A program made the translations under genes and the position numbers. A DNA stretch of 64,000 nucleotides, from contig NC_057752.1 of NCBI RefSeq assembly GCF_004010195.1, positions 8,425,180 to 8,489,179 of the forward strand, given 5' to 3'. Origin of the DNA: Chiloscyllium plagiosum (Eukaryota). Below the pieces are notes generated by a model. The model was not told where the DNA came from. It made no database searches and saw nothing but the letters and a program-made list of their open reading frames with translations. Of this stretch, positions 1 to 64,000 are shown in pieces (positions within the stretch are counted from its first letter, which is position 1; every line of letters starts with the position of its first letter).

Positions 1-357
1 TTGCTAGTGGTCTTCATGCGTTAACCCTTCCCATGCTTTCATGTTCCATAAGAGTGCAATAGGTGGATGGAGGTGGGGGTAAAGATGATAGATCAGAGAG
101 GACTCCACCTCCATCTCTCTGACCTATCACCTTTACCCCCACCTTCATCTCTCTGACCTGTCACCTCTCCCCCCACCTCCATCCACCTATTGCACTCTCA
201 GCTACTTTCCCCCCAGCCCCACCCCCTCTCCCATTTATCTCTCAGCCCCCTTGGGCAACCCCCTCATTCCTGATTAAGAGCTTATGCTCAAATGTCGATT
301 CTCCTGCTCCTCAGATGTTGCCTGACCTGCTGTGCTTTTCCAGCACCACACTTTTCA
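1..357 (+). mobile_element. Penelope-like element 3'/pLTR fragment
   Basis: Ends in the recurrent cctga..ag(a/g)gcttatgc..aaa.gtcgattctcctgctcc...gctgcctgacctgctgtgcttttccagca terminal motif seen throughout the window. Confidence 0.65.
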
Positions 358-548
358 ACATTCATCTTTACTGCAAATATGACTTTATCAAGGAGAATTT
401 TCGCCATATCTGGATCATCCATTTGATGATAAGTGAAAATCTCACTGATTCCTATGTTCTATTTCTGTATTGAAGATGGCATCTTGGTTCTGATAACCTA
501 GGCAAGCAAATCCATTTAGAAATGTGCACAGAATTTCTTTTTTGAAGA

Positions 549-777
549 TGAAATAACTGCACAGAAGCCAGTATCCCATCACCAAGCCATCTTTATTTAC
601 ACATGCACAGTACATCGACTCTGACCAGCTTGCGCGGAGCCAGTCCCTAGAGTGAACAGAACCCCAACACTCCTGTTTATATCTGTCAGCCAGAGCTCCC
701 TGATTGACCAGGTCAACAGCCTCAATCAAGGATCTCATAGTCAGTGAGATCCAGCTGGTCCTGCTCCAATCACTACA
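549..777 (-). mobile_element. Solo LTR (229 bp) with 5-bp TSD GAAGA
   Basis: Minus strand TGTAGTG...TATTTCA termini; TATA-like GATATAAACAGG (668-683) and AATAAA; GAAGA at 544-548 and 778-782. Confidence 0.85.
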
Positions 778-1334
778 GAAGACTCATTTGCCTCTCTTTT
801 GGACATACTTTAAACTTCGCAAAGAAAACAAAGCTTTAAAAATAGGAAAGTAAAATCTAATTTGCTATTTATGTCATGTGCTACTTCCTTCTGGAATGGC
901 CAACTGCTTCCTGGACCTCGTGCCTGAGGTCACTGCTAAGAAGACTGCAAACTCCCCAGGACCCCCAAACCATTATTCCTGCAGCTTTCAACTCAAATCC
1001 CTGACTGGAGGTGATGTCACCTTGTTGAAGCTGGCTCCCTTCCCAGAGCCTGCTTCAACAATCTCAAAATTTTACAATTTGTCTGGAGTGGAAGTGGTTG
1101 CGTGGCCCAGCAATGAGTTCCAAAGGCCTGGGCTTTGTTCTGGTGGTTGGAGATTCGTAGGATTCATTGGCCATCCATACACAGCAGTCAGGGATATGCT
1201 GCGTGGAGGGCTGGAGGATTCCTTCATTGGCCATCCAGTGCATGGATGATCAAGAGGCATTTGTGGGTTTTTGTTTTCCCAGTGCACAGCCAGGTACATG
1301 CTCAGCTGATTGAGAACATTGGGCACACTGGGTC

Positions 1335-3900
1335 ACAATCCTCAAAAATTATGATAAGAATGTACACAGGTGAAGCGGTGCTTTTAAGGGTGTATCAACG
1401 TGAGCATTCAGCTGTACAGTCAGTCTGAAGACTTGTCCTTGCACGTTGTCAAAGGAAATTTCCCAGGTTTATTGTGGGGAAAATGGTTGGAGAAAATCGG
1501 TCAACTGGGCTGGAGTAAATTGCTTGTCAGAACCTGAGACTGATTCATCACAATTTCTAATGAAACATGCCATTGTTTTCAGTGGGGATCTGGGAAGCAT
1601 GGAATAAAAATCTCTGCGACATTGAAAATCAAAGATAAGAATCAAACAAAATGTTGCAAGGCTTGATCAGTGCCTTATGCAAAGGGTAAGGCAGAATTAG
1701 AGAGACTGGTCAAGACAGTAGTCGTTGAACATATAAATGTGGGTGATTAGGCCATGCCTTCATACCAGAGATGAAGAAAGATGCAACAGACACAGCTGCA
1801 GTGTTTTCAAGGTCACTACTAATCTGGTACTGTGTGCTGAGCAGTATTATAGAGTCATAGAGTCATAGAGACGTGCAGCATGGAAACAGACCCTTCGGTC
1901 CAACCCGTCTATGCTGACCAGATATCCCAACCCAATCTAGTCCCACTTGCCAGCACCTGGCCCATATCCGTCCAAACCCTTCCTATTCACATACTCATCC
2001 AAATGCCTCTTAAATGTTGCAATTGTACCAGCCTCCACCACTTTCTTTGGCAGCTCATTCCATACATGCACGACCCTCTGTGTGAAAAAGTTGCCCCTTA
2101 TTGTTTGCCTTTAATCAATGACCTATTTGCTGGAATAGCTGGAGGTCAGCTTTTCAGTTAAATTGATCTGAGTCAAGCCTATCTCCAGATGAATGTAGAT
2201 TCTGAATCACAGAAATACCTGACAATTTTAGCACATAAAAGATCTATTCAAATACAAGAGAATTCCTTTTGGAAGCACAGCTGCACCTGGTTTATTCCAA
2301 AGTGTCATGGATCAGATTCTAAATGGATTGGAAGGAGTCCAACGTTACCTCAAAGATAATTTAGTCATGGAGAGAAACAAAAAGAGCATCTCCACAATTT
2401 AGATACAACTCTGCAGAGATTTGAAGATTATGGATTAAGAGTGAGGAAAGACAAATGTGAAATTTTTAAATCTTCCACTGAATATTTACACTATGTCATT
2501 TATGCTAAGGGACTACACAAGTCACCTTCAAAAGTAAAAGTCACAACTGAGGCACCAGGATCTAAAAATGTAAACCAACCATAATCAATTTTGGGCTTGC
2601 TAAATTACTGTGGCAGGTTTGTCCCAAATCTTACAACCATTCTCAAGTTGTTGCAAAATATATGATGCCAAAACAAGAATTTGAAATTGGAAGATCAATG
2701 TGAAACAGCCTTTACACAAGCTAAAGAAATTTCATTAAAGTTAAAGTTCTGACTCATTTTGACCCAAAGTTATCATCGCAACTAGCATGTGATACATCAC
2801 CATATGGAGTAGGAGCAGTCATTTCTCACATATTACCCAATGTGGAAGAGAAGCCAATAGCGTTTGCTGCAAAAATCATTAAACAAAGCAGAAATGGACT
2901 ATACACAGATAGAGAAAGAAGCTCTCGGAGTCATTTTTGACATTAGATAATTCCACCAATAACTGTGTGGCCAGGAATTTACCCTATTAACAGACCACAG
3001 ACCATTGACCACAACATTTGGGCCTCATTACAGGGTTACCTTCTCTAGCATCAAGCCAAATGCAGAGGTGGGCATTGTTACTATTAACCATTACATACAA
3101 TTAAATATTTGCAATCAGACTTACTTGGCGATGCTGATGGGTAGTCTAGATTACCTTTGCTAAATGAATCGACTACAAACAGTCCTTATATACACATTTT
3201 CTACTTCAAACAAGTAGAGAATACTCCAGTAATGGCAGGACAAGTTAAGAAGTATACTGGAAATGATTAATTACTGTCAAAAGTGATAGACATGGTACTT
3301 TGTAGCAAGATCATAGGAATAACCCATATGGTCACATGGAAGCTAGAACTGTCCTTACCAGTGGGATGTCTCCTATTGCGGGTCATTATTCCACCACAGC
3401 TAATGAAGTGTGTGTTAAATCAGCTCCACAATAAGTCAGTGTGGCATTGTGAGAAGGAGATAACTAGGCTATTTTTGGTGGCCAGGACTCAATACTGAAA
3501 TTGAGAAGACAGGAACACGTGCAGTGTGGGCAAGAGCTTACAACCTATTTCCATTAGCACCATTATGCCCATGGGAATGGTCAGAAAGGTCACAACAAAA
3601 TAATTTGTATTCACTACACTGTACCTTTTGAAGGGTGAATGTTTCTCATAGTGGTTAATGCACATACGAAATGGTCCAAAGTTGCCATTAAGATGACATC
3701 ATCTTCAGAGAAAACCATTGGAAGACAGGGAGAGATCTTGAAGAGGCTTGGTTATCCAGAATAGCTTGTTAGCTATAGTGATCCACAGTTTATAGTACGT
3801 AAAATGTCTAAAGCAGAATAAAATTCAATATATCCAGTCAGGTCCTTATCATCTAGTTACAAAATGGTTTGCCAGAAAGGTTTGTCCAAATACAAACCTT
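1335..3900 (+). mobile_element. Degenerate Gypsy/Ty3 pol (protease end, RT, RNase H, integrase)
   Basis: Frameshifted motifs IRMYTGE, IDLSQAYLQ, LACDTSPYGVGAVISH, YTQIEKEAL, PWEW..., FLIVVNAHTKW. Confidence 0.85.
1851..2100 (-). mobile_element. CR1 LINE 3' end inserted in the Gypsy remnant
   Basis: (agagtcat)n tail and the same 3' sequence as the CR1 ending at 23460. Confidence 0.85.
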
Positions 3901-6170
3901 TCTGTATTTGGAGGATCCCAAGTCGGAAGATGAGGCATTCTTCCTCCAGTTGGGGGTGGCTTGGATTTGGCGGTGGAGGAGGCCCAGGACTTTAGGTCCT
4001 TGGCGGAGTGGGAGGGGGAGTTGAAGTGGTCGGCCATGGGGCGGTGGGTTGTTCTTCCTCCAGTTGGGGGTGGCTTGGATTTGGCGGTGGAGGAGGCCCA
4101 GGACTTGTAGGTCCTTGGCGGAGTGGGAGGGGGAGTTGAAGTGGTCGGCCATGGGGCGGTGGGTTGTTTAATGTGTGTGTCCCAGAAATGTTCCCTGAAA
4201 TGTTCTGCGAGTTGGCGTCCTGTCTCCCAATACAGAGGAGGCCACGCCAAGACCAATGGATGCAGTAGATGAGGTGGGGTCGTGGTTGAGGGGGCAGTAG
4301 GAGGAGGTGTCAGCGAGTTGACATCTAGGTTCGGTGAGGTCGAGGTCAGTGTCCGCTGGTTTGATGGTGAGGCTGGGGTTGGAGCGGAGGAAGTGGTGAG
4401 AGATTGGAGTGGGTGAGGAAGGTGGACAAGTTGATGTGGTCAATGTCACAACTGGAGTTGGAGATAAAGGGTCGAGGGAGGGTAAGAGGACAGCGTTGTG
4501 TACAAGAGGGTGGAGTATGTTGGAGGTGGGAGAAGGGGTCTTTGGAGGGTGGGTGGGAGTCACGATTGAAAGAGTAAGCACAAAGGTGGAGGTGATGGGA
4601 GAAAAGTTCAATGTCACAATGCATACGGAATTCATTGATCCGGGAGGGTACTGGGATGAAGGTGAGACTGATGACTGATCGTTCATCCTCAGCAAGAGGG
4701 AGGTCTAGGAAGGATGGTAAAAAAACACAGCAAGGCTGGGGCCTGGTGTAGAACTGGAGACTGTCTCTGGAGTGCAGGCGATCATGTGATTGTGAGTGAC
4801 ATCATAGGTGAGATCACCGGAGGAAGTGACATGAACAGTGGTGGTCATGAGGGCAAAAGTGGTGTGTGTTCGGGGCAACTGCAGGGGCAGAAGTGATGTC
4901 CTAAGCGGCGTTCGTTGAAGTGGTGCTATCGGCAGTGGCCACGCGGGTGGCATGGTCGTCGGCAGTGTTCCAGTGAAGGGTGGAAGTGGGGGGTAGAAGT
5001 GGCATAAGCGGCGGCAACCACGGGGGCAGAGGTGACATCCTTGGCGGCACTTGTGGAGGCATCAGTGGCATTCACAGAGGCCGTAGTTCTGGCGGCGATT
5101 GCGGAGACAGAGTTACCGGCAGCGATGGCAGACGCGGTAGTTCTGGCGGCGATCGCGGAGGCAGAGTTACCGGCAGCGATGGCAGATGCGGTAGATCTGG
5201 CAGTGATCGTGGACGCAGAGTTACTGGCAACGATTGCAGATGCAGTAGATCCGGCAGTGATCCCGGAGGCAGAGTTACCGGCAACGATTGCAGATGCGGT
5301 AGTTCTGGCAGTGATCGTGGTGGCGGACTTACTTGCGGTGTCCGCGGAGACCCTAGCTCTAGCAGTGATGGCAGAGGTGGAGGTACAGGCAGTGTTTGCA
5401 GAAGCGGTATGGTCAGTGGTGGCCGCAGTGAGCTTGGCAGTGGATAACAGTGTCCGATCAGTTCCAGAGGTCAAGGGAAGGGTCTGGAATTGTTGAGGAA
5501 TCCCGGATTTGCAGGTAAGTACATGAGAGTTTGGTTTACTTACATTCCTTAATGTCCGATAAGTTGTAGAAAAAGCATTTGTTGAGTGTGTGGATCCTTC
5601 TCAGGATGAAGAATAGCAGAGGTCCATGGCAGGTCTGGGACAGTGTGGCACTGAGATGGGGCAGGGCTGACTGCAAGGAGAGTAGGTGACGGTGCATGGC
5701 TGCGAGCATGGAGCAGAGGATCCGGAGGGAGAACCATTTCTGGAGGCTTTCGATTTGCTGTAGGTAGAGGTTGTCCTGGTCAGATCCAAATTGTGATGCT
5801 CTGAACGTAGTCTGGAGTCCATGGGGGATGAGTTGATTGCGTAGGCAGATGATGAGGAAGGAGATGTGGCTGTAGTAGCGGGTCTGCTTCAGGACGTGGT
5901 TGAAGAGCTTCAGGGCAGAGGAGATGACCTGGGAGTGTGGTGTGAGAGAGAGACTCACTGAGATCCTTGTGGAGGGAAGAGGAGAACTTCTTCAAGGTCA
6001 GCATCCTTGGAACAGGCTTCGCAGTGAGGTTTTCAGCAACTAGGAGAAAGTGAGGACTGCAAATGCTGGAGAGTCAGAGTTGAAAAGTGTGGTGCTGGAA
6101 AAGCATAGCAGGCCAGGCAGCATCCGAGGAGCAGGAGAGTTGACATTTCGGGCAAAAACCCTTCATCAAG
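3900..6170 (-). mobile_element. Penelope-like element, internally deleted
   Basis: GIY-YIG-type C-terminal peptide (ETGRQLAEHFREH; ADHFNSPSHSAKDLQVLGL), N-terminal ORF (HISFL..CLRNQLIPHG) and pLTR at about 6040-6170. Includes a ~114-bp tandem duplication at 3938-4166. Confidence 0.8.
5060..5330. repeat. 30/60-bp GC-rich minisatellite inside the Penelope element
   Basis: Repeating gcagagttaccggcagcgatggcagatgcggtagttctggc units; stop-free in several frames. Confidence 0.85.
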
Positions 6171-6316
6171 AACGTGGAGGGGCAAGGGGGGTGAGAGTGA
6201 TGCTGGGGGTACTGACTCTGTGCTGGCTGGGCCACAGTCGATGTGTTACTGTTGGTTTCTGCTTTTTTTTTGGGGGGGGGGTGCGGAACCTGATTCCTGA
6301 ACTGGTTGAATTATTT

Positions 6317-6506
6317 TATTTTATTTTATTAAACAAATTACATAACAGTTTACAAAAAACGTTGACAGCTGTACACAAAAGACAGCAGTTTTACAAAGGA
6401 GAGGAGCAGCAAAGCTAGGCCCCGAACGCTACCGTTCAACCATTTTACAGGGAGAGGAGGACAAACCTCAAATCCCAGTTCCACATGTGACAAGACAGTG
6501 ACAATG
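6317..6506 (-). mobile_element. 5'-truncated antisense copy of the composite retroposon 3' end, 16-bp TSD
   Basis: Reverse complement matches about 8225-8413; (AAAAT)n tail; ACTGGTTGAATTATTT at 6301-6316 and 6507-6522. Confidence 0.85.
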
Positions 6507-8020
6507 ACTGGTTGAATTATTTAGTCAGTTTATTAACTGGTACTCATTTAGTGAGGACTGATTGTTAAACTCCTGATGCACACAATGTGTTTCAGGTGTA
6601 ACTCAGTTCTCTCAGTTCTCATTAGGGGACTGTTGTTTCACTGGCTGGTTACAGCCTGTGTGTTACTCTTTTCTCTTTCACTTTTAAGAAAAGGACAAAT
6701 GTTAATTTTAATGGCAGGGCTTAGCCCTTGGACTCTAGTTTTCTTTCGTACGTGTCTTCACTGTTTTTGGTGTTTGGACTGAGCTTTTGTGGAAGACATA
6801 CATTTTACCAGATGAGCTGTTCCTGTGGGGAGGCCTAGCCCTGGGACTCGGCCTCTAAAGATTGAACATCTGTATGTGTGCTGGGAGGTGAGCAGTTGCT
6901 GTATCCTGGAGTTTGGGATAAGAGCTTTCCTTCAGCCAAACCCCTGTGAGTTAACTGCACCTTTACAATATATTGTGTTCCTGTCAGTGGACCTGGTTCT
7001 CCAAGGATGGGACAGGACTCCATGGAGCTTGAATACCTGTGTGCTGTGGGGTGTGCATTTGCTGCCTTCAGGAGTGGACTCTGCCCTTGGTTGTGGACTC
7101 TGCCCTTGGTTGTGGACTCTGCCCTTGGTTGTGGACTCCATTTCTGACAATGCACATTGTATACTGGAGTGGACTCTGTTCCTGGGAATGGACTCTACAT
7201 TTTGAAGAGAACTGTCTATGCTAATGGACTCTATGTACCAGAAAGGACTCTGTTTGTTGATGATTATCTGTCATGTGGTTTGTTGGGGTTATCACCTGTA
7301 CTGTCTTGTGTGTCCCTGGGTCTAGTAGGCCGTAATGTGAGCTGGGAGGCTCATGGGTCGTCCTGAAAGCTGTCACCCTGATAGCCAGACGGTGAGTAGG
7401 CCATTCTGTGAACCTGAAGGTTGGTAGGCTATCCTGAAAGCTGGAGGGTGGGTAGGCCGCCCTAAGAGCCAGAAGGTGGGTAGGCTGCTCTGAGCGCTGT
7501 CGTCCCGAGAAGGGGTGATTGGGATGGGCTGTCCTAGAGGTGGTCGAAAAGTGTCAGAGCAGCCGAGAGCCAGAAGGCGTGTAGGGGCAGGCTGAGATCC
7601 GGAAGGCTTGTGGGCTACCCTGCACGTTGTCGTCCCTGGGGAAGGGGACGGGCTGTCCTAGAGGTGGCCGGAAGGTGTGTCAGGGCAGTTCACAGGCCGG
7701 ATGGTGCATCTGGGTGGGTGAGAGCCCAATGGTATGTAGGGGCAGATCGAGAGCCGGAAGGCGAGTAGGCCGTCCTCAGCGTTGTCACCCCGGGCAGATA
7801 CCGGGGCGGGCTGTCCTAGAGTTGGTCGAAAGGTGTGTCGGGGCGGACCGAGAACCGGAAGGGTCATTGGGTGGACCGAGAGCCGGAAGGCGCATAGGGG
7901 CGGGCTGCCTTAGAGTGGCTGGAAGGTGGGAGGGATGGAGGGTGGGGGAGCTTGCTGGGTTTCTAGGGGTCTGTATTATATGCACTGTTTCTTATGTAAT
8001 TAGACTGTCTTGTATGTACA

Positions 8021-8208
8021 TTGCTGGAAAAGAGCAGCAGGTCAGGCAGCATCCAAGGAGCAGGAGAATCGACGTTTCGAGCCTGAAAAAGGGCTTATGC
8101 CCGAAACGCTGATTCTCCTGCTCCTTGGATGCTGCCTGACCTGCTGTGCTTTTCCAGCAACACACACTTTTCAGCTCTGATCTCCAGCATCTGCAGTCTT
8201 CACTTTCT
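8021..8208 (+). mobile_element. Fold-back Penelope pLTR insertion, 13-bp TSD
   Basis: Inverted arms of about 55 bp; TCTTGTATGTACA at 8008-8020 and 8209-8221. Confidence 0.8.
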
Positions 8209-8421
8209 TCTTGTATGTACAAATGTCATTGTTACTGTTTGTAATGGTTGAAACAGATTTGAGGTTAGTCCTCATTTCCCTGTAAACTGGCTGAACAGCG
8301 GGGTTTGGGGCCTGTCTTTGCTGCTCCTCTTCCTTGTAAAATTGTTGTTTCCCTGTATACAGCTGTTAATGTTAACTGTTTTTTGTAAACTGTGAATTGT
8401 TTAATAAAATAAATCAGGAGA

Positions 8422-8477
8422 TAAAATAAGCACTACCACAGTTAGGCAGTAGCGTAGGGAATAGAAAATAACAAATA
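8422..8477 (+). mobile_element. Extreme 3' tail of a Tx1-clade element
   Basis: aaataagcactaccacagttaggcagtagcgtaggg matches the Tx1 tails at about 60385-60430 and 60764-60835. Confidence 0.65.
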
Positions 8478-10683
8478 TATATAACCATGAGATTTAGAAT
8501 CTCCTCAGTTTAGGGGACTGAGTGTGTTACTGCTGCTGTTGGTTTCTTTTTTTTTGGGGGGGAAAACCTAATTCCTAAACTGGCTGATCTATACAGCCAG
8601 TTTGTTACCTGGCATTCCTTTTCTATTGAGGACTGATTTTTAAACTGGCTGATTTAAACAGTCAATGTGTTTCCAGTGTAATTCAGCCTTCATTAGGGAA
8701 CTGTTGTTTCACTGGCTGGTTACAGCCTGTATGTTACTCTTTTTTTTTCTTTGAGAAAAGGACTAAGTTGATTTTTGTAGCAGGGCTCAGACCTTGCACT
8801 CTGGTTTTCTTTGTTTTTTTTAATGTATTTTCACTTTTTTGGTGTTTGGACTGAGCTCTTGTGAGAAAATACATCTTTCCATATAAGTGGTTCCTGTGGG
8901 TAGGCCTGGCCCTTTGTTGGTGACTATGCCTCTCTCAAGACTGAACACCTGTGTGTGTGTGTGTGCTGGGAGGTGAGCAATTGCTGTGTCCTGGAGTGGA
9001 CTTTGCCTTTGGGAGTGAACTAAACCAGTGAGTTAACTGCATCTTTACAATGTACTGTATTCCTGTGAGTGGACCTGGTTCTCTATGGATGAGCAAGGAC
9101 TCTATGGAAACTGAACACCTGTGGGGTGTGCATTTGCTGCCTTCAGGAGTGGACTCTGCCCTGGGTTGTGGACTGTTTTTTGGCAACGGACTCTGTAGTT
9201 TGGAGTGGACCCCGTTTCTAACAATGCACTTTGTATACTGGAATGGACTTTACCATAAACAGTTCTCTTCAAAATGTAATGAACTCTGTACCAGGAAGGA
9301 CTGTTTGTTTGTTGATAATTGACTCTGCCATGTTGCTTGTTGGGTTTATCACCTCCACTGTCTTGTGTCCCTGGGTCTGACAGGCCTTCGTGTGAGCTGG
9401 GAGGCTAATAGGTCATACTGAAAGCGGTCACCCTGTCATCCTGGGGGGGTGGGGAAACAGGACGGGCTGTCCTAGAGGTGGCTGGCAGGTGTCAGGGTGG
9501 ACCAAGAGCCGGAAGGGACTTGGGGCAGACCGAGAGCTGGAAGGGGCATGGGGCAGGCTGCTTTAAAGTGGCCAGAAGGTAGGAGGGACAAGTGGGTTGC
9601 TGGGGGAGTCTGTATTCTATACACTGTTTTTGTTATGTAATTGGACTGTCTTATATGTATTTGTTACTAGTTTGTAATGACTGAAGTGGAATTTGAGGTT
9701 TGTCCTCCTTTCCTGAAAACTGGTTGAATGGTGGGGTTTGGAGCCTTGCTTTGCCGCTTCTCTCCCTTGTAAATTTGCTGTTCCTCTGTACAGAGGAACC
9801 TTGATTATCCAAGTATCGAATTATCTGAAGGCGATCTCGAGGTCCCAATAGAAACATTACATCAAAGACATGTTTCCAACACTGATCGCGTCTTTTGTTT
9901 AGTGATTAAAAGTGAACTCCGCTTACTGAAATGTTGCCGAGAACAGTCCTGGACATCGATGGGAGCCCAGACACCATCTCCAAATGACTGACCTCCCGCG
10001 CTCTCACTCACTCTCTCGGCCCACATACATTCCCTGGAGTTCTACACAGGGGTGTACCCTAAACCCCCCTTCCCCAGATAATCTCTCAACACTGTCCTGT
10101 ACAGGGTAAAGGTGAAACCTGTCAAAAGGTTGCAGTAAAAAGTTGTGTGTGGGGCTGTGTGCGTGCCATTTGGACACTCACCCAACCCCAAAACAAAGGC
10201 AGCAGCAGCCTTGTTGGTGTCCAGAGAGGGGGTAGGGGCGAGCATAGGGGGCAGTGTTGGATGGGGTTGGGGAGGCAGTGATGAAAGGGGCTGGGGGCAG
10301 ACCCTGTTGGGCAGGAGGGGTGGGTGAGGGGGGTGATATTGGACAGGGTTGAGGTGGGGGCAGGTGGTTGTGGATGACTGGGTGGTGTTGGAGGAAGGAC
10401 AGGGGCAAGGATGGGGCAGATGGCGGGCAGTGTTGGGTGGGGTTGAGGAGCGTGCAGGCAGGGTCGGGGTCTCGCGTGCAGTGTGCTGCTGCCTCATGTG
10501 CTGGACGGGGAGCGGACTTAACAGAAAACTCCGAGCCCCAGAGGAAAGGCATTGAATCAATTAATTGAATAATCAATTATCCAAATGAAATAGTGCCCGC
10601 CCATCACATTTGGATAATCCAGGTTCCTCTGTATACAGTTGTTAATGTTAACTGTATTGTTTAATGAAATGTTTTAAAAAAAA
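8478..10683 (+). mobile_element. Composite retroposon unit 2 (shortened VNTR block, interrupted by a MITE)
   Basis: Colinear similarity to units 1 and 3; ends in a poly(A) run joined to ACAGGAGA. Confidence 0.7.
9791..10631. mobile_element. Non-autonomous Tc1/mariner (pogo/Tigger-like) element
   Basis: TIRs CAGAGGAACCT(T/G)GATTATCCAA (21/22 match); TA TSD at 9789-9790 and 10632-10633. Confidence 0.85.
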
Positions 10684-12550
10684 AAACAGGAGATTTAAAA
10701 TCCCCTCAGTTTAGGGGACTCGCTCTGTGCTGGCTGGGCCACAGTTCGTGTATTACTTCTGCCATTGGTGCTTTTTTTCATGCAAATGTTTTTTTTGCAC
10801 CATAAGCAAGGTACAATCGATGTTGTGAATTGATGTTAATGCAGATAGGACTTGAACCTGTGACTCCCAGTCCAGGAGTAGGGTCACTACCAGTGTTCCA
10901 CAAGAGGGCCCTACTGCTGCTGATGGTTTACTGCTTTTCTCGTTGGGTAGATCCTGATTCCTGAACTGGCTGATTTACAAGGCCTGATTTGTTAATTGAT
11001 ATTCTTTCTTTTATTGAGGACTGATTTTTAAACTCTCTGATCTACACAGTCAATGTGTTTCAGGTGTAACGGTTCTCATTAGGGAACTGTTGTTTCACTG
11101 GCTGGTTACAACCTGTTAGTCCTTTTCTCAAAGGACAAGAGAAAAAAAGTATGTTGATTTTTGTGGCAGGGCTTAGCCCTTGCACTTTGGTTTTCTTTGT
11201 TTTCCTTTTTTGGTGTTTGGACTGAGCTCTTGTGAGAAAATACATCTTTCCAGATGAGCTGTTCCTGTGGGTAGGCCTGGCCCTTTGTGGGTGACTAGGC
11301 CTCTGTAAAGACTGAACACCTGTGTGTGCTGGGAGATGAGCAATTGTTGCATCCTGGAGTGGACCAAACCCCTGCAAGTTAACTGCCCCTTTACAATGTA
11401 CTGTGTTCCTGTGAGTTGGCCTGGTTCTCTATGGATAAACCAGGCCTCTATGGAGACTGAACACCGTGTGTGTTCTATAGGGTGTGTATTCACTGCCTTC
11501 AGGAGTGGACTCTGCTTACTGGTGTGGACTTTGCCTTCGGTTGTGTACTTTATGTACTCTGACAATGCACTCTGCCTACTGGAGTGGACTCTGTTCCTGG
11601 GAATGGCCTCTACATTCTGAAGAGAACTGTTTATAGTAATGAACTCTGTACCAGAAAGGACTCTGTTTGTTTATTGGTAATTGATTCTGTCTTAGTGCAG
11701 GTGATAACCCCAACAAGCAACGCCTTGTGTCTCCCTGGGTCTTGCAGGCCTTACTGTGAGCTGGGAGGCTCATAAGTTGCCCTGAAAGCTGTCCCCCTGA
11801 GAGTCGGAGGGTGGGTAGGCTGTCCTGTGAACCTGAAGATGGGTAGGTTGTCCCAAAAGCAAGAAGGTGGGATGGCCACTCCGATGCCAGTTGCCCCGAG
11901 AGCCAGAAGGTGGGTAGGCTGTTCTGAGCGCTGTCGTCCCGAGAAGGGGTGATTGGGATGGGCTGTCCTAGAGGTGGTCGGAAGGTGTGTCAGAGCAGCC
12001 GAGAGCCAGAAGGTGCGTAGGGGCAGGCCGAGATCCGGAAGGCTTGTGGGCTGCCCTGCACGCTGTCATCCCTGGGGAAGGGGACGGGCTGTCCTAGAGG
12101 TGGCCAAAAAGTGTGTCCGGGCAGTCTACAGGCCGGATGGCCCGACGATACGTAGGGGCAGATCGAGAGCCAGAGGTCGGTAGACTGTCCTCAGTGCTGT
12201 AACCCCAGGCAGGTACCAGGGCGGGCTGTCCTAGAGGTGGCCGGAAGATGTCAGGGCAGGCTGAGTGCTGGAAGAGGCCTAAGGGCAGGCTGCCTTTGAG
12301 CGACCAGAAGGTGGGAGGGTCGGGTGGTTTGCTGAGTTGCCAAGGGCGTCTGACATATGCACTGTTTTATTGTTCGGTTTATCGAACTGTCTGTATGTGA
12401 TTGTGTTGATCCTTTTTTTTCTTTTTTTTTCCTTCTCGTCCCAGATTCCCTGTGAACTGATTTGTACAGTGGAGTTTGGGGGTCTGGTTTTATCACCCCT
12501 TTTTTCCCTGTAAATTGCTGTTTATTGTATACAGCTGTTAATGTTAACTG
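10684..12550 (+). mobile_element. Composite retroposon unit 3
   Basis: Starts aaacaggagatttaaaatcccctcagtttaggggact; its 3' end is fused to the LTR-terminus-like GGAGTTATTTCA (12552-12563). Confidence 0.7.
10770..10911 (-). mobile_element. Short tRNA-derived SINE inside unit 3
   Basis: Minus-strand B-box-like GGTTCAAGTCC, A-rich tail and degenerate ~16-bp TSD. Confidence 0.55.
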
Positions 12551-12895
12551 TGGAGTTATTTCACAGGGAAATGCCTACATTTCGAAGCTACGTGTGTCTG
12601 TTTTTATGTCCTATAATAAGTCAAAATATACCTGTTTCCTCCCATAGATAATTTGTCATAATGCTGAAAAGCATATTCTATCTTACTACAAATTTCTAAT
12701 TCCTTTTTGTTTTCCTGAGGAAAGGGTATTGCAATAAAATTTTGTTCACATTCAGCTGGACAGTGTGCCTTTCTTAATTCATACTAGACACAAATCTGCA
12801 ACACTAGTGAGGTTTTTATAGTTTCTAATTGGTGAAAGTTGAGGATAATATAGACATCAGAGGATTAGAAGGCTTAAGACTCTGACCACAAGGCA

Positions 12896-13004
12896 TGTCT
12901 GAAGAAGGGCATATGCCCGAAACGTTGAATCTTCTGTTCCCTAGATGCTGCCTGACCTGCTGTGCTGTTCCAGCAATAAAGTTTCAGCTTTGATCTCCAG
13001 CGTC
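12896..13004 (+). mobile_element. Penelope pLTR fragment with a hammerhead core, flanked by a 39-bp direct repeat
   Basis: CTGAAGA-A-GGGCATATGCCC-GAAACGTT; identical 39-mers at 12857-12895 and 13005-13043. Confidence 0.8.
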
Positions 13005-13857
13005 TCAGAGGATTAGAAGGCTTAAGACTCTGACCACAAGGCAAGAAAAGGGGAATGTAAAAATGAGCAAGTTTCAGTGAAGATGGAAAAAGGTTTTCCT
13101 CCTGTGCTAGATTACTGCACATTTGAACTACGAACAAGAGTTGGCAGCACAACAGTGAAATGTAAGTTATCTGAAGAATTTGAAAATGTCTCTGTTTGGC
13201 AATTTAGTTGTGCATTAATTCAATGCAATATGAAGAAATAAATATCTCAAAGTTATGCTGGGATGAACAGTTTCCCCATTTTACCTGCAGCTACAGCAAG
13301 GCCTTCTGGCCGATACCATGACTGTTTAGACATTTCTATTAGGATGGGTTCAAACATGACCAACAAGTAAATCATCCTCCAGCTCTCGCTCGCGCTCTCG
13401 CTCTCTCTCCCTCTCTCTCTTTTCTGCACCCCCCACTCCCTGGTGCCTAACTCATTACCTAACCTCAACCATGGCTGGGAGATGCAAATATATTCCACCC
13501 ATGGTATACAGGGATATATCACACAATATTGCCTCCACACTGATATTTGTATGAAGAGTATATGATGAATATCTCATTAGTCTGCACTATTAAGGGTGAA
13601 AGGTGGTTATAAACATTACAATATCAGATTTCAAAAACTAATTGCAATGTAACTAAATCCTAAATTTGAGGTCACCTCATTAATTTTCTAATAGATGACA
13701 TTTCATAGACATTAAGACAATCAGAATTTAGTTTAGAATCCAATTAATAATCTGTTTTGCATTCCACAATCTAAGCCAAATTAATCCTTAAAATTAGTAT
13801 TCTCTGTTGGAATCTTACAATTGCAAGAAGTTACCTAATATTCCACTGTTGGCTTAC

Positions 13858-14109
13858 CTTTAAGAAACCAGTCATAAAGACCGAGCACCCCATAAGGACA
13901 AAGATCATGAGGCCAGTGACCCGCTGTTCTCTAATGCCCAGGAACTTTGGCTGTTCACCAGGAGCTGAACATTCTGATTCCAGCTTCAAACTGTTCACAT
14001 GAGAGATAGAGAGAACAGTTGCAGCTACAAACCAGGGGAGTCCCATAACTGAACATACACCCAACATTACTGCCACCATCAGGAGGTCAAGGTGATAGCC
14101 ACATCCTTT
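13858..14109 (-). CDS. slc4a8: SLC4A8 exon, KGCGYHLDL...VFMTGFLK
   Basis: 252 bp, cag|AAA and AAG|gtaagc; [12 protein letters not shown] and [18 protein letters not shown] motifs. The expected next exon (FIPMPVLYG...) was not found in 1-13857. Confidence 0.93.
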
Positions 14110-15113
14110 CTGTGGGGAGAAAGAACTTATTACTTGAAGTCTCTAAGTTCTGGCTGGTTAATTTAGTACTTAATTCAAAGTCAAATATTAGCACAAGGTT
14201 ACAAACCAAAACAGTTAACTTAATCATATGTCGACCATGCTGCAGTTTATGCAGCGGATCGATCTTAAGTCTGAACATAAGATGCAAAGTACAAGTTAAT
14301 TACAGGTTAAAGTAACTATAGACTACTGTGTAACTGTATGTAACATAATGGTGCATTTTACCAATGGGCAAATAACCTGTTCCACCCATTGCCTTAAAGT
14401 TAGCTGGCATCTCATTAACCAGAATTCCAGCTGTCCTGCAGCAATAAGGTCAGGATGGAACCTCGCTCCTCCATCAGGAAGTTCGACCCTAGATAGCCAC
14501 CGGCCAATCTGCACAGTTGGTCGCTACGTAATCCTAGCAATAGCAGAAGAGAATAGTGATTGCTGCTGGGACTACAAAATGCTGCTGGAGAAGAAATGTC
14601 ATCTTCCAAGTTTGAGGTAATTCTGAGGATTTTGGGCTGACACAGCTTGGAGACCCCAGGGATAGAATGTTAGCTTAAAGATGCCAGTGGAAAGGAATGG
14701 GATGCCATGTTGGAAGTGGCATTATGTTGCCTTAATAGGTTCAGTGGACACCTGCTCAAACAGGAGGTGCCCCACTTCCCTCCCTGCCTGACAGCAGCCT
14801 GCACAGTGAAAACTATCAGCCCTCGTCCAACGTCCAAATATTAAGGCAGAAGCAGAATGAAACTTTTGAGTAGTAGTTAATCTATCATTTAGGGGCCTCA
14901 ATTGGCCTACAGGTGACTAGGCAGCTTGATGCCTTACTCTTTACCACAATATGGGGAACAGGTCAAAAGTAAGTGGGAAGGCAGTGGACTTCAAGACCCT
15001 CCTGTATCTTCAAATATGCTAGCGGGTGTCATCAAACTCAGTTCGATGTTACTCTTAATATCCACTTTCAACAAAAACTTGGGTGATTTTTAAGAATTAA
15101 CAGGAATTCATAC

Positions 15114-15275
15114 CTTCAGCTTGTGTTCCTTCCTGTTTATAATGACAGCAGTGATCTGTTGGTCCATGAAAATAAGAATAGTACACAGCAGAGCTGGTAT
15201 AATGGCAGCAATAACTGTCCACCAGGGATTTGGACCTATGGGGTTTATTAACCACCCACGATCATCTCTTGTTGG
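15114..15275 (-). CDS. slc4a8: SLC4A8 exon, [19 protein letters not shown]...NRKEHKLK
   Basis: 162 bp, cag|CCA and AAG|gtatga; [20 protein letters not shown] motif. Confidence 0.93.
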
Positions 15276-16024
15276 CTGCAATAAGCACATACAACACAAG
15301 CAATTTAAAAACAGTTTCTCAGAAAACTGACATCAGTGCAATCCTGTATCCTCTCACTAGCAACGTATTCCAAGGACATCATACTTTAATGATCTGGTTA
15401 CTTTTGCTCATTAAACTAGATGCTACAGTGATTCTCACATAATAGATACCCATATTAAAATTTACAATCTTAAATGTAATTGAATTGCAATTATTCTTCT
15501 GTTGAACTTAGTGGCTCTCATTGTAATCTTCATTTTTTTTTTGCTTTTGCATTATTTACAATAATTAATATGTTCAAAATACAAAATATTTTCAATGGTG
15601 ATCTTCACAGTCACATCAAATAGTGGAGCAGACATAAAGGGCTGAATGGCCTACTCGTGCTCTTATTTTCTATGTGCAAATAATATCAGACATTTGTTTT
15701 CATAATTTCAGAGGATGATGTCTCCAAAACCCCTCAGACACTGGTACAGTGTTCACCTGCAACCTCCACTAGCACACAGACATTCACCTTGGTTAGTACG
15801 CTATGTAGAGAAGGCTCAGGATCGCAACCTAGTGAGCACATCATGGACATGGGCCTATAGCTGGTGGAGAAAGCAGTGCCCAAGGTTTCTGACACTTGGG
15901 GACTACTGGAGTCCATGCACATACTGACCCCAATGCAGGTGACATGCCTCCATAAAATAACCAGTTGCCCTGCCTGTGTAACATCAGGTAGTAATGACAA
16001 AGGGCCTCCATATACCGTGAGTTT

Positions 16025-16990
16025 TTGTTATTCATTCATGGGACATGGGCTCTGTTGGCAAGGCAGGCATTTACTGTCCATCTGTAATTCTCCTGTAGGA
16101 GATGATGAGCTGCTTTCTTGAACTGCTGCAGTCCTTGGGATATAGGCACATCCATCTTGAGAAATTTCCAGGATTTTGACCCAGTGACTGTGAAGGAACA
16201 GTGATATAATTCCAAATTAGGTTGGTGTGAGATTGGAGGGGAACCTGTGAGCCGTCAGGTTTCTGTACATTTACTGCCTTTGTCCTTCTAGATGGTCAAG
16301 GCCACTGGTTTGGAAGTTACTATAGAAGGGACCTTAGTGAGTTGCTGCAGTGAATTTTGCTGCTACAATGCAAAGGAAGTAAATGGGGTGCTGATCAAAC
16401 TGGCTGCTTCATTTTGTATGGTGTCAGGCCTCTTGGTTGTCTTGGAGGTACACCCATCTAAGCAAGTGGAGGCTGTTCCAAAACACTGTTGTCTTGTGCT
16501 TATAGATGGTGCACAGGCACTGGGGACACAGGTGGTGAGTTACTCAATGCAGAGTTCAAAGCCTCTGAACTGTTCTTGTAACCAGTGTTTGTATGACTGG
16601 TCCAGTTCAGTTTATGGTCAATGCTAACCCACAGGGTGTTAATAGTGGGGGTTCAGCAAAAGTAATGCCATTGAATGTCAAGAGATGAGGAGTACACTAT
16701 CTCTTGGTTATTTCCTAGCTTTTGCGTGGTGCAAATATTACTTGCCACTTCGCAACTCCAGCCTAGGTGTTGTCCAGGTCTTACTGCATTTGAACATAGA
16801 CTGCTTCAGTATCTGAGGAGTCGCAAATGGTGCTGAACATTATTGATGATTGTACAATCATTCTCATGTCTAACCTTATGATGGAGGGGAGGTCATTGAT
16901 GAAGCAATTGAAGATGATTGGGCCTTGGATGCTACGCTGTGGAACTCCTGCTGAGCCGAGATGATTGACCTCCAAAAATCGCACCACAAT
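16025..16990 (-). mobile_element. Degenerate CR1/L2-group LINE 3' part
   Basis: RT motif GVPQRSIQGPIIFNCFINDL; same family as 57120-58912. Confidence 0.7.
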
Positions 16991-17249
16991 TCAAGTGAAA
17001 GATTGAGGAGCCCATCCAAGTTCTGTTGACTGTTATGGCTCTGGCAGACCCAGACCCAGAAGGACACTCACTACCAGTTATGCAATCCGGGTGCAAAGCA
17101 TCAGTGGTGAGGTAAGAGGGGAATGAGGCAGCTCAAACATATTCCAGATACTTCCTTCATTTTAAGAGATAGGGAGCGGTAGACACCCATAGCGAGGAGG
17201 AGGAGTGTCAGCCAGACACCTTGGGAGCTTCATCTCAGTATACTCCAGA

Positions 17250-18650
17250 GACCAAAAGACATAGGAATAGAAATAGGACATTCAGCCCACTGACTCTGCT
17301 CAGCCATTCACTGAAATCATTGCTAATCTGAAAATCCTCAACCTCACCTTCCTGCCTTTTCCCCATGACCCTTGATTCTCTTACTGATTAAAATTCTGTT
17401 TATCTCAGCCTTGAATAGTTAATGAGACAGCTTCAACAGTCCACTGCGGTAAAGAATTCCACAGATTTACAACTCTCCGAGACAAAATTCCTCTTCAACT
17501 CTTCTTAAATGTGTGAACCCATACTTGGAGATCAGCACTCTGGGTCTCAATTCCACAAGGGGAAGCAGCCTTTCTGAATGGACCCTGTCAAGTCCCTTAA
17601 TAATCTCATACATTTCAATAAGGTCACCTCTCATTCTTCTATATTCCATGTACATGCACATGTACATATACAGGCCCAATCTACTCAGCCTCTCTTCATA
17701 AGACTTCCATACCCAGTGTGACGATGCAGTCACTTTAAAAAAGTTATTTTGTCCTTGGTTTATTTTTGGAGAGAGATCATAAAGGCAGAGGTAACTAAGA
17801 GTCTAGTTTAACAATGGAAGGGGAGCGGCCTGTTCTCTCAGTTTAGGTTTTTTTTCTAGTTTGTTTCAGCTGTAGCAGTCACAAGATATGAGAGTCCAGG
17901 GGAGTTGCAACCTTCAGTAAAGGATTCCTGACTGACTTTCTCTGAAATCTCTCTCTGGATGCTGTTCCCTCCTGCCTGTAAGAATCTGTGTTTCAATTTC
18001 TCTTTTGCCAAAAGGTGTGTTTATGGGATGTTACTGTATTGGAACAGTTAATTAGTAATAGCTACTGTATCGGGTTAGTTAAGTTTTCCAATAGTCAAGT
18101 TATTCTAAATTCTGTTTTCTTTTGTTCATGTTTCAACTGTAGTGTTTAAATAATTTCTGTTTGCTTAAAGCCGAGTGGTTTGACCAGCTGCATCACTCCT
18201 GGAATATCCACTCACATCTGTCTTTACAATAAGAAAAAGTTAGTGTCTAGGCTACCTTCTTAAAATATTTTGAGGGGGGTCTGGCCTGGTCCATAGCACC
18301 AGGATCAACCTAGTGAACCTTCTCAGGGCTGCCTATAATGCCAGTATATCTTTCCTTAGATAAGGAAATCCAAACTGTCACATCTGTGGTCTGATTAGTG
18401 TTTTGTATAGTTTTAGAAAAACCTTCTGGCTTTTACACTCTATTCCCTTTGAAATAAAGGTCAACATTCCATTTGTCTTCCCTCTGATCCACTGAACTTG
18501 AATATGAGCTTTTTGCAATTCATGGACAAGTCCCTGCATTCCATAGATTTCTGCTGCCTCTCAATTTAAATTCTATTCAGCTCCTGTAGTCTTTCTGCCC
18601 AAGTGCATAACCTTGCATTTCCCCTTGTTAAGCATCTGCCAAGCTTTTTC
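17250..18650 (-). mobile_element. CR1 LINE 3' part, interrupted by a solo LTR
   Basis: YEERLSRLGLY..EYRRMRGDLIE motif. Confidence 0.75.
17717..18298. mobile_element. Solo LTR (582 bp) with 4-bp TSD CCAG
   Basis: TGTGACG...ATAGCA termini; CCAG at 17713-17716 and 18299-18302. Confidence 0.75.
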
Positions 18651-19440
18651 AGATCACATGGGTGTTCAATTACATGTAGCTAGTATGCACTTTTATAACT
18701 CAATATTCATTTGAACTGTGGCAATGTTTGCTTTAGTTGCATTACTCTGCTTGTGTTGACATTTTCCATTGGGATAGCTTTGACCAGGTATACACATTAG
18801 TGATGATGAGAGACAAAGTCATTCTCATGTCCCAGTGAAGCAGAGAGCTAGCATTTGGGGGTTGCAGTCAAAGCTCTCAAAATTGATTTCATGGACAGTG
18901 ACCTTGTCCAATGAGATGAGAATAAGGTTCCTGGGCCTGGGATTGCAACACTGCAGATACCACAAAGACAATTTATGAGAGAAATTGTGAAACATGGTTG
19001 GTTGGGTAAGAAGGGAAGTGTTTGTGTTTGTCAAGCCCATAGTAGTGAAAAAACAGATACTGAGGATGTTCAGCAATTGCAATGGCACAGTCAAGGAGCT
19101 TAATGTTCTCCAGTACTGCAAGAACATTCAGGGAATAAGGCAAGTGGTGACATTAGGCAGGGTGCAGAAGAAATGGAGAGTATGGTCGTCTGGCTCTTCT
19201 TTGCTTGAGACAAGGCTCATAATCATACCTTTTTCCAGGAGCCTGAGGTTGTGGGAGTATGCAGTGTTGTGCAGCTACAGTAATGTGATATGAGCACAAA
19301 GGTTAAGTTTGTGCACACATTTTAACACCAAGAGCACAGTAATTAAACACTAAAATTAATAAAATACCCTCTTATTTAAAATTGTAGCACAAAATGAAAC
19401 CGCTGTCATGAGGCAAAATTCCTCTTCAACTCTGTCTTAA

Positions 19441-22400
19441 TTAGAAAATTGATTCTGGGTAATCCAAGATGGAGGACAGGAAAAATTTCTGGCTGTAACA
19501 GCTGCTCCTTTATTGAGGTATTTTAGGTGCTGGAGGTAATTTCCTCGAATTCCAGGAGCAGCAATTACTGTTTTATATGCTGTTGCATTGTTTTGGAACC
19601 TTGGGGGGAAAAAAAAATCAAAACAACAGCAGTTTTAAAAGGGAGAAGAACAGACAAAGGAAGCACATGGCGAGGTCAGTGCAGGAGAGAGAGAGAGAGA
19701 GAGAAACTGACACAGCAGTGAACCTGCACAGTTACTGCCCTTGCTGTTTGAATTCATGTATCACTGGACATTGGAGTGCATCTGGGAAAATTAACTAACA
19801 AACAGTGAAATTCACAACTGATCTTGGACGAACTGTTGGGCGAAGGTCACATCACAGAAGCAGATAAGTGTATTGTTTTTAAGTGGTACCTACAGAAAGT
19901 CTGCAGCAGTGAGTAGAGTGGGTTCTTTGTTTTTTTGAGATATGTCTCTTGATTAAACTTAAAATATAAGCCATAACTATTAATTTAACTTGGGGCAGTG
20001 TTTTGTAGAGGAATAAGACAGTGTTATTTTCTGGGTCTGTAGATTGTGAAGGAGCAAAAATGGCCTTTAGTAGAGTGATATGCGCTTCTTGTCAGATGTG
20101 GGAGTTTAAAGAGAGTTCAAGGGTTATTGCGGATCATATATGCAATAAATGCTGTTGGTTGCAAATCTTATCAGATGGAATGGATCAGTTGGAGAGACAG
20201 TTAGAAGCAATGAGGAATTTGCAACAGCAACAGTATGTGATGGATGGCAGTTATAGGAAGGGGGGAAAAGTCTCAGATACAGTGACATAGGTTAACTCCA
20301 GGAAAGGTAAGAGAGGTAGGCAGTTAGTGCAGGAGCCTTCTGTGGGTATACCCATTTCAAACAAGTATGCTGTTTTGGAAAATGTAGGGGGTGATGGATT
20401 CTCAGAGGAATGTTGCACGAACAGCCAATTTCTGGTATTGAGACTGGCAATGAGAGGTACGTTGGGTTCCAAGAGATCAACTGTGTTAGGGGGCTCTCTA
20501 GTCCGAGGTACAGATGGATGTTTCTGTGGCCAGCAGCGAAAAAGCAGAAGGGTATGTTGCTTCCCTGGTGGCAGGATCAAGGATGTCTCACAGGGGAAGA
20601 GAGGTCAGCAAGAGGTCATTGTCCACATTGGAACTAACGATATAGGAAGGAAAAAGGTTGAGATTCTGAAGGGAGATTTGAGAGTTAGGCAGGAATTTAA
20701 AAAGGAGGTCCTCAAGGGTAGTAATATCTGGATTACTCCCAGTGCTACGAGCTAGTGAGGGCAGGAATAGGAGGATAGAGCAGATGAATGCATGGCTGAG
20801 GAGCTGGTATATGGGGGAAGGATTCACCTTTTTGGACATTTGGAATCTCTTTTGGGGTAGGAGTGACCTGTACAAGAAGGATGGATTGCACCTAAATTGG
20901 AAGGGGACGAATATACTGGCAAGGAAATTTGCTAGAACTGCTCAGGAGGATTTAAACTAGTAAGGTGGGGGTGGGGGTGGAATCCAGAGAGAGATAGTGA
21001 GGAAAGAGATCAATCTGAGACTGGTACAGTTGAGAACAGAAGCGAGTCAAACAGTCAGGGCAGGTAGGACTAATAAATTAAACTGCGTTTATTTCAATGC
21101 AAGGGGCCTAACAGGGAAGGCAGATGAACTCAGGGCATGGTTAGGAACATGGGACTGAGATATCATAGCAATTACAGAGACATAGCTCAGGGATGGGCAG
21201 AACTGGCAGCTTAATGTTCCAGGATACAAATGTTACAGGAAGGATAGAAAGGGAGGCAAGAGAGGAGGGGGAGTGGCGTTTTTGATAAAGGATAGCATTA
21301 CAGCTGTATTGAGGGAGGATATTCCTAGAAATACATCCAGGGAAGTGATTTCGGTGGAACTGAGAAACAAGAAAGGGATGATCACCTTATTGGGATTGTA
21401 TTATAGCCCCGCCTAATAGTCAGAGGGAAATTGAGAAACAAACTTGTAAGGAGGTCACCGCTATCTGTAAGAATAATAGGGTGGTTATGGTTAGGGATTT
21501 TAACTGGGACTGCCATAGTGTTAAGGGTTTAGATGGAGCGGAATTTGTTAAGTGTGAACAAGAAAATTTTCTGATTCAGTGTGTGGATGTACCTACTAGA
21601 GCAGGTGCAAAACTTGACTTTTGGAAAATAAGGCAGGGCAAGTGGCCGAGATGTCATTGGGGGAGCACTTTGGGGCCTGCGACCATAATTCTATTAGATT
21701 TAAAATAGTGATGGAAAAGGATAGACCAGATCTAAAAGTTGAAGTTCTAAATTGGAGGAAGGCTAATTTTGACGATATTAGGCAAGAACGTTCAAAAACT
21801 GATTGGGGGCAGATGTTCGCAGGTAAAGGGACGGCTGGAAAATGGGAATCCTTCATAAATGTGATAACGAGATTCCAGAGAAAGTATATTCCTGTTGGGG
21901 AGAAAGGAAAGGCTGGTCGGAAAAGGGAATGCTGGATGACTAAAGAAATTGAGGGTTTGGTTAAGAAAAAGAAGGAAGCATATGTAAGGTATAGACAGGA
22001 TAGATCGAGTGAATCCTTAGAGTATAAAGGCAGTAGGAATATACTTAAGAGGGAAAACAGGACGGGCAAAAAGGGGATGTAAGATAGCTTTGGCAAATTG
22101 AGTTAAGGAGAACCCAAAGGGTTTTTACAAATACATTAAGGACAACTGGGGAGAGAATTGGGCCCCTCAAAGATCAGCAAGGCAGCCTTTGTGTGGAGAC
22201 GCAGAAAATAGCGGAGATACAAAACAAGTATTTTGCACTTTTTTGAAGAAGCAACAAAGAGGAATGATGAGGGCAGAGCTATAGATGTGATCTATATGGT
22301 CTTCACTAAGGCATTTGACAAGGTTCCCCATGGGAGACTGGTTAGCAAGGTTAGATCTCACGGAATACAGGGAGAACTAGCCATTTGGATACAGAACTGG

Positions 22401-23460
22401 CTCAAAGGTGGAAGACAGAGGGTGGTGGTGGAGGGTTGTTTTTCAGACTGGAGGCCTGTGACCAGTGGAGTATCACAAGGATCGGTGCTGGGCCCTCTAC
22501 TTTTTGTCATTTATATAAATGATTTTGCGAGCATAAGAGGTACAGTTAGTAAGTTTGCAGATGACACCAAAATTGGAGGTGTAGTGGACAGCAAAGAAGG
22601 TTACCTCCGATTACAACAGGATCTTGACCAGATGGGCCAATGGGCTAAGAAGTGGCAGATGGAGTTTAATTAAGATAAATTTTGGGAAAGCAAATCTTAG
22701 CAGGACTTATAGACTTTAACGGTAGGTTCTTGGGAGTGTTGCTGAACAAAGAGACCTTGGAGTGCAGGTTCATAGCTCCTTGAAAGTGGAATCACAGGTA
22801 GATAGGATAGTGAAGAAGGCGTTTGGTATGCTTTCTTTTTGGTCAGAGTATTGAGTACAGGAGTTGGGACGTCATGTTGCAGCTGTACTGGACATTGGTT
22901 AGGCCACTGTTGGAATATTGCATGCAATTCTGGTCTCCTTATTGGAAAGGTGCTGTGAAACTTGAAAGGGTTCAGAAAAGATTTACGAGGATGTTGGCTG
23001 GGTTGGAGAATTTGAGCTATGGGGAGAGGCTGGATAGGCTGGGGCTGTTTTCCCTGGAGCGTCGGAGGCTAAGGGGTGACCTTTATAGAGGTTTACAAAA
23101 TTATGAGGGGCATGGATAGGATAAATAGACAAAGTCTTTTCCTTGGGATTGGGGAGTCCAGAACTAGAGGACATAGGTTTAGGGTGAGAGGGGAAAGATA
23201 TAAAAGGGACCGAAGGGGCAACTTTTTCACACAGTGGGTGGTACGTGTATGGAATGAGCTGCCAGAGGAAGTGGTGGAGGCTGGTACAATTGCAACATTT
23301 AAGAGGCATTTGGATGGGTATATGAATAGGAAGGGTTTGGAGGGATATGGACCGAGTGCTGGCAGGTGGGACTAGATTGGGTTGGGATATCTGGTCAGCA
23401 TGGGTGGGTTGGACCGAAGGGTTTGTTTCCATGCTGTACATCTCTATGACTATGACTCTA
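19441..23460 (+). mobile_element. Near-full-length CR1 LINE (5'UTR, ORF1 with Zn finger and SGNH esterase, internally deleted EN-RT ORF2)
   Basis: CASCQMW..CNKC, GSLVRGTD..VCCFPGGRI, VHIGTNDI, KDGLHLN; ORF2 motifs [35 protein letters not shown]; tatgactcta tail; frameshifted. Confidence 0.9.
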
Positions 23461-23735
23461 AATATGTGGCCCCTTACTCCGAGATTTGCACTCTGGATCT
23501 CAATTCTCCCACAAGGGGAAGCAACCTTTCTGAATGGACCCTGTCAAGTCCCCTAATAATCTTGTATATTTCAATAAAGTCACCTCTCATTCTTGTATAT
23601 TCCAACACGTACAGGCCCAATCTATTCAGCCTCTCTTCATAGGACAGTCCTTCTATACCCAGTGTGATGATGCAGTCACTTTAAAAAGGTTATTTTCTCC
23701 TTTTTGTTTGAAGAGAGGTCGTAAAGGCAGAAGTG
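23461..23735 (-). mobile_element. Second copy of the CR1/LTR junction segment
   Basis: Similar to about 17505-17790, including the LTR start (TGTGATGATGCAGTCAC at 23663); the left part lies at 19414-19440. Confidence 0.7.
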
Positions 23736-24019
23736 GCGATGAGGCTAGTTAACAAGCAATAACCTCTAGCCAGCTGGTTTCCAAACAAACAACCCATGAA
23801 AGAAAACATTCATAGGCAGCTCAATCACCTTAAAATTGGTTTGCTAGAAATCTGTCATGAGTCTATTTGGCATGTCAGACCATTGCCTTAGCTTTTCCTG
23901 TCTGTGAATAATCCCTGCCCTATTTCAGGATCCTTACTTTCCCCTTAAATGGAAGAGACCTCTTATTCCTGCAACCGTACCCCTACCAAGGACACTGCTC
24001 TTCAATCTCTTCAGTGAGG

Positions 24020-24340
24020 ATTTTGTGGGGGTAGCATACCATGATGATACAGGGCACTCTCTCTGATGTAAAGCCTGAGTGCTTTGCAGCAGTCCTTTTG
24101 TTGCTTTGTAGGTGTATGTGCATCATTGTACCTTTCCTTGGCATTAGTCCAAGGATTCCTTACTGGCGTCCTCAGCCAGATATTGAGAGGGTATCCTTTG
24201 CCTCATAGCAACCAGCCTTTAATGTGGTGAGGAGCATAAAAAAAACTTCAATCACCTAAGACGCATTCTGCATTGTACATCTGTCAATTGAAGATGGTTT
24301 CTGACCAGTGCTCATTGTCAACATGGTCACTGTTGCCTTG
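24020..24340 (-). mobile_element. PIF/Harbinger transposase remnant
   Basis: Manual translation [33 protein letters not shown] resembles the Harbinger WLLGDKGYPL motif. Confidence 0.6.
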
Positions 24341-24854
24341 AATATTGCACTTCTGGAGTTATTTTTAATCAACCTGCTCTGAGATCTTTTGACACACCTC
24401 TGGAACATCACTGAAAGACTGATCTGTAACACTAGCTATCTGTTTCAAGCAATCAGGATTCTTTTAAAGGGTTCCAGTAAAAGAGCAGCTTAATTAAGAA
24501 CCAGTTGAAACTGCTTCCTCATTAAGTGACTCAAGTAAACGTTATGTAATAAGAGCATAAAGAATTAGCTAATAAGTGTCTCTTCAAAAGAATGCTGGAG
24601 TTCCCCTTCAAACACTCCATGTTGATTTCGTTCCCCTCCCTCTCCTTACCTTTCCCTCATGTTTGATGGTCTGCATTGCCCTTAACGGGCTTTGCATGTA
24701 AATTAATCAATTGGAGAACACCAGTGATTTACTAGTGGTGGTTTCAGGTGAAAAAATGCTACAGGTGATTTGGTGATGGGGGGAACAAATGTTCAGTTGT
24801 GTGTAAGACCACGACTGGATATATAAAAAATGAAGATGTGTGCTGGAGATAGGA

Positions 24855-25105
24855 CTGTTATGCTACAGTGGTAATGTCCTTACCTCTGGACTAGAAGGCC
24901 CATGATTTGAGTTCCACTTGCTCCAAAGGTGTGTAATAACACATTTGAACAGGTTGATTAATATAACGAATAAGTAGAGTGCAAGTGGGGGGCTGTTGTG
25001 GTGCAGTGATATTATTCCTACCTTTGGGCTGAAAGGCTTGGGTTCAAGTTCCACCTGCTCTAGAAATGTGGAACAATATGTCTGAGAAGGTTGCTTACAA
25101 AACAT
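24855..25105 (+). mobile_element. Two tandem short tRNA-derived SINE copies
   Basis: cagtggta..cctacc..ggttcaagttccacctgct; related copies at about 27920-28040 and 39340-39430. Confidence 0.55.
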
Positions 25106-25289
25106 TATAGAAACATCAGAACAGAGGACTTAGGATGAAGTAGGATGAGTCCATTCACCCCTTGGAGCCTGTTCTGCCATTCAGTAAGATCATAACCATA
25201 TCCAGTGGGTGTAATTTTTAAAAAGGAGCTCTCCTGGAGCAGGAGTAAAATAACATCTAGAATATGGTGACCATAACTTGGTATATTTT

Positions 25290-27510
25290 AGTATTCAGTT
25301 TGAGAGTGAGAAGCTTGGGTTAGAAAAAACTGCTAAAATTACATAAGGATAATTGTAAAGGAATAAGGGTAGACTGGGAATATTTTTAGCAGAAAAGACA
25401 GTTGATCAACATGGCAGACATTGGGGTGGCACGGTGGCTTAGTGGTTAGCACTGCTGCTTCACAGCACTAGGGCCCCAGGTTTGATTCCAGACTCGGGTG
25501 AGTGTCTGTCTGTGTGGAGTTTGCACGTTCTCCCTGTGTCTGTGTGGGTTTCCTCCGGGTGCTCCGGTTTCCTCCCACAGTCCAAAGATGTGCAGGTCAG
25601 GTGAATTGGCCATGATAAATTGCCCATAGTGCTAGATGCATTAGTCAGAGGGAAATGGGTCTGGGTGGGTTACTGTTCAGAGGGTCGGTGTGGACAGGGT
25701 GTGTAGGGAATCTAATCTTTAAAAAAAAAAGATCTTTCATGACTCACAATAAAGATATATCCCAGGGATTAAGAAGGGTTCTAGGAAAGGGGATAAACCA
25801 ACCATGGTTATCCAGGGAAGTAAAGGATAGTATCAAATTGAAAGAAAAAGATACAATATAGCAAAGAATTGTGGTTAGCCAGAGGATTGGGAAAGTTTTA
25901 TAAAAGCCAACAAAGATAACCAAAACTATAATAAAGACAGAGAAAATTAAACTTTAAAATAAGCTAGCAAGTAATATAAAAACAGTCAGCAAGTGCTCCT
26001 TTAAATAAATAAAAAGGAAGAGAGATGCCAAAAGGAATTACGGACCCTTTGAGAATGAGGCTGGGAAATCGTAACGGGAAAGCAGGAAATGGCAGAAGAG
26101 TTGAATCAATACTTGGCATTAGTCTTCAAAGGAGTCAACACTAATAACATTCCATAAATACTATATAATTAAGAGGCAGGATGGAGGACAAATACGTAAT
26201 GCCAAAGAAAAAATGTACCACGGAAACTAATGGGCCTAAAGGCCAATAGATCCATTGTACCTGATAGGTTGTTTCCTAGCATCCTAAAGGAAGTAGCTAC
26301 AGAGATGGTGGATGCACTGGTAGTAAACTTCCAACTCCCAAAGGACTGAAAAAACTGTTAATGTAACACCCTTATTCAAAATGTGAGCCAAAGAAAACAG
26401 GTAACTGTGGGCCAGATGGTTAAAATCTATCATTGGGAAATTTTTAGAATTGATTATAAAGGATAACAGAGCATTTAGAAATATATAATAATAATCATGC
26501 AGTCAGAGGTATGGCTGATAAATACATTAGAATTCTTTTGAGAAAGTAACAAGAAGGAGAGACAAGGGATTACCAGGAGATGTAAGATATCTGGATTTCC
26601 AAAAGGTGTTTGATAAGGTACCCCATGTAAGGCTATTTACTAAGATAAGAGCCCATGGTGTTGTGGGTAGTATATTGGCATGATAGAGGATTAGCTAAAA
26701 GTAATAGAATACAGAGATGGGATAAGGGGTCTATTTATTAATGGCTTGTATTAAGGAAGTGAATGTATGATTGCCTAGTTTGTGGCTGGCACAAAAATGG
26801 ATGGGACATCAACTGGTGAGGATGGCACAAAGTCTAAAAAGAGATATAGGCAGGTTCAGAGAGTAGGTAAAATCTTAGCAGATGGCACATAATTTGTGAA
26901 AATGTGAGGGTATGCACTTTGCCAGGAAGAATAGAAGAGCTGAATATTATATAAATAGAAAAAAAAACTACAGAAAGTTGGTGCACAGGGGATCTGGAGG
27001 TCTTCGTGCATAAACCACAAAAATCTAACATCCAAATTCAGCAGGTAACAGGGAAGGCAAATTGAATGTTGACCTTTATTTCCAATGGATTGAAGTATAA
27101 AAGTCATGAGGTTTTGCTAAAACTATACAAGGCACTAGCCAGACTACAACTGGAATACTGTGAACAGTATTGGTCCTATTACCTAAGGAAAGGTAGACTG
27201 GCACTGCAGCAGTGCAGAGAAGGTTCATTAGCTTACTTCCAGGTATGAAAGGATTTTTATCCATTTAAAACTGAGATGAAGAGGAATTTGTACTGAGGGG
27301 AGTGAGTCTGTGGAATTCCTAACCACGGAGGGCTGTCATGGATGGGATATTAAGTATATTCAAGGCTGAGATTGACAAATCCTTAATCAGTAAGGGAATC
27401 GAGGGTTATGGGCAAATGGCAGGAAATTGGATTTGAGAATGATCAGATCAGCTATGGTCTTCTTAAATGACAAAGCAGTCTCAATGGATTGAATGGCCTA
27501 CGTCTTATGG
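25290..27510 (+). mobile_element. Old degenerate CR1 ORF2
   Basis: PWLSREVKDSIKLK, YLDFQKVFDKVPH and LYKALARLQLEYC motifs. Confidence 0.75.
25423..25717 (+). mobile_element. HE1-type V-SINE
   Basis: tRNA head ggtggcttagtggttagc...gtttgattcc; V-domain tgtgtggagtttgcacgttctccc..ggtttcctccgggtgctccggtttcctccc. Confidence 0.85.
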
Positions 27511-29597
27511 TCATATCTGTCATCATTCTCAGGTTTGCTCTGCAAGCTTGCTTCATGATAGTAATGTTCCCCACCTGGCCTTCTCCCTAAACAGCATGCA
27601 CATCATGGTAAGATCTATCCTGAGGACTCTTTGTGATCAAACGTTCAGATGCATAGAGACAGCGTGCATTGGCTGGGATCCTCAAAGCATGTCAGTGCAT
27701 CTTCCCGTTCACAGAGAGGTTGCAGCAAAACCATTCTAATCTTGCCTTGGCATGATAGAGCTGTCAGCAAACCCTACTGGCCCCATCCCTCTTTATCTCC
27801 ACCCTTACCCTTGTCATGGCTGCATCCCTTGTGACAGTTGGCCTGTACCAATGGGGCACCTTACAGATTTAATGCTGCATCCAAAATCATGAGATGGTAA
27901 TGAGCTTACAAAGTACTGTGAGGGCTCTTGCAATGCAGTGGTAGTCTCCCTACCTCTGAGCCAGGAGACCCAGGTTCAAGTCTCCACCTGCTCCAAAGGT
28001 ATTTAATAACATCTCTGAAAAGGTTGATTAGAAAATATCTACAATGCACTGTGGCTCTATGATTTCATGGGATCTCTCTTAACGTGAAACTATGCGTTCT
28101 GAGGATATGTTGTATATTTGTGAATTGAACTCAGCTGAGCAGGATACTTCAGCCACTGGACTCCAGATTCATTTGATGTCCCTTCAGTCAGCTACAAAAC
28201 CTAACTCCACCCCAAAACTCCTTCTCTGACTTTTGTAGGTCTGAAAGTGATTTTAGACACATACTTCAAATCAGGGAGATTTATTTTTATCATTAGAATT
28301 AATATGTTCAGCTCTCCTCTTGTCACATACCAAGGTTTTCTCATTCTTTATTTCCCTGAATGCCTTATAATTCCTGTTGCCCATCATCTTGGAACCTTGT
28401 CCTGATTCTGCCAATCCCACCAATTTCTCAACTTCCCTGAATTCATAATGATCCAAGTTCTAATGCCCCTCCTGGCCGTCTATCCTCCCATCATTAAAGT
28501 CATCTGCACCATCAAAATCCACGACTGCCCCAGCTCCTCTTAAGACCATACCTTCCCCAACATTGACTCATTAACTTCCACTTTGCCAGATTCAACTCCC
28601 CATATGACTGTGAATGTACCATCTGCTATCCAATACTGTGAGACACCTCCCTGTGACTCTCCCTTTCTAGCCATGGCCCAAATGCCTCTGGGCAAGTCAG
28701 AAACTGTTATGAGGTCTACTCTTCCTGGAAAGATAGTTCCCCGTCCACTGATGGCCAATGATCCACCATCCCCTTTGCCATTTGAGATTTGATATGACCC
28801 TCAGCCAAAGACAGCCTCATCACCTTTGCTTTTGGGCTTGAAACTAGCACAGAGACGCAACCAGCCTCCTCTCCTTTGAGGCTTTGACTGTACTTGGAGA
28901 CATTGTAGTGTAACACAATGTTGCCACCATTTAAAGTTAAAAATAATACAACACCAGGTTATAGTTCAACAGGTTTATTTGTAAGTACTAGCTTTCGGAG
29001 CGCTGCTCCTTCACCACCTGAAGGATGAAGCAGCAAGTACTTACCCTGTAATCTAGGAAGAAGTGAAAGGTCACTTATTATACTTCAGGTATTTGAAGAG
29101 ATGGTTTTTTCAACTGGGTAGAACTTATTGGGAAAGGGTATTTAAATCCAGCGAGTTGTGCTTTAAATAAAATGCTAATACATGCAGGTAAGATTCTTGA
29201 CACCTGCACAGTCAACCCTCCTTTTGAGGTCGACGAACTTAACTGCATAACTTGATCCCACCAGTGAGAACCTAAATGTCTGACACTCACTCGACTAAAT
29301 TCACCTGCCTGCCATTCTCCTTACCTGCTCTATGACTCTCAAAATTCCACCCTAGGTATTGTTTTGCAAGCTGTAAGGTTCCTAATATCAGCCGAACAAC
29401 AAGCAACGTAGCTGGTAATCAATAATGTTTATGACAAACAATTGGACAGGGTTAAGTGAGAGGCATTTTATGGATGAAGAGATATCATTCCAGTTCGGTT
29501 GACTGGTTCTAAAGTTCAGAAAATACTATACATTACACGTGCATATACTACTTAATAGTATTCTCTGTTTAAAAAAAAAACTACACATACCCTGTTC

Positions 29598-31000
29598 AGG
29601 GTTTGTGTAAAGATTTGTAGCTTGGGTGCCAGTTCCAGTTGTTGTAGGTATGCTCACTGAGCTGGGAAGTTGGTTTGCAGATGTTTTGTCCCCTGCCTAG
29701 GTGACATCCTCAGTACTGTGGAACCTCCTGTGAAGTGCTGCTGTACTCTGTTGGTTGGAATTTATTTGGTTTCATTCTCACTGCTTCTGGTTGCCGGTTC
29801 CAGTTGTTTGTTGCAGTGGTCGGTATGTTGGGTCTAGGTCAACATGATTATTGATGGAGTCCGTGGATGAGTGCCAGCCTTCTAGAAATTCTCTGGCTGT
29901 CGTCTGTTTGGCTTGTCCTATTATTGTTGTGTTGCCCAGTCAAATTTGTGGTCCTTGATGTCTGTGTGTGTGTGTGTATAGCTACTAGGGACGGCCAGAT
30001 ATATGAACAGATCAATGGGACACCTATGGGCTCACCCACCTATGGGATCATAGCAGGAGCAGTGATGCAAAGACTAGAACAAACAGCCCTCCCACAAATC
30101 CAACCCAAACTCTGAATGAGATATGTGGATGACACTTTTTGAAATTATGAAAAGAATTGAAATCAAGAGCGCACACCAGATTATCAACGTCATGCTCATG
30201 GGTCAAATTTATGAGGAGGAAGTTAACAACCAACTCCCATTCCTAGATGTGATGGTAGAAAGAACACAGAATAGTGTACAGAAAGGCCACACACACACGG
30301 ACCAGATCCTGAATTATAACAACAGCCAACCAAACACACACAAGAGAAGCTGCATTAGGACCCTGCTCAAAAGGGCTACAACACACTGCAGCACTCCTGA
30401 CCTGTGAAGAGAGGAAGAAGAATACCTTTATAAAGTCTTTGCCAAGAGCGATATCCCCTCAACTTCAGCCGCAGATGTTTGTCAAACAAACAGCGTGACA
30501 AGGACATGCCACGATCCAACACACCAACCATGCTCCCTTATATAAAAGACATCTCAGAACTGACAGCCAAACCTCTCCGCCCATTTGGATTCATGACAAC
30601 CCATAAATCGTCCCCATCACGTGCAGGTCAAATGTGGTGTACAAGATTCCATGCAGGGATGCACAAAACACTATATAGGACAAACAGGCAGACAACTAGT
30701 GATCCACATTCATGAACACCAACTAACCACTGAACGCCATGACCAACTATCCTTAGCAGCTATACACACAGATGACAAGAAGCACAAATTTGACTCCATC
30801 AATAAACACGTTGACCTGGACCCATTACGCCGGTTACTGAAACAAGCAACTGGAAGCAGCAGAAAAGAAACCAAATAAATTTCAGAAGACATAGTACAGC
30901 AAATTCACAGGAGGCTCCACAGCACTGACTATGTCACCTAGACAGGGGATGAAATGTCTGCAAAACAACTTCCCAGCTCAGTGAACATACCTACAACAAC
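29598..31000 (+). mobile_element. Penelope-like element (second family), RT and GIY-YIG remnant bracketed by inverted pLTR copies
   Basis: YEQINGTPMGSP, QLPFLDVMV, HYIGQTGRQL..IHEH; about 29635-29730 is the reverse complement of about 30903-31000. Confidence 0.8.
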
Positions 31001-31241
31001 TATCTCCAGTTTCTCCTCTCATAAATTTTTAGGCAATTGAATAATCACCACATTATGAGAGAAGAAGCATAATCTAAACTGTTCTCCTTCTTTCTGAGCA
31101 CCAGTTCATGCCTCATTGTCATACAATGTGATCTACTTTAAATAGGTTCAATTTATTGTCTTTAATCTTTAACACCTCTAAGATTGTGCTGTTATTTTTA
31201 AATAATATGTAACAATATATAAAATTCAACTACAATCCTAC

Positions 31242-31355
31242 CTTAAAGACACTAGGAACTTGAAGCTTAGGTGATGGAATTCCCAGGGCATAGTCAATAA
31301 GAACCATGGATAAGATAGTCAGGAAAACTGCAAAATCACTTATCATTGATCGTAC
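31242..31355 (-). CDS. slc4a8: SLC4A8 exon, VRSMISDFAVFLTI...PSPKLQVPSVFK
   Basis: 114 bp, cag|GTA and AAG|gtagga; manual translation. Confidence 0.92.
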
Positions 31356-31803
31356 CTGCCAGGAAAATTAATGGAACAGGGTAATGCCTCTGTTAGAAAA
31401 ATAAATGCAAAAGTGTGGTGTGTTCATTCACTGAGAACACCAAGTGTCATTCCTAGCTTCTTGTGAAATAAAGAATGTACAAAGGAAGGATGCAGAGGGT
31501 TGGAGAGTAAATGTAGGCTACAGAATACCTTTGCCAAAATGAAACTGGATCCAAAAGAACAAATATTTTATACTAATAGGTTCAACTCTCCAGATAGGGA
31601 TCATCTATATTGAACAAAACCTTCTGATATACGTCAGCAGCACCAGCAGGAGCAGATTGCTACATACCCTCATACAGCTGAACATTAAAGCTGGAAAACT
31701 AGATCAAAGTTTAAAGCTGTATTTCCTACAAATGCAAACCTGCAAAATATTAGGAAAACATTTATTTTCAAAGAACAAAGCTGGAGAAACAGATTGCACA
31801 TAC

Positions 31804-31965
31804 CTTTGTTGGAAAATAGTGACTTGTTTTAAATTGTTTGAGGAATCCTGACAGGGCAAATGTAGAAAAGAATAGTATAACAGACCAGAAGAGAACATCT
31901 GGGGTGTATGGCCCGTGGTGACCACATGAAGGACCAACAAATTCACCTTGAAATGTCCTACAGTC
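31804..31965 (-). CDS. slc4a8: SLC4A8 exon, DCRTFQGEFVGPSCGHHGPYTPDVLFWS...YFPTK
   Basis: 162 bp, cag|GAC and AAG|gtatgt; GHHGPYTPDVLFWS matches SLC4A8 rather than SLC4A10 (GHDHPYVPD) as recalled. Confidence 0.92.
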
Positions 31966-32925
31966 CTGGATGTGAAAAGCAGCAAACAGATCATATTAAA
32001 AAATTTGCATTGTACTAGCTTTCTGGACAGCCATGGTAATAGGCTTCTTCAGTGGATAGTATCCTCTGTTTACCATTCGATCAATCTCTATTATGTCACC
32101 ACGAATGGGAAAAAGGACCAAATTGGGACAACCATCCTTTTCAGACATTTTGTCATATGCTGAGACCACTGTCAGAGGTATACCTGCACAATTGTTACCC
32201 ATCTCACTGATCAACCAGCCAGATATGACGCTGACCAATTTATTTTTCCTAATACTAAGGATTTAAATCATTGAGTTTTGCACACTGCCACATCAAAAAT
32301 TCAGTTAACAGTTTGTGTAGATTGAGTTTAACTCATTTAAAAATATAAAAATATTGATTTGTTCTAGATACATATGAACTAGATGAGCTATGAGCAGAAG
32401 TTGGCCATTCAGCCCATCAAGTCCACTCTGCCATTCAATGAGATCATGGCTGATCTGATGATCTCAACTCCACATTCCTGCCTTTTCCCCATGTGCCTTG
32501 ATTCCTTCACTGATAATCTGTCCATCTCACTCTTAAATATATTTAATGACCCAGCCTCTACAGCCCTCTCAGGTAAAGAATTTCACAGATTCATTATCCT
32601 CAGAAAAGAAATTCCTTCTCATCTCTGTCTTAAATGTACATATTCCAAATATATTTGGATTATTTGATAAAGTAATTTCAAAGCTTATTCATTGGTATTT
32701 CATTCAGAGATGCAAAGAAAACACCAACAGAATAAAACAGATTATATTTAACGTGCCCTGGATTTCTGGCCCACAGGATTTAGTATAATCTCAAACATTG
32801 ATTTGTTTGGTCTACTGCTTGCTTACTAGATTGTCTTTGATTCTTACACCGTAGGGAGAAAAATATTGAGCCTGCATAAGCTGTTCTACTCAAGAGATAT
32901 GATAACTCGAGCTTAGCAAACAGCC

Positions 32926-34190
32926 ATGATCTCTGACTCCTTCCTTCCCTTCCTCGACATTTCTGTTTCTATTTCTGGGGATAGGGTGGCTACAAACTCC
33001 CACAGTTACCAGGACTGTACAGCCTCACACCCTGCTTCCTGTAAAGACGCTATTCCATTCTCCCAGTTCCTCCATCTCCATCGCATCTTTTCTGATGATG
33101 TCAACTTTGATAAGGGGGTCTCTGAAATGTCCACCTTCTTCCGCAACCAAGGGTTCCCCAGCACTGTAATTGACAAGTCCCTCAGCCTGGTCTGACACAT
33201 CTCCCACACTTCGGCCCTCGCTCCCTCTCTTTCCTCCCACAACAGCAATAGAGACCCCTTGTCCTCGCTTACCACCCCACCAAGATCCACAGCCAGAGGA
33301 TCAGTAGCTGCAATTTCTGCTACCTCCAACAGGAGGCCACCACCAGACACACATTCCCCACCCCTCCCTTGTCAGCCTTCCGCAGGGATTGTTCAGTCTC
33401 GGACAACCTGGTCCACTCTTCCTTCATCCCCCACAGCCCCACAGTACCTTCCCCTTTAATTGCAAAAGGTGTAACACCTGCCCGTTTACTTCTTCCCTCC
33501 TCACTAACCAAGGTCCCAAACACACTTTCCAGGTGAAACAGCACTTTACCTGTACTTCACTCAATCTAGTCTACTGCATTTGTCGCTGACTACGTGGTCT
33601 CCTCTACATTGGGGAAATAAAGCCCACACCTACATCTGTCTGCAAAAATGACCCTGAGCTTTCAGTTGTCTACCATTTCAACACACCATGTTTCCTGGCC
33701 AACATCTCTGTATCAGGCTTGCTGAGTGCTCCACTGAAACTCAGCACAATCTGGAAGAATAGTGCCTCATTCTCTGCTTGGGAACCTACAGCCTTCTAGA
33801 CTAAATATTAAGTTCAACAATTCTAAGGTTTGAGCACTTTCCTCCTGCTTTCTGCCACCCCCACACACTAGGCCTTGTCATCACATGGGCTGCTACCACA
33901 CATAACCCAATGTCAGCTAAGTAGTCCTGTCAGCAGCTATTCAATGCCCCAAACTGACCCTTAACTGCTCCTTTGTCTGTCCAACTGTTTTCCCTCTCTT
34001 TGGGCTCAATCATCACCCATCGTTTACTCTCCCCGCTACCCCACCCTATCTTCTGCAAATAAAAAAGTATCCTTTTCCTTGCTACCATCAGTTCTGAAGA
34101 AGGGTCTTTTGGATCTGAAATGTTAACTCTGATCTCTTTGCATAATGCTGCCAGACCTGCTGAGATTTTCCAGCAACTTCTGTTTATGTT
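32926..34190 (+). mobile_element. Penelope-like 3' part
   Basis: ISDSFLPFLDISVSI, HPASCKDAIPFSQF, FQVKQHFTCTSLNLVYCI; pLTR at about 34090-34190. Confidence 0.8.
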
Positions 34191-36130
34191 ACACAGATGT
34201 TAGTTTGGCATGAATGTTGGGAGATAATATATTGGGCGATAACCTAACCCATACTAGAAAGGGGCTTCAAGTAAAAGTCCCACACAAATCCTGAGGCATG
34301 TCAGAATGGAAGAGTATGGTGCTGGAAAAGAACAGCATCCGAGGAACAGGAGAATCGACGTTTTAAGCATAAGCTTTTCATCAGGAGTGAGGGGGGCGGG
34401 CGGAAAGTGGTGAAATCCACATTGATGCCCTGGGTTTGGGGGGTCCCAAGGCGGAAGATGAGGCGTTCTTCCTCCAGGTGTCGGGTGGCTAGAGTTTGAC
34501 GGTGGAGGATGCCCAGGACTTGCATGTCCTTGGCGGAGTGGGGGTGGGGAGAGTTCAAATGTTTGGCCACAGGGCGGTGGGATTGCTTTGTGAGTGTCTC
34601 AGATGTTCTCTGAAATATTCTGCAAGTTGGCGTCCTGTATCCCCTATGTAGAGGAGACCACATCGAGAGCTATAGACACAGTAGATGACGTGTGTGGAAG
34701 TGCAGGTAAATCTCTGGATGTGGAAGGATCCTTTGGGGCCTTGGACGGAGGTGAGGGAGGAGGTATGGGTGGAGGTTTTGCATTTCTTGTGATGGCAGGG
34801 GAAGGTGCCAGAGTGGAGGGTGGGTTGGTGGGGGTCGTGGACCTAACAAGGGAATCACGGAGGGAATGGTCTCTCCGGAATGCAGGAAGGGAAATATATC
34901 CCTGGTGATTGGGTCTGTTTGGAGGTGGCAGAAATGGTGGAGAATGATGTATTGTATCCAGAGGCTGGTGGAGTGGAAGGTGAGGACTGGAGGGTTCTGT
35001 TCTTGTTGCGATTGGAGAGGTGGGGTTCAAGGGCGGAGGTGCAGGGAGTGGAGGAGTTATGCGGGAGGGCATTGTCGACCACGTGGGAGGGGAAATTGCC
35101 GTCTTTGAAGAAGAAGAATATAGAAGGGATGTTCTATGGTGGAATCGGTCCTCCTGGGAGCAGATGTAATGGAGGCAGAGGAATTGGGAATAAGAGAGAG
35201 TGTTTTTGCAGGGGTCAGGGTGGGAGGAGGTGTTGTCCAGGTAGCTGTGGGAGTCGGTGGGTTTGTAGTAATATCCGTGTTGAGTCGGTCGCCAGAACTG
35301 GAGATGGAGAGTTCCAGGAAGGGGAGGGAGATGTCACAGATGGTCCAGGTGAACTTGAGGCCGGGGTGGAAGGTGGTTGTGAAGTTGATGAACTGTTCAA
35401 CCTCCTCATGGGAGCACGAGGCGGTGCCAGTACAGTTATTGATGTAGCGGAGGAAAAGGTGGGAAATGGTGCCGGTGTAGCTGCGGAAGATGAACTGTTC
35501 CATGTACCCAACAAAGAGGCAGGCATAGCTGGGGCCAATGTAGGTGTCCATGGTTAGCCTTTCATCGAGAGGATGTGGGAGGATTGGAAGGAGAAATTGT
35601 TGAGGATGAGTACTAATTCAGCCAATCGAATGAGTGTGTCAGTGGAAGGGTATTGGTTGGGTCGGCGGGAGAGGAAGAAAGGCAGGTCTTGGTGGATGCA
35701 TGTGTACGGGGACTGTATGTCTGTGGTGAAGATGAGGCTTTAGGGCCGGGGAACTGAAAGTCATTGGAGGAGGAGGAGGGCGTGGGTGATGTCCCAAACA
35801 TATGTGGGGAGATCCTGGACCAAGGCGGGCAGGACGGTGTCAAGGTATGCAGAGACAACTTTGGTGGGGCAGAGCAGATTGAGACAATGGGTCAACGGGG
35901 AAGTCAGGTTTGTGAATCTTCGGTAGGAGGTAGAACCGGGCGGTGTGGTGTTCTCGGACTATAAAGTTAAGGCTGTGGGTGGGAGGTCCCCGGAGATGAT
36001 GGTTTTGTGATGGGAGGTGAGGTTGTGGTCAAGAGGGCAGTAGCAGGAGGTGCCTGCGTGTTGGCACCTGGCTGCAGTGGTGTAAAGGTTGGTGCGCCAA
36101 ACTGCCACAGCGCCACCCCCCCCCCGCCTT

Positions 36131-37915
36131 GTCAGAGAGTCACAGAGATGTACAGCACGGAAACAGACCCTTTGGTCCAACCTGTCCATGCCGACCAGAT
36201 ATCCCAACCCAATCTAGTCCCACCTGCCAGCACCCGGCCCATATCCCTCTAAACTCTTCCTATTCATATACCCATCCAAATGCCGCTCATTCCATACACG
36301 TACCACTCTCTGTGTGAAAAAGTTGCCCCTTACATCCCTTTTATTCCTTTTCCCCCGTCACCCTAAATCTATACCCTCTAGTTCTGGACTCCTCCACCCC
36401 AGGGAAAAGACTTTGTCTATTTATCCTATCCATGCCCCTCACGATTTTATAAACCTCCACAAGGTCATCCCTCAGCCTCCAAGGCTCCAGGGAAAACAGC
36501 CCCAGCCTGTTCAGCCTCTCCTTCTAGCTCAAATCCTCCAACTCTGGCAACATCCTTTGTAAATCTTTTCTGAACCCTTTCAAGTTTCACAACACATATT
36601 TCTGATAGGAAGGAAACCAGAATTGCAAGCAGTCTTCTAACAACGGCCTAACCAATGTCCTGTGCAGCTGCAACACAACCCCCACCCCCTGTACTCAGTA
36701 CTCTGACCAATAAAGCAAAGCATACCAAACGCCGCCTTCACTATCCTATCTACCTGCGACTCCACCTTCAAGGAGCTATGAACCTGCACAAAGGTCTCTT
36801 TGTTCAGTAACACTCTATAGGACCTTACTATTAAGTGTACAAGTCCTAGGAAAAAGTGAGGACTGCAGATGCTGGAGATCAGAGCTTAAAAATGTGTTGC
36901 TGGAAAAGCGCAGCAGGTCAGGCAGCATCAAAGGAGAAGGAGAATCGACGTTTCGGGCATAAGCTTATTCAGATTCCTGAAGAAGGGCTTATGCCCGAAA
37001 CTTCGATTCTCCTTCTCCTTTGATGCTGCCTGACCTGCTGCGCTTTTCCAGCAACACATTTTTTAAGCAGTGTACAAGTCCTGCCAAGATTTGCTTTCCC
37101 AAAATGCAGCACCTCACATTTATCTGAATTAAACTCCATCTGCCACTTCTCAGCCCATTGGCCCATCTGGTCAAGATCCTATTGTAATCTGAGGCAACCT
37201 TCTTCGCTGTCCACTACACCTCCAATTTTGGTGTCATCTGCAAACTTACTAACTATACCTCTTATACTCACATCCAAATAATTTATACAAATGATGAAAT
37301 GTAGTGGACCCAGCACCAATCCTTGTGGCACTCCACTCGTCACAGACTTCCAGTCTGAAAAGCAACTCCACCACCACCCTCTGTCTTCTTCCTTTGAGCC
37401 AGTTCTGTATCCAAATGGCTAGTTCTCCCTGTATTCCATGAGATCTAACCTTGCTAACCAGTCTCCCATGGGGAACCTTGTTGAACGCCTTACTGAAGTC
37501 CATATAAATCACATCTACCACTCTGCCCTCATCAATCCTCTTTGTTACTTCTTCAAAAAACACAATCAAGTTTGTGAGACATGATTTCCCACGCACAAAG
37601 CCTTGTTGACTATCCCTAATCAGTCCTTGCCTTTCCAAATACATGTACATCCTGTCCGTCAGGATTGCCTCCAACAACTTGCCCACCACTGAGGTCAGGC
37701 TCACTGCTCTATAGTTCCCTGGCTAGTCCTCGCCACACTTATTAAACAGTGGCACCATGTTAGCCAACCTCCAGTCTTCCGGCACCTCACCTGTGACTAT
37801 CGATGATACAAATATCTCAGCAAGAGGCCCAGCTATCACTTCCCTAGCTTCCCCAAGAGTTCTAGGGTATACCTGACCAGGTCCTGTGGATTTATCCACT
37901 TTTATGCGTTTTAAG
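36131..37915 (-). mobile_element. CR1 LINE 3' half
   Basis: SLTSVVGKLLE, GKSCLTNL and DFSKAFNKVPH motifs; agagtca tail. Confidence 0.88.
36848..37068. mobile_element. Fold-back Penelope pLTR insertion, 14-bp TSD
   Basis: About 80-bp near-perfect inverted arms; AGTGTACAAGTCCT at 36834-36847 and 37069-37082. Confidence 0.85.
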
Positions 37916-40195
37916 ATGTTGTCTGCTGGTTTAATGGTGAGATTGGGGTTGGAGCAGAGGGAGTGGAGGGCTGTGCATTGCGAAGGTGAGAGGTTGGAGT
38001 GGATGGGGGGGGGGGTGGTCAGGTTGAGGCGGTCAATGTCACAATGGCAGTTGGAAATGAAGAAATAGAGGGCAGCTAACAGACCACCATGGGGTGTCCA
38101 GGTGAATGGGCTGTGTTGGAGGCAGGAGAAGGGGTCTTCGGAAGGTGGGCAGGAGTCCTGATGAAAAAAGTAAGCATAGAGGTGGAGGTGGCGAAAGAAA
38201 AGTTCAATGTCGCAACTGTGTTGAATTCATTGATCCGGAAGCGTGGGGGTATGAAGGTGAGGCTTTTGCTGAGAACTGATCGTTCACTCTCAGTGAGGGG
38301 GAGTTTGGGAGAATAGTGAAAATTTGGCAGGACCTCGGGTGGGGCTGGATCTGGGAGTGGGGGCAGAGACTGTATCTGGAGTGGGTGTGGTTCTGGGATC
38401 GTGGATGATGTCACCAATGGAAGTGACTCTCACCATAGGGGTCAGGGGGCAGCAGCGGTGCCTTCGGTGGCATCCACGGGGGAGGAAGTGACGTAACACG
38501 TGACATTCGCAATATCGTTGGCAGTGTTCTGGTGAGTGATGTCGGTGGTGGCGGAATGGCAAATCAAATATGATTAATCTACATTAGAGTGTTTTACCTA
38601 TAAGCCAAAATCATTATGAAACAAAGATATTTTTCAGGAAATTAAATCTTCAAAAGATTTGAACAATGGTACATAAATTTATAATGAATAAATTAAACTG
38701 TAAATTTCAATATAACGTGCATGAAATACCAACAGGTGGAAACCCGGAATAAACAAAACAGTGAGAATCAATTGAACAAAAGTAAAAATTAGCGAGGATA
38801 CACAAAATACGTTTTGCTTCATTATTTGCAAGAGCGATTGATATTTCAAAAAAAGAGAAATCCTGAATTGATTAAAGAAGTGAGATGAAATAAATATGAA
38901 AGGAAATCAAAAGATAAAGGAATTGAGCTAAAGCACAACAAAATGCTAGGACCTAATGGAATCCTGAAGTAAAGTGGGAAGAAATAACAGAGACCTGAGA
39001 ATGTATAATTGTGGGTTTTATTGCAGGCCAGAGTACTTGAAGACGTGGCTAACCTAATACCCATTTCAAGAGTAGCAAGTCGAAGCTAACCCAGGTAATT
39101 ACCATACAATCTTAAAAAAACAAAACTTTTCTTTTTCTCTTTTCTTGTATGTTTGCTCTGAAAAGGACAGCCCTGGTATATTTTCTGAAGGGTTCTTGTT
39201 CTGTGCCAATCTGTATCAACACTTTAGTCTCCTGGGAAACCTGATAAGAAAGCACAATAACCTGGTCAGGTTGGATTAGTTCACACTTGACACCCTATCT
39301 GTCTAATCTAACTGGTTCCTATAGAAAAGCTGCAAGAGGACTCTTGTGGTACGGTCGCAGTGTCCTGACCTCTGACCCAGGAGGCCTGGGTTCAAGTTTC
39401 ATCTGCTCCAGAGGTGTGCAATAACATCTCTGTTCCAAACTTAGTACACATGAAGCAAAGGAAAAAAAAATGGTTGCAATGGCAGAGATCTTGAGGCTTA
39501 TTCAGCTCATAACTTCCCCAAAGTTATTGCAGCAACGTATGGAGGATGCTGAATGAAGAATTAAAGTTACGTTTTCTGATTTCATTTACAAATTCAACTC
39601 AAAAAACACTTTGCACAATTATTTATCGTAGTATTCCGTACAGTTTGCATATTTTAGTTTTAGTTTTTACAAATATTTTTACATTATCCAAACTCGCTAC
39701 TACTCAGATTTCATTAAAGTGCTTCAAAAGAATACACTTCCTTCCTGTTAATATTGCTTGCACAGATATCAATATGTAGCGTATAAACACAGTCCTCTGG
39801 AGACTTTATTACCAACACAAATGCAAAGCAAGTATTTCCTCTGTAATTAATCGTCTGCTATAATATTACAGCAATGTAGGAGCAAATTACTGCAAATGCA
39901 AATGAAGTCATCTAGGCTCAAAACGTTAGCTGCTCTCTCTCCATGGATGCTGTCTGACCCGCTGTGATCTTCAGCATTTGTTGTTTTCAATATGACAGCA
40001 ATGCCCAGCGTGAAAACCTATTTGAGAATGTGAATCTGGACCCTTGTGCTGCTTATGATCAGAAGTTTGTTATTTTTCCACTGCAGTTGGCCTAATTAAT
40101 AGACTGTCCACAACCCTCTATTAACCGTAATTCTGAGTCAGATTCATTTCCCAAATAAATAACTAATTGAAAAATCAATTTTTAAAAATACTTAC

Positions 40196-40301
40196 ACTGA
40201 CAGTTAGATTTGCCCAAGGAACTGATGATCTTGTAATATTGTGCTTTTCCCAGTACGCTAGAGTTCTGTTGTCAGGATTACGAGGCTCTGTACATATACA
40301 G
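40196..40301 (-). CDS. slc4a8: SLC4A8 exon, extracellular loop 3: CICTEPRNPDNRTLAYWEKHNITRSSVPWANLTVS
   Basis: 106 bp, tag|C and AGT|gtaagt; found by manual translation (absent from the ORF track). Has the CxC motif and three N-glycosylation sequons (NRT, NIT, NLT); phases match neighbouring exons. Confidence 0.9.
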
Positions 40302-42329
40302 CTAAGGGGAATAGAAACAGAAAATTAAGCTCCATTTATATTGAAATTAGATGAGCATGCACCTGTTCATTTTGAACCAATTTTTTCTAAGGTATTAGCA
40401 CAGAAATAATTAAAATGCATTTCACCTGATAAGTGCTTTGTTATTTTAAACAAATGTAGTTGATCTACATACTTCAAATAGTCATAAATTATTTGCCTTA
40501 ATTACGTCCCTTTGACTGTGACTCTCCTCCTCATTTTTGCACAAACTGCTCAGACAGAATGGCAAAAAGAACATTGTCAGATATAATGTGTATTACCTTA
40601 TTGCCCATGATCAGCGTATTTTGTTCTGAAATTGATGCATGTTTTCAGTCCGTCTGAGTGTATCCTGATTAAATAAGTCCTGGAGCAAGCTTTTGAGAGT
40701 TTAAAAATAAAGTTATTTATTCCCTCACACCCGGATTTATAATGCAATGTCTCACACATTTGTTCTCCTGCACATACATAACGATAGTACACTTTTACAA
40801 TTCATGTTTTACTCAGGCTCTGGTTTACAATCTCCAATCTCTCTCATGCCAACGTGTAGTTTCGGTGCTTTGAAGTTGAAGCAAGGGTCTTGTAAAGCAA
40901 TGGATTCTCAGCAGGCCATGAGGTTTCTTGCAGTTGAATTTCTCAGGAGGTTGGTTCTCAGATGAAATTTGATTGGACCAGGTTCAGGGTGAGAGTCCTT
41001 CTTAACTGGTATCTCCCACTTCCAAGGTCTTGCTGTTAACTACCTCACTCACTTTAATGCCTTGTAGCTACTTCAACAGATGTCTGGTGATCTGTCTGTA
41101 AACGGCTTCAGTTCATTTTAGAAGTAGATAACAAGTCTCCCTCATTGTTTGCCTTCTTACAATTTAAAAGCCCTTTTCTAACTAAGGGAGTGGTGGTTAT
41201 GTTGATTACATATTCTGTCTTGTGGGTCAACACTCCTTGGGATTCAAGTTCAGAAGTCACATGACACCAGGTTATAGTCAACAGGTTTATTTGAAATAAC
41301 AAGCTTTTGGAGTGCTGCTCCTCTATCAGGTTATGCTCCAGAACTATTACTCCATCCTCATTCTGTTTCCTTTGGGATGAGTTTTTCTCCAATCTGCGCC
41401 ATGTCTTTTGGCACACAACTGCCCATAGCTCAGTAGTCAGCTTCTGCTGCACTGCATTTTGGCACCCAACTAGGTGAGACATCTTCGTCACTCTTTGTCT
41501 GCTGGTTTGAGAACTTTTGAATCCTGAAAGCAGTAGGTGTCTATTAACCAGATTTCTGACTTAGCTCTTAATTCATCATAAATTCTGAGTACCTTGGTTT
41601 GGCCTGGCCTCTTTAAATTGAATTGGCTTGATTATACCCGTTTAGCTTTTACTGGTTCTATTTTCTTTTCACCTGTATATAGGTTCTCTTGACTGCTGTA
41701 AAGCCCTTTCGCTTTTATTTTTTTCTCTCTGATCCTGAATCACACTATCGCTCTAAGATGTTATAGACTTTCTCAGCTCCTTGTAACTGAGCATTCCCTA
41801 CACTGAGGAGACAGTGAGGTGTGCAGATGCTGGAGATCAGAGTTGAGTGTGTGTTGCTGGAAGAGCACAGCAGATCAGGCAGCACCCGAGGAACAGGAAA
41901 ATCGACATTTCTGGCTGGAGCCCTTCATCAGGAATCCCTACAATGGATCTACTCTTTCCATCGGTAAGCTCAGAAAATCCTGACCATTACTACACCAATG
42001 ACCAACTTATTTTACAGGTGAATTTTTTACTTAGGGAACACTTAAACCTTCCTCCATAAGGTCAAGAGTGGGGATGTGCAATCATCAGTGAACAATGTTC
42101 AGCACCATTCGTGAATCCTCAGATACTGAAGCTGTCTATTTCCAAATTCAGCAAGACTTGGACAAATATTCAGCTTGGGTTGAAAAGTGGCAAGTAACAT
42201 TTGTGGCACACAAATGCCAGGTAATGACCATCTCCAACAAAGAGAATCTAATCAGTGCCCCTTGACATTCAATGGTATTACCATTGCTATATCCCCCACT
42301 ATCAACATCTTGGAGTTTGTCTATGTGAA

Positions 42330-43140
42330 TTTTAAGGCTGTACACAAAGGCAGTTTTTGGACACCCCTATTTGTACTAATGCTCTTAACCCTTCATTCAT
42401 GGATGCAGTCATTTTAAGGGTGTGCACCCACCTGTCAAATGAATTTGAGGAGTGTCTGAGTGGGATTTGTTTCAGAATTGTTGGCAATACAAGTTCATAG
42501 ACACTTAGGATCGCAGCCTTCACCTGTTCCTAACTAGCAGAACTCTCGGCAGGTAACATAGAATAAATCTCATGTGCATTTCCTACTCGCAGAGCATGTA
42601 TCTTAAGTGTCCAAGGTTCTGCTGGTCATTTTAACTGACTAGACAGTTTCACAAAGGCTGTGAAGAAGATTTCCACATCCTCTTCAAACTTGGGGACGAG
42701 TCAGGAAAATGTTAGGAAATTAAAGTTCTTTTTGGGCTAAGGTGATTTAAATTACCACTGGGTAAAGTCAATTCAAGCTGCCCCAATCTGTCTCAGTTCC
42801 CTTCTCTGCCTGTAATTCTTGCTCAAGCTGGAAAGTATGTTCCTCCACTCCTTTCTCTCCTGGAATTCTCTCTCTTTCTCTTTGATCTCCCCTTTCCTGT
42901 CTTATTCTTTTGCCTGAAACTCTACACTCCATGCTGCCAGGCAAATTTGAGTTACTTCATCTGTTTTAGATTCTGTATGCTCCACCTAATCAAATTCATG
43001 GTGAGGCCAAGATGCTCAGCTAGCTTTTTTAGTATCTTGAGGGCTTCTGTGCTTTATTGTGTATATTTAGTCCTACCTGCTTAGTTATAGCCTTCAGCTG
43101 TTCTATGTTAATGCTAATTTTAGTCAATTAATTGTTCATG
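42330..43140 (-). mobile_element. Degenerate Gypsy (Gmr1-like) gag
   Basis: Manual translation LVPKFEEDVEIFF..F.KL...PAEPW....GNAHEIYSML...EQVKAAILSVYELV. Confidence 0.6.
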
Positions 43141-43366
43141 TTGCACAAGTGCTTTTATATTATACCTTCTTTGGTTAGTATCCACAAAGATTATTGCTGT
43201 AATTTTTTTTTGTTTTTGATTCAAACCTTTGGCTATCTCACTTTTCCCTGCTACTTCCAACTTTCTCTTAAAGTCAGAGTTGGCTCATTTACAATGAATT
43301 TATTCCAGCCTACAAGTCTGTCATGGACTGAATGTATGTGCTCCCTTACTGCCTATGTTTTGTGAT

Positions 43367-43868
43367 TCTGTCTGCATCTCTGCTTACTGGGTATTGCCAC
43401 CAATTACTAGGGTTGCTGGAAAATACTTGCAGCTACATTGATGGCTTCTGGGTGGAACTGCCTATGTTTCGTCAGGAAGAGGTGTGTGTGTGTGTGTGTG
43501 CGCCCTATGAAATGATTCCAATAGTGAGCTTTGATGAGTTTAAAAATGAACCGGGTTTTTATTCTCACGCACTTGCTCGGGATTTAAAGAGCAAACACAC
43601 ACCCCATTACAGTCTGAGTTTCCTGTCTAACAGAACTATAGCTCCTTGTATAGTTTTACTGCTCTTAAGTCAAAGTGAAGGTCTTGTGAAGCAGGTTTCT
43701 GGTAATTGACCTTTTGGAGATCGGTTCTCAGAGTAACTTTAACCGAAACAAGTTAGAGGAGTCCTCAATTCTATCTGCATCTCTGCTTACTGGGTATTGC
43801 TACTAATTACCAGGGCTGCTGGAAAATACTTGCAGCTACATTGATGGCTTTTCAGGTGGAACTGTCTG
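43367..43868. repeat. ~100-bp direct repeat pair
   Basis: ctgcatctctgcttactgggtattgc...gcagctacattgatggctt at about 43367-43467 and 43770-43868. Confidence 0.75.
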
Positions 43869-43984
43869 CAAACATCTTCCAGCTAATTTTAAAAGTAGAC
43901 AGCATCATGACTCACTCATGTGATTTCTTAATATGTCAATCATTTTCTGAAAAAGTGAGTAGTATTTGAGTAAATTACATATCT

Positions 43985-46360
43985 CATAGAACACAGAAAA
44001 TTACAGTGCAGTACAGGCCCCTCAGCCCTCGATGTTGTGCTGCTCTGTGAAACCAATCTGAATCCCATCTCACCTAAACTATTCCATTCTCGTCCATATG
44101 TCTATCCAATAACTATTTAAATGCCCTTAAAGTTGGCGAGTCTATTACTGTTGCAGGCAGTGCGTTCCACATCCCTACTACTCCCTGAGTAAAGAACTTA
44201 CCTCTGACATCTGTCCTATATCTATCATCCCTCAATTTAAAGCTGTGCCCCCTCATGCTAGCCATCACCATCCTCGGAAAAAGGCTCTCACTGTCCACCC
44301 TATCTAGCCCTCTGATTATCTTATATGTCTCAATTAAGTCACCTCTCCACCTTCTTCTCTCTGATGAAAACAGCGTCAAGTCCCTCAGCCTTTCCTCGTA
44401 AGACCTTCCTTCCATACCAGGCAACATCCAAATAAATTTCCTCTGAACACTTTCCAAAGCTTCCACATCCTTCCTATAATGCGATGACCAGAACTGTACG
44501 CAGTACTCCAAGTGCGGCCACACCAGAGTTTTGTACAGCTGTAGCATGACCTTATGGGTCCGAAACTCAATCCCTCCACCACTAAAAGCTAACAAACTGT
44601 ATGCCTTCTTAACAACCCTATCAACCTGGGTGACAACTTCCAAGGATCTATGTACCTGGACACCGAGATCCCTCTGCTCATCTACACTACCAAGAATCTT
44701 ACCATCAGCCCAGTATTTGCATTCCTGTTACTCCTTCCAAAGTGAATCACCTCACACTTTTCCGCACTAAACTCCTTTTGCCACCTCTCGGCCCAATTAT
44801 TTATGTTCCTCTGTTACCTGCAACATCCTTCGGCACTATCCACAACTCCGTCCACCTTAGTGTCATCTGCAAATTTACTAATCCGTCCTTCTATGCACTC
44901 ATCCAGGTCATTTATAAAAATGTCAAACAGCAGTGGACCCAAAACAGATCCTTGTGGTACACCACTAGCAGCTGAACACCAGGATGAACATTTCCCATCA
45001 ACCACTACCCTCTGTCTTCTTTCAGCTAGTCAATTTCTGATCCAAACCGCTAAATCAACTTCAATCCCATGCCTCCGTATTTTGTGCAATAGCCTATCAT
45101 GAGGAACCTTATCAAACACCTTACTGAAATCCATACACACCACATCAACTGCTTTACCCTCATCCACTTGTTTGGTCACCTTCTCAAAGAACTCAATAAG
45201 GTTTGAGAGGCACAACCCACCCTTCACAACACCGTGTTGGCTATCCCTAATCAACTTATTCCTTTCTTGATGATTATAAATCCTATCTCTTATAACCCTC
45301 TCCAACACTTTACCCACAACTGAAGTAAGGTTCACTGGTCTATAATTAACAGGGTTGTCTCTACTCCCCTTCTTGAACATTTGCTATCCTCCAGTCTTCT
45401 GGTACTATTCCTGTAGACAATGGCGACATAAAGATCAAAGCCAAAGGCTCGGCAATCTCCTCCCTGGCTTCCCAGACAATCCAAGGATAAATTCCATCTG
45501 GCCCAGGGGACTTACCTGTTTTTACACTTTCCAGAATTGCTAACGCCTCCTCCTTTTGAACCTCAATCCCATCTAGTTTAGTAGCCTGTATCTTAATATT
45601 CTCCTCGACCACATTATCTTTTTCTAGTGTGAATACCGATGAAAAGTATTGATTTAGCGCTTCTCCTATCTCCTCTGACTCCACGCACAACTTCCCACCA
45701 GTATCCTTGATTGGCCCTAATCTTACTCTAGTCATTCTTTTATTTCTGATATACCTATAGAAAGCCTTAGGGTTCTTCTTGATCCTATCTGCCAACAACT
45801 TCTCATATCCCTTCCTGGCTCTTCTTAGGTCTCTCTTTAGGTCGTTCCTGGCCAACTTGTAACTTCAAAGTTTGTGAGAAGATTTGTAGCTCGGGTGCTC
45901 GTTGCTGTGGTTCTGTTCGCCGAGCTGGAAATTTTTGTTGCAAACGTTTCGTCCCCTGTCTAGGTGACATCCTCAATGCTTGGGAGCCTCCTGTGAAGCG
46001 CTTCTTGTAACTCTCAAGCACCCTAACTGAGCCATCACTTCTCATCCTAACATAAGCCGCCTCCTTCCTCTTGACAAGAGATTCAATATCCTTAGTAAAC
46101 CATGGCTCCCGCACTCAACAACTTCCTCCCTGCCTGACCAGTACATACTTATCAAGGATCCGTAGTAGCTGTTCCTTGAATAAGCTCCACATTTCAATTG
46201 TGTCCATCCCTTGTAGTTTTCTTCCCCATTCTATGCATCCTAAATCCTGCCTAATTGCATCGTAATTGCTTTTTCCTCAACCATAACTCTTGCCCTGCAG
46301 TATATACCTATCCCCTTCCAACACTAAAGTAAACATAACCGAATTGTGATCACTATCACT
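43985..46360 (-). mobile_element. CR1 LINE ORF2 3' two-thirds
   Basis: [41 protein letters not shown] motifs. Confidence 0.9.
45865..46003 (-). mobile_element. Penelope (second family) pLTR fragment, 9-bp TSD
   Basis: Homologous to about 29600-29740; CTTGTAACT at 45856-45864 and 46004-46012. Confidence 0.75.
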
Positions 46361-47272
46361 AATAGATTATGGGTTTTAAGGCAGTCAGTGTCTTTGTTTC
46401 TGAATGACCCATTCAATTGACAGCTTTTTGATTGGTTTCAGGGAAAGCACTGGTTCACATCAGTCTGGGTGCTTCTCTCTGTCCTCTCAAGATGGGGGGA
46501 GCGATTCCAATCGATAAAAGAAGTTAGGTGATCTTGGGCAGCCATCCTTTCCATCCTATATGTACAGTTTTGAAATGTAAAATAAGTTTCAAGTCCAGAA
46601 TAGGACTGAGCATGACAGTATTCCATATTACATCAGGGTTAAGTTCATCCACTGCAAAAAACAAATCAGTCATTTATATGGAAAATGGACTGTATTTTCG
46701 GCTTAACAGTAGCATGCTGTTAGTGGCAAATGAACACTCATAATGCTTCGTATGTTTCTCAGACATTTGAGATACCTTGCCACTCCAGAATAATCAGAGA
46801 TATACTGGCACTTTTCAGGACTGAAAGTGATGGCTTTAGACGCATACACAGTGAAACAACCTCCAAATTCTTACTGGCCCAAAACCTCCAATCAGTGTTG
46901 GAACCGCTGCCTCTGACACTGACCAAGCAGAAAACTCTGCATTTAACTGGATACTTAAAAACTTCAACTTCTGACGCAGCATTCAGAAGAACTGTCTGGG
47001 TGCAGAAATCATGCAGAAAGCAATGAAAAGAATCAAGGCAGCTGGCACACCCCCTCTGTATGGCACTAGCTGCTTACAATAAGGCAACTTTAGATGTTTA
47101 GAGTGAACATAAGTGAATGGATGCACATCTGTGTGGATGAATGACTGAATGATAGATGGTTTGAGTGGATAGGTGGCTTGAAGGGAGAGCTAGGTAGAGG
47201 GGCAAGTGAGTTGGACTGTTAATGCTGCAGGAGGGGAAAATGTTGGCAAGAAATATAAATGACAATGCTTAC

Positions 47273-47518
47273 AAGTACTGAGTAAGTTGGTCCAAATTTG
47301 TGTGCATGTTGAAAGAATAAATTTCTCCCAAATGGATCAGCTTTTCCAGGGCTTCATAGATGAAGATTATGCAGATGAGAGAAGCAAATGCTTCCTCAGT
47401 GAAACGAGTTATATAACAAACAAGAGAGCTTGCATCAGTGGCAACAAGCAAGATACACAGGAAAGATGTCCAAAGTCCAATATTCGCTCTCAAGGACAGG
47501 TAGGATAAATTGTAGTCC
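47273..47518 (-). CDS. slc4a8: SLC4A8 exon, DYNLSYLSLR...ITRFTEEAF...LDQLTQY(F)
   Basis: 246 bp, tag|G and TT|gtaagc; YITRFTEEAFASLICIIFIYEA motif; EKLIHL is SLC4A8-like. Confidence 0.93.
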
Positions 47519-50500
47519 CTACAAAAAGGAAAGAGATAATCCAATTAAAAGAAATGCAAAATTAAGTCAAATAAGAGGAACATTCTGAATTCTAATGGTC
47601 ATCTCGACATCAATGTCAGTTTACTAACTCAAGCTGTGCTAATCTTCCCTGCTGTAGAAGTGCATACAAAGCAAGTATGGTAGCTTTGCTAGAATAGGGG
47701 AGTGGGAGAAGATGCATTTAAATTGGGCAGACAACATAGTACAAATGTCTACAAAGTTTAGATCTGCAGTTTTAAACATTTATGTTAGGGTAGCAAATCT
47801 GTCAAGTCAGATAGAGTGCGGCTCAACAGGTTTTGCTCTAATATGATGAATGCTAATACATATTCTATCTTGCAGAAATTGATATATCTAACCAGTTTCC
47901 TTGTTTTAAGACTGAATGTTTTAGGATATTTTGTATTGGAGGTGAAATATCAGTAATGAGGAGTGGAGCACTTTGTGATCTCTTCTTTGGAACCCAATCA
48001 AATACTTCTATGGCAAGGGTGAAATTTGCATTCAAGGCACCCTAATCTCTCAAAATAGGCTCTTACTTCAGCAGTCATCCTTAGGATTCTCCTATTGATT
48101 TTCCTTATTCCATTTTAAGAAGTATGAACTGGAACTCAGCTCAGATGGGATCCTTCTAGTCAACACAGAGACTGTCATCTCCTTGGCCTAAGGTGAATTT
48201 GTATCTAGGTAGTATAAGATTTGGACCGAAGGTTGGTGCCCATCATAATTAGTCAGACCTAACTAGGAAAGATGCTGAGGCATCTGCATTCTGAACAGTA
48301 ATTAGTACAGCCTGTTAATGATTTACACAAGGTACTTAAGACATCACCATCTTCATCGGAGGCTAAGCAGGAAGTCCTTCCCATATGACCTCTGATATCA
48401 CATAAGGTGAAGTTACTCCCATTCCAAACCTTTCAAAACTTCTCATACTACACCTCTTAAGTCTTTGTCCCAATTATTTTGCTGATATTCATTTTTGTAA
48501 TCATATTTGAATACTACCTCATCTATTCCACACTTTTCCCATATCATTGACTATATCTCCACTAGAATAAAAATGTTAACTTGTGCTTCAGGTTTGTTGT
48601 CTAATCTTGAAGCAACCCTTTAGAATTTTTCTTCTCCATAATTCCCCATCTTATGTCAAATTTGGGGGTCCATTGTTTTGTTTAAATCTTCATGGCAGAA
48701 AAAAGTCTTCTAAATTCAATTCTTCATTTCTAAAGTTATTAGCTGTATCTGTTTCGTTCTTTAAACTTTTTTTTCAGTAAAGGAATTTCTTTCTTGTTTC
48801 GGACTCTCTCTATGACTTTTTTTATTCTTATTTTTTACAGTGGGCTTGTTCTGCGTTGAAATTCTTCAATCATTTTAAAAGTTTTACTTAACTTCTGAAA
48901 GATCAACCTTCTTTTTCTCTGTGCTTCCAGCAGTATTTTAAATGGTCATCTTTATAAGAATTGTATTCTAAACTGGGATATGTCTCGCTGACCTGTTTCT
49001 GCCTCATGTTTCTGTTGGGATTTAAATTTTGGGTAACCATTTAGCTTGAGTATTCTGCACCACTTCCTAAACTTTTTTTCTTTTTTCATTAAGCCTGTGT
49101 ATGTTCTATAACTAATCCTTAAACTTCAGCTCACTGGCTGAAACCTAGCATCAGGTCCTTCTGGTAAGAAAAGATTTTGTGCTTTCTGTGCTTCTCTCTT
49201 CAAATCTATTGTTAGTTCTTCTTGGGGGGAAAAGAAATGATTGAACCTATTTTAAGTTGGCTCCACTACAGCAGGTAGTGGAATTTGCTAGGTAATAAAT
49301 CTATAAATCTATATTCTCAGTAATAGTGCTCATGAGACTATTATCAATTGTTACAAAACCTCATCTGCTTCAGTAATGTCCTTATTGTGAAAGAAATCTG
49401 ACACCTTTACTGAATTTAGCTAACATGTGACTCCAAACCCAAATGCAGTTGACTCTGAAATGGCTCATCAAGTCACTCCGTTTCAAAGGCATTTAGGGAT
49501 AAGCAACAAATTCTGGTCTTGCCAGCAACATCTCCAAGTTGTGGATGAAAATAAATCACAACCCCCATATAATCTCCATGTCAACCCATGCTGCTATGGC
49601 ACTTTAAAGCTCCTATTCCCTCCACCAGCAACCATGGATCTTTGCTAATTTGTTTTTGTTCCCCCCCCCCCCCCCACCCTCCATGGCCCTTGATTAGCGT
49701 TCCTTCTGATTTTCTTTCTGATGCATGGACCTCTGAAATCTGTGCGTGACAGCAACTTCTAGAACTTTAAGTCACTGCTGTGATTGGCATGCTGACACTG
49801 ATCCCCATGCATGGAACTTTAGATCAGCACAGTTTCAAGGGAATGTTGCCCTTGATAGTCCTTATGCCAACCTATGCTCTAGTACCCAAACCTATGGTCT
49901 TTTATAGCCTGTCTGCCAACCTATGCCCTCCACCCACATGGCTCTTTATATTCTCTATGCCAATAGTGCCAATTCATGCATCATCTCCACTCCACCACCC
50001 TTTGCCATTACACTTATCATGCAAACCCACCCAGTATTCAACATGAGGACACCTCAGGATACACACTGAGACAAGATAAAATAAAACTTTTAAGCATGTT
50101 TTGAGAATTCACTATGTTTAAAAAAAAAATACTCATTGATAAACACCCATTCACTATGCTTATCTTCCTTTCATCTCTTAGGAAAACAAATATTTGAATT
50201 CATAATCCTATCTCAAATGGTCTATAATCACTTAAAGCTGTCAATCAAACTATGAACCAAGAGACCCCGGCTATGATAATGAAAACTAAGTCATGCAGTG
50301 CTAATCCTGTAATCATAGCCCTCTCACTTGCTAAAATATTTAAAAATATTTTAAAGTGGTAGGAACTTTAAATGCCTTGACAGCTTAACAGCTCTGTTAT
50401 CAGTTCCTGGTTACAGCTCAAATGTGTTTATGGACTGTTTACGTATATCTGTTTCAACTATTCACAATCCCAAAGGGTACCTGACCTCCCTCAAAAGTGT

Positions 50501-51437
50501 CCTGCAACCATATCCATAAAAGTATCTTACCTCTTCAAAAGGCTACACAATTAATTCAAGCAAATCTGCATAGTTTAGACCAAGCCTAATCTGCATGCCA
50601 TCTTTTCCAGTCCTGGCTGATGAAAAACATAAATGACTGGAGGCAGCTGCTGTTTGATATTGGCAGTTGCTGCCATGAACCTGATATACAATATGGAATC
50701 TCTCCATACTCTCCTTGCCCCTGCAAAAATGTTAGCTGCCATGTTGAAAGGCAGAGCTTTGAGAGCCACTTTCACAATGACATGAAAGCTCTCCATATCA
50801 TAAAAGTTCAGCCTGTGTATTGATGAGTACAATGTGGGGAACTAATGGGAAAGGCACAGAGTGTGACAATATAATGAAACCAAATATATACAGGTAAAAT
50901 GACAAGAGCTGAAGCATGGTTGTATCTGCTAATAATTATGTTTCTGCACCTAGTTGGCTTAACAAGTTTTCCTTCCAACACTAAAAATTACAACAAAACT
51001 TTGAAAAACAATCTGAACTGTACAGAAGAAAAATGTGGTGTTCAAATTGTTTGATTAATTTAAACAGATTACTGATGTCAGGATTTGTTTCTTTGAGCCA
51101 AAGCTTTTCAAAATGAAGTTTCAGGCTCTGGAATTTTGAGGTTTGTAAGACAATCCAATTTCTGTACTATTCCAAATTGAGAGCTGGCTTACTGGCACGC
51201 TATTTTATTAAATGTTTCTAAACAAAAATATGTTCAACAATGTTAGTACAGTTTTGATTTGGGTAGCTGGTGTGGTCTTCCAGACATTGGCACATGTGGA
51301 TGTTCTAATATTTGAAGGGGTCTCTTGGAACTTGTCAATGGTTACATAGGCTTTTTCACTCAGAGGAATACTGGTTCAAGTAATACGCACCCTGCATTGC
51401 TTTGCAGCTTTATAAATGCCTCCAAACAGTAACTTAC

Positions 51438-51571
51438 TTGCAGAATTTGAATAAAATCTTTTCAAACACCAGCACAGGACCTGTACTGCCCAGAATAGTA
51501 AGAGGTTGGCCAGCAAAGAGAGAATATGCTATTCCTGTCATGGAAGCCCCAAACAGAGACTCAATTGCACT
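51438..51571 (-). CDS. slc4a8: SLC4A8 exon, [13 protein letters not shown]...FEKILFKFC(K)
   Basis: 134 bp, cag|AGT and AA|gtaagt; motif [17 protein letters not shown]. Confidence 0.93.
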
Positions 51572-52569
51572 CTGAAAAAGATGAAAAATATATGTAACCA
51601 TGACCGAAACAGATAAATTCATTGAAGGAAGTAGGACAAGTCAAAAATACTAAGTCCAAACTGACATCCTGGGCTTTATAAATACCTGGATGCATACATC
51701 ATATTCGCAAGAAAATGATACTAACTTTTCACTGGTTTACCCCAGTTAGAGCATTGTATCCAGTTCTGGGCGTTGTACTGTAGGAAGCTGTCAAAACTTT
51801 GGAGATGGTGCAAAGGATATTTACGAGAACAGTACCCAATATTTGGTAACTCAGTTATGTGGAGAGGTTAAAGTATATGGGAGCAGAGAAGGTTGAAGGG
51901 AGATTTAATAGAGGCATTCAAAATTCTGAGGGTGATTTGATAGAATAAATAAGGAAAAAACTTTCAGAAGGATTAGTAACCAAAGAAAACATAATTAAGA
52001 TGACAGGCAAGACATAAAATACAGGAAGGGAGTGAAGAAAATAGATTTTAAGAAAGTTATAACCTGCAATGATTTGAAAGGTGGTGGAAGCAGACTTAAT
52101 AGTCACTTTTTCTAGAGGGGATTGAACATGCACAGTGGAACTACATGTTGGGGTCCAAAAAGTGAAGTAATCATATAGGTGAATTATGTTAATAAGATAA
52201 CTTTTATTTTTTCCTATTTTTAACTAGCAAAATGACAATTTAACTAAAGATTTACCTCTTTTGGGAACCATGAGGCACCCATGCAAAAAGTGAATTATGG
52301 TATTTGAATCACATGATAATTGACTTCCATTGTACTTGAAAATAAGAAATTTGCAAGGCTATGGAAAGAAAGTGTGAGAAACTAATTAGACAGCTCTTTT
52401 AAAAAGTCTGTGCAGATTTGGGGTGAATGACCTCTTTCTATTCAGTAAAATTAGAGGACTGGTTATAAAGAGATTATTGTACAAGTAGGATATAACCAAG
52501 CAGCCATTTAAAAAAAAACAATATCTGACAGTCAACTACTTGCTGCATAAGATCACAAGAGATAGTAGC

Positions 52570-53550
52570 AGAAACAATGTCCCCAAGCAGAAAATAAGAT
52601 GCTGTTTTTTCAGCTTTCTCTGAACTCTGCTGGAGCACTGCAGCACACCTGAGACAGAGATGTTGGTCAGGGAACAGGGTGGTATGTTAAAGTGGCAGAC
52701 GACTGGAAGTGCAGGGTCTTGTTTGAGGGCAGAACGTAGATGTTCTGTGAAGCAGTCACCCAGTCTATGCTTCATTTCTCCAATGTAGAGAAGACCACAT
52801 TGTAAGCAGTAAATGCAGTAGACTAGACTGTGAGAAGTGCAGGAGAAAGTGAGGTCTGCAGATGCTGGAGATCAAAGTTGAAACTTTGATCTCCAGGCAA
52901 TCTCATCTACTGCATTTGCTGTTCACAAAGTAATCTCCTCTACATTTGGAAAACAAAGCATAGCTTGGGTGACTGCTTCACAGAACATCTACGTTCTGTC
53001 CTGCAAAAAAGACTGAGCTTCCAGTTGCCTGCCACTTCAACACACCACCCTGTTCCCTGGCCAATACCTCTGTCTCAGGCGTGCCGCAGTGTTCTGGTGA
53101 AGCTCAGCATAAGCTGGAAGAGCAACCTCATGTTTTGCTTGGGGACCCTGCAGCCCTCTGGACTCAATATAATATTGAGTTCAATAATTTTAGGGCTTGA
53201 ACTCTCTGATGTCCTAACCCCCTACCACACACACCAGGCCTAGTTATCACAGTGTGCCATGGCAGACTATCTCTTGTTAGCCACTAAGTCTCCATTAACA
53301 GTTGTTCACCTTCCTAGCCAGATCGTTATGCACTCCTTTATCTATCCAACTGTTCTCTCCCTATGGGCTCTATCCCCACCTATCATTTACTCATTACCCC
53401 CTCCCCTCACACCTTCTGCACATACACTGAAAATTTTCTAGCTACCATCAGTTCTGTGGAAGGGTGACCAGACACAAAACATTAACTCTAATTTCTCTTC
53501 ACAGATGCTGCCAGACCTGCTGAACTTTTCCAGCAATTTCTGTTTTTGCT
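52570..53550. mobile_element. Back-to-back Penelope GIY-YIG fragments
   Basis: LGDCFTEHLRS on both strands; 15-bp perfect hairpin at 52865-52896. Confidence 0.75.
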
Positions 53551-54142
53551 TCCCATTTGTTACTGTAACTGAATAAGTCAAACTCCATTGTTAATCTAGA
53601 TTTTAGCAGGGCTTTAGAGATTGTATTTTATTATTCCACTGATTTTTCTGTGGAAGCAATAAACCAGTGACCTCAACCTCTGTCTTAACTTTTATAAGCT
53701 TTCCTCATCTCCTGTAATGATGTGCACAGTCTCAGAATTTGACAAGTTGTTTAAAGTTTAAGAATTTCAAGAATATGACATTTCAAGAATATGATCATTG
53801 GTTAAACAATACATAGCAGCGCTGCTAATGCACATCATTACTTTGAATTAATTCAAGTCTCATAATCACTGTTAGTAATACATTTAGCATTCGCGTGCAT
53901 AGAATCATAGAATAGCTACTGTACAGGAGGCCATTCAGTCCATTGTGTATCTGCCAGATCTTTGCAAGAACATAGTTATTCCTATCATTCTTGGCCAATC
54001 CCCACCACTACCTTTTACTCAGCTCTACAACATTTACTTTTTAGGTGCATATCCAATTCTCTTTTGAAAGCCTCAATTGAATCTGCCTCCACCATACTCA
54101 CAGGCAGTGCATTTCAGATTCTGGACACTTTTTTAAAAAATT

Positions 54143-54470
54143 CATTTGCAGGAGGAGGGCTAGGCAGCATTTTCCTATTTGCCCAGAGGGCAATTGAGAG
54201 TCAACCATATTGCTGCGGGTCTGGAGTCGCATATCGGCCAGACCAGGTGAGGATGGTAGTTTCCTTCCCTGAAAGACATTAGTGAACCATATGGATTTTT
54301 CTGACAATTGACAAGGGATTCATGGTCATTATTATATTCTTCATTCTAGATTGTTATTTGAATTGAAATTTCACCACCTACCGTGGCAGGATTTGAACCC
54401 AGGTCCCCACAACATTTTCTGGATCTCTGGGTTAACAATCCAGCAATAATACCACTTGGCCATCACCTCC
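54143..54470 (-). mobile_element. tRNA-derived SINE (Deu/SacSINE-like)
   Basis: Reverse complement of the family at 55135-55457; GGTTCAAATCC B box. Confidence 0.6.
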
Positions 54471-54477
54471 CTGATGT

Positions 54478-54900
54478 AGAGTCATACAGTCATACAGCAT
54501 GGCTAAAGATACTTTGGTCCGAATAGTTCACGCCGACCATGCCCCCAAATTAAACTAGTCCCACCTGCCTGTGTTTGCCCTATATTCCTCTAAAACCTTC
54601 CTATTCATGTACTTATCTAAATCTCTTTTAAATGTTGTAACTCTATCTGCATCCGCCACTTCCTCTGGCAGTTCATTCCACACACTAGCTACTCCCTGTG
54701 CAAAAAAAGCTGCCCCCTCGTGTCCTTTGTAAATCTTTCTCTTCTCACCTTAAAAATATACTCCCTAATTTTGAACTCCCCCCACCCCAGGGAAAAGACC
54801 CTTGTCATTCACCTTATCTGTGCCCATCATGATTTTAGAAACCACGGTAAGCTCACCCCTCAACCTCCTATGCTCCAATGTAAAAGTTCCCAACCTAGGT
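54478..54900 (-). mobile_element. CR1 3' end
   Basis: agagtcatacagtcat tail and typical CR1 3' sequence. Confidence 0.75.
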
Positions 54901-55134
54901 TTTTCCTCATGTCACCACTGTTTCTTTAGACAATCCCCTTAAACTGGCGTCCTCTGGTTCTTGGTTCTTGACTCTTCCACCAATGGGAACAGTTTTTCTG
55001 CATCTAGTCTGGGTAGACCACCGTGCCCCCCTCCCCCCTCACCATGAATTTTAAAACCTCTACCAAATCTCCTCTCAACCATCTTCTAGAACAATCCCAA
55101 CATCTCCAATCTATTCACAAAACTCAAATTGGGA

Positions 55135-55457
55135 AGATAACAGCCTAGTGGTATCATCACTGGACTGTTAATCCAGAGATCCAGGTAATGTTCTGGGATT
55201 CCGGGTTTGAATCTTCAAATTTGAATTCAATAAGAAAATCTGGAAATAAGAGTCTAATGATTGTTGGAAAAACCCAACTGGTTCACTAATGTCTTTTAGG
55301 GAAGGAAAGTGCTGTCTTGCCTGGTCTGGCCTACATGTGACTCCCAACCCACAGCAATGTGGTTGACTCTTAACTGCTCTCTGGGCAAGTAGGGATGGGC
55401 ATTTAATACTGGCCTAGCCATTGACATCCTAAGCCTGTTAATGAATTAAAAAAAAAC
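55135..55457 (+). mobile_element. tRNA-derived SINE (Deu/SacSINE-like)
   Basis: gcctagtggt A box, gggtttgaatc B box; LINE-like 3' tail ending aatgaattaaaaaa. Confidence 0.6.
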
Positions 55458-55662
55458 AGATTCTCATACATCTTTTTTGTACCCCTCTCTACAGCTTTCA
55501 AATTCTCCCAAAAATGGGGTCATAACATGCCATGATATCTCAGATTAGGCCAAAGCAATGTTTTTTAAAAATCATTTGTAAAGTTTATAAAGAACTGAAG
55601 ACAGGAAATAAGAGAGAAATCCATTTAGCTACATCTCTCTACCTGCCACATTTACATTCTTC

Positions 55663-56004
55663 ACAGAATCCCGTCAGTGTGGAAACAGGCCATTTGGCCC
55701 AACAAGTCCATACTGACCCACCAAACAGCATCCCACCCAGACCCATTCCCCTACCCTATTACTTTACATTTACCCCTGACTAATATACCTAGCCTACACA
55801 TCCCAGAACACTATGGGGCAATTTCCCATGGCCAATTCACCTAATTTGCACATTTTTGGACTATGGGATGAAACCAGAGCATCCAGAGGAAACCCACGCA
55901 GACACTGGGATAATGTGCAAACTCCACACAGTCAGTCACCTGAGGCTGGAATCAAACCTTGGACCCTGGCGCTGTGAGGCAATAGTGCTCACCACTCAGC
56001 CACC
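55663..56004 (-). mobile_element. HE1-type V-SINE
   Basis: Reverse complement similar to 25423-25717. Confidence 0.8.
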
Positions 56005-56492
56005 TTGTAGAATGTTTGTTTTTTTTATTGGTTGGATGGATTGCACGTCCATAAGATACTCTGTACAACCTTTCTATCAATCTACTTGGATAGAAAGAAA
56101 ATCAAACCGGTTCAATTGTCAGTATATAATTCTTCATGCCTGATTTTCCTTTCTGTGCTCTGCCCAGACAATGCATTATATCCAGTGTATTAAGACATAA
56201 GTCTACTTTATTGCAGATGACACATTTAATGATCTAGTGACAAGATCAACATATAATCAAGATTTCTTTTTTAAAATCACACTAAACACTTGTACAGATT
56301 TGCTTTTTCTTAAGTAATCACTGTTGTTGAAAGTTCTCCAATTATTTACACATCTCAAATTTTCAAAAGTTGAATTTCTATATGTCGACTTAAAAAAATG
56401 AAAACAAGTTCTCTTGTGTGTTGCCTGAGGCATTATTATTTTTCTGTAAAGTATGAGCGATCTAAATGCACCAACATCCTCAATGATCTTAC

Positions 56493-56667
56493 TATGCGTC
56501 CTTCTGTTGCTTCGCCCAAGAGGCCACCAAATGTAATTACAGGAGACATGCAGGCACAGTACAGGAATAGGAAGGATGCCACACACTGTAAACTGAAGGC
56601 ATCCCTAAAATCACTCCAGAAACAGGGAATCTTCCGTTTGACATCAAGGATCAAGCCTCCAAATAGC
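56493..56667 (-). CDS. slc4a8: SLC4A8 exon, LFGGLILDVKRK...GLLGEATEGRI (TM1 region)
   Basis: 175 bp, cag|G acceptor and ATA|gtaaga donor; conserved SLC4 motif FLYCACMSPVITFGGLLGEAT. Confidence 0.93.
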
Positions 56668-57119
56668 CTGGTAGAAAGGAAATAATTCACTTTAAATAAA
56701 ACATTTCCACTAATTCATTGCCTATTTAGTACTTATTTATTTCATACTACAAGCAATTTATAACAACTCAAACAGATATGATTAAATTGTTTCACAAAAC
56801 GTTTGTTTCAAATCCAACCCAATATCGACAGCTTGATAATACTCCACATCAGAAACTTAATATTGCCAACTTCAACGGCTCTCAATGCGACAAACTTAAA
56901 AGGGAACTTAGACCTCAAATAAAATTGGACATTTGTTGAAATTAGATTAATGTTGCTAAAGTGAGCAGAAATGATGAAAATAATGCTGAATATCTAGAGC
57001 AAGTAAGTCAGCAGAGTTCTAATGAACAGCCCCAACTATTATTAATATACTGCCAGTATATTAAATCAATATGTTGGTTTCCAGTTTTCAAAAGGCAATG
57101 TTTGAAGACCATACTTTGT

Positions 57120-58912
57120 ATTTTTTTAATTCATTTGTGGGATGTGGATGTCACTGGCTGGGCCAGCTTTTATTGCCCATCCCTAGTTGCCCTTGAGAAG
57201 GTGGTGGTGAGCTGTCGTCTTAAACCGCTGCAGTCCACCCATTGTGGATTGACACTCAATGCCATTAGGGAGAGAATTCCAGGATTTTGGCTCAGTGACA
57301 GTGAAGAAACGGTGATATATTTCCAAGTCAGGATGGTGAGTGGTGTTCCAAAGTAACTGCTGACTTTGTCCTTCTAGATGGAAATGATCATGGGCTTGGA
57401 AAGTGCTGTCTAAGGATCTTTGATAAATTTCTGCAGCATATCTTGTAGATGGTACACATTGCTGCTACTGGGTGTCGGTGGTAGAGGGTGTAAATGTTTG
57501 TGGATGCGATGTCAATCAAGTGGGCTGTTTTTTTTCTGGATGGTGTCAAGCTTCTTGAGTACTGTTGGAGCTGCACTCATCCAGGCAAGTGGGGATTATT
57601 CCATCACACTCCTGACTTCTGCTTTGTAGATGGTGGACAGGCTTTGGGGAGTCAGGAGGTGAGTTACCTACTGCAGTATTCCAAGTCTCTGACTTGTTAT
57701 TGTAGCTACTGTGTTTATGTGGCAAATCCATTTGAATTTCTAATCAATGGTAACCCTAAGGATGTTGAGAGTGGGGGATTCAGTGATGGTTACATCATTA
57801 AATATCAAAGGATGGTGGTAAGATTGTCTCTTGTTGAAGACGGTCATTACATTGTATTTGTGTGGCATGAATGTTAATTGCCACTTATCAGCCCAACACT
57901 GGATATTGTTGCATTTCAACATGGACACTTCAGTGTTTGAGCAGTCATGAATGGTGCTGAACAATGTGCAGTCATCAAAGAACATCCCCATGTCTGAGCT
58001 GATGATGGAGGGAAGGTCATTGATGAAGCAGTTGAAGATGGTTGGGCCAAGGACACTGCCCTGAAGAACTCCTGCAGAGATATCCTGGAGCTGAGGTGAC
58101 TGACCTCCAACAAACATAACCATATTCCCATGTGCCAGGTATGGCTCCAATCAGTGGAGAGTTGGCCTCCTGATACCTGCTGATTCCAGTTTTGTTAGGG
58201 TTTCTTGATGCCACACTCAGTCAAATGCAGCCTTGATGTCAAGGGCTGTCACTCTCCCCTCCCCTCTGGAATTCAGCTTTTTTGTCCATGTTTGAACCAA
58301 GGCTGTAATGAGTCAGGATCTGAGTGGCCCTGGCAGAACCCAAACTGGGCATCACTGAGCAGGTCATGTCTTTGCAAATGCTGCTTGATAGCAATGATGA
58401 TGACACCTTCCATCACTTTACTAATGATCGAGAGTAGACTGATGGGTCAGTAATTCGTTGGATTGGATATGTCCTGCTTTTTATGCATAGGACATACTTG
58501 GGCAATTTTCCACATTGTTGGATAGATGATAGTGTTGTAACTGTACTGGAACAGCTTGGCTAGGGGAGTGGCAAGTTCTGGAGCACAGGTCTTCAGTACT
58601 ATTGCTGGAATGTTGTCAAGGCCCGTAGCATTTGCATCATCCAGTGCCTCGAACCATTTCTTAATTTCATGCGGAGTGAATAAAATTAGCTGAAAACTGG
58701 TATCTGTAATGTTGAGGACGACTGGAGGAGGCTCAGATGGATCATCCACTGGGCACTTTTGGCTGAAGATTGCTGCTAATGCTTCATGACCTTTTGCACT
58801 CCTGTGTTGGGCTCTTCCATCATTGAGGATGGGGATATTTGTGGAGCCTCCTATTCCAGTGAGGTGTTTAATTGTCCATTCATGACTGGATGTGGCAAGA
58901 CTGCAGAGCTTA
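57120..58912 (-). mobile_element. CR1/L2-group LINE RT region
   Basis: GLDNIPAIVLKTCAPEL, WKIAQVCP.HKK, GVLQGSVLGPTIFNCFINDL, FFDDCT motifs. Confidence 0.8.
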
Positions 58913-60310
58913 GACCATAAGATATAGGAGCAGTAGTTAGGCCATTCAGTCCATCGAGTCTGCACTGCCATTCAATCATAGGTGATAAGTTTCTCAATTC
59001 CATTCTCCCACTTTCTCCCTGTAACCTTTGATCCCCCTGATACTCAAGAACCTATTGATCTCAGTCTTAAATATACACAATGACCTGGCCTCCACAGCCT
59101 TATATGGTAATGAATTCCATAGATTCACCACTCTCTGGTTGAAGAAGTTTCTCCTTGTCTCCATTCTGAAAGGTCTTCCCTTTACTCTGACGCTGTGCCC
59201 TTGGGTCCTAGTCTCTCCTACCAATGGAAACATCTTCCCAACATCCACTCTGTCCAGGCCATTCAGTATTTTTTATGTTTCAATTAGAACCCCCCTGATC
59301 CTTCTAAACTTCATCGAGTATAGACCCAGAGTCCTCAAACGTTCCCCATATGTTAAGCTTCGTATTCCTGGGACCATTCTCATGAACCTCCTCTGAACAA
59401 ACTCCATGGCCAGTACATCCTTCCTGAGATATGAGGCCCCAAACTGTACATAGAACTCCAAATGTAGTCTGACCAGATCCTTATAGAGCCTCAGAAAGAC
59501 ATCCCTGCTTTTATATTCAAGTACTCTCAAAACAAATGCCATCATTGCATTTGCCTTCCTAAATACTGACTCAACCTGCACGTTTACCTTGGTAGAATCC
59601 TGGACTAGAACTTCCAAGTCTCTTTGCACTTCAGATATCTTAATTTTCTCCCCATTTAGAAAGTAGTCCATGCCTCTATTCTTCCTACCGAAGTGCATGA
59701 CCTCACACGTTCCCATTTTGTACTCTGTCACTTCTTTGCCAACTCTCCTAACCTGTCCAAGTCTTTCTGCAGCCTCCCTGCCTCCTCAATACTAACTGTC
59801 CCTTGACCTATGTTTGTATTGTCTGCAAACTTAGCCAGAATGCCCTCAGTTCCTTCATCTGGATCATTAATGTTTAAAGTGAAAAGTTGTAGTCCCAACA
59901 CTGAGCCTTGCGGTACACTACTTGTCACCGGCTGCCATCCTGAGAAGGACCCTTTTATCCCCACTCTCTGCTTTCTGCCAGACTGCCATGCTTCTATCCA
60001 TACCAGCAGCTTGCCTCTAACACCATGGCCCTTTACCTTACTCAATAGCCTCCTGTGCGACGCTTTGTCAAAGACCTTCTTGAAGTCCAGGTAGATAACA
60101 TCCATTGGCTCTCCTTACTCGTTACTCCATTGCTCGTTACTGCTTAAAATAGTTCTAGCAGATTTGTCAGGCATGACCTCTCCTTGATGAAACCATGCTG
60201 ACTTTGCCCTAGTTTATCATACACTTCCAAGTATTCAGAAATCTCATCTTTCACAATGGATTCCAGGATCTTACCCACGACCAAGTTTAAGCTAATCAGT
60301 CTGAAATTTA
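58913..60310 (-). mobile_element. CR1 LINE 3' half
   Basis: [22 protein letters not shown] and AKFADNT motifs. Confidence 0.88.
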
Positions 60311-61535
60311 TATACCTGTTGTCTTTCACTGTGTCTCACACCTGCACACACACCTGCACACACACATCATGGGTGCTGAGGAAAATATAAGCATTACCGC
60401 AGTAAGGCGGTAGTGTGGGGTAAAAAAAATACAAACAGGGGATTATGTTCGGGCCCGGTATCCCTGGAGAAGGAGCATGCGGTGTCTACCAACACTCTCG
60501 AGGTGTTCAGGGAGAGGTGGGTACCACAGGAAGTGGAGTGTCTTATTTCCCCCGCGACTCTATTTTGATTTAATCCCTACCCTGCCCCCTTCACTTTTTT
60601 TTAACATTTAGGCATTGCCCTTTGTTGAGAAGGGTTCTGCTTGTCACTGGCCACTCGGATGTTTCTTTTCTTCCTGGTGGTGGAATATGAATAAAGTTTT
60701 CTGCACTCGTTGTTTCTTCACTGTGTCCTACACCTACACGCACATGAAATGGGTGCTGGGCTAAATAAGCACTGCCGCTGTTAGGCGGTTAGGCGTTAGT
60801 GTGAGGATTTATATTAAAAGAACAGAAAAAAAACATACACAGAGGATCCTCAGTTCTGGTGACTGACACAGAGTTGGCTGGCCACTCAGCCAGTGTATTG
60901 TGGGGCAAAAGCAAGAAAAAAATAATAAATATATATAAACAGGGGACCCTTTTTGGTTTTCTTAAGGATCTTCTTTTCTGGTTTTGGTTGCACTTCAGCC
61001 CTATGCTCCTGATCATTGGGCACCCAGTGCAGAGGGGAGAGGGCAGGTCAGAGGATCAGTGGGTCTGCTCCTGGGCCTGACCAGGCTGGCCATTAACAGG
61101 TCTAGGCAGCAGGCCGTTGAGGAGGTCATTACAGCCGACTCCCTTCCCCTCTTCTGTGGTTATGGTCGGGCCTGGGGGTATTGGGTGCTGGGTTAAGAAT
61201 TCAGTGTTTTGCATTGTTGTATGCTGTTTTCGGCTACACTGAGTTGTGTTGTCTGTTTTCTCCTGTGCCTGGGTGTGGGTGATGTATGAAGTGTTTGAAA
61301 TTGTCCACTGTGGGCTTTTGCCTGCTGTAAACTTTGCGCTTAGGCACTGAAACGGACTTTTTTATGGACTTTGATCATTGTGGTACCTTTTAAAAAGACA
61401 GTAACCTGTGTAAAAACTCCACGTTTTACGTAGCGTGTTTGTTCTGTGAGATTTAGGGTATCTTATGGTCACGTCCCTACTTCTCTTGTGAATTATAATT
61501 GTTGTTGTATTATGTATAGCTTTGATTAAGAAAAG
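60311..61535 (+). mobile_element. Head-to-tail stack of 5'-truncated Tx1-clade non-LTR retrotransposon fragments
   Basis: ORF2 C-terminal peptides DYVRARVSLEKEHAVSTNTLEVFRERW (about 60441-60530, one frameshift) and FLKDLLFWFWLHFSPMLLIIGHPV..GRSED..VGLLLGLTRLAINRSRQ (60946-61176); repeated 3' tails. Confidence 0.8.
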
Positions 61536-61669
61536 TACAAATGGAGGATTTCAAATCTCCTCAGTCCAGGGGACTGACTCTGAGCTGGCTGGGCCACAGC
61601 CAGTGTACAGTGCACATGTAAATAAAGGGTGACTTGGTGACGGATACTGGCCTCTCTGCAGTTATTTCA
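61536..61669 (+). mobile_element. 3' half (TATA to terminus) of an LTR related to the solo LTR at 549-777
   Basis: gggactgactctg..gtgta..tgtaaataaag..cttggtga.ggatactggc..ct.tgcagttatttca aligns with the reverse complement of 549-683. Confidence 0.8.
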
Positions 61670-62540
61670 GAGGGGAAACAACTCTTCCAATTCAATATTG
61701 AAGTGTTTATGGTTTACAGATCGTTTTCAGAAATGCTGTGATTAAGATATGGAAGTGGCCTGGCATTTAAACAGCTTTAAAAATGTATGCGAAATTTTCA
61801 AGCCAGGAGAAGAACTTAAATAGCTATGCAAAAATTAATGAGAAAATTTTCTCAGACATTTATCTTATTATTTAAACAAACTTGAAAAAATAACTACTTT
61901 GCGATGGCCCTGGATATAGCTAGAAATAATTGAATATGCTCTTGATCATTGCAATATACCCTGAAATGAATTTAGAGGTTAAATGTAACGTAATAACTGA
62001 AGCTGTGGGTCTTGTACAGTTGGATTAAGGTTGGTGGCTACATCTGGTATGGGCACAAAGTATTGGCATTACATTTAATATAATCAAAAATTCTGTATTC
62101 TAATATTTACACACAGTGAAAATGTATTTCTGATGCAACTTCACATTGCTCGATATCAAAATTGTTAAAGATAGATCGGTTTTATGTTTTAAATGGTACT
62201 CTCAGTTCCCACCAAGTCTTTTTTTCTATGGGGGCAGGGGAAGAAAGAAATTTGAAGAATAGCTGAACATCCTGGTGGTGGAATATTTGCATGCATGAGA
62301 GCTGGGATTTAAATCTCAGCAGATGAGATTGCTTCTCAACCACAAAACTGAAAGCCTACAGCAAATATCACATCTATACATTGACTACAGAAATGTCATT
62401 TGGCTGAAATCTAAAAATTTTCAAAAATAAAAGGGAAAGAGAAAGAGAGACTGGGGTGTTGAATGTGACTAGAGATTGACAGGTTACATTACAAATAAGA
62501 TATCCAACCATTTAAGCATGTTCATTAAACTGTAACTGAC

Positions 62541-62641
62541 CTTCCTGTGCGCAGCAGTTCAGGACCACTGTGTCCCACTTGTGGCTCAGGTTCAACATGG
62601 CAAGCATTACCGTTTGGGATGCCAGGCTGTTTCCGTTTCTC
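62541..62641 (-). CDS. slc4a8: SLC4A8 (NDCBE-like) coding exon, EKRKQPGIPNGNACHVEPEPQVGHSGPELLRTG(R)
   Basis: 101 bp, tag|GAG acceptor and AG|gtcagt donor. Peptide resembles the SLC4A8 segment PGVPNGNVCHIEQEPHGGHSGPELQRTGR as recalled. Phase 2 joins the next exon. Confidence 0.9.
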
Positions 62642-62734
62642 CTATTGTACATAACAGAAGTATGAGTTAGACTGATAGCACAGTGAATCATCTCCTGGTG
62701 ACTATACGTATGGAGATAATCAATGCAGGCACTC

Positions 62735-63234
62735 NNNNNNNNNNNNNNNNNNNNNNNNNNNNNNNNNNNNNNNNNNNNNNNNNNNNNNNNNNNNNNNNNN
62801 NNNNNNNNNNNNNNNNNNNNNNNNNNNNNNNNNNNNNNNNNNNNNNNNNNNNNNNNNNNNNNNNNNNNNNNNNNNNNNNNNNNNNNNNNNNNNNNNNNNN
62901 NNNNNNNNNNNNNNNNNNNNNNNNNNNNNNNNNNNNNNNNNNNNNNNNNNNNNNNNNNNNNNNNNNNNNNNNNNNNNNNNNNNNNNNNNNNNNNNNNNNN
63001 NNNNNNNNNNNNNNNNNNNNNNNNNNNNNNNNNNNNNNNNNNNNNNNNNNNNNNNNNNNNNNNNNNNNNNNNNNNNNNNNNNNNNNNNNNNNNNNNNNNN
63101 NNNNNNNNNNNNNNNNNNNNNNNNNNNNNNNNNNNNNNNNNNNNNNNNNNNNNNNNNNNNNNNNNNNNNNNNNNNNNNNNNNNNNNNNNNNNNNNNNNNN
63201 NNNNNNNNNNNNNNNNNNNNNNNNNNNNNNNNNN
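62735..63234. other. Assembly gap (500 N)
   Basis: Run of N. Confidence 1.
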
Positions 63235-64000
63235 AGCAGAATGAGGCCATTTGGCTCATTGAGTCTGCTCTGCCATTTGATCATGGCTGATATATTTCTC
63301 AACACCATAACTCTTGATCCCCTTACTAATCAGAACCTATCTATATCTGTCTTAAATATACTCAATGACCTGGTCTCCACAACCTTCGGTGGCAATGAGT
63401 TCCACAGATTCACCACTCTCTGGCTGAAGAAATCCTTCTTCATATCAGTTCTAAAGAGTCATCCCTTTACTATGAAGCTATGCCCTTGGGTTCTAATCTT
63501 TCCTACTAGTGGAAACATCTTCATGTCCACTCTATCTAGGCTTTTCAGTATTCTGTATGTTTCAGTGAAATTCCCCTTTCATCCTTCTAAACTCTGTCAA
63601 GTACAGGCCCAGAGTCCTCAAACGCTCCTCATATGATAAGCCCCTCATTCCCGGGATCTTTCTTGGAAACTTCCTCTGGACCTGACCAAGGCCAGCATAT
63701 CCTCCTGAGGTGTGGGCCCAAAACTGCTCACAATATTCCAAATGTAGTCTGTCCAGAGCCTTATACAGCCTCAGCAGTACATCCCTGTTCTTGTTTACTA
63801 GCCCTCTTGAAATGAATTACATTACATTTGCCTTCCTAACTGCCAACTGAACCTGCATGTTAACTTTAAGAGAATCCTGAATTAGGACTCCCAAGTCCCT
63901 TTGTGCTTCAGATTTCTGAAGCCTTTTGCCATTTAGAAAATAGTCCACACCTCTGTTCTTAATACCAGAGTGCATAGCCTCACACTTTGCCACATTGTAT
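63235..64000 (-). mobile_element. CR1 3' part
   Basis: Similar to about 58930-59720. Confidence 0.8.

Follow-up and report, generated by a model that had tools for sequence, protein, structure and literature searches.

The array studied here raises the question of whether three neighbouring, related blocks of DNA are copies of a mobile element that were inserted one by one or the products of a local tandem duplication, and, if they were inserted, which machinery moved them and from which promoter they were transcribed. The window, a stretch of 64,000 nucleotides of Chiloscyllium plagiosum contig NC_057752.1, was compared with itself by BLAST, and the three diverged head-to-tail units seen in an initial annotation were recovered as homologous blocks (Table 1) with pairwise identities of 76%, 77% and 73% among units 1-3. 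The junction strings that it had read at 8410-8421, 8478-8492 and 10684-10693 are present in the sequence, and the internal repeats that it had claimed are real, consisting of the 19-bp GTGGACTCT repeats and 28-bp G-rich repeats; in unit 1, the former lie at 7074-7190 and the latter form a VNTR at ~7370-7930. Its account of the edges stood in part. Each unit was said to open with an LTR segment, which is the case for unit 2, where the segment is internally deleted, and for unit 3, where the head region is 83% identical to LTR positions 97-148; the head of unit 1, in contrast, is clipped by its first ~25 nt. The array was also said to end on the LTR terminus, and GAGTTATTTCA does end at 12563, but this is a match of only 15 nt that is reached via a deletion.

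Table 1. Features of the array and related elements in the window (unit boundaries, from self-BLAST, are approximate).
Feature	Position	Strand	Remark
Uninterrupted solo LTR of the target family	549..777	-	5-bp duplication GAAGA; empty-site reference
Unit 1	6206..8413	+	5'-clipped LTR-like head, T-rich body, repeats, VNTR, tail
Copy of the unit's tail inside unit 1, antisense and 5'-truncated	6317..6506	-	Self-BLAST
Abundant palindromic repeat, later insertion in unit 1	8021..8208	.	13-bp duplication (8008, 8209)
Duplicated target, the TATA-box segment of the LTR	8410..8421	+	Motif recurs at dispersed junctions
5'-truncated Tx1L-like LINE 3' end (tail B)	8422..8477	+	Between two target copies
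Duplicated target, then unit 2 head	8478..8495	+	Sequence reading
Unit 2	8493..10686	+	Internally deleted head, body, short VNTR and tail
TA-flanked element with terminal inverted repeats, in unit 2 tail	9791..10631	.	
Duplicated target and full type-a head of unit 3	10684..10752	+	LTR R-derived
Unit 3	10694..12551	+	Tail end deleted
Antisense piece directly after unit 3 head	10753..10912	-	Insertion
Last 15 nt of host LTR (type-b end)	12549..12563	+	Deletion joins it to the unit 3 tail
Second struck LTR: stacked Tx1L-like 3' ends	60300..61669	+	End on LTR R-U5 (61548-61669)

The tail of unit 1 carries AATAAA at 8403 followed by a short A tract, and a LINE-tail piece of ~55 nt separates it from unit 2. 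The hairpin-bearing end of this piece is the same end that is found 3' of ORF2 in LINE copies. The left half of the host LTR was absent upstream of unit 1, and a scan of the whole window did not recover the left half belonging to the array.

The units are not confined to this locus, in agreement with the dispersal that the annotation had expected. A genome search with unit 3 gave 2793 first-look candidates, 40 of which were scored, and the best 30 loci were spread over 20 contigs at 72-78% identity, the self-match excepted. The exact pattern of the head-body junction matched the genome 92 times, versus 0 for a control pattern. The 36 distinct, nearly complete copies that we aligned were 1.3-2.0 kb long, except for one of 2.6 kb, and had a mean identity of 80%. 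The family unit is ~1.8 kb long and poly(A)-tailed, 5'-truncated copies are present, and the number of VNTR motifs varies from 2 to 12 per copy among the 36.

No credible ORF had been seen in the units, and the 36 copies bore this out in that they held no ancestral ORF either. Stops common to at least 60% of the copies numbered 63 on the plus strand and 43 on the minus strand, across all frames (frames were counted on core columns, so these numbers are approximate), and the longest stop-free stretch in this analysis was 417 nt. Three-nucleotide periodicity was absent across the 36 copies, and 82 of 460 deletions were multiples of 3. Six-frame translations of the unit had 0 tblastn matches to four full-length LINEs, the best DNA match between them having an E-value of 0.04. 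The unit thus reads as non-coding, with a body unrelated to the LINE. The possibility that it is an ORF1-only element was rejected because neither LINE protein matches nor a coding signal in the 36 copies was found. Searching Rfam at E<=1 matched nothing but hairpins of the palindromic insert, each of them under its gathering score, and detected no ribozyme or RNA-gene (tRNA, 7SL, 5S, snRNA) head; the head matches the LTR instead.

The LTR that serves as the target is ~225-240 bp long, with TG..CA ends and CCAAT, TATA and AATAAA motifs, and its solo copies carry 5-bp duplications. A primer-site motif directly follows the LTR end in 15 places, versus 0 for the control, and pieces of RT, RNase H and integrase lie downstream of the LTR (RT_RNaseH_2, E 1e-25; RVT_1 and rve, below the Pfam cut-off). 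From its features we take it to be of the Gypsy type. Its R region occurs in at least two well-separated types, a and b, plus minor ones.

Insertion into this LTR at the TATA box, as the annotation had proposed, was upheld by 29 loci picked by tail similarity alone, 21 of which had a same-sense R-U5 within 1.5 kb downstream. U3 was found upstream in 15/29, both LTR halves in 14/29, and neither half within 1.5 kb in 7/29. The background was taken from internal controls and the window: an antisense R-U5 lay downstream in 0/29 and a sense R-U5 upstream in 2/29, and the rest of the window (~57.6 kb) holds two R-U5 copies. Among exact genome-wide matches to a 28-nt stretch of the tail, the target 8-mer occurred, by exact match, within 25 nt downstream in 10/50; several of the misses among the tail loci carry a one-letter target variant. 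Because of this 10/50 result, and because the antisense tail copy inside unit 1 sits in a non-LTR site between perfect 16-bp duplications (6301, 6507), the insertion at the LTR TATA box is to be read as a preference.

The junctions also allowed the duplication to be measured. In truncated unit copies lying right after U3, the target copies agree over 10-14 nt from TAAAC in 5/5 rows; in the 17 rows of truncated LINEs, the left and right target copies agree for 9-15 nt and 14/17 LINE pieces begin 12-15 nt past TAAAC. With the preceding letters counted, the duplication is ~15 bp long and includes the TATA box, and locus-specific variants of the target were duplicated at loci L197, L198 and L205. 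We read these junctions as the outcome of target-primed reverse transcription at one site. The further idea that the element recreates the target after its tail did not hold, as the 3' side consists of the duplication and the right half of the host LTR.

The same site receives a second family. The LINE that ends in tail B carries APE and RT domains, and its ORF2 is 49% identical to Xenopus Tx1L ORF2 (YTX2_XENLA) over 82% of the query, a similarity on which its assignment to Tx1 is based. Many of its copies are young and have long open ORF2 frames, and full-length copies occupy the same LTR site (L167 and L168), with heads like those of the unit. In the stacks L118, L119 and L124, LINE tails, truncated units and full units are interleaved between one U3 and one R-U5; the order in L118, for example, is U3, four LINE ends, a unit tail, two units, two LINE ends and R-U5. 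The link to Tx1 machinery drawn in the annotation is in keeping with the target, duplication geometry and head style that unit and LINE have in common, and because the two share site and geometry and are interleaved in the stacks, the Tx1L-like LINE is the likely driver of the unit in trans. The unit tail followed none of 140 ORF2 C-terminal matches (0/140, in a set of loci biased to one LINE family), and no ORF2 belonging to the unit tail was found upstream of it in 30 tail loci, the two ORF2 matches there both lying on separate LINE pieces. Since the tail is not common to both, the link to the driver draws only on the shared target, geometry and head, and mobilisation in trans is inferred, as it was for SINEU of crocodilians.

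Two other origins of the array have to be weighed against this one. The head-to-tail order would suit a simple, satellite-like tandem duplication of one insert, and such a process has some footing elsewhere: when other arrays were subjected to the AU test, three of five were rejected as clades but the sister pairs of L118 (p 0.42) and L121 (p 0.098) were not, and L118 has an identical SINE piece before two units. In the 36-copy tree, however, the window trio was scattered across starred branches and was grouped in 0% of bootstrap trees, and the trio as a clade was rejected with a p-AU of 0.00028. Each window unit is nearer to copies elsewhere (79-87%; for unit 1, the nearest is L007 at 87%) than to its array neighbours (73-77%), and stacks hold 5'-truncated pieces of two unrelated families with target copies between them. 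Tandem duplication is therefore refuted for the window array, and as a general account we hold it to be very improbable; given the results for L118 and L121, a minority of other arrays may owe part of their structure to tandem duplication or to the movement of blocks. The tree check that the annotation had suggested thus comes out in favour of independent insertion of the three window units. The annotation had also named three outcomes that would speak against it; what we found is that the units are dispersed, are not each other's closest relatives and are associated with the LTR. It is also conceivable that the unit was not driven in trans by the LINE seen here but is a deletion derivative of another LTR-targeting LINE, unsampled or extinct, that mobilised it through a shared tail, in which case the unit would combine a 5' part with a long 3' UTR or be an ORF1-only form in decay. 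Other tail types too end at the LTR target, and the LINE loci were selected with one family, so that other families are under-sampled. The lack of ORF2 upstream of the tail in the 30 loci, the missing codon signal in the 36 copies and the proportion of in-frame deletions given above argue against such a descent, which we consider rather improbable. Independent insertions of a unit served by the Tx1L-like LINE are preferred over both.

The head of the unit corresponds to the R region of the LTR, from just past the target to shortly before the LTR AATAAA. In L015, L118 and L119, the target version carried by the head is the one that later inserts duplicated; on the 5' side, the target is thus rebuilt by the head. 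Counted from the first T of the TATA box, heads begin and diverge from their hosts at ~+13, upstream of the initiator-like motifs that follow the TATA box at +28/+30. The annotation had derived the head simply from a transcript started at the borrowed TATA box. This cannot be maintained, since the heads start upstream of the predicted start site (25-30 nt past the TATA box): simple promoter borrowing is insufficient, and a head start at ~+13 calls for source RNAs that begin 5' of the point where TATA-driven transcription would start. In 6 of 10 full-length LINE copies, the 5' end carries an extra tag, which is the LINE's own 3' end cut before its AATAAA and which suggests capture by read-through.

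Whether the head belongs to the element was judged at 15 scorable loci, where head and host types were set by eye and the ambiguous L194 was left out. If each insertion produced the head by duplicating a long piece of the local LTR, head and host should be of one type, and they are at 6/15 loci (at two more they are near types); variants of the host moreover recur in the heads of L122 and L123, and one locus-specific head is common to two units of L124 that are not sisters, so that some heads appear to have been copied locally. At 7/15 loci, however, a type-a head lies in a type-b/c host, which means that the head travels with the element; head variants without a counterpart in the compared LTR copies recur genome-wide, and an identical chimeric b+a head is present at 6 loci and in the LINE. 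Local duplication, which we judge quite improbable, is refuted as the sole origin of the heads, local templating being likely at some junctions; heads that travel with the element appear, from these comparisons, to accumulate. The passenger could also have an internal promoter, as SVA and L1 do, the head serving only for 5' joining and target renewal. That the heads begin upstream of the initiator-like motifs fits such a promoter, as does the clipping of heads in unit 1 and others, but the heads are in register with the host TATA box and stop just before the LTR AATAAA in both head types, and the tags at the LINE 5' ends are likewise cut before their own AATAAA. We therefore regard an internal promoter as unlikely, and read-through from the LTR would be the likelier source of the unit RNA, also in comparison with simple promoter borrowing.

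Taken as a whole, the units are probably copies of a ~1.8-kb retroposon that is dispersed, non-coding and poly(A)-tailed, has the TATA box of a Gypsy-type LTR as its insertion site and is likely copied in trans by the Tx1L-like LINE. The LINE endonuclease would nick at the TATA box and its RT would prime on the poly(A) of the passenger, a step for which a shared tail would be unnecessary. Both sides of an insert would stay targets, and because they do, insertion could be repeated and mixed stacks would grow. Transcription of the unit would start at the host LTR promoter and would mostly read through a target copy lying upstream, and annealing of the cDNA end to the cut target would give heads that open right at the target and are sometimes copied from a local neighbour; together, these two steps would explain both the upstream head starts and the locally copied heads. 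A bolder form of this proposal, which we put forward tentatively and rate a little below an even chance, is that driver and passenger are both promoterless and live off the Gypsy LTR promoter, any sequence between the TATA box and the element being captured as a head so long as it holds no poly(A) signal, so that the target is rebuilt and stacks grow. Capture would have begun with a type-a R and continued with a type-b R and, last, with the clipped 3' end of the LINE itself. If this is true, the elements live by co-transcription in the manner of R2, here on an LTR, and a long SVA-like passenger exists outside primates. RNA reads from four runs, mapped at 85% likeness, covered the units thinly in one single-cell poly(A) run, ~2% of which was read, and not at all in a second single-cell run; these low-depth data had no start or end peaks, and their strand pattern is explicable by internal oligo-dT priming.

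The annotation had envisaged a three-tier system of LTR host, Tx1 driver and composite passenger. This architecture is likely here, but the design itself is already published: the crocodilian system comprises the target Mariner-N4_AMi, the driver Tx1-Mar and the passenger SINEU (Kojima 2015, PMC4494074). According to the sections of that paper cited here, SINEU was inferred to be mobilised in trans from the target that it shares with its driver, SINEU-1 lacks the driver's tail, and the way in which passengers without a promoter, SINEU among them, are transcribed is an open question. As here, the target is a transposon, the drivers are Tx1 elements, the non-coding passenger shares no tail with them, tandem copies sandwich the duplication, and the heads of driver and passenger are alike and have repeatedly received 5' additions (PMC4494074). 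In SINEU-2B, one extension is target-derived and transcription from the flank was proposed, which is akin to the head described here (PMC4494074). In the shark genome, however, an LTR is struck at its TATA box, the passenger carries a VNTR and measures ~1.8 kb whereas SINEU is mostly <500 bp, and the head of the whole family is the target's R region and not U1/U2 snRNA (PMC4494074, same sections).

The crocodilian families Tx1-8_Crp and Tx1-4_AMi prefer LTR retrotransposons, as does the LINE here; for these, the main text gives no LTR position, LTR-derived head or LTR-targeted passenger, and its supplementary figures S3-S4 may bear on the matter (PMC4494074). Xenopus Tx1L also inserts site-specifically into another transposon, Tx1D, but Tx1D is a DNA transposon, unlike the LTR, and the likeness concerns the driver only (PMC4494074). 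R2 and the R2/R1 SIDEs in 28S rDNA, in the sections cited here, are non-autonomous, site-specific and rely on co-transcription with their target (PMC3414825); SIDEs arose from their driver by deletion and keep its 3' end and an HDV-like ribozyme, neither of which the unit shows (PMC3414825; Eickbush and Eickbush 2012).

The comparison with SVA made in the annotation is apt as an analogy and not as membership. SVA consists of a hexamer head, an Alu-like region and a 3' part called SINE-R, whereas the unit has no hexamer array and no recognised Alu-like part, and its LTR-derived part is 5', not 3'. SVA is not target-specific, unlike the unit. Otherwise, the hominoid SVA is like the unit in being ~2 kb long, composite, non-coding and poly(A)-tailed, with a VNTR, and in being moved by a LINE in trans, and one SVA subfamily uses an upstream promoter (PMC4494074, as far as the cited sections go). 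A literature search, with Repbase and subscription journals outside its reach, returned no report of the unit family, which may already be catalogued. The three-tier architecture is thus known, and what is distinctive here is a long VNTR-bearing passenger together with a target-derived, accumulating head. For a long non-coding retroposon outside primates, there are now a defined target and candidates for both the driver and the source of the promoter. The promoter hypothesis has an exact geometry, given by the TATA box, the 15-bp duplication and the in-register head, and there are thousands of candidate copies. For many LTRs of this genome, an insert at the TATA box would mean a promoter that is disrupted or redirected.

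Every unit of the array has been interrupted by one or more later insertions. The palindromic repeat in unit 1 is presumably a Penelope-type end, the TA-flanked element in the tail of unit 2 we take to be a MITE of the Tc1/mariner type, and the piece after the head of unit 3 is, we assume, a tRNA-like SINE head. The idea that the array lies inside the 3' LTR of a decayed Gypsy-like pol (~1600-3890) was rejected because a SINE is all that this region has in common with 10 LTR-linked internal regions. The window further contains an intact solo LTR of the target family and a second LTR struck by stacked Tx1L-like ends.

Tails unrelated to those of the two elements studied, the passenger unit and the Tx1L-like LINE, also terminate at the TATA site of the Gypsy-type LTR; additional families targeting this site exist. 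A foreign tail or head occupied the TATA site in five of the ten LTRs that have a primer site and an internal region downstream, showing that the LTRs of full elements, besides solo LTRs, are hit as well. Within unit 1, the unit's tail was also found as an antisense copy, whose insertion site is not an LTR; an inverted tail is also present at another genomic locus, L023.

Features located in the window and at other loci (L numbers) of the assembly
Feature	Location	Detail
Decayed Gypsy-like pol region	window 1600-3890	
Element 5' of unit 1	window 3900-6200	115-bp tandem duplication; 27/54-bp repeat
Truncated antisense unit tail, within unit 1	window 6301-6522	perfect 16-bp duplication
Further tail types ending at LTR TATA site	window 60900-61540; L043, L064, L068	
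Full-element LTRs with foreign tail/head at TATA site	L064, L066, L067, L068, L070	
LINE 5' ends opening with own 3'-end piece	L112, L157, L164, L170, L171, L174	

Six of the ten full-length Tx1L-like LINE 5' ends open with a fragment of the 3' end of the element itself, which stops ~20 nt short of its AATAAA and is joined to the LTR-like head. This piece looks like a captured 5' tag, for which HeT-A/TART provide a parallel. At L164-L165 (G000:C6:20955400-20972000), a tandem pair of long LINE copies is succeeded by a number of truncated ends, after which a passenger unit begins. Translation of the LINE copy at L113 (oriented 7000-8200) gave ORF1-like sequence running straight into the end of ORF2, as if an internal segment had been deleted, and a similar join was seen in the L164 LINE.

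At L124 (G000:C22:7628500-7638400), the same locus-specific variants occur in ~100 nt of the heads of two units that belong to different branches, which suggests local templating at the 5' junction. At L118 (G000:C4:129525500-129535400), the same truncated tRNA-type SINE piece precedes each of two adjoining units; either they were duplicated in tandem or they moved together as a block.

Upstream of unit 1 in the window, the pol region does not resemble, at the DNA level, the internal regions that belong to the target LTR family. The element abutting unit 1, which we take to be Penelope-like, probably clipped that unit.

Follow-up and report, generated by a model that had tools for sequence, protein, structure and literature searches.

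A high-copy LINE of the Tx1 clade in the genome of Chiloscyllium plagiosum very probably targets one site in the LTR of an old, Ty3/Gypsy-like retrotransposon family, always inserting in the same orientation, and its homing to this site builds stacks of copies. One mobile element systematically splits the LTR of another at a TATA-like box, which would explain common, dense repeat stacks that confuse the annotation of this genome. The window analyzed here is the whole stretch of 64,000 nucleotides from contig NC_057752.1 (positions 8,425,180 to 8,489,179 of the forward strand), and the stack under study occupies positions 60311-61669 of it. An earlier sequence-only reading of the window had proposed that Tx1-clade elements insert repeatedly at the TATA box of an LTR family; what it had observed was confirmed, and its interpretation was supported.

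Structure of the stack at 60311-61669

The stack was resolved into ten consecutive parts, all on the plus strand.

60311..60420, + strand: Tx1 copy 1, 5'-truncated, the final ~110 nt of the 3' UTR with the tail ..GGCGGTAGTGTGGGG
60421..60429, + strand: A-run of Tx1 copy 1
60430..60445, + strand: duplicated copy of the LTR target, TAC-AAACAGGGGATTA, its 13-mer 2 mismatches off a natural empty site
60446..60806, + strand: Tx1 copy 2, 5'-truncated, with the ORF2 end, 3' UTR, and tail
60807..60846, + strand: A-rich linker, then a degenerate target copy, TACACAGAGGA
60847..60903, + strand: 57-nt fragment resembling the LTR just 3' of the target (subfamily A), by eye against 61549-61607
60904..60946, + strand: A-rich run (60904-60933), then a target copy, TATAAACAGGGGA
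60947..61535, + strand: copy of a second Tx1 subfamily, with the ORF2 C-terminus at 60947-61179 and a different 3' UTR ending GATTAAGAAAAG
61536..61548, + strand: target site where the stack meets the LTR, TACAAATGGAGGA
61549..61669, + strand: 3' half of the host LTR (subfamily A), ending ..GTTATTTCA

The four variants of one motif given in the sequence-only reading were found exactly at 60430-60442, 60836-60846, 60934-60946, and 61536-61548, each 3' of an A-rich run. The accompanying count of four A-rich 3' tails was slightly generous: runs 1 and 2 close Tx1 tails (..GGCGGTAGTGTGGGG) and run 4 closes the 3' UTR of the second subfamily, whereas run 3 (60904-60933) is preceded by the 57-nt fragment, which is LTR-R-like, and has no recognizable Tx1 3' end. 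One 3' UTR ending ..GGCGGTAGTGTGGGG is common to 60311-60420 and to part of 60446-60806, both of which are 5'-truncated, and copy 2 (60446-60806) showed 77% identity to positions 8353-8734 of the reverse complement of locus L066. The last motif passes, as had been described, into an LTR 3' half that can be aligned with the solo LTR at 549-777 (61570-61669 against 647-549, 79.2% over 101 nt), and 61555-61669 was 85% identical to the LTR copy of locus L070. The 5' half of this host LTR, which had been reported as not visible at the locus, was searched for near the stack and through the window and was absent. A different repeat with minus-strand ORFs (57100-60310) borders the stack on its 5' side, at 60311.

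The ORF2 end of the second subfamily (60947-61179) was 80% identical to a Tx1 copy of L066 (reverse complement, 8136-8372), and a search of the genome returned 48 candidates with 69-85% identity. Its 3' UTR had no match among the other retrieved loci. This subfamily is rarer and older and has an unrelated 3' UTR, yet it sits at the same LTR site in 60947-61535. If it generally uses that site, the protein, rather than the 3' UTR, would determine the specificity.

The inserted element

The tail of copy 1 used as a query gave at least 2118 first-look candidates in the genome, of which the best 40, which were scored, had E values of at most 4.5e-26, and the ORF2 C-terminus gave at least 15261 first-look candidates. 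The anatomy of the element was pieced together from two natural copies, L066 and L068. The former has an ORF1 with a weak CCHC knuckle (zf-CCHC, 19 bits, under the Pfam cut-off of 20.8) and the C-terminus of ORF2; the zf-RVT match at this C-terminus (25.3 bits) is likewise under its cut-off of 27.5. The latter has an APE-type endonuclease (Exo_endo_phos, 7.5e-12) and a reverse transcriptase (RVT_1, 1.9e-36) in Pfam, with one frameshift between them.

Among named proteins, the best match of an 882-residue reverse transcriptase piece was the Tx1 149-kDa protein of Xenopus laevis, YTX2_XENLA (53% identity, 91% query coverage, E 1.6e-258). The piece also matched proteins named 'YTX2' or 'transposon TX1' from fishes, turtles, and alligator, as well as a fragment from a stingray (68%). 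The endonuclease aligned with that of Tx1L from the first residue, with 145 identities in 327 positions (44%). Judged from its best named matches, the inserted element belongs to the Tx1 clade of LINEs, here in a cartilaginous-fish genome, which agrees with the clade named in the sequence-only reading. Long 'open frames' in L065, L066, and L067 were rejected as full-length Tx1, being mostly runs of N. Such runs lie in or beside Tx1 copies at L065 4784-6753, L066 3555-5227 and 7127-7232, and L068 1-1363, and others lie by Tx1 copies at L108 7255-7501 and at 62735-63234 of the window.

The target LTR

An uninterrupted copy of the target repeat is present near the start of the window.

549..777, - strand: uninterrupted solo LTR, subfamily B, TGTAG..TTTCA

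This copy runs from TGTAG through GACAGATATAAACAGGAGTGT and AAATAAAG to TTATTTCA, contains the empty target GATATAAACAGGAGTGT at about 664-680 (plus-strand coordinates), and has a 5-bp duplication on both sides (544-548 and 778-782). A genome search with it gave 6381 first-look candidates, and all of the best 40, which were scored, were uninterrupted across the site. Nineteen genome copies retrieved with their flanks were combined with the window copy into a set of 20, every one of which begins with TG and ends with CA. The 5-bp flanks were identical in 5 of these copies and agreed at four of five positions in another 5, compared with 0/200 and 5/200 in shifted controls. Two LTR copies without a flanking duplication share upstream sequence that closes with a stretch of purines (..GGAGGCAGGGA / ..GGGGAGGGA), which is located 5' of the 3' LTR in L083 and L087.

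The interior of the host element was represented by a single locus, L108, obtained by extending one of these two copies. In it, an LTR 3' half on the 5' side and an intact 3' LTR enclose an interior of 5.9 kb, which contains decayed pieces of a reverse transcriptase and, after them, an integrase piece. No primer-binding site was recognizable 3' of the 5' LTR of this locus. Pfam gave nothing beyond a sub-threshold GIY-YIG match for eight natural ORF pieces of the interior, and a word-indexed homology search with the interior pieces gave no match; the classification therefore rests on leads from the protein Atlas and on the architecture of relatives found by HMMER. The Atlas clusters for these pieces pointed to RVT_1 (0.96) and rve (0.92), and a full HMMER search with the reverse transcriptase piece found 1572 relatives at E <= 1e-10. 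RVT_1 and RT_RNaseH(_2) were present in all eight of the long relatives that were scanned, Integrase_H2C2 and rve in seven (the exception being P0126), and a gag-type aspartyl protease in three. We take this domain layout to be of the Ty3/Gypsy type. The TG..CA ends, the 5-bp duplication, and a reverse transcriptase followed by an integrase identify the host repeat as an LTR retrotransposon, and the architecture of its relatives suggests an old, Ty3/Gypsy-like family.

The claim that an LTR promoter is the target stands in that the repeat is the true LTR of an element with this gene order. Its other part, a working promoter, is suggested by the layout of the LTR: within its ~230 nt, the TATA-like box occupies approximately 97-104 and AAATAAAG is found near 180, an arrangement in which the box may serve transcription of the host element.

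Insertion junctions and target-site duplication

GATAT-AAACAGGAG(TGTC/ATTC) was found in all 20 uninterrupted LTR copies, as 13 distinct 13-mers of two flavors (..GAGTGTC and ..GAGATTC). The target can be written ..GACAGATAT / AAACAGGAG(TGTC or ATTC) / .. and is located at the TATA-like box, ~100 nt into the ~230-bp LTR.

LTR target site sequence: GACAGATATAAACAGGAGTGTC

As these copies are free of Tx1, the motif is LTR sequence, which bears out its earlier identification with the TATA region of the LTR.

Both junctions of one insertion were complete in L066, where the LTR 5' half ..GATATAAACCAGAGTGTC is joined to a truncated Tx1 on the 5' side, and the Tx1 tail, A-run, ATAAACCAGAGTGTCAGAG.., and LTR 3' half to GTTATTTCA follow on the 3' side. 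For a survey of 5' junctions, matches to a U3 anchor (n = 36) were collected in loci picked by Tx1 similarity only. At 13 of the anchors, the Tx1 interior begins 11-14 nt past TAT, and at least 9 different Tx1 truncation points were counted by eye among these junctions. The remaining anchors comprised one that led into a non-autonomous unit, the intact LTR of the window, and 21 without anything, which were mostly chance 12-mers. The order at the 3' junctions is Tx1 tail, A-rich run, (T/AT)AAACAGGAG.., and LTR 3' half. The 5' junctions keep one position in the LTR while the LINE side varies, as is characteristic of target-primed insertion with truncation of the 5' end. Because the motif belongs to the LTR and is present at both junctions, about 13 nt, sometimes more, are duplicated on insertion, and the site is regenerated on both sides.

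These junctions bear on the alternative that AAACAGGAG comes from the 3' end of the element itself, as a copy of its RNA, with unrelated sequence after it, an outcome that the sequence-only reading had itself named as contrary to its proposal. The position of the motif 3' of the A-run in 61 of 99 tails and the many different sequences that follow it in stacks would fit such an origin. However, the motif is present in 20/20 LTR copies free of Tx1 and is joined to the LTR 5' half at the 13 Tx1 5' junctions, and the 'different sequences' are LTR 3' halves or 5'-truncated Tx1 copies. We give this alternative almost no credence.

The 13-mer is directly preceded by T at 29 of the 61 on-target 3' junctions, which suggests that the first nick may sometimes fall slightly deeper in the TATA-like box. 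At two further loci (L003, ~1625-1680; L004, ~1610-1680), LTR sequence of about 18 and 33 nt, respectively, is duplicated on either side of A-runs that lack Tx1, as judged by eye. These A-runs resemble insertions of which just the poly(A) tail is left, with longer target duplications, and stretches of this length suggest that the second cut can fall further downstream.

Frequency of the site and of stacks

Tail matches were collected and their downstream flanks were compared. In 30 loci found by the tail alone and thus blind to the flank (one of which stops at a contig edge), 17 had the site, for which the 90 nt 3' of the tail had to contain a 13-mer differing from a natural empty site at no more than 2 positions. 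Random windows drawn from the same DNA passed this test in 89 of 2000 cases (4.5%), and the other A-runs of the window in 1 of 37; this sole positive belongs to a stack formed at 10684 by a related non-autonomous element. Over all non-redundant sampled DNA, which amounted to about 340 kb of best-scoring matches and was not a random draw, 61 of 99 A-tailed copies had the site, and a looser test found it for 68 of 120 tails versus about 10%. Among the 38 of 99 tails without the site within 2 mismatches, some sites are decayed or shortened, and roughly 14 tails look, by eye, truly off-target or later interrupted. Column counts showed that the conservation of the tail flanks is gone from position 13 on, and that its conserved part is the G-rich CAGGAG(T/A)(G/T)T, beyond the A/T portion.

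An enzyme with the generic preference of L1 for TT/AAAA-type sites could also, without true specificity, have met a common A/T-rich spot of a very common LTR. In favor of this, TAT/AAA, the proposed nick site, is similar to the L1 consensus that PMC1950540 cites, and the 6381 first-look candidates attest to the abundance of the LTR. A preference for A/T alone, however, does not account for the G-rich conserved flank, for one 13-mer family at 57-62% of tails compared with 4.5% of random repeat-rich windows, or for the fixed position of the 5' junction, and this explanation is very improbable.

Stacks were common among the flank-blind loci, with at least two same-strand tails within about 3 kb at 16 of 30 loci and at least three at 11 of 30, in agreement with the earlier proposal that stacking results from repeated insertion. 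It could be argued that the stacks arose mainly by tandem duplication or unequal crossing-over of one insertion. Repeated blocks or identical truncation points do occur in some of them (copies 1 and 3 of L066; L012, L023, and L046), which indicates that duplication also adds to stacks beside repeated homing. Against duplication as the main source, the window stack combines members of unequal length (110, ~360, and ~590 nt) from two subfamilies, and stack members across loci mostly have different truncation points. Duplication is accordingly an improbable main source of the stacks, and repeated homing is preferred.

In L066 (minus strand), copies 1 and 3 (oriented positions 2456-2669 and 8745-9060) share one 5' truncation point, are truncated directly after the duplicated site, and have a near-full-length copy between them. 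This arrangement could reflect a target duplication of great length, local duplication of sequence, or misassembly beside the run of N.

Proposed insertion mechanism

The junctions are consistent with the following course of insertion. The element would encode an ORF1 protein with a zinc knuckle (a weak match) and an ORF2 protein with an APE-type endonuclease, a reverse transcriptase, and a C-terminal zinc finger (a sub-threshold match). The endonuclease would nick the bottom strand in or next to ATAT/AAAC, reverse transcription would be primed on the poly(A) tail, and the top strand would be cut about 13 nt downstream. The recognized sequence probably lies within the duplication, in which case each insertion would leave two usable sites, and further insertions into either copy would produce head-to-tail stacks such as that at 60311-61669. 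Non-autonomous elements with the same tail would use the same LTR site. From the sequences of these junctions, we infer the specificity of the enzyme, the order of the nicks, and the choice of the duplicate that is re-used.

Non-autonomous elements with a Tx1-like tail

The window contains a head-to-tail array of about three non-coding units of ~2.2 kb at 6200-12900. The units are unrelated to Tx1 save for a Tx1-like 3' tail (8420-8460), and each starts with ~60 nt matching the LTR (subfamily A) immediately 3' of the Tx1 target. Second and third instances of the target in the window are found in this array.

8420..8520, + strand: Tx1-like tail of a unit, A-rich run, target AACCATGAGATT, and the LTR-A-like head of the next unit
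10670..10752, + strand: A-run, ACAGGAGATTT, and the LTR-A-like head of the next non-autonomous unit

In L108, non-autonomous units entered the upstream LTR at the same target site, and a 5'-truncated copy of the unit in this locus has part of the head away from the target, which argues that the LTR-like head belongs to the unit. Tx1 probably has a non-autonomous partner in this ~2.2-kb unit, whose head would derive from the target.

Comparison with known target-specific LINEs

Sequence-specific Tx1 LINEs, including some that target LTR elements, are already known, and the present element is a well-resolved further example with a Gypsy-like LTR target; the known working of Tx1 elements is unchanged by it. 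A defined 13-nt target with mapped junctions extends the small set of sequence-specific endonucleases among APE-type LINEs, and site-specific enzymes of this type are of interest for understanding, and possibly re-using, RNA-mediated insertion. Kojima regards a LINE as target-specific when one sequence type occurs in >20% of its flanks (PMC4494074); the present site occurred after 17 of 30 flank-blind tails and 61 of 99 tails overall, together with a fixed 5' junction (n = 13).

Tx1L of Xenopus laevis, of the same clade (53% identity in ORF2 and 44% in the endonuclease), also homes to one site inside another mobile element with an endonuclease that is sequence-specific in vitro (PMC1950540, PMC4494074), where it nicks almost exclusively at its expected site (PMC1950540). 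Its target, in contrast, is Tx1D, a non-autonomous piggyBac-type DNA transposon and not an LTR, and the sequence of the site is different. Transposons are likewise the targets of Tx1-Mar (Mariner-N4_AMi) and Tx1-9_AMi (Harbinger elements), which are described with Tx1L in PMC4494074. Closest in target type are the crocodilian Tx1-8_Crp and Tx1-4_AMi, which are aimed at LTR retrotransposons (Kojima 2015, PMC4494074); they differ in their hosts and are grouped with Keno and Tx1-Mar, and they are compared here from the main text of that paper, without their position in the LTR element or stacking. Keno, Mutsu, Dewa, Kibi, and Koshi are target-specific Tx1-clade families as well (Kojima and Fujiwara 2004, cited in PMC4494074), but their targets are multicopy RNA genes or microsatellites and not the promoter of a transposon (PMC4494074). 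No account of a cartilaginous-fish Tx1 or of an LTR-TATA target was found in the literature searched, with Repbase Reports outside its scope.

The crocodilian Tx1-Mar and SINEU resemble the present system in that one target inside a transposon is used both by an autonomous Tx1 and by non-autonomous partners and the 5' heads come from other sequences (PMC4494074), as in the ~2.2-kb unit with its LTR-derived head. Their target is Mariner-N4_AMi and their heads come from U1/U2 snRNA (PMC4494074), whereas the head here is the LTR just 3' of the target; an LTR-derived head would nevertheless parallel those snRNA heads.

Possible capture of the LTR promoter

The site may be more than a safe haven and may have been chosen for the promoter, as insertion ~13 nt past the TATA-like box would leave the entire U3 promoter immediately 5' of each inserted copy: the promoters of the Gypsy-like element would be hijacked for transcription of the LINE or its partners, and the LTR element would be decapitated. 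We consider this doubtful. Among 20 flanks upstream of the Tx1 ORF1, which stop short of the true 5' end, no LTR junction was found and a degenerate tandem-repeat 5' UTR was present instead, so these flanks give no support to promoter capture by the autonomous element. Capture is weakened for this element by the full-length copies with a long tandem-repeat 5' UTR of their own.

The array upstream of ORF1 is long and consists of degenerate tandem repeats of ~50-60 nt (L067 4895-6975; L088-L107), reminiscent of monomeric LINE promoters. ORF1 starts near position 1797 of L022, and the ORF1-proximal part of the repeats gave 374 first-look candidates. In the non-autonomous unit, the head is LTR sequence starting right after the target, which suggests master copies driven by an LTR promoter.
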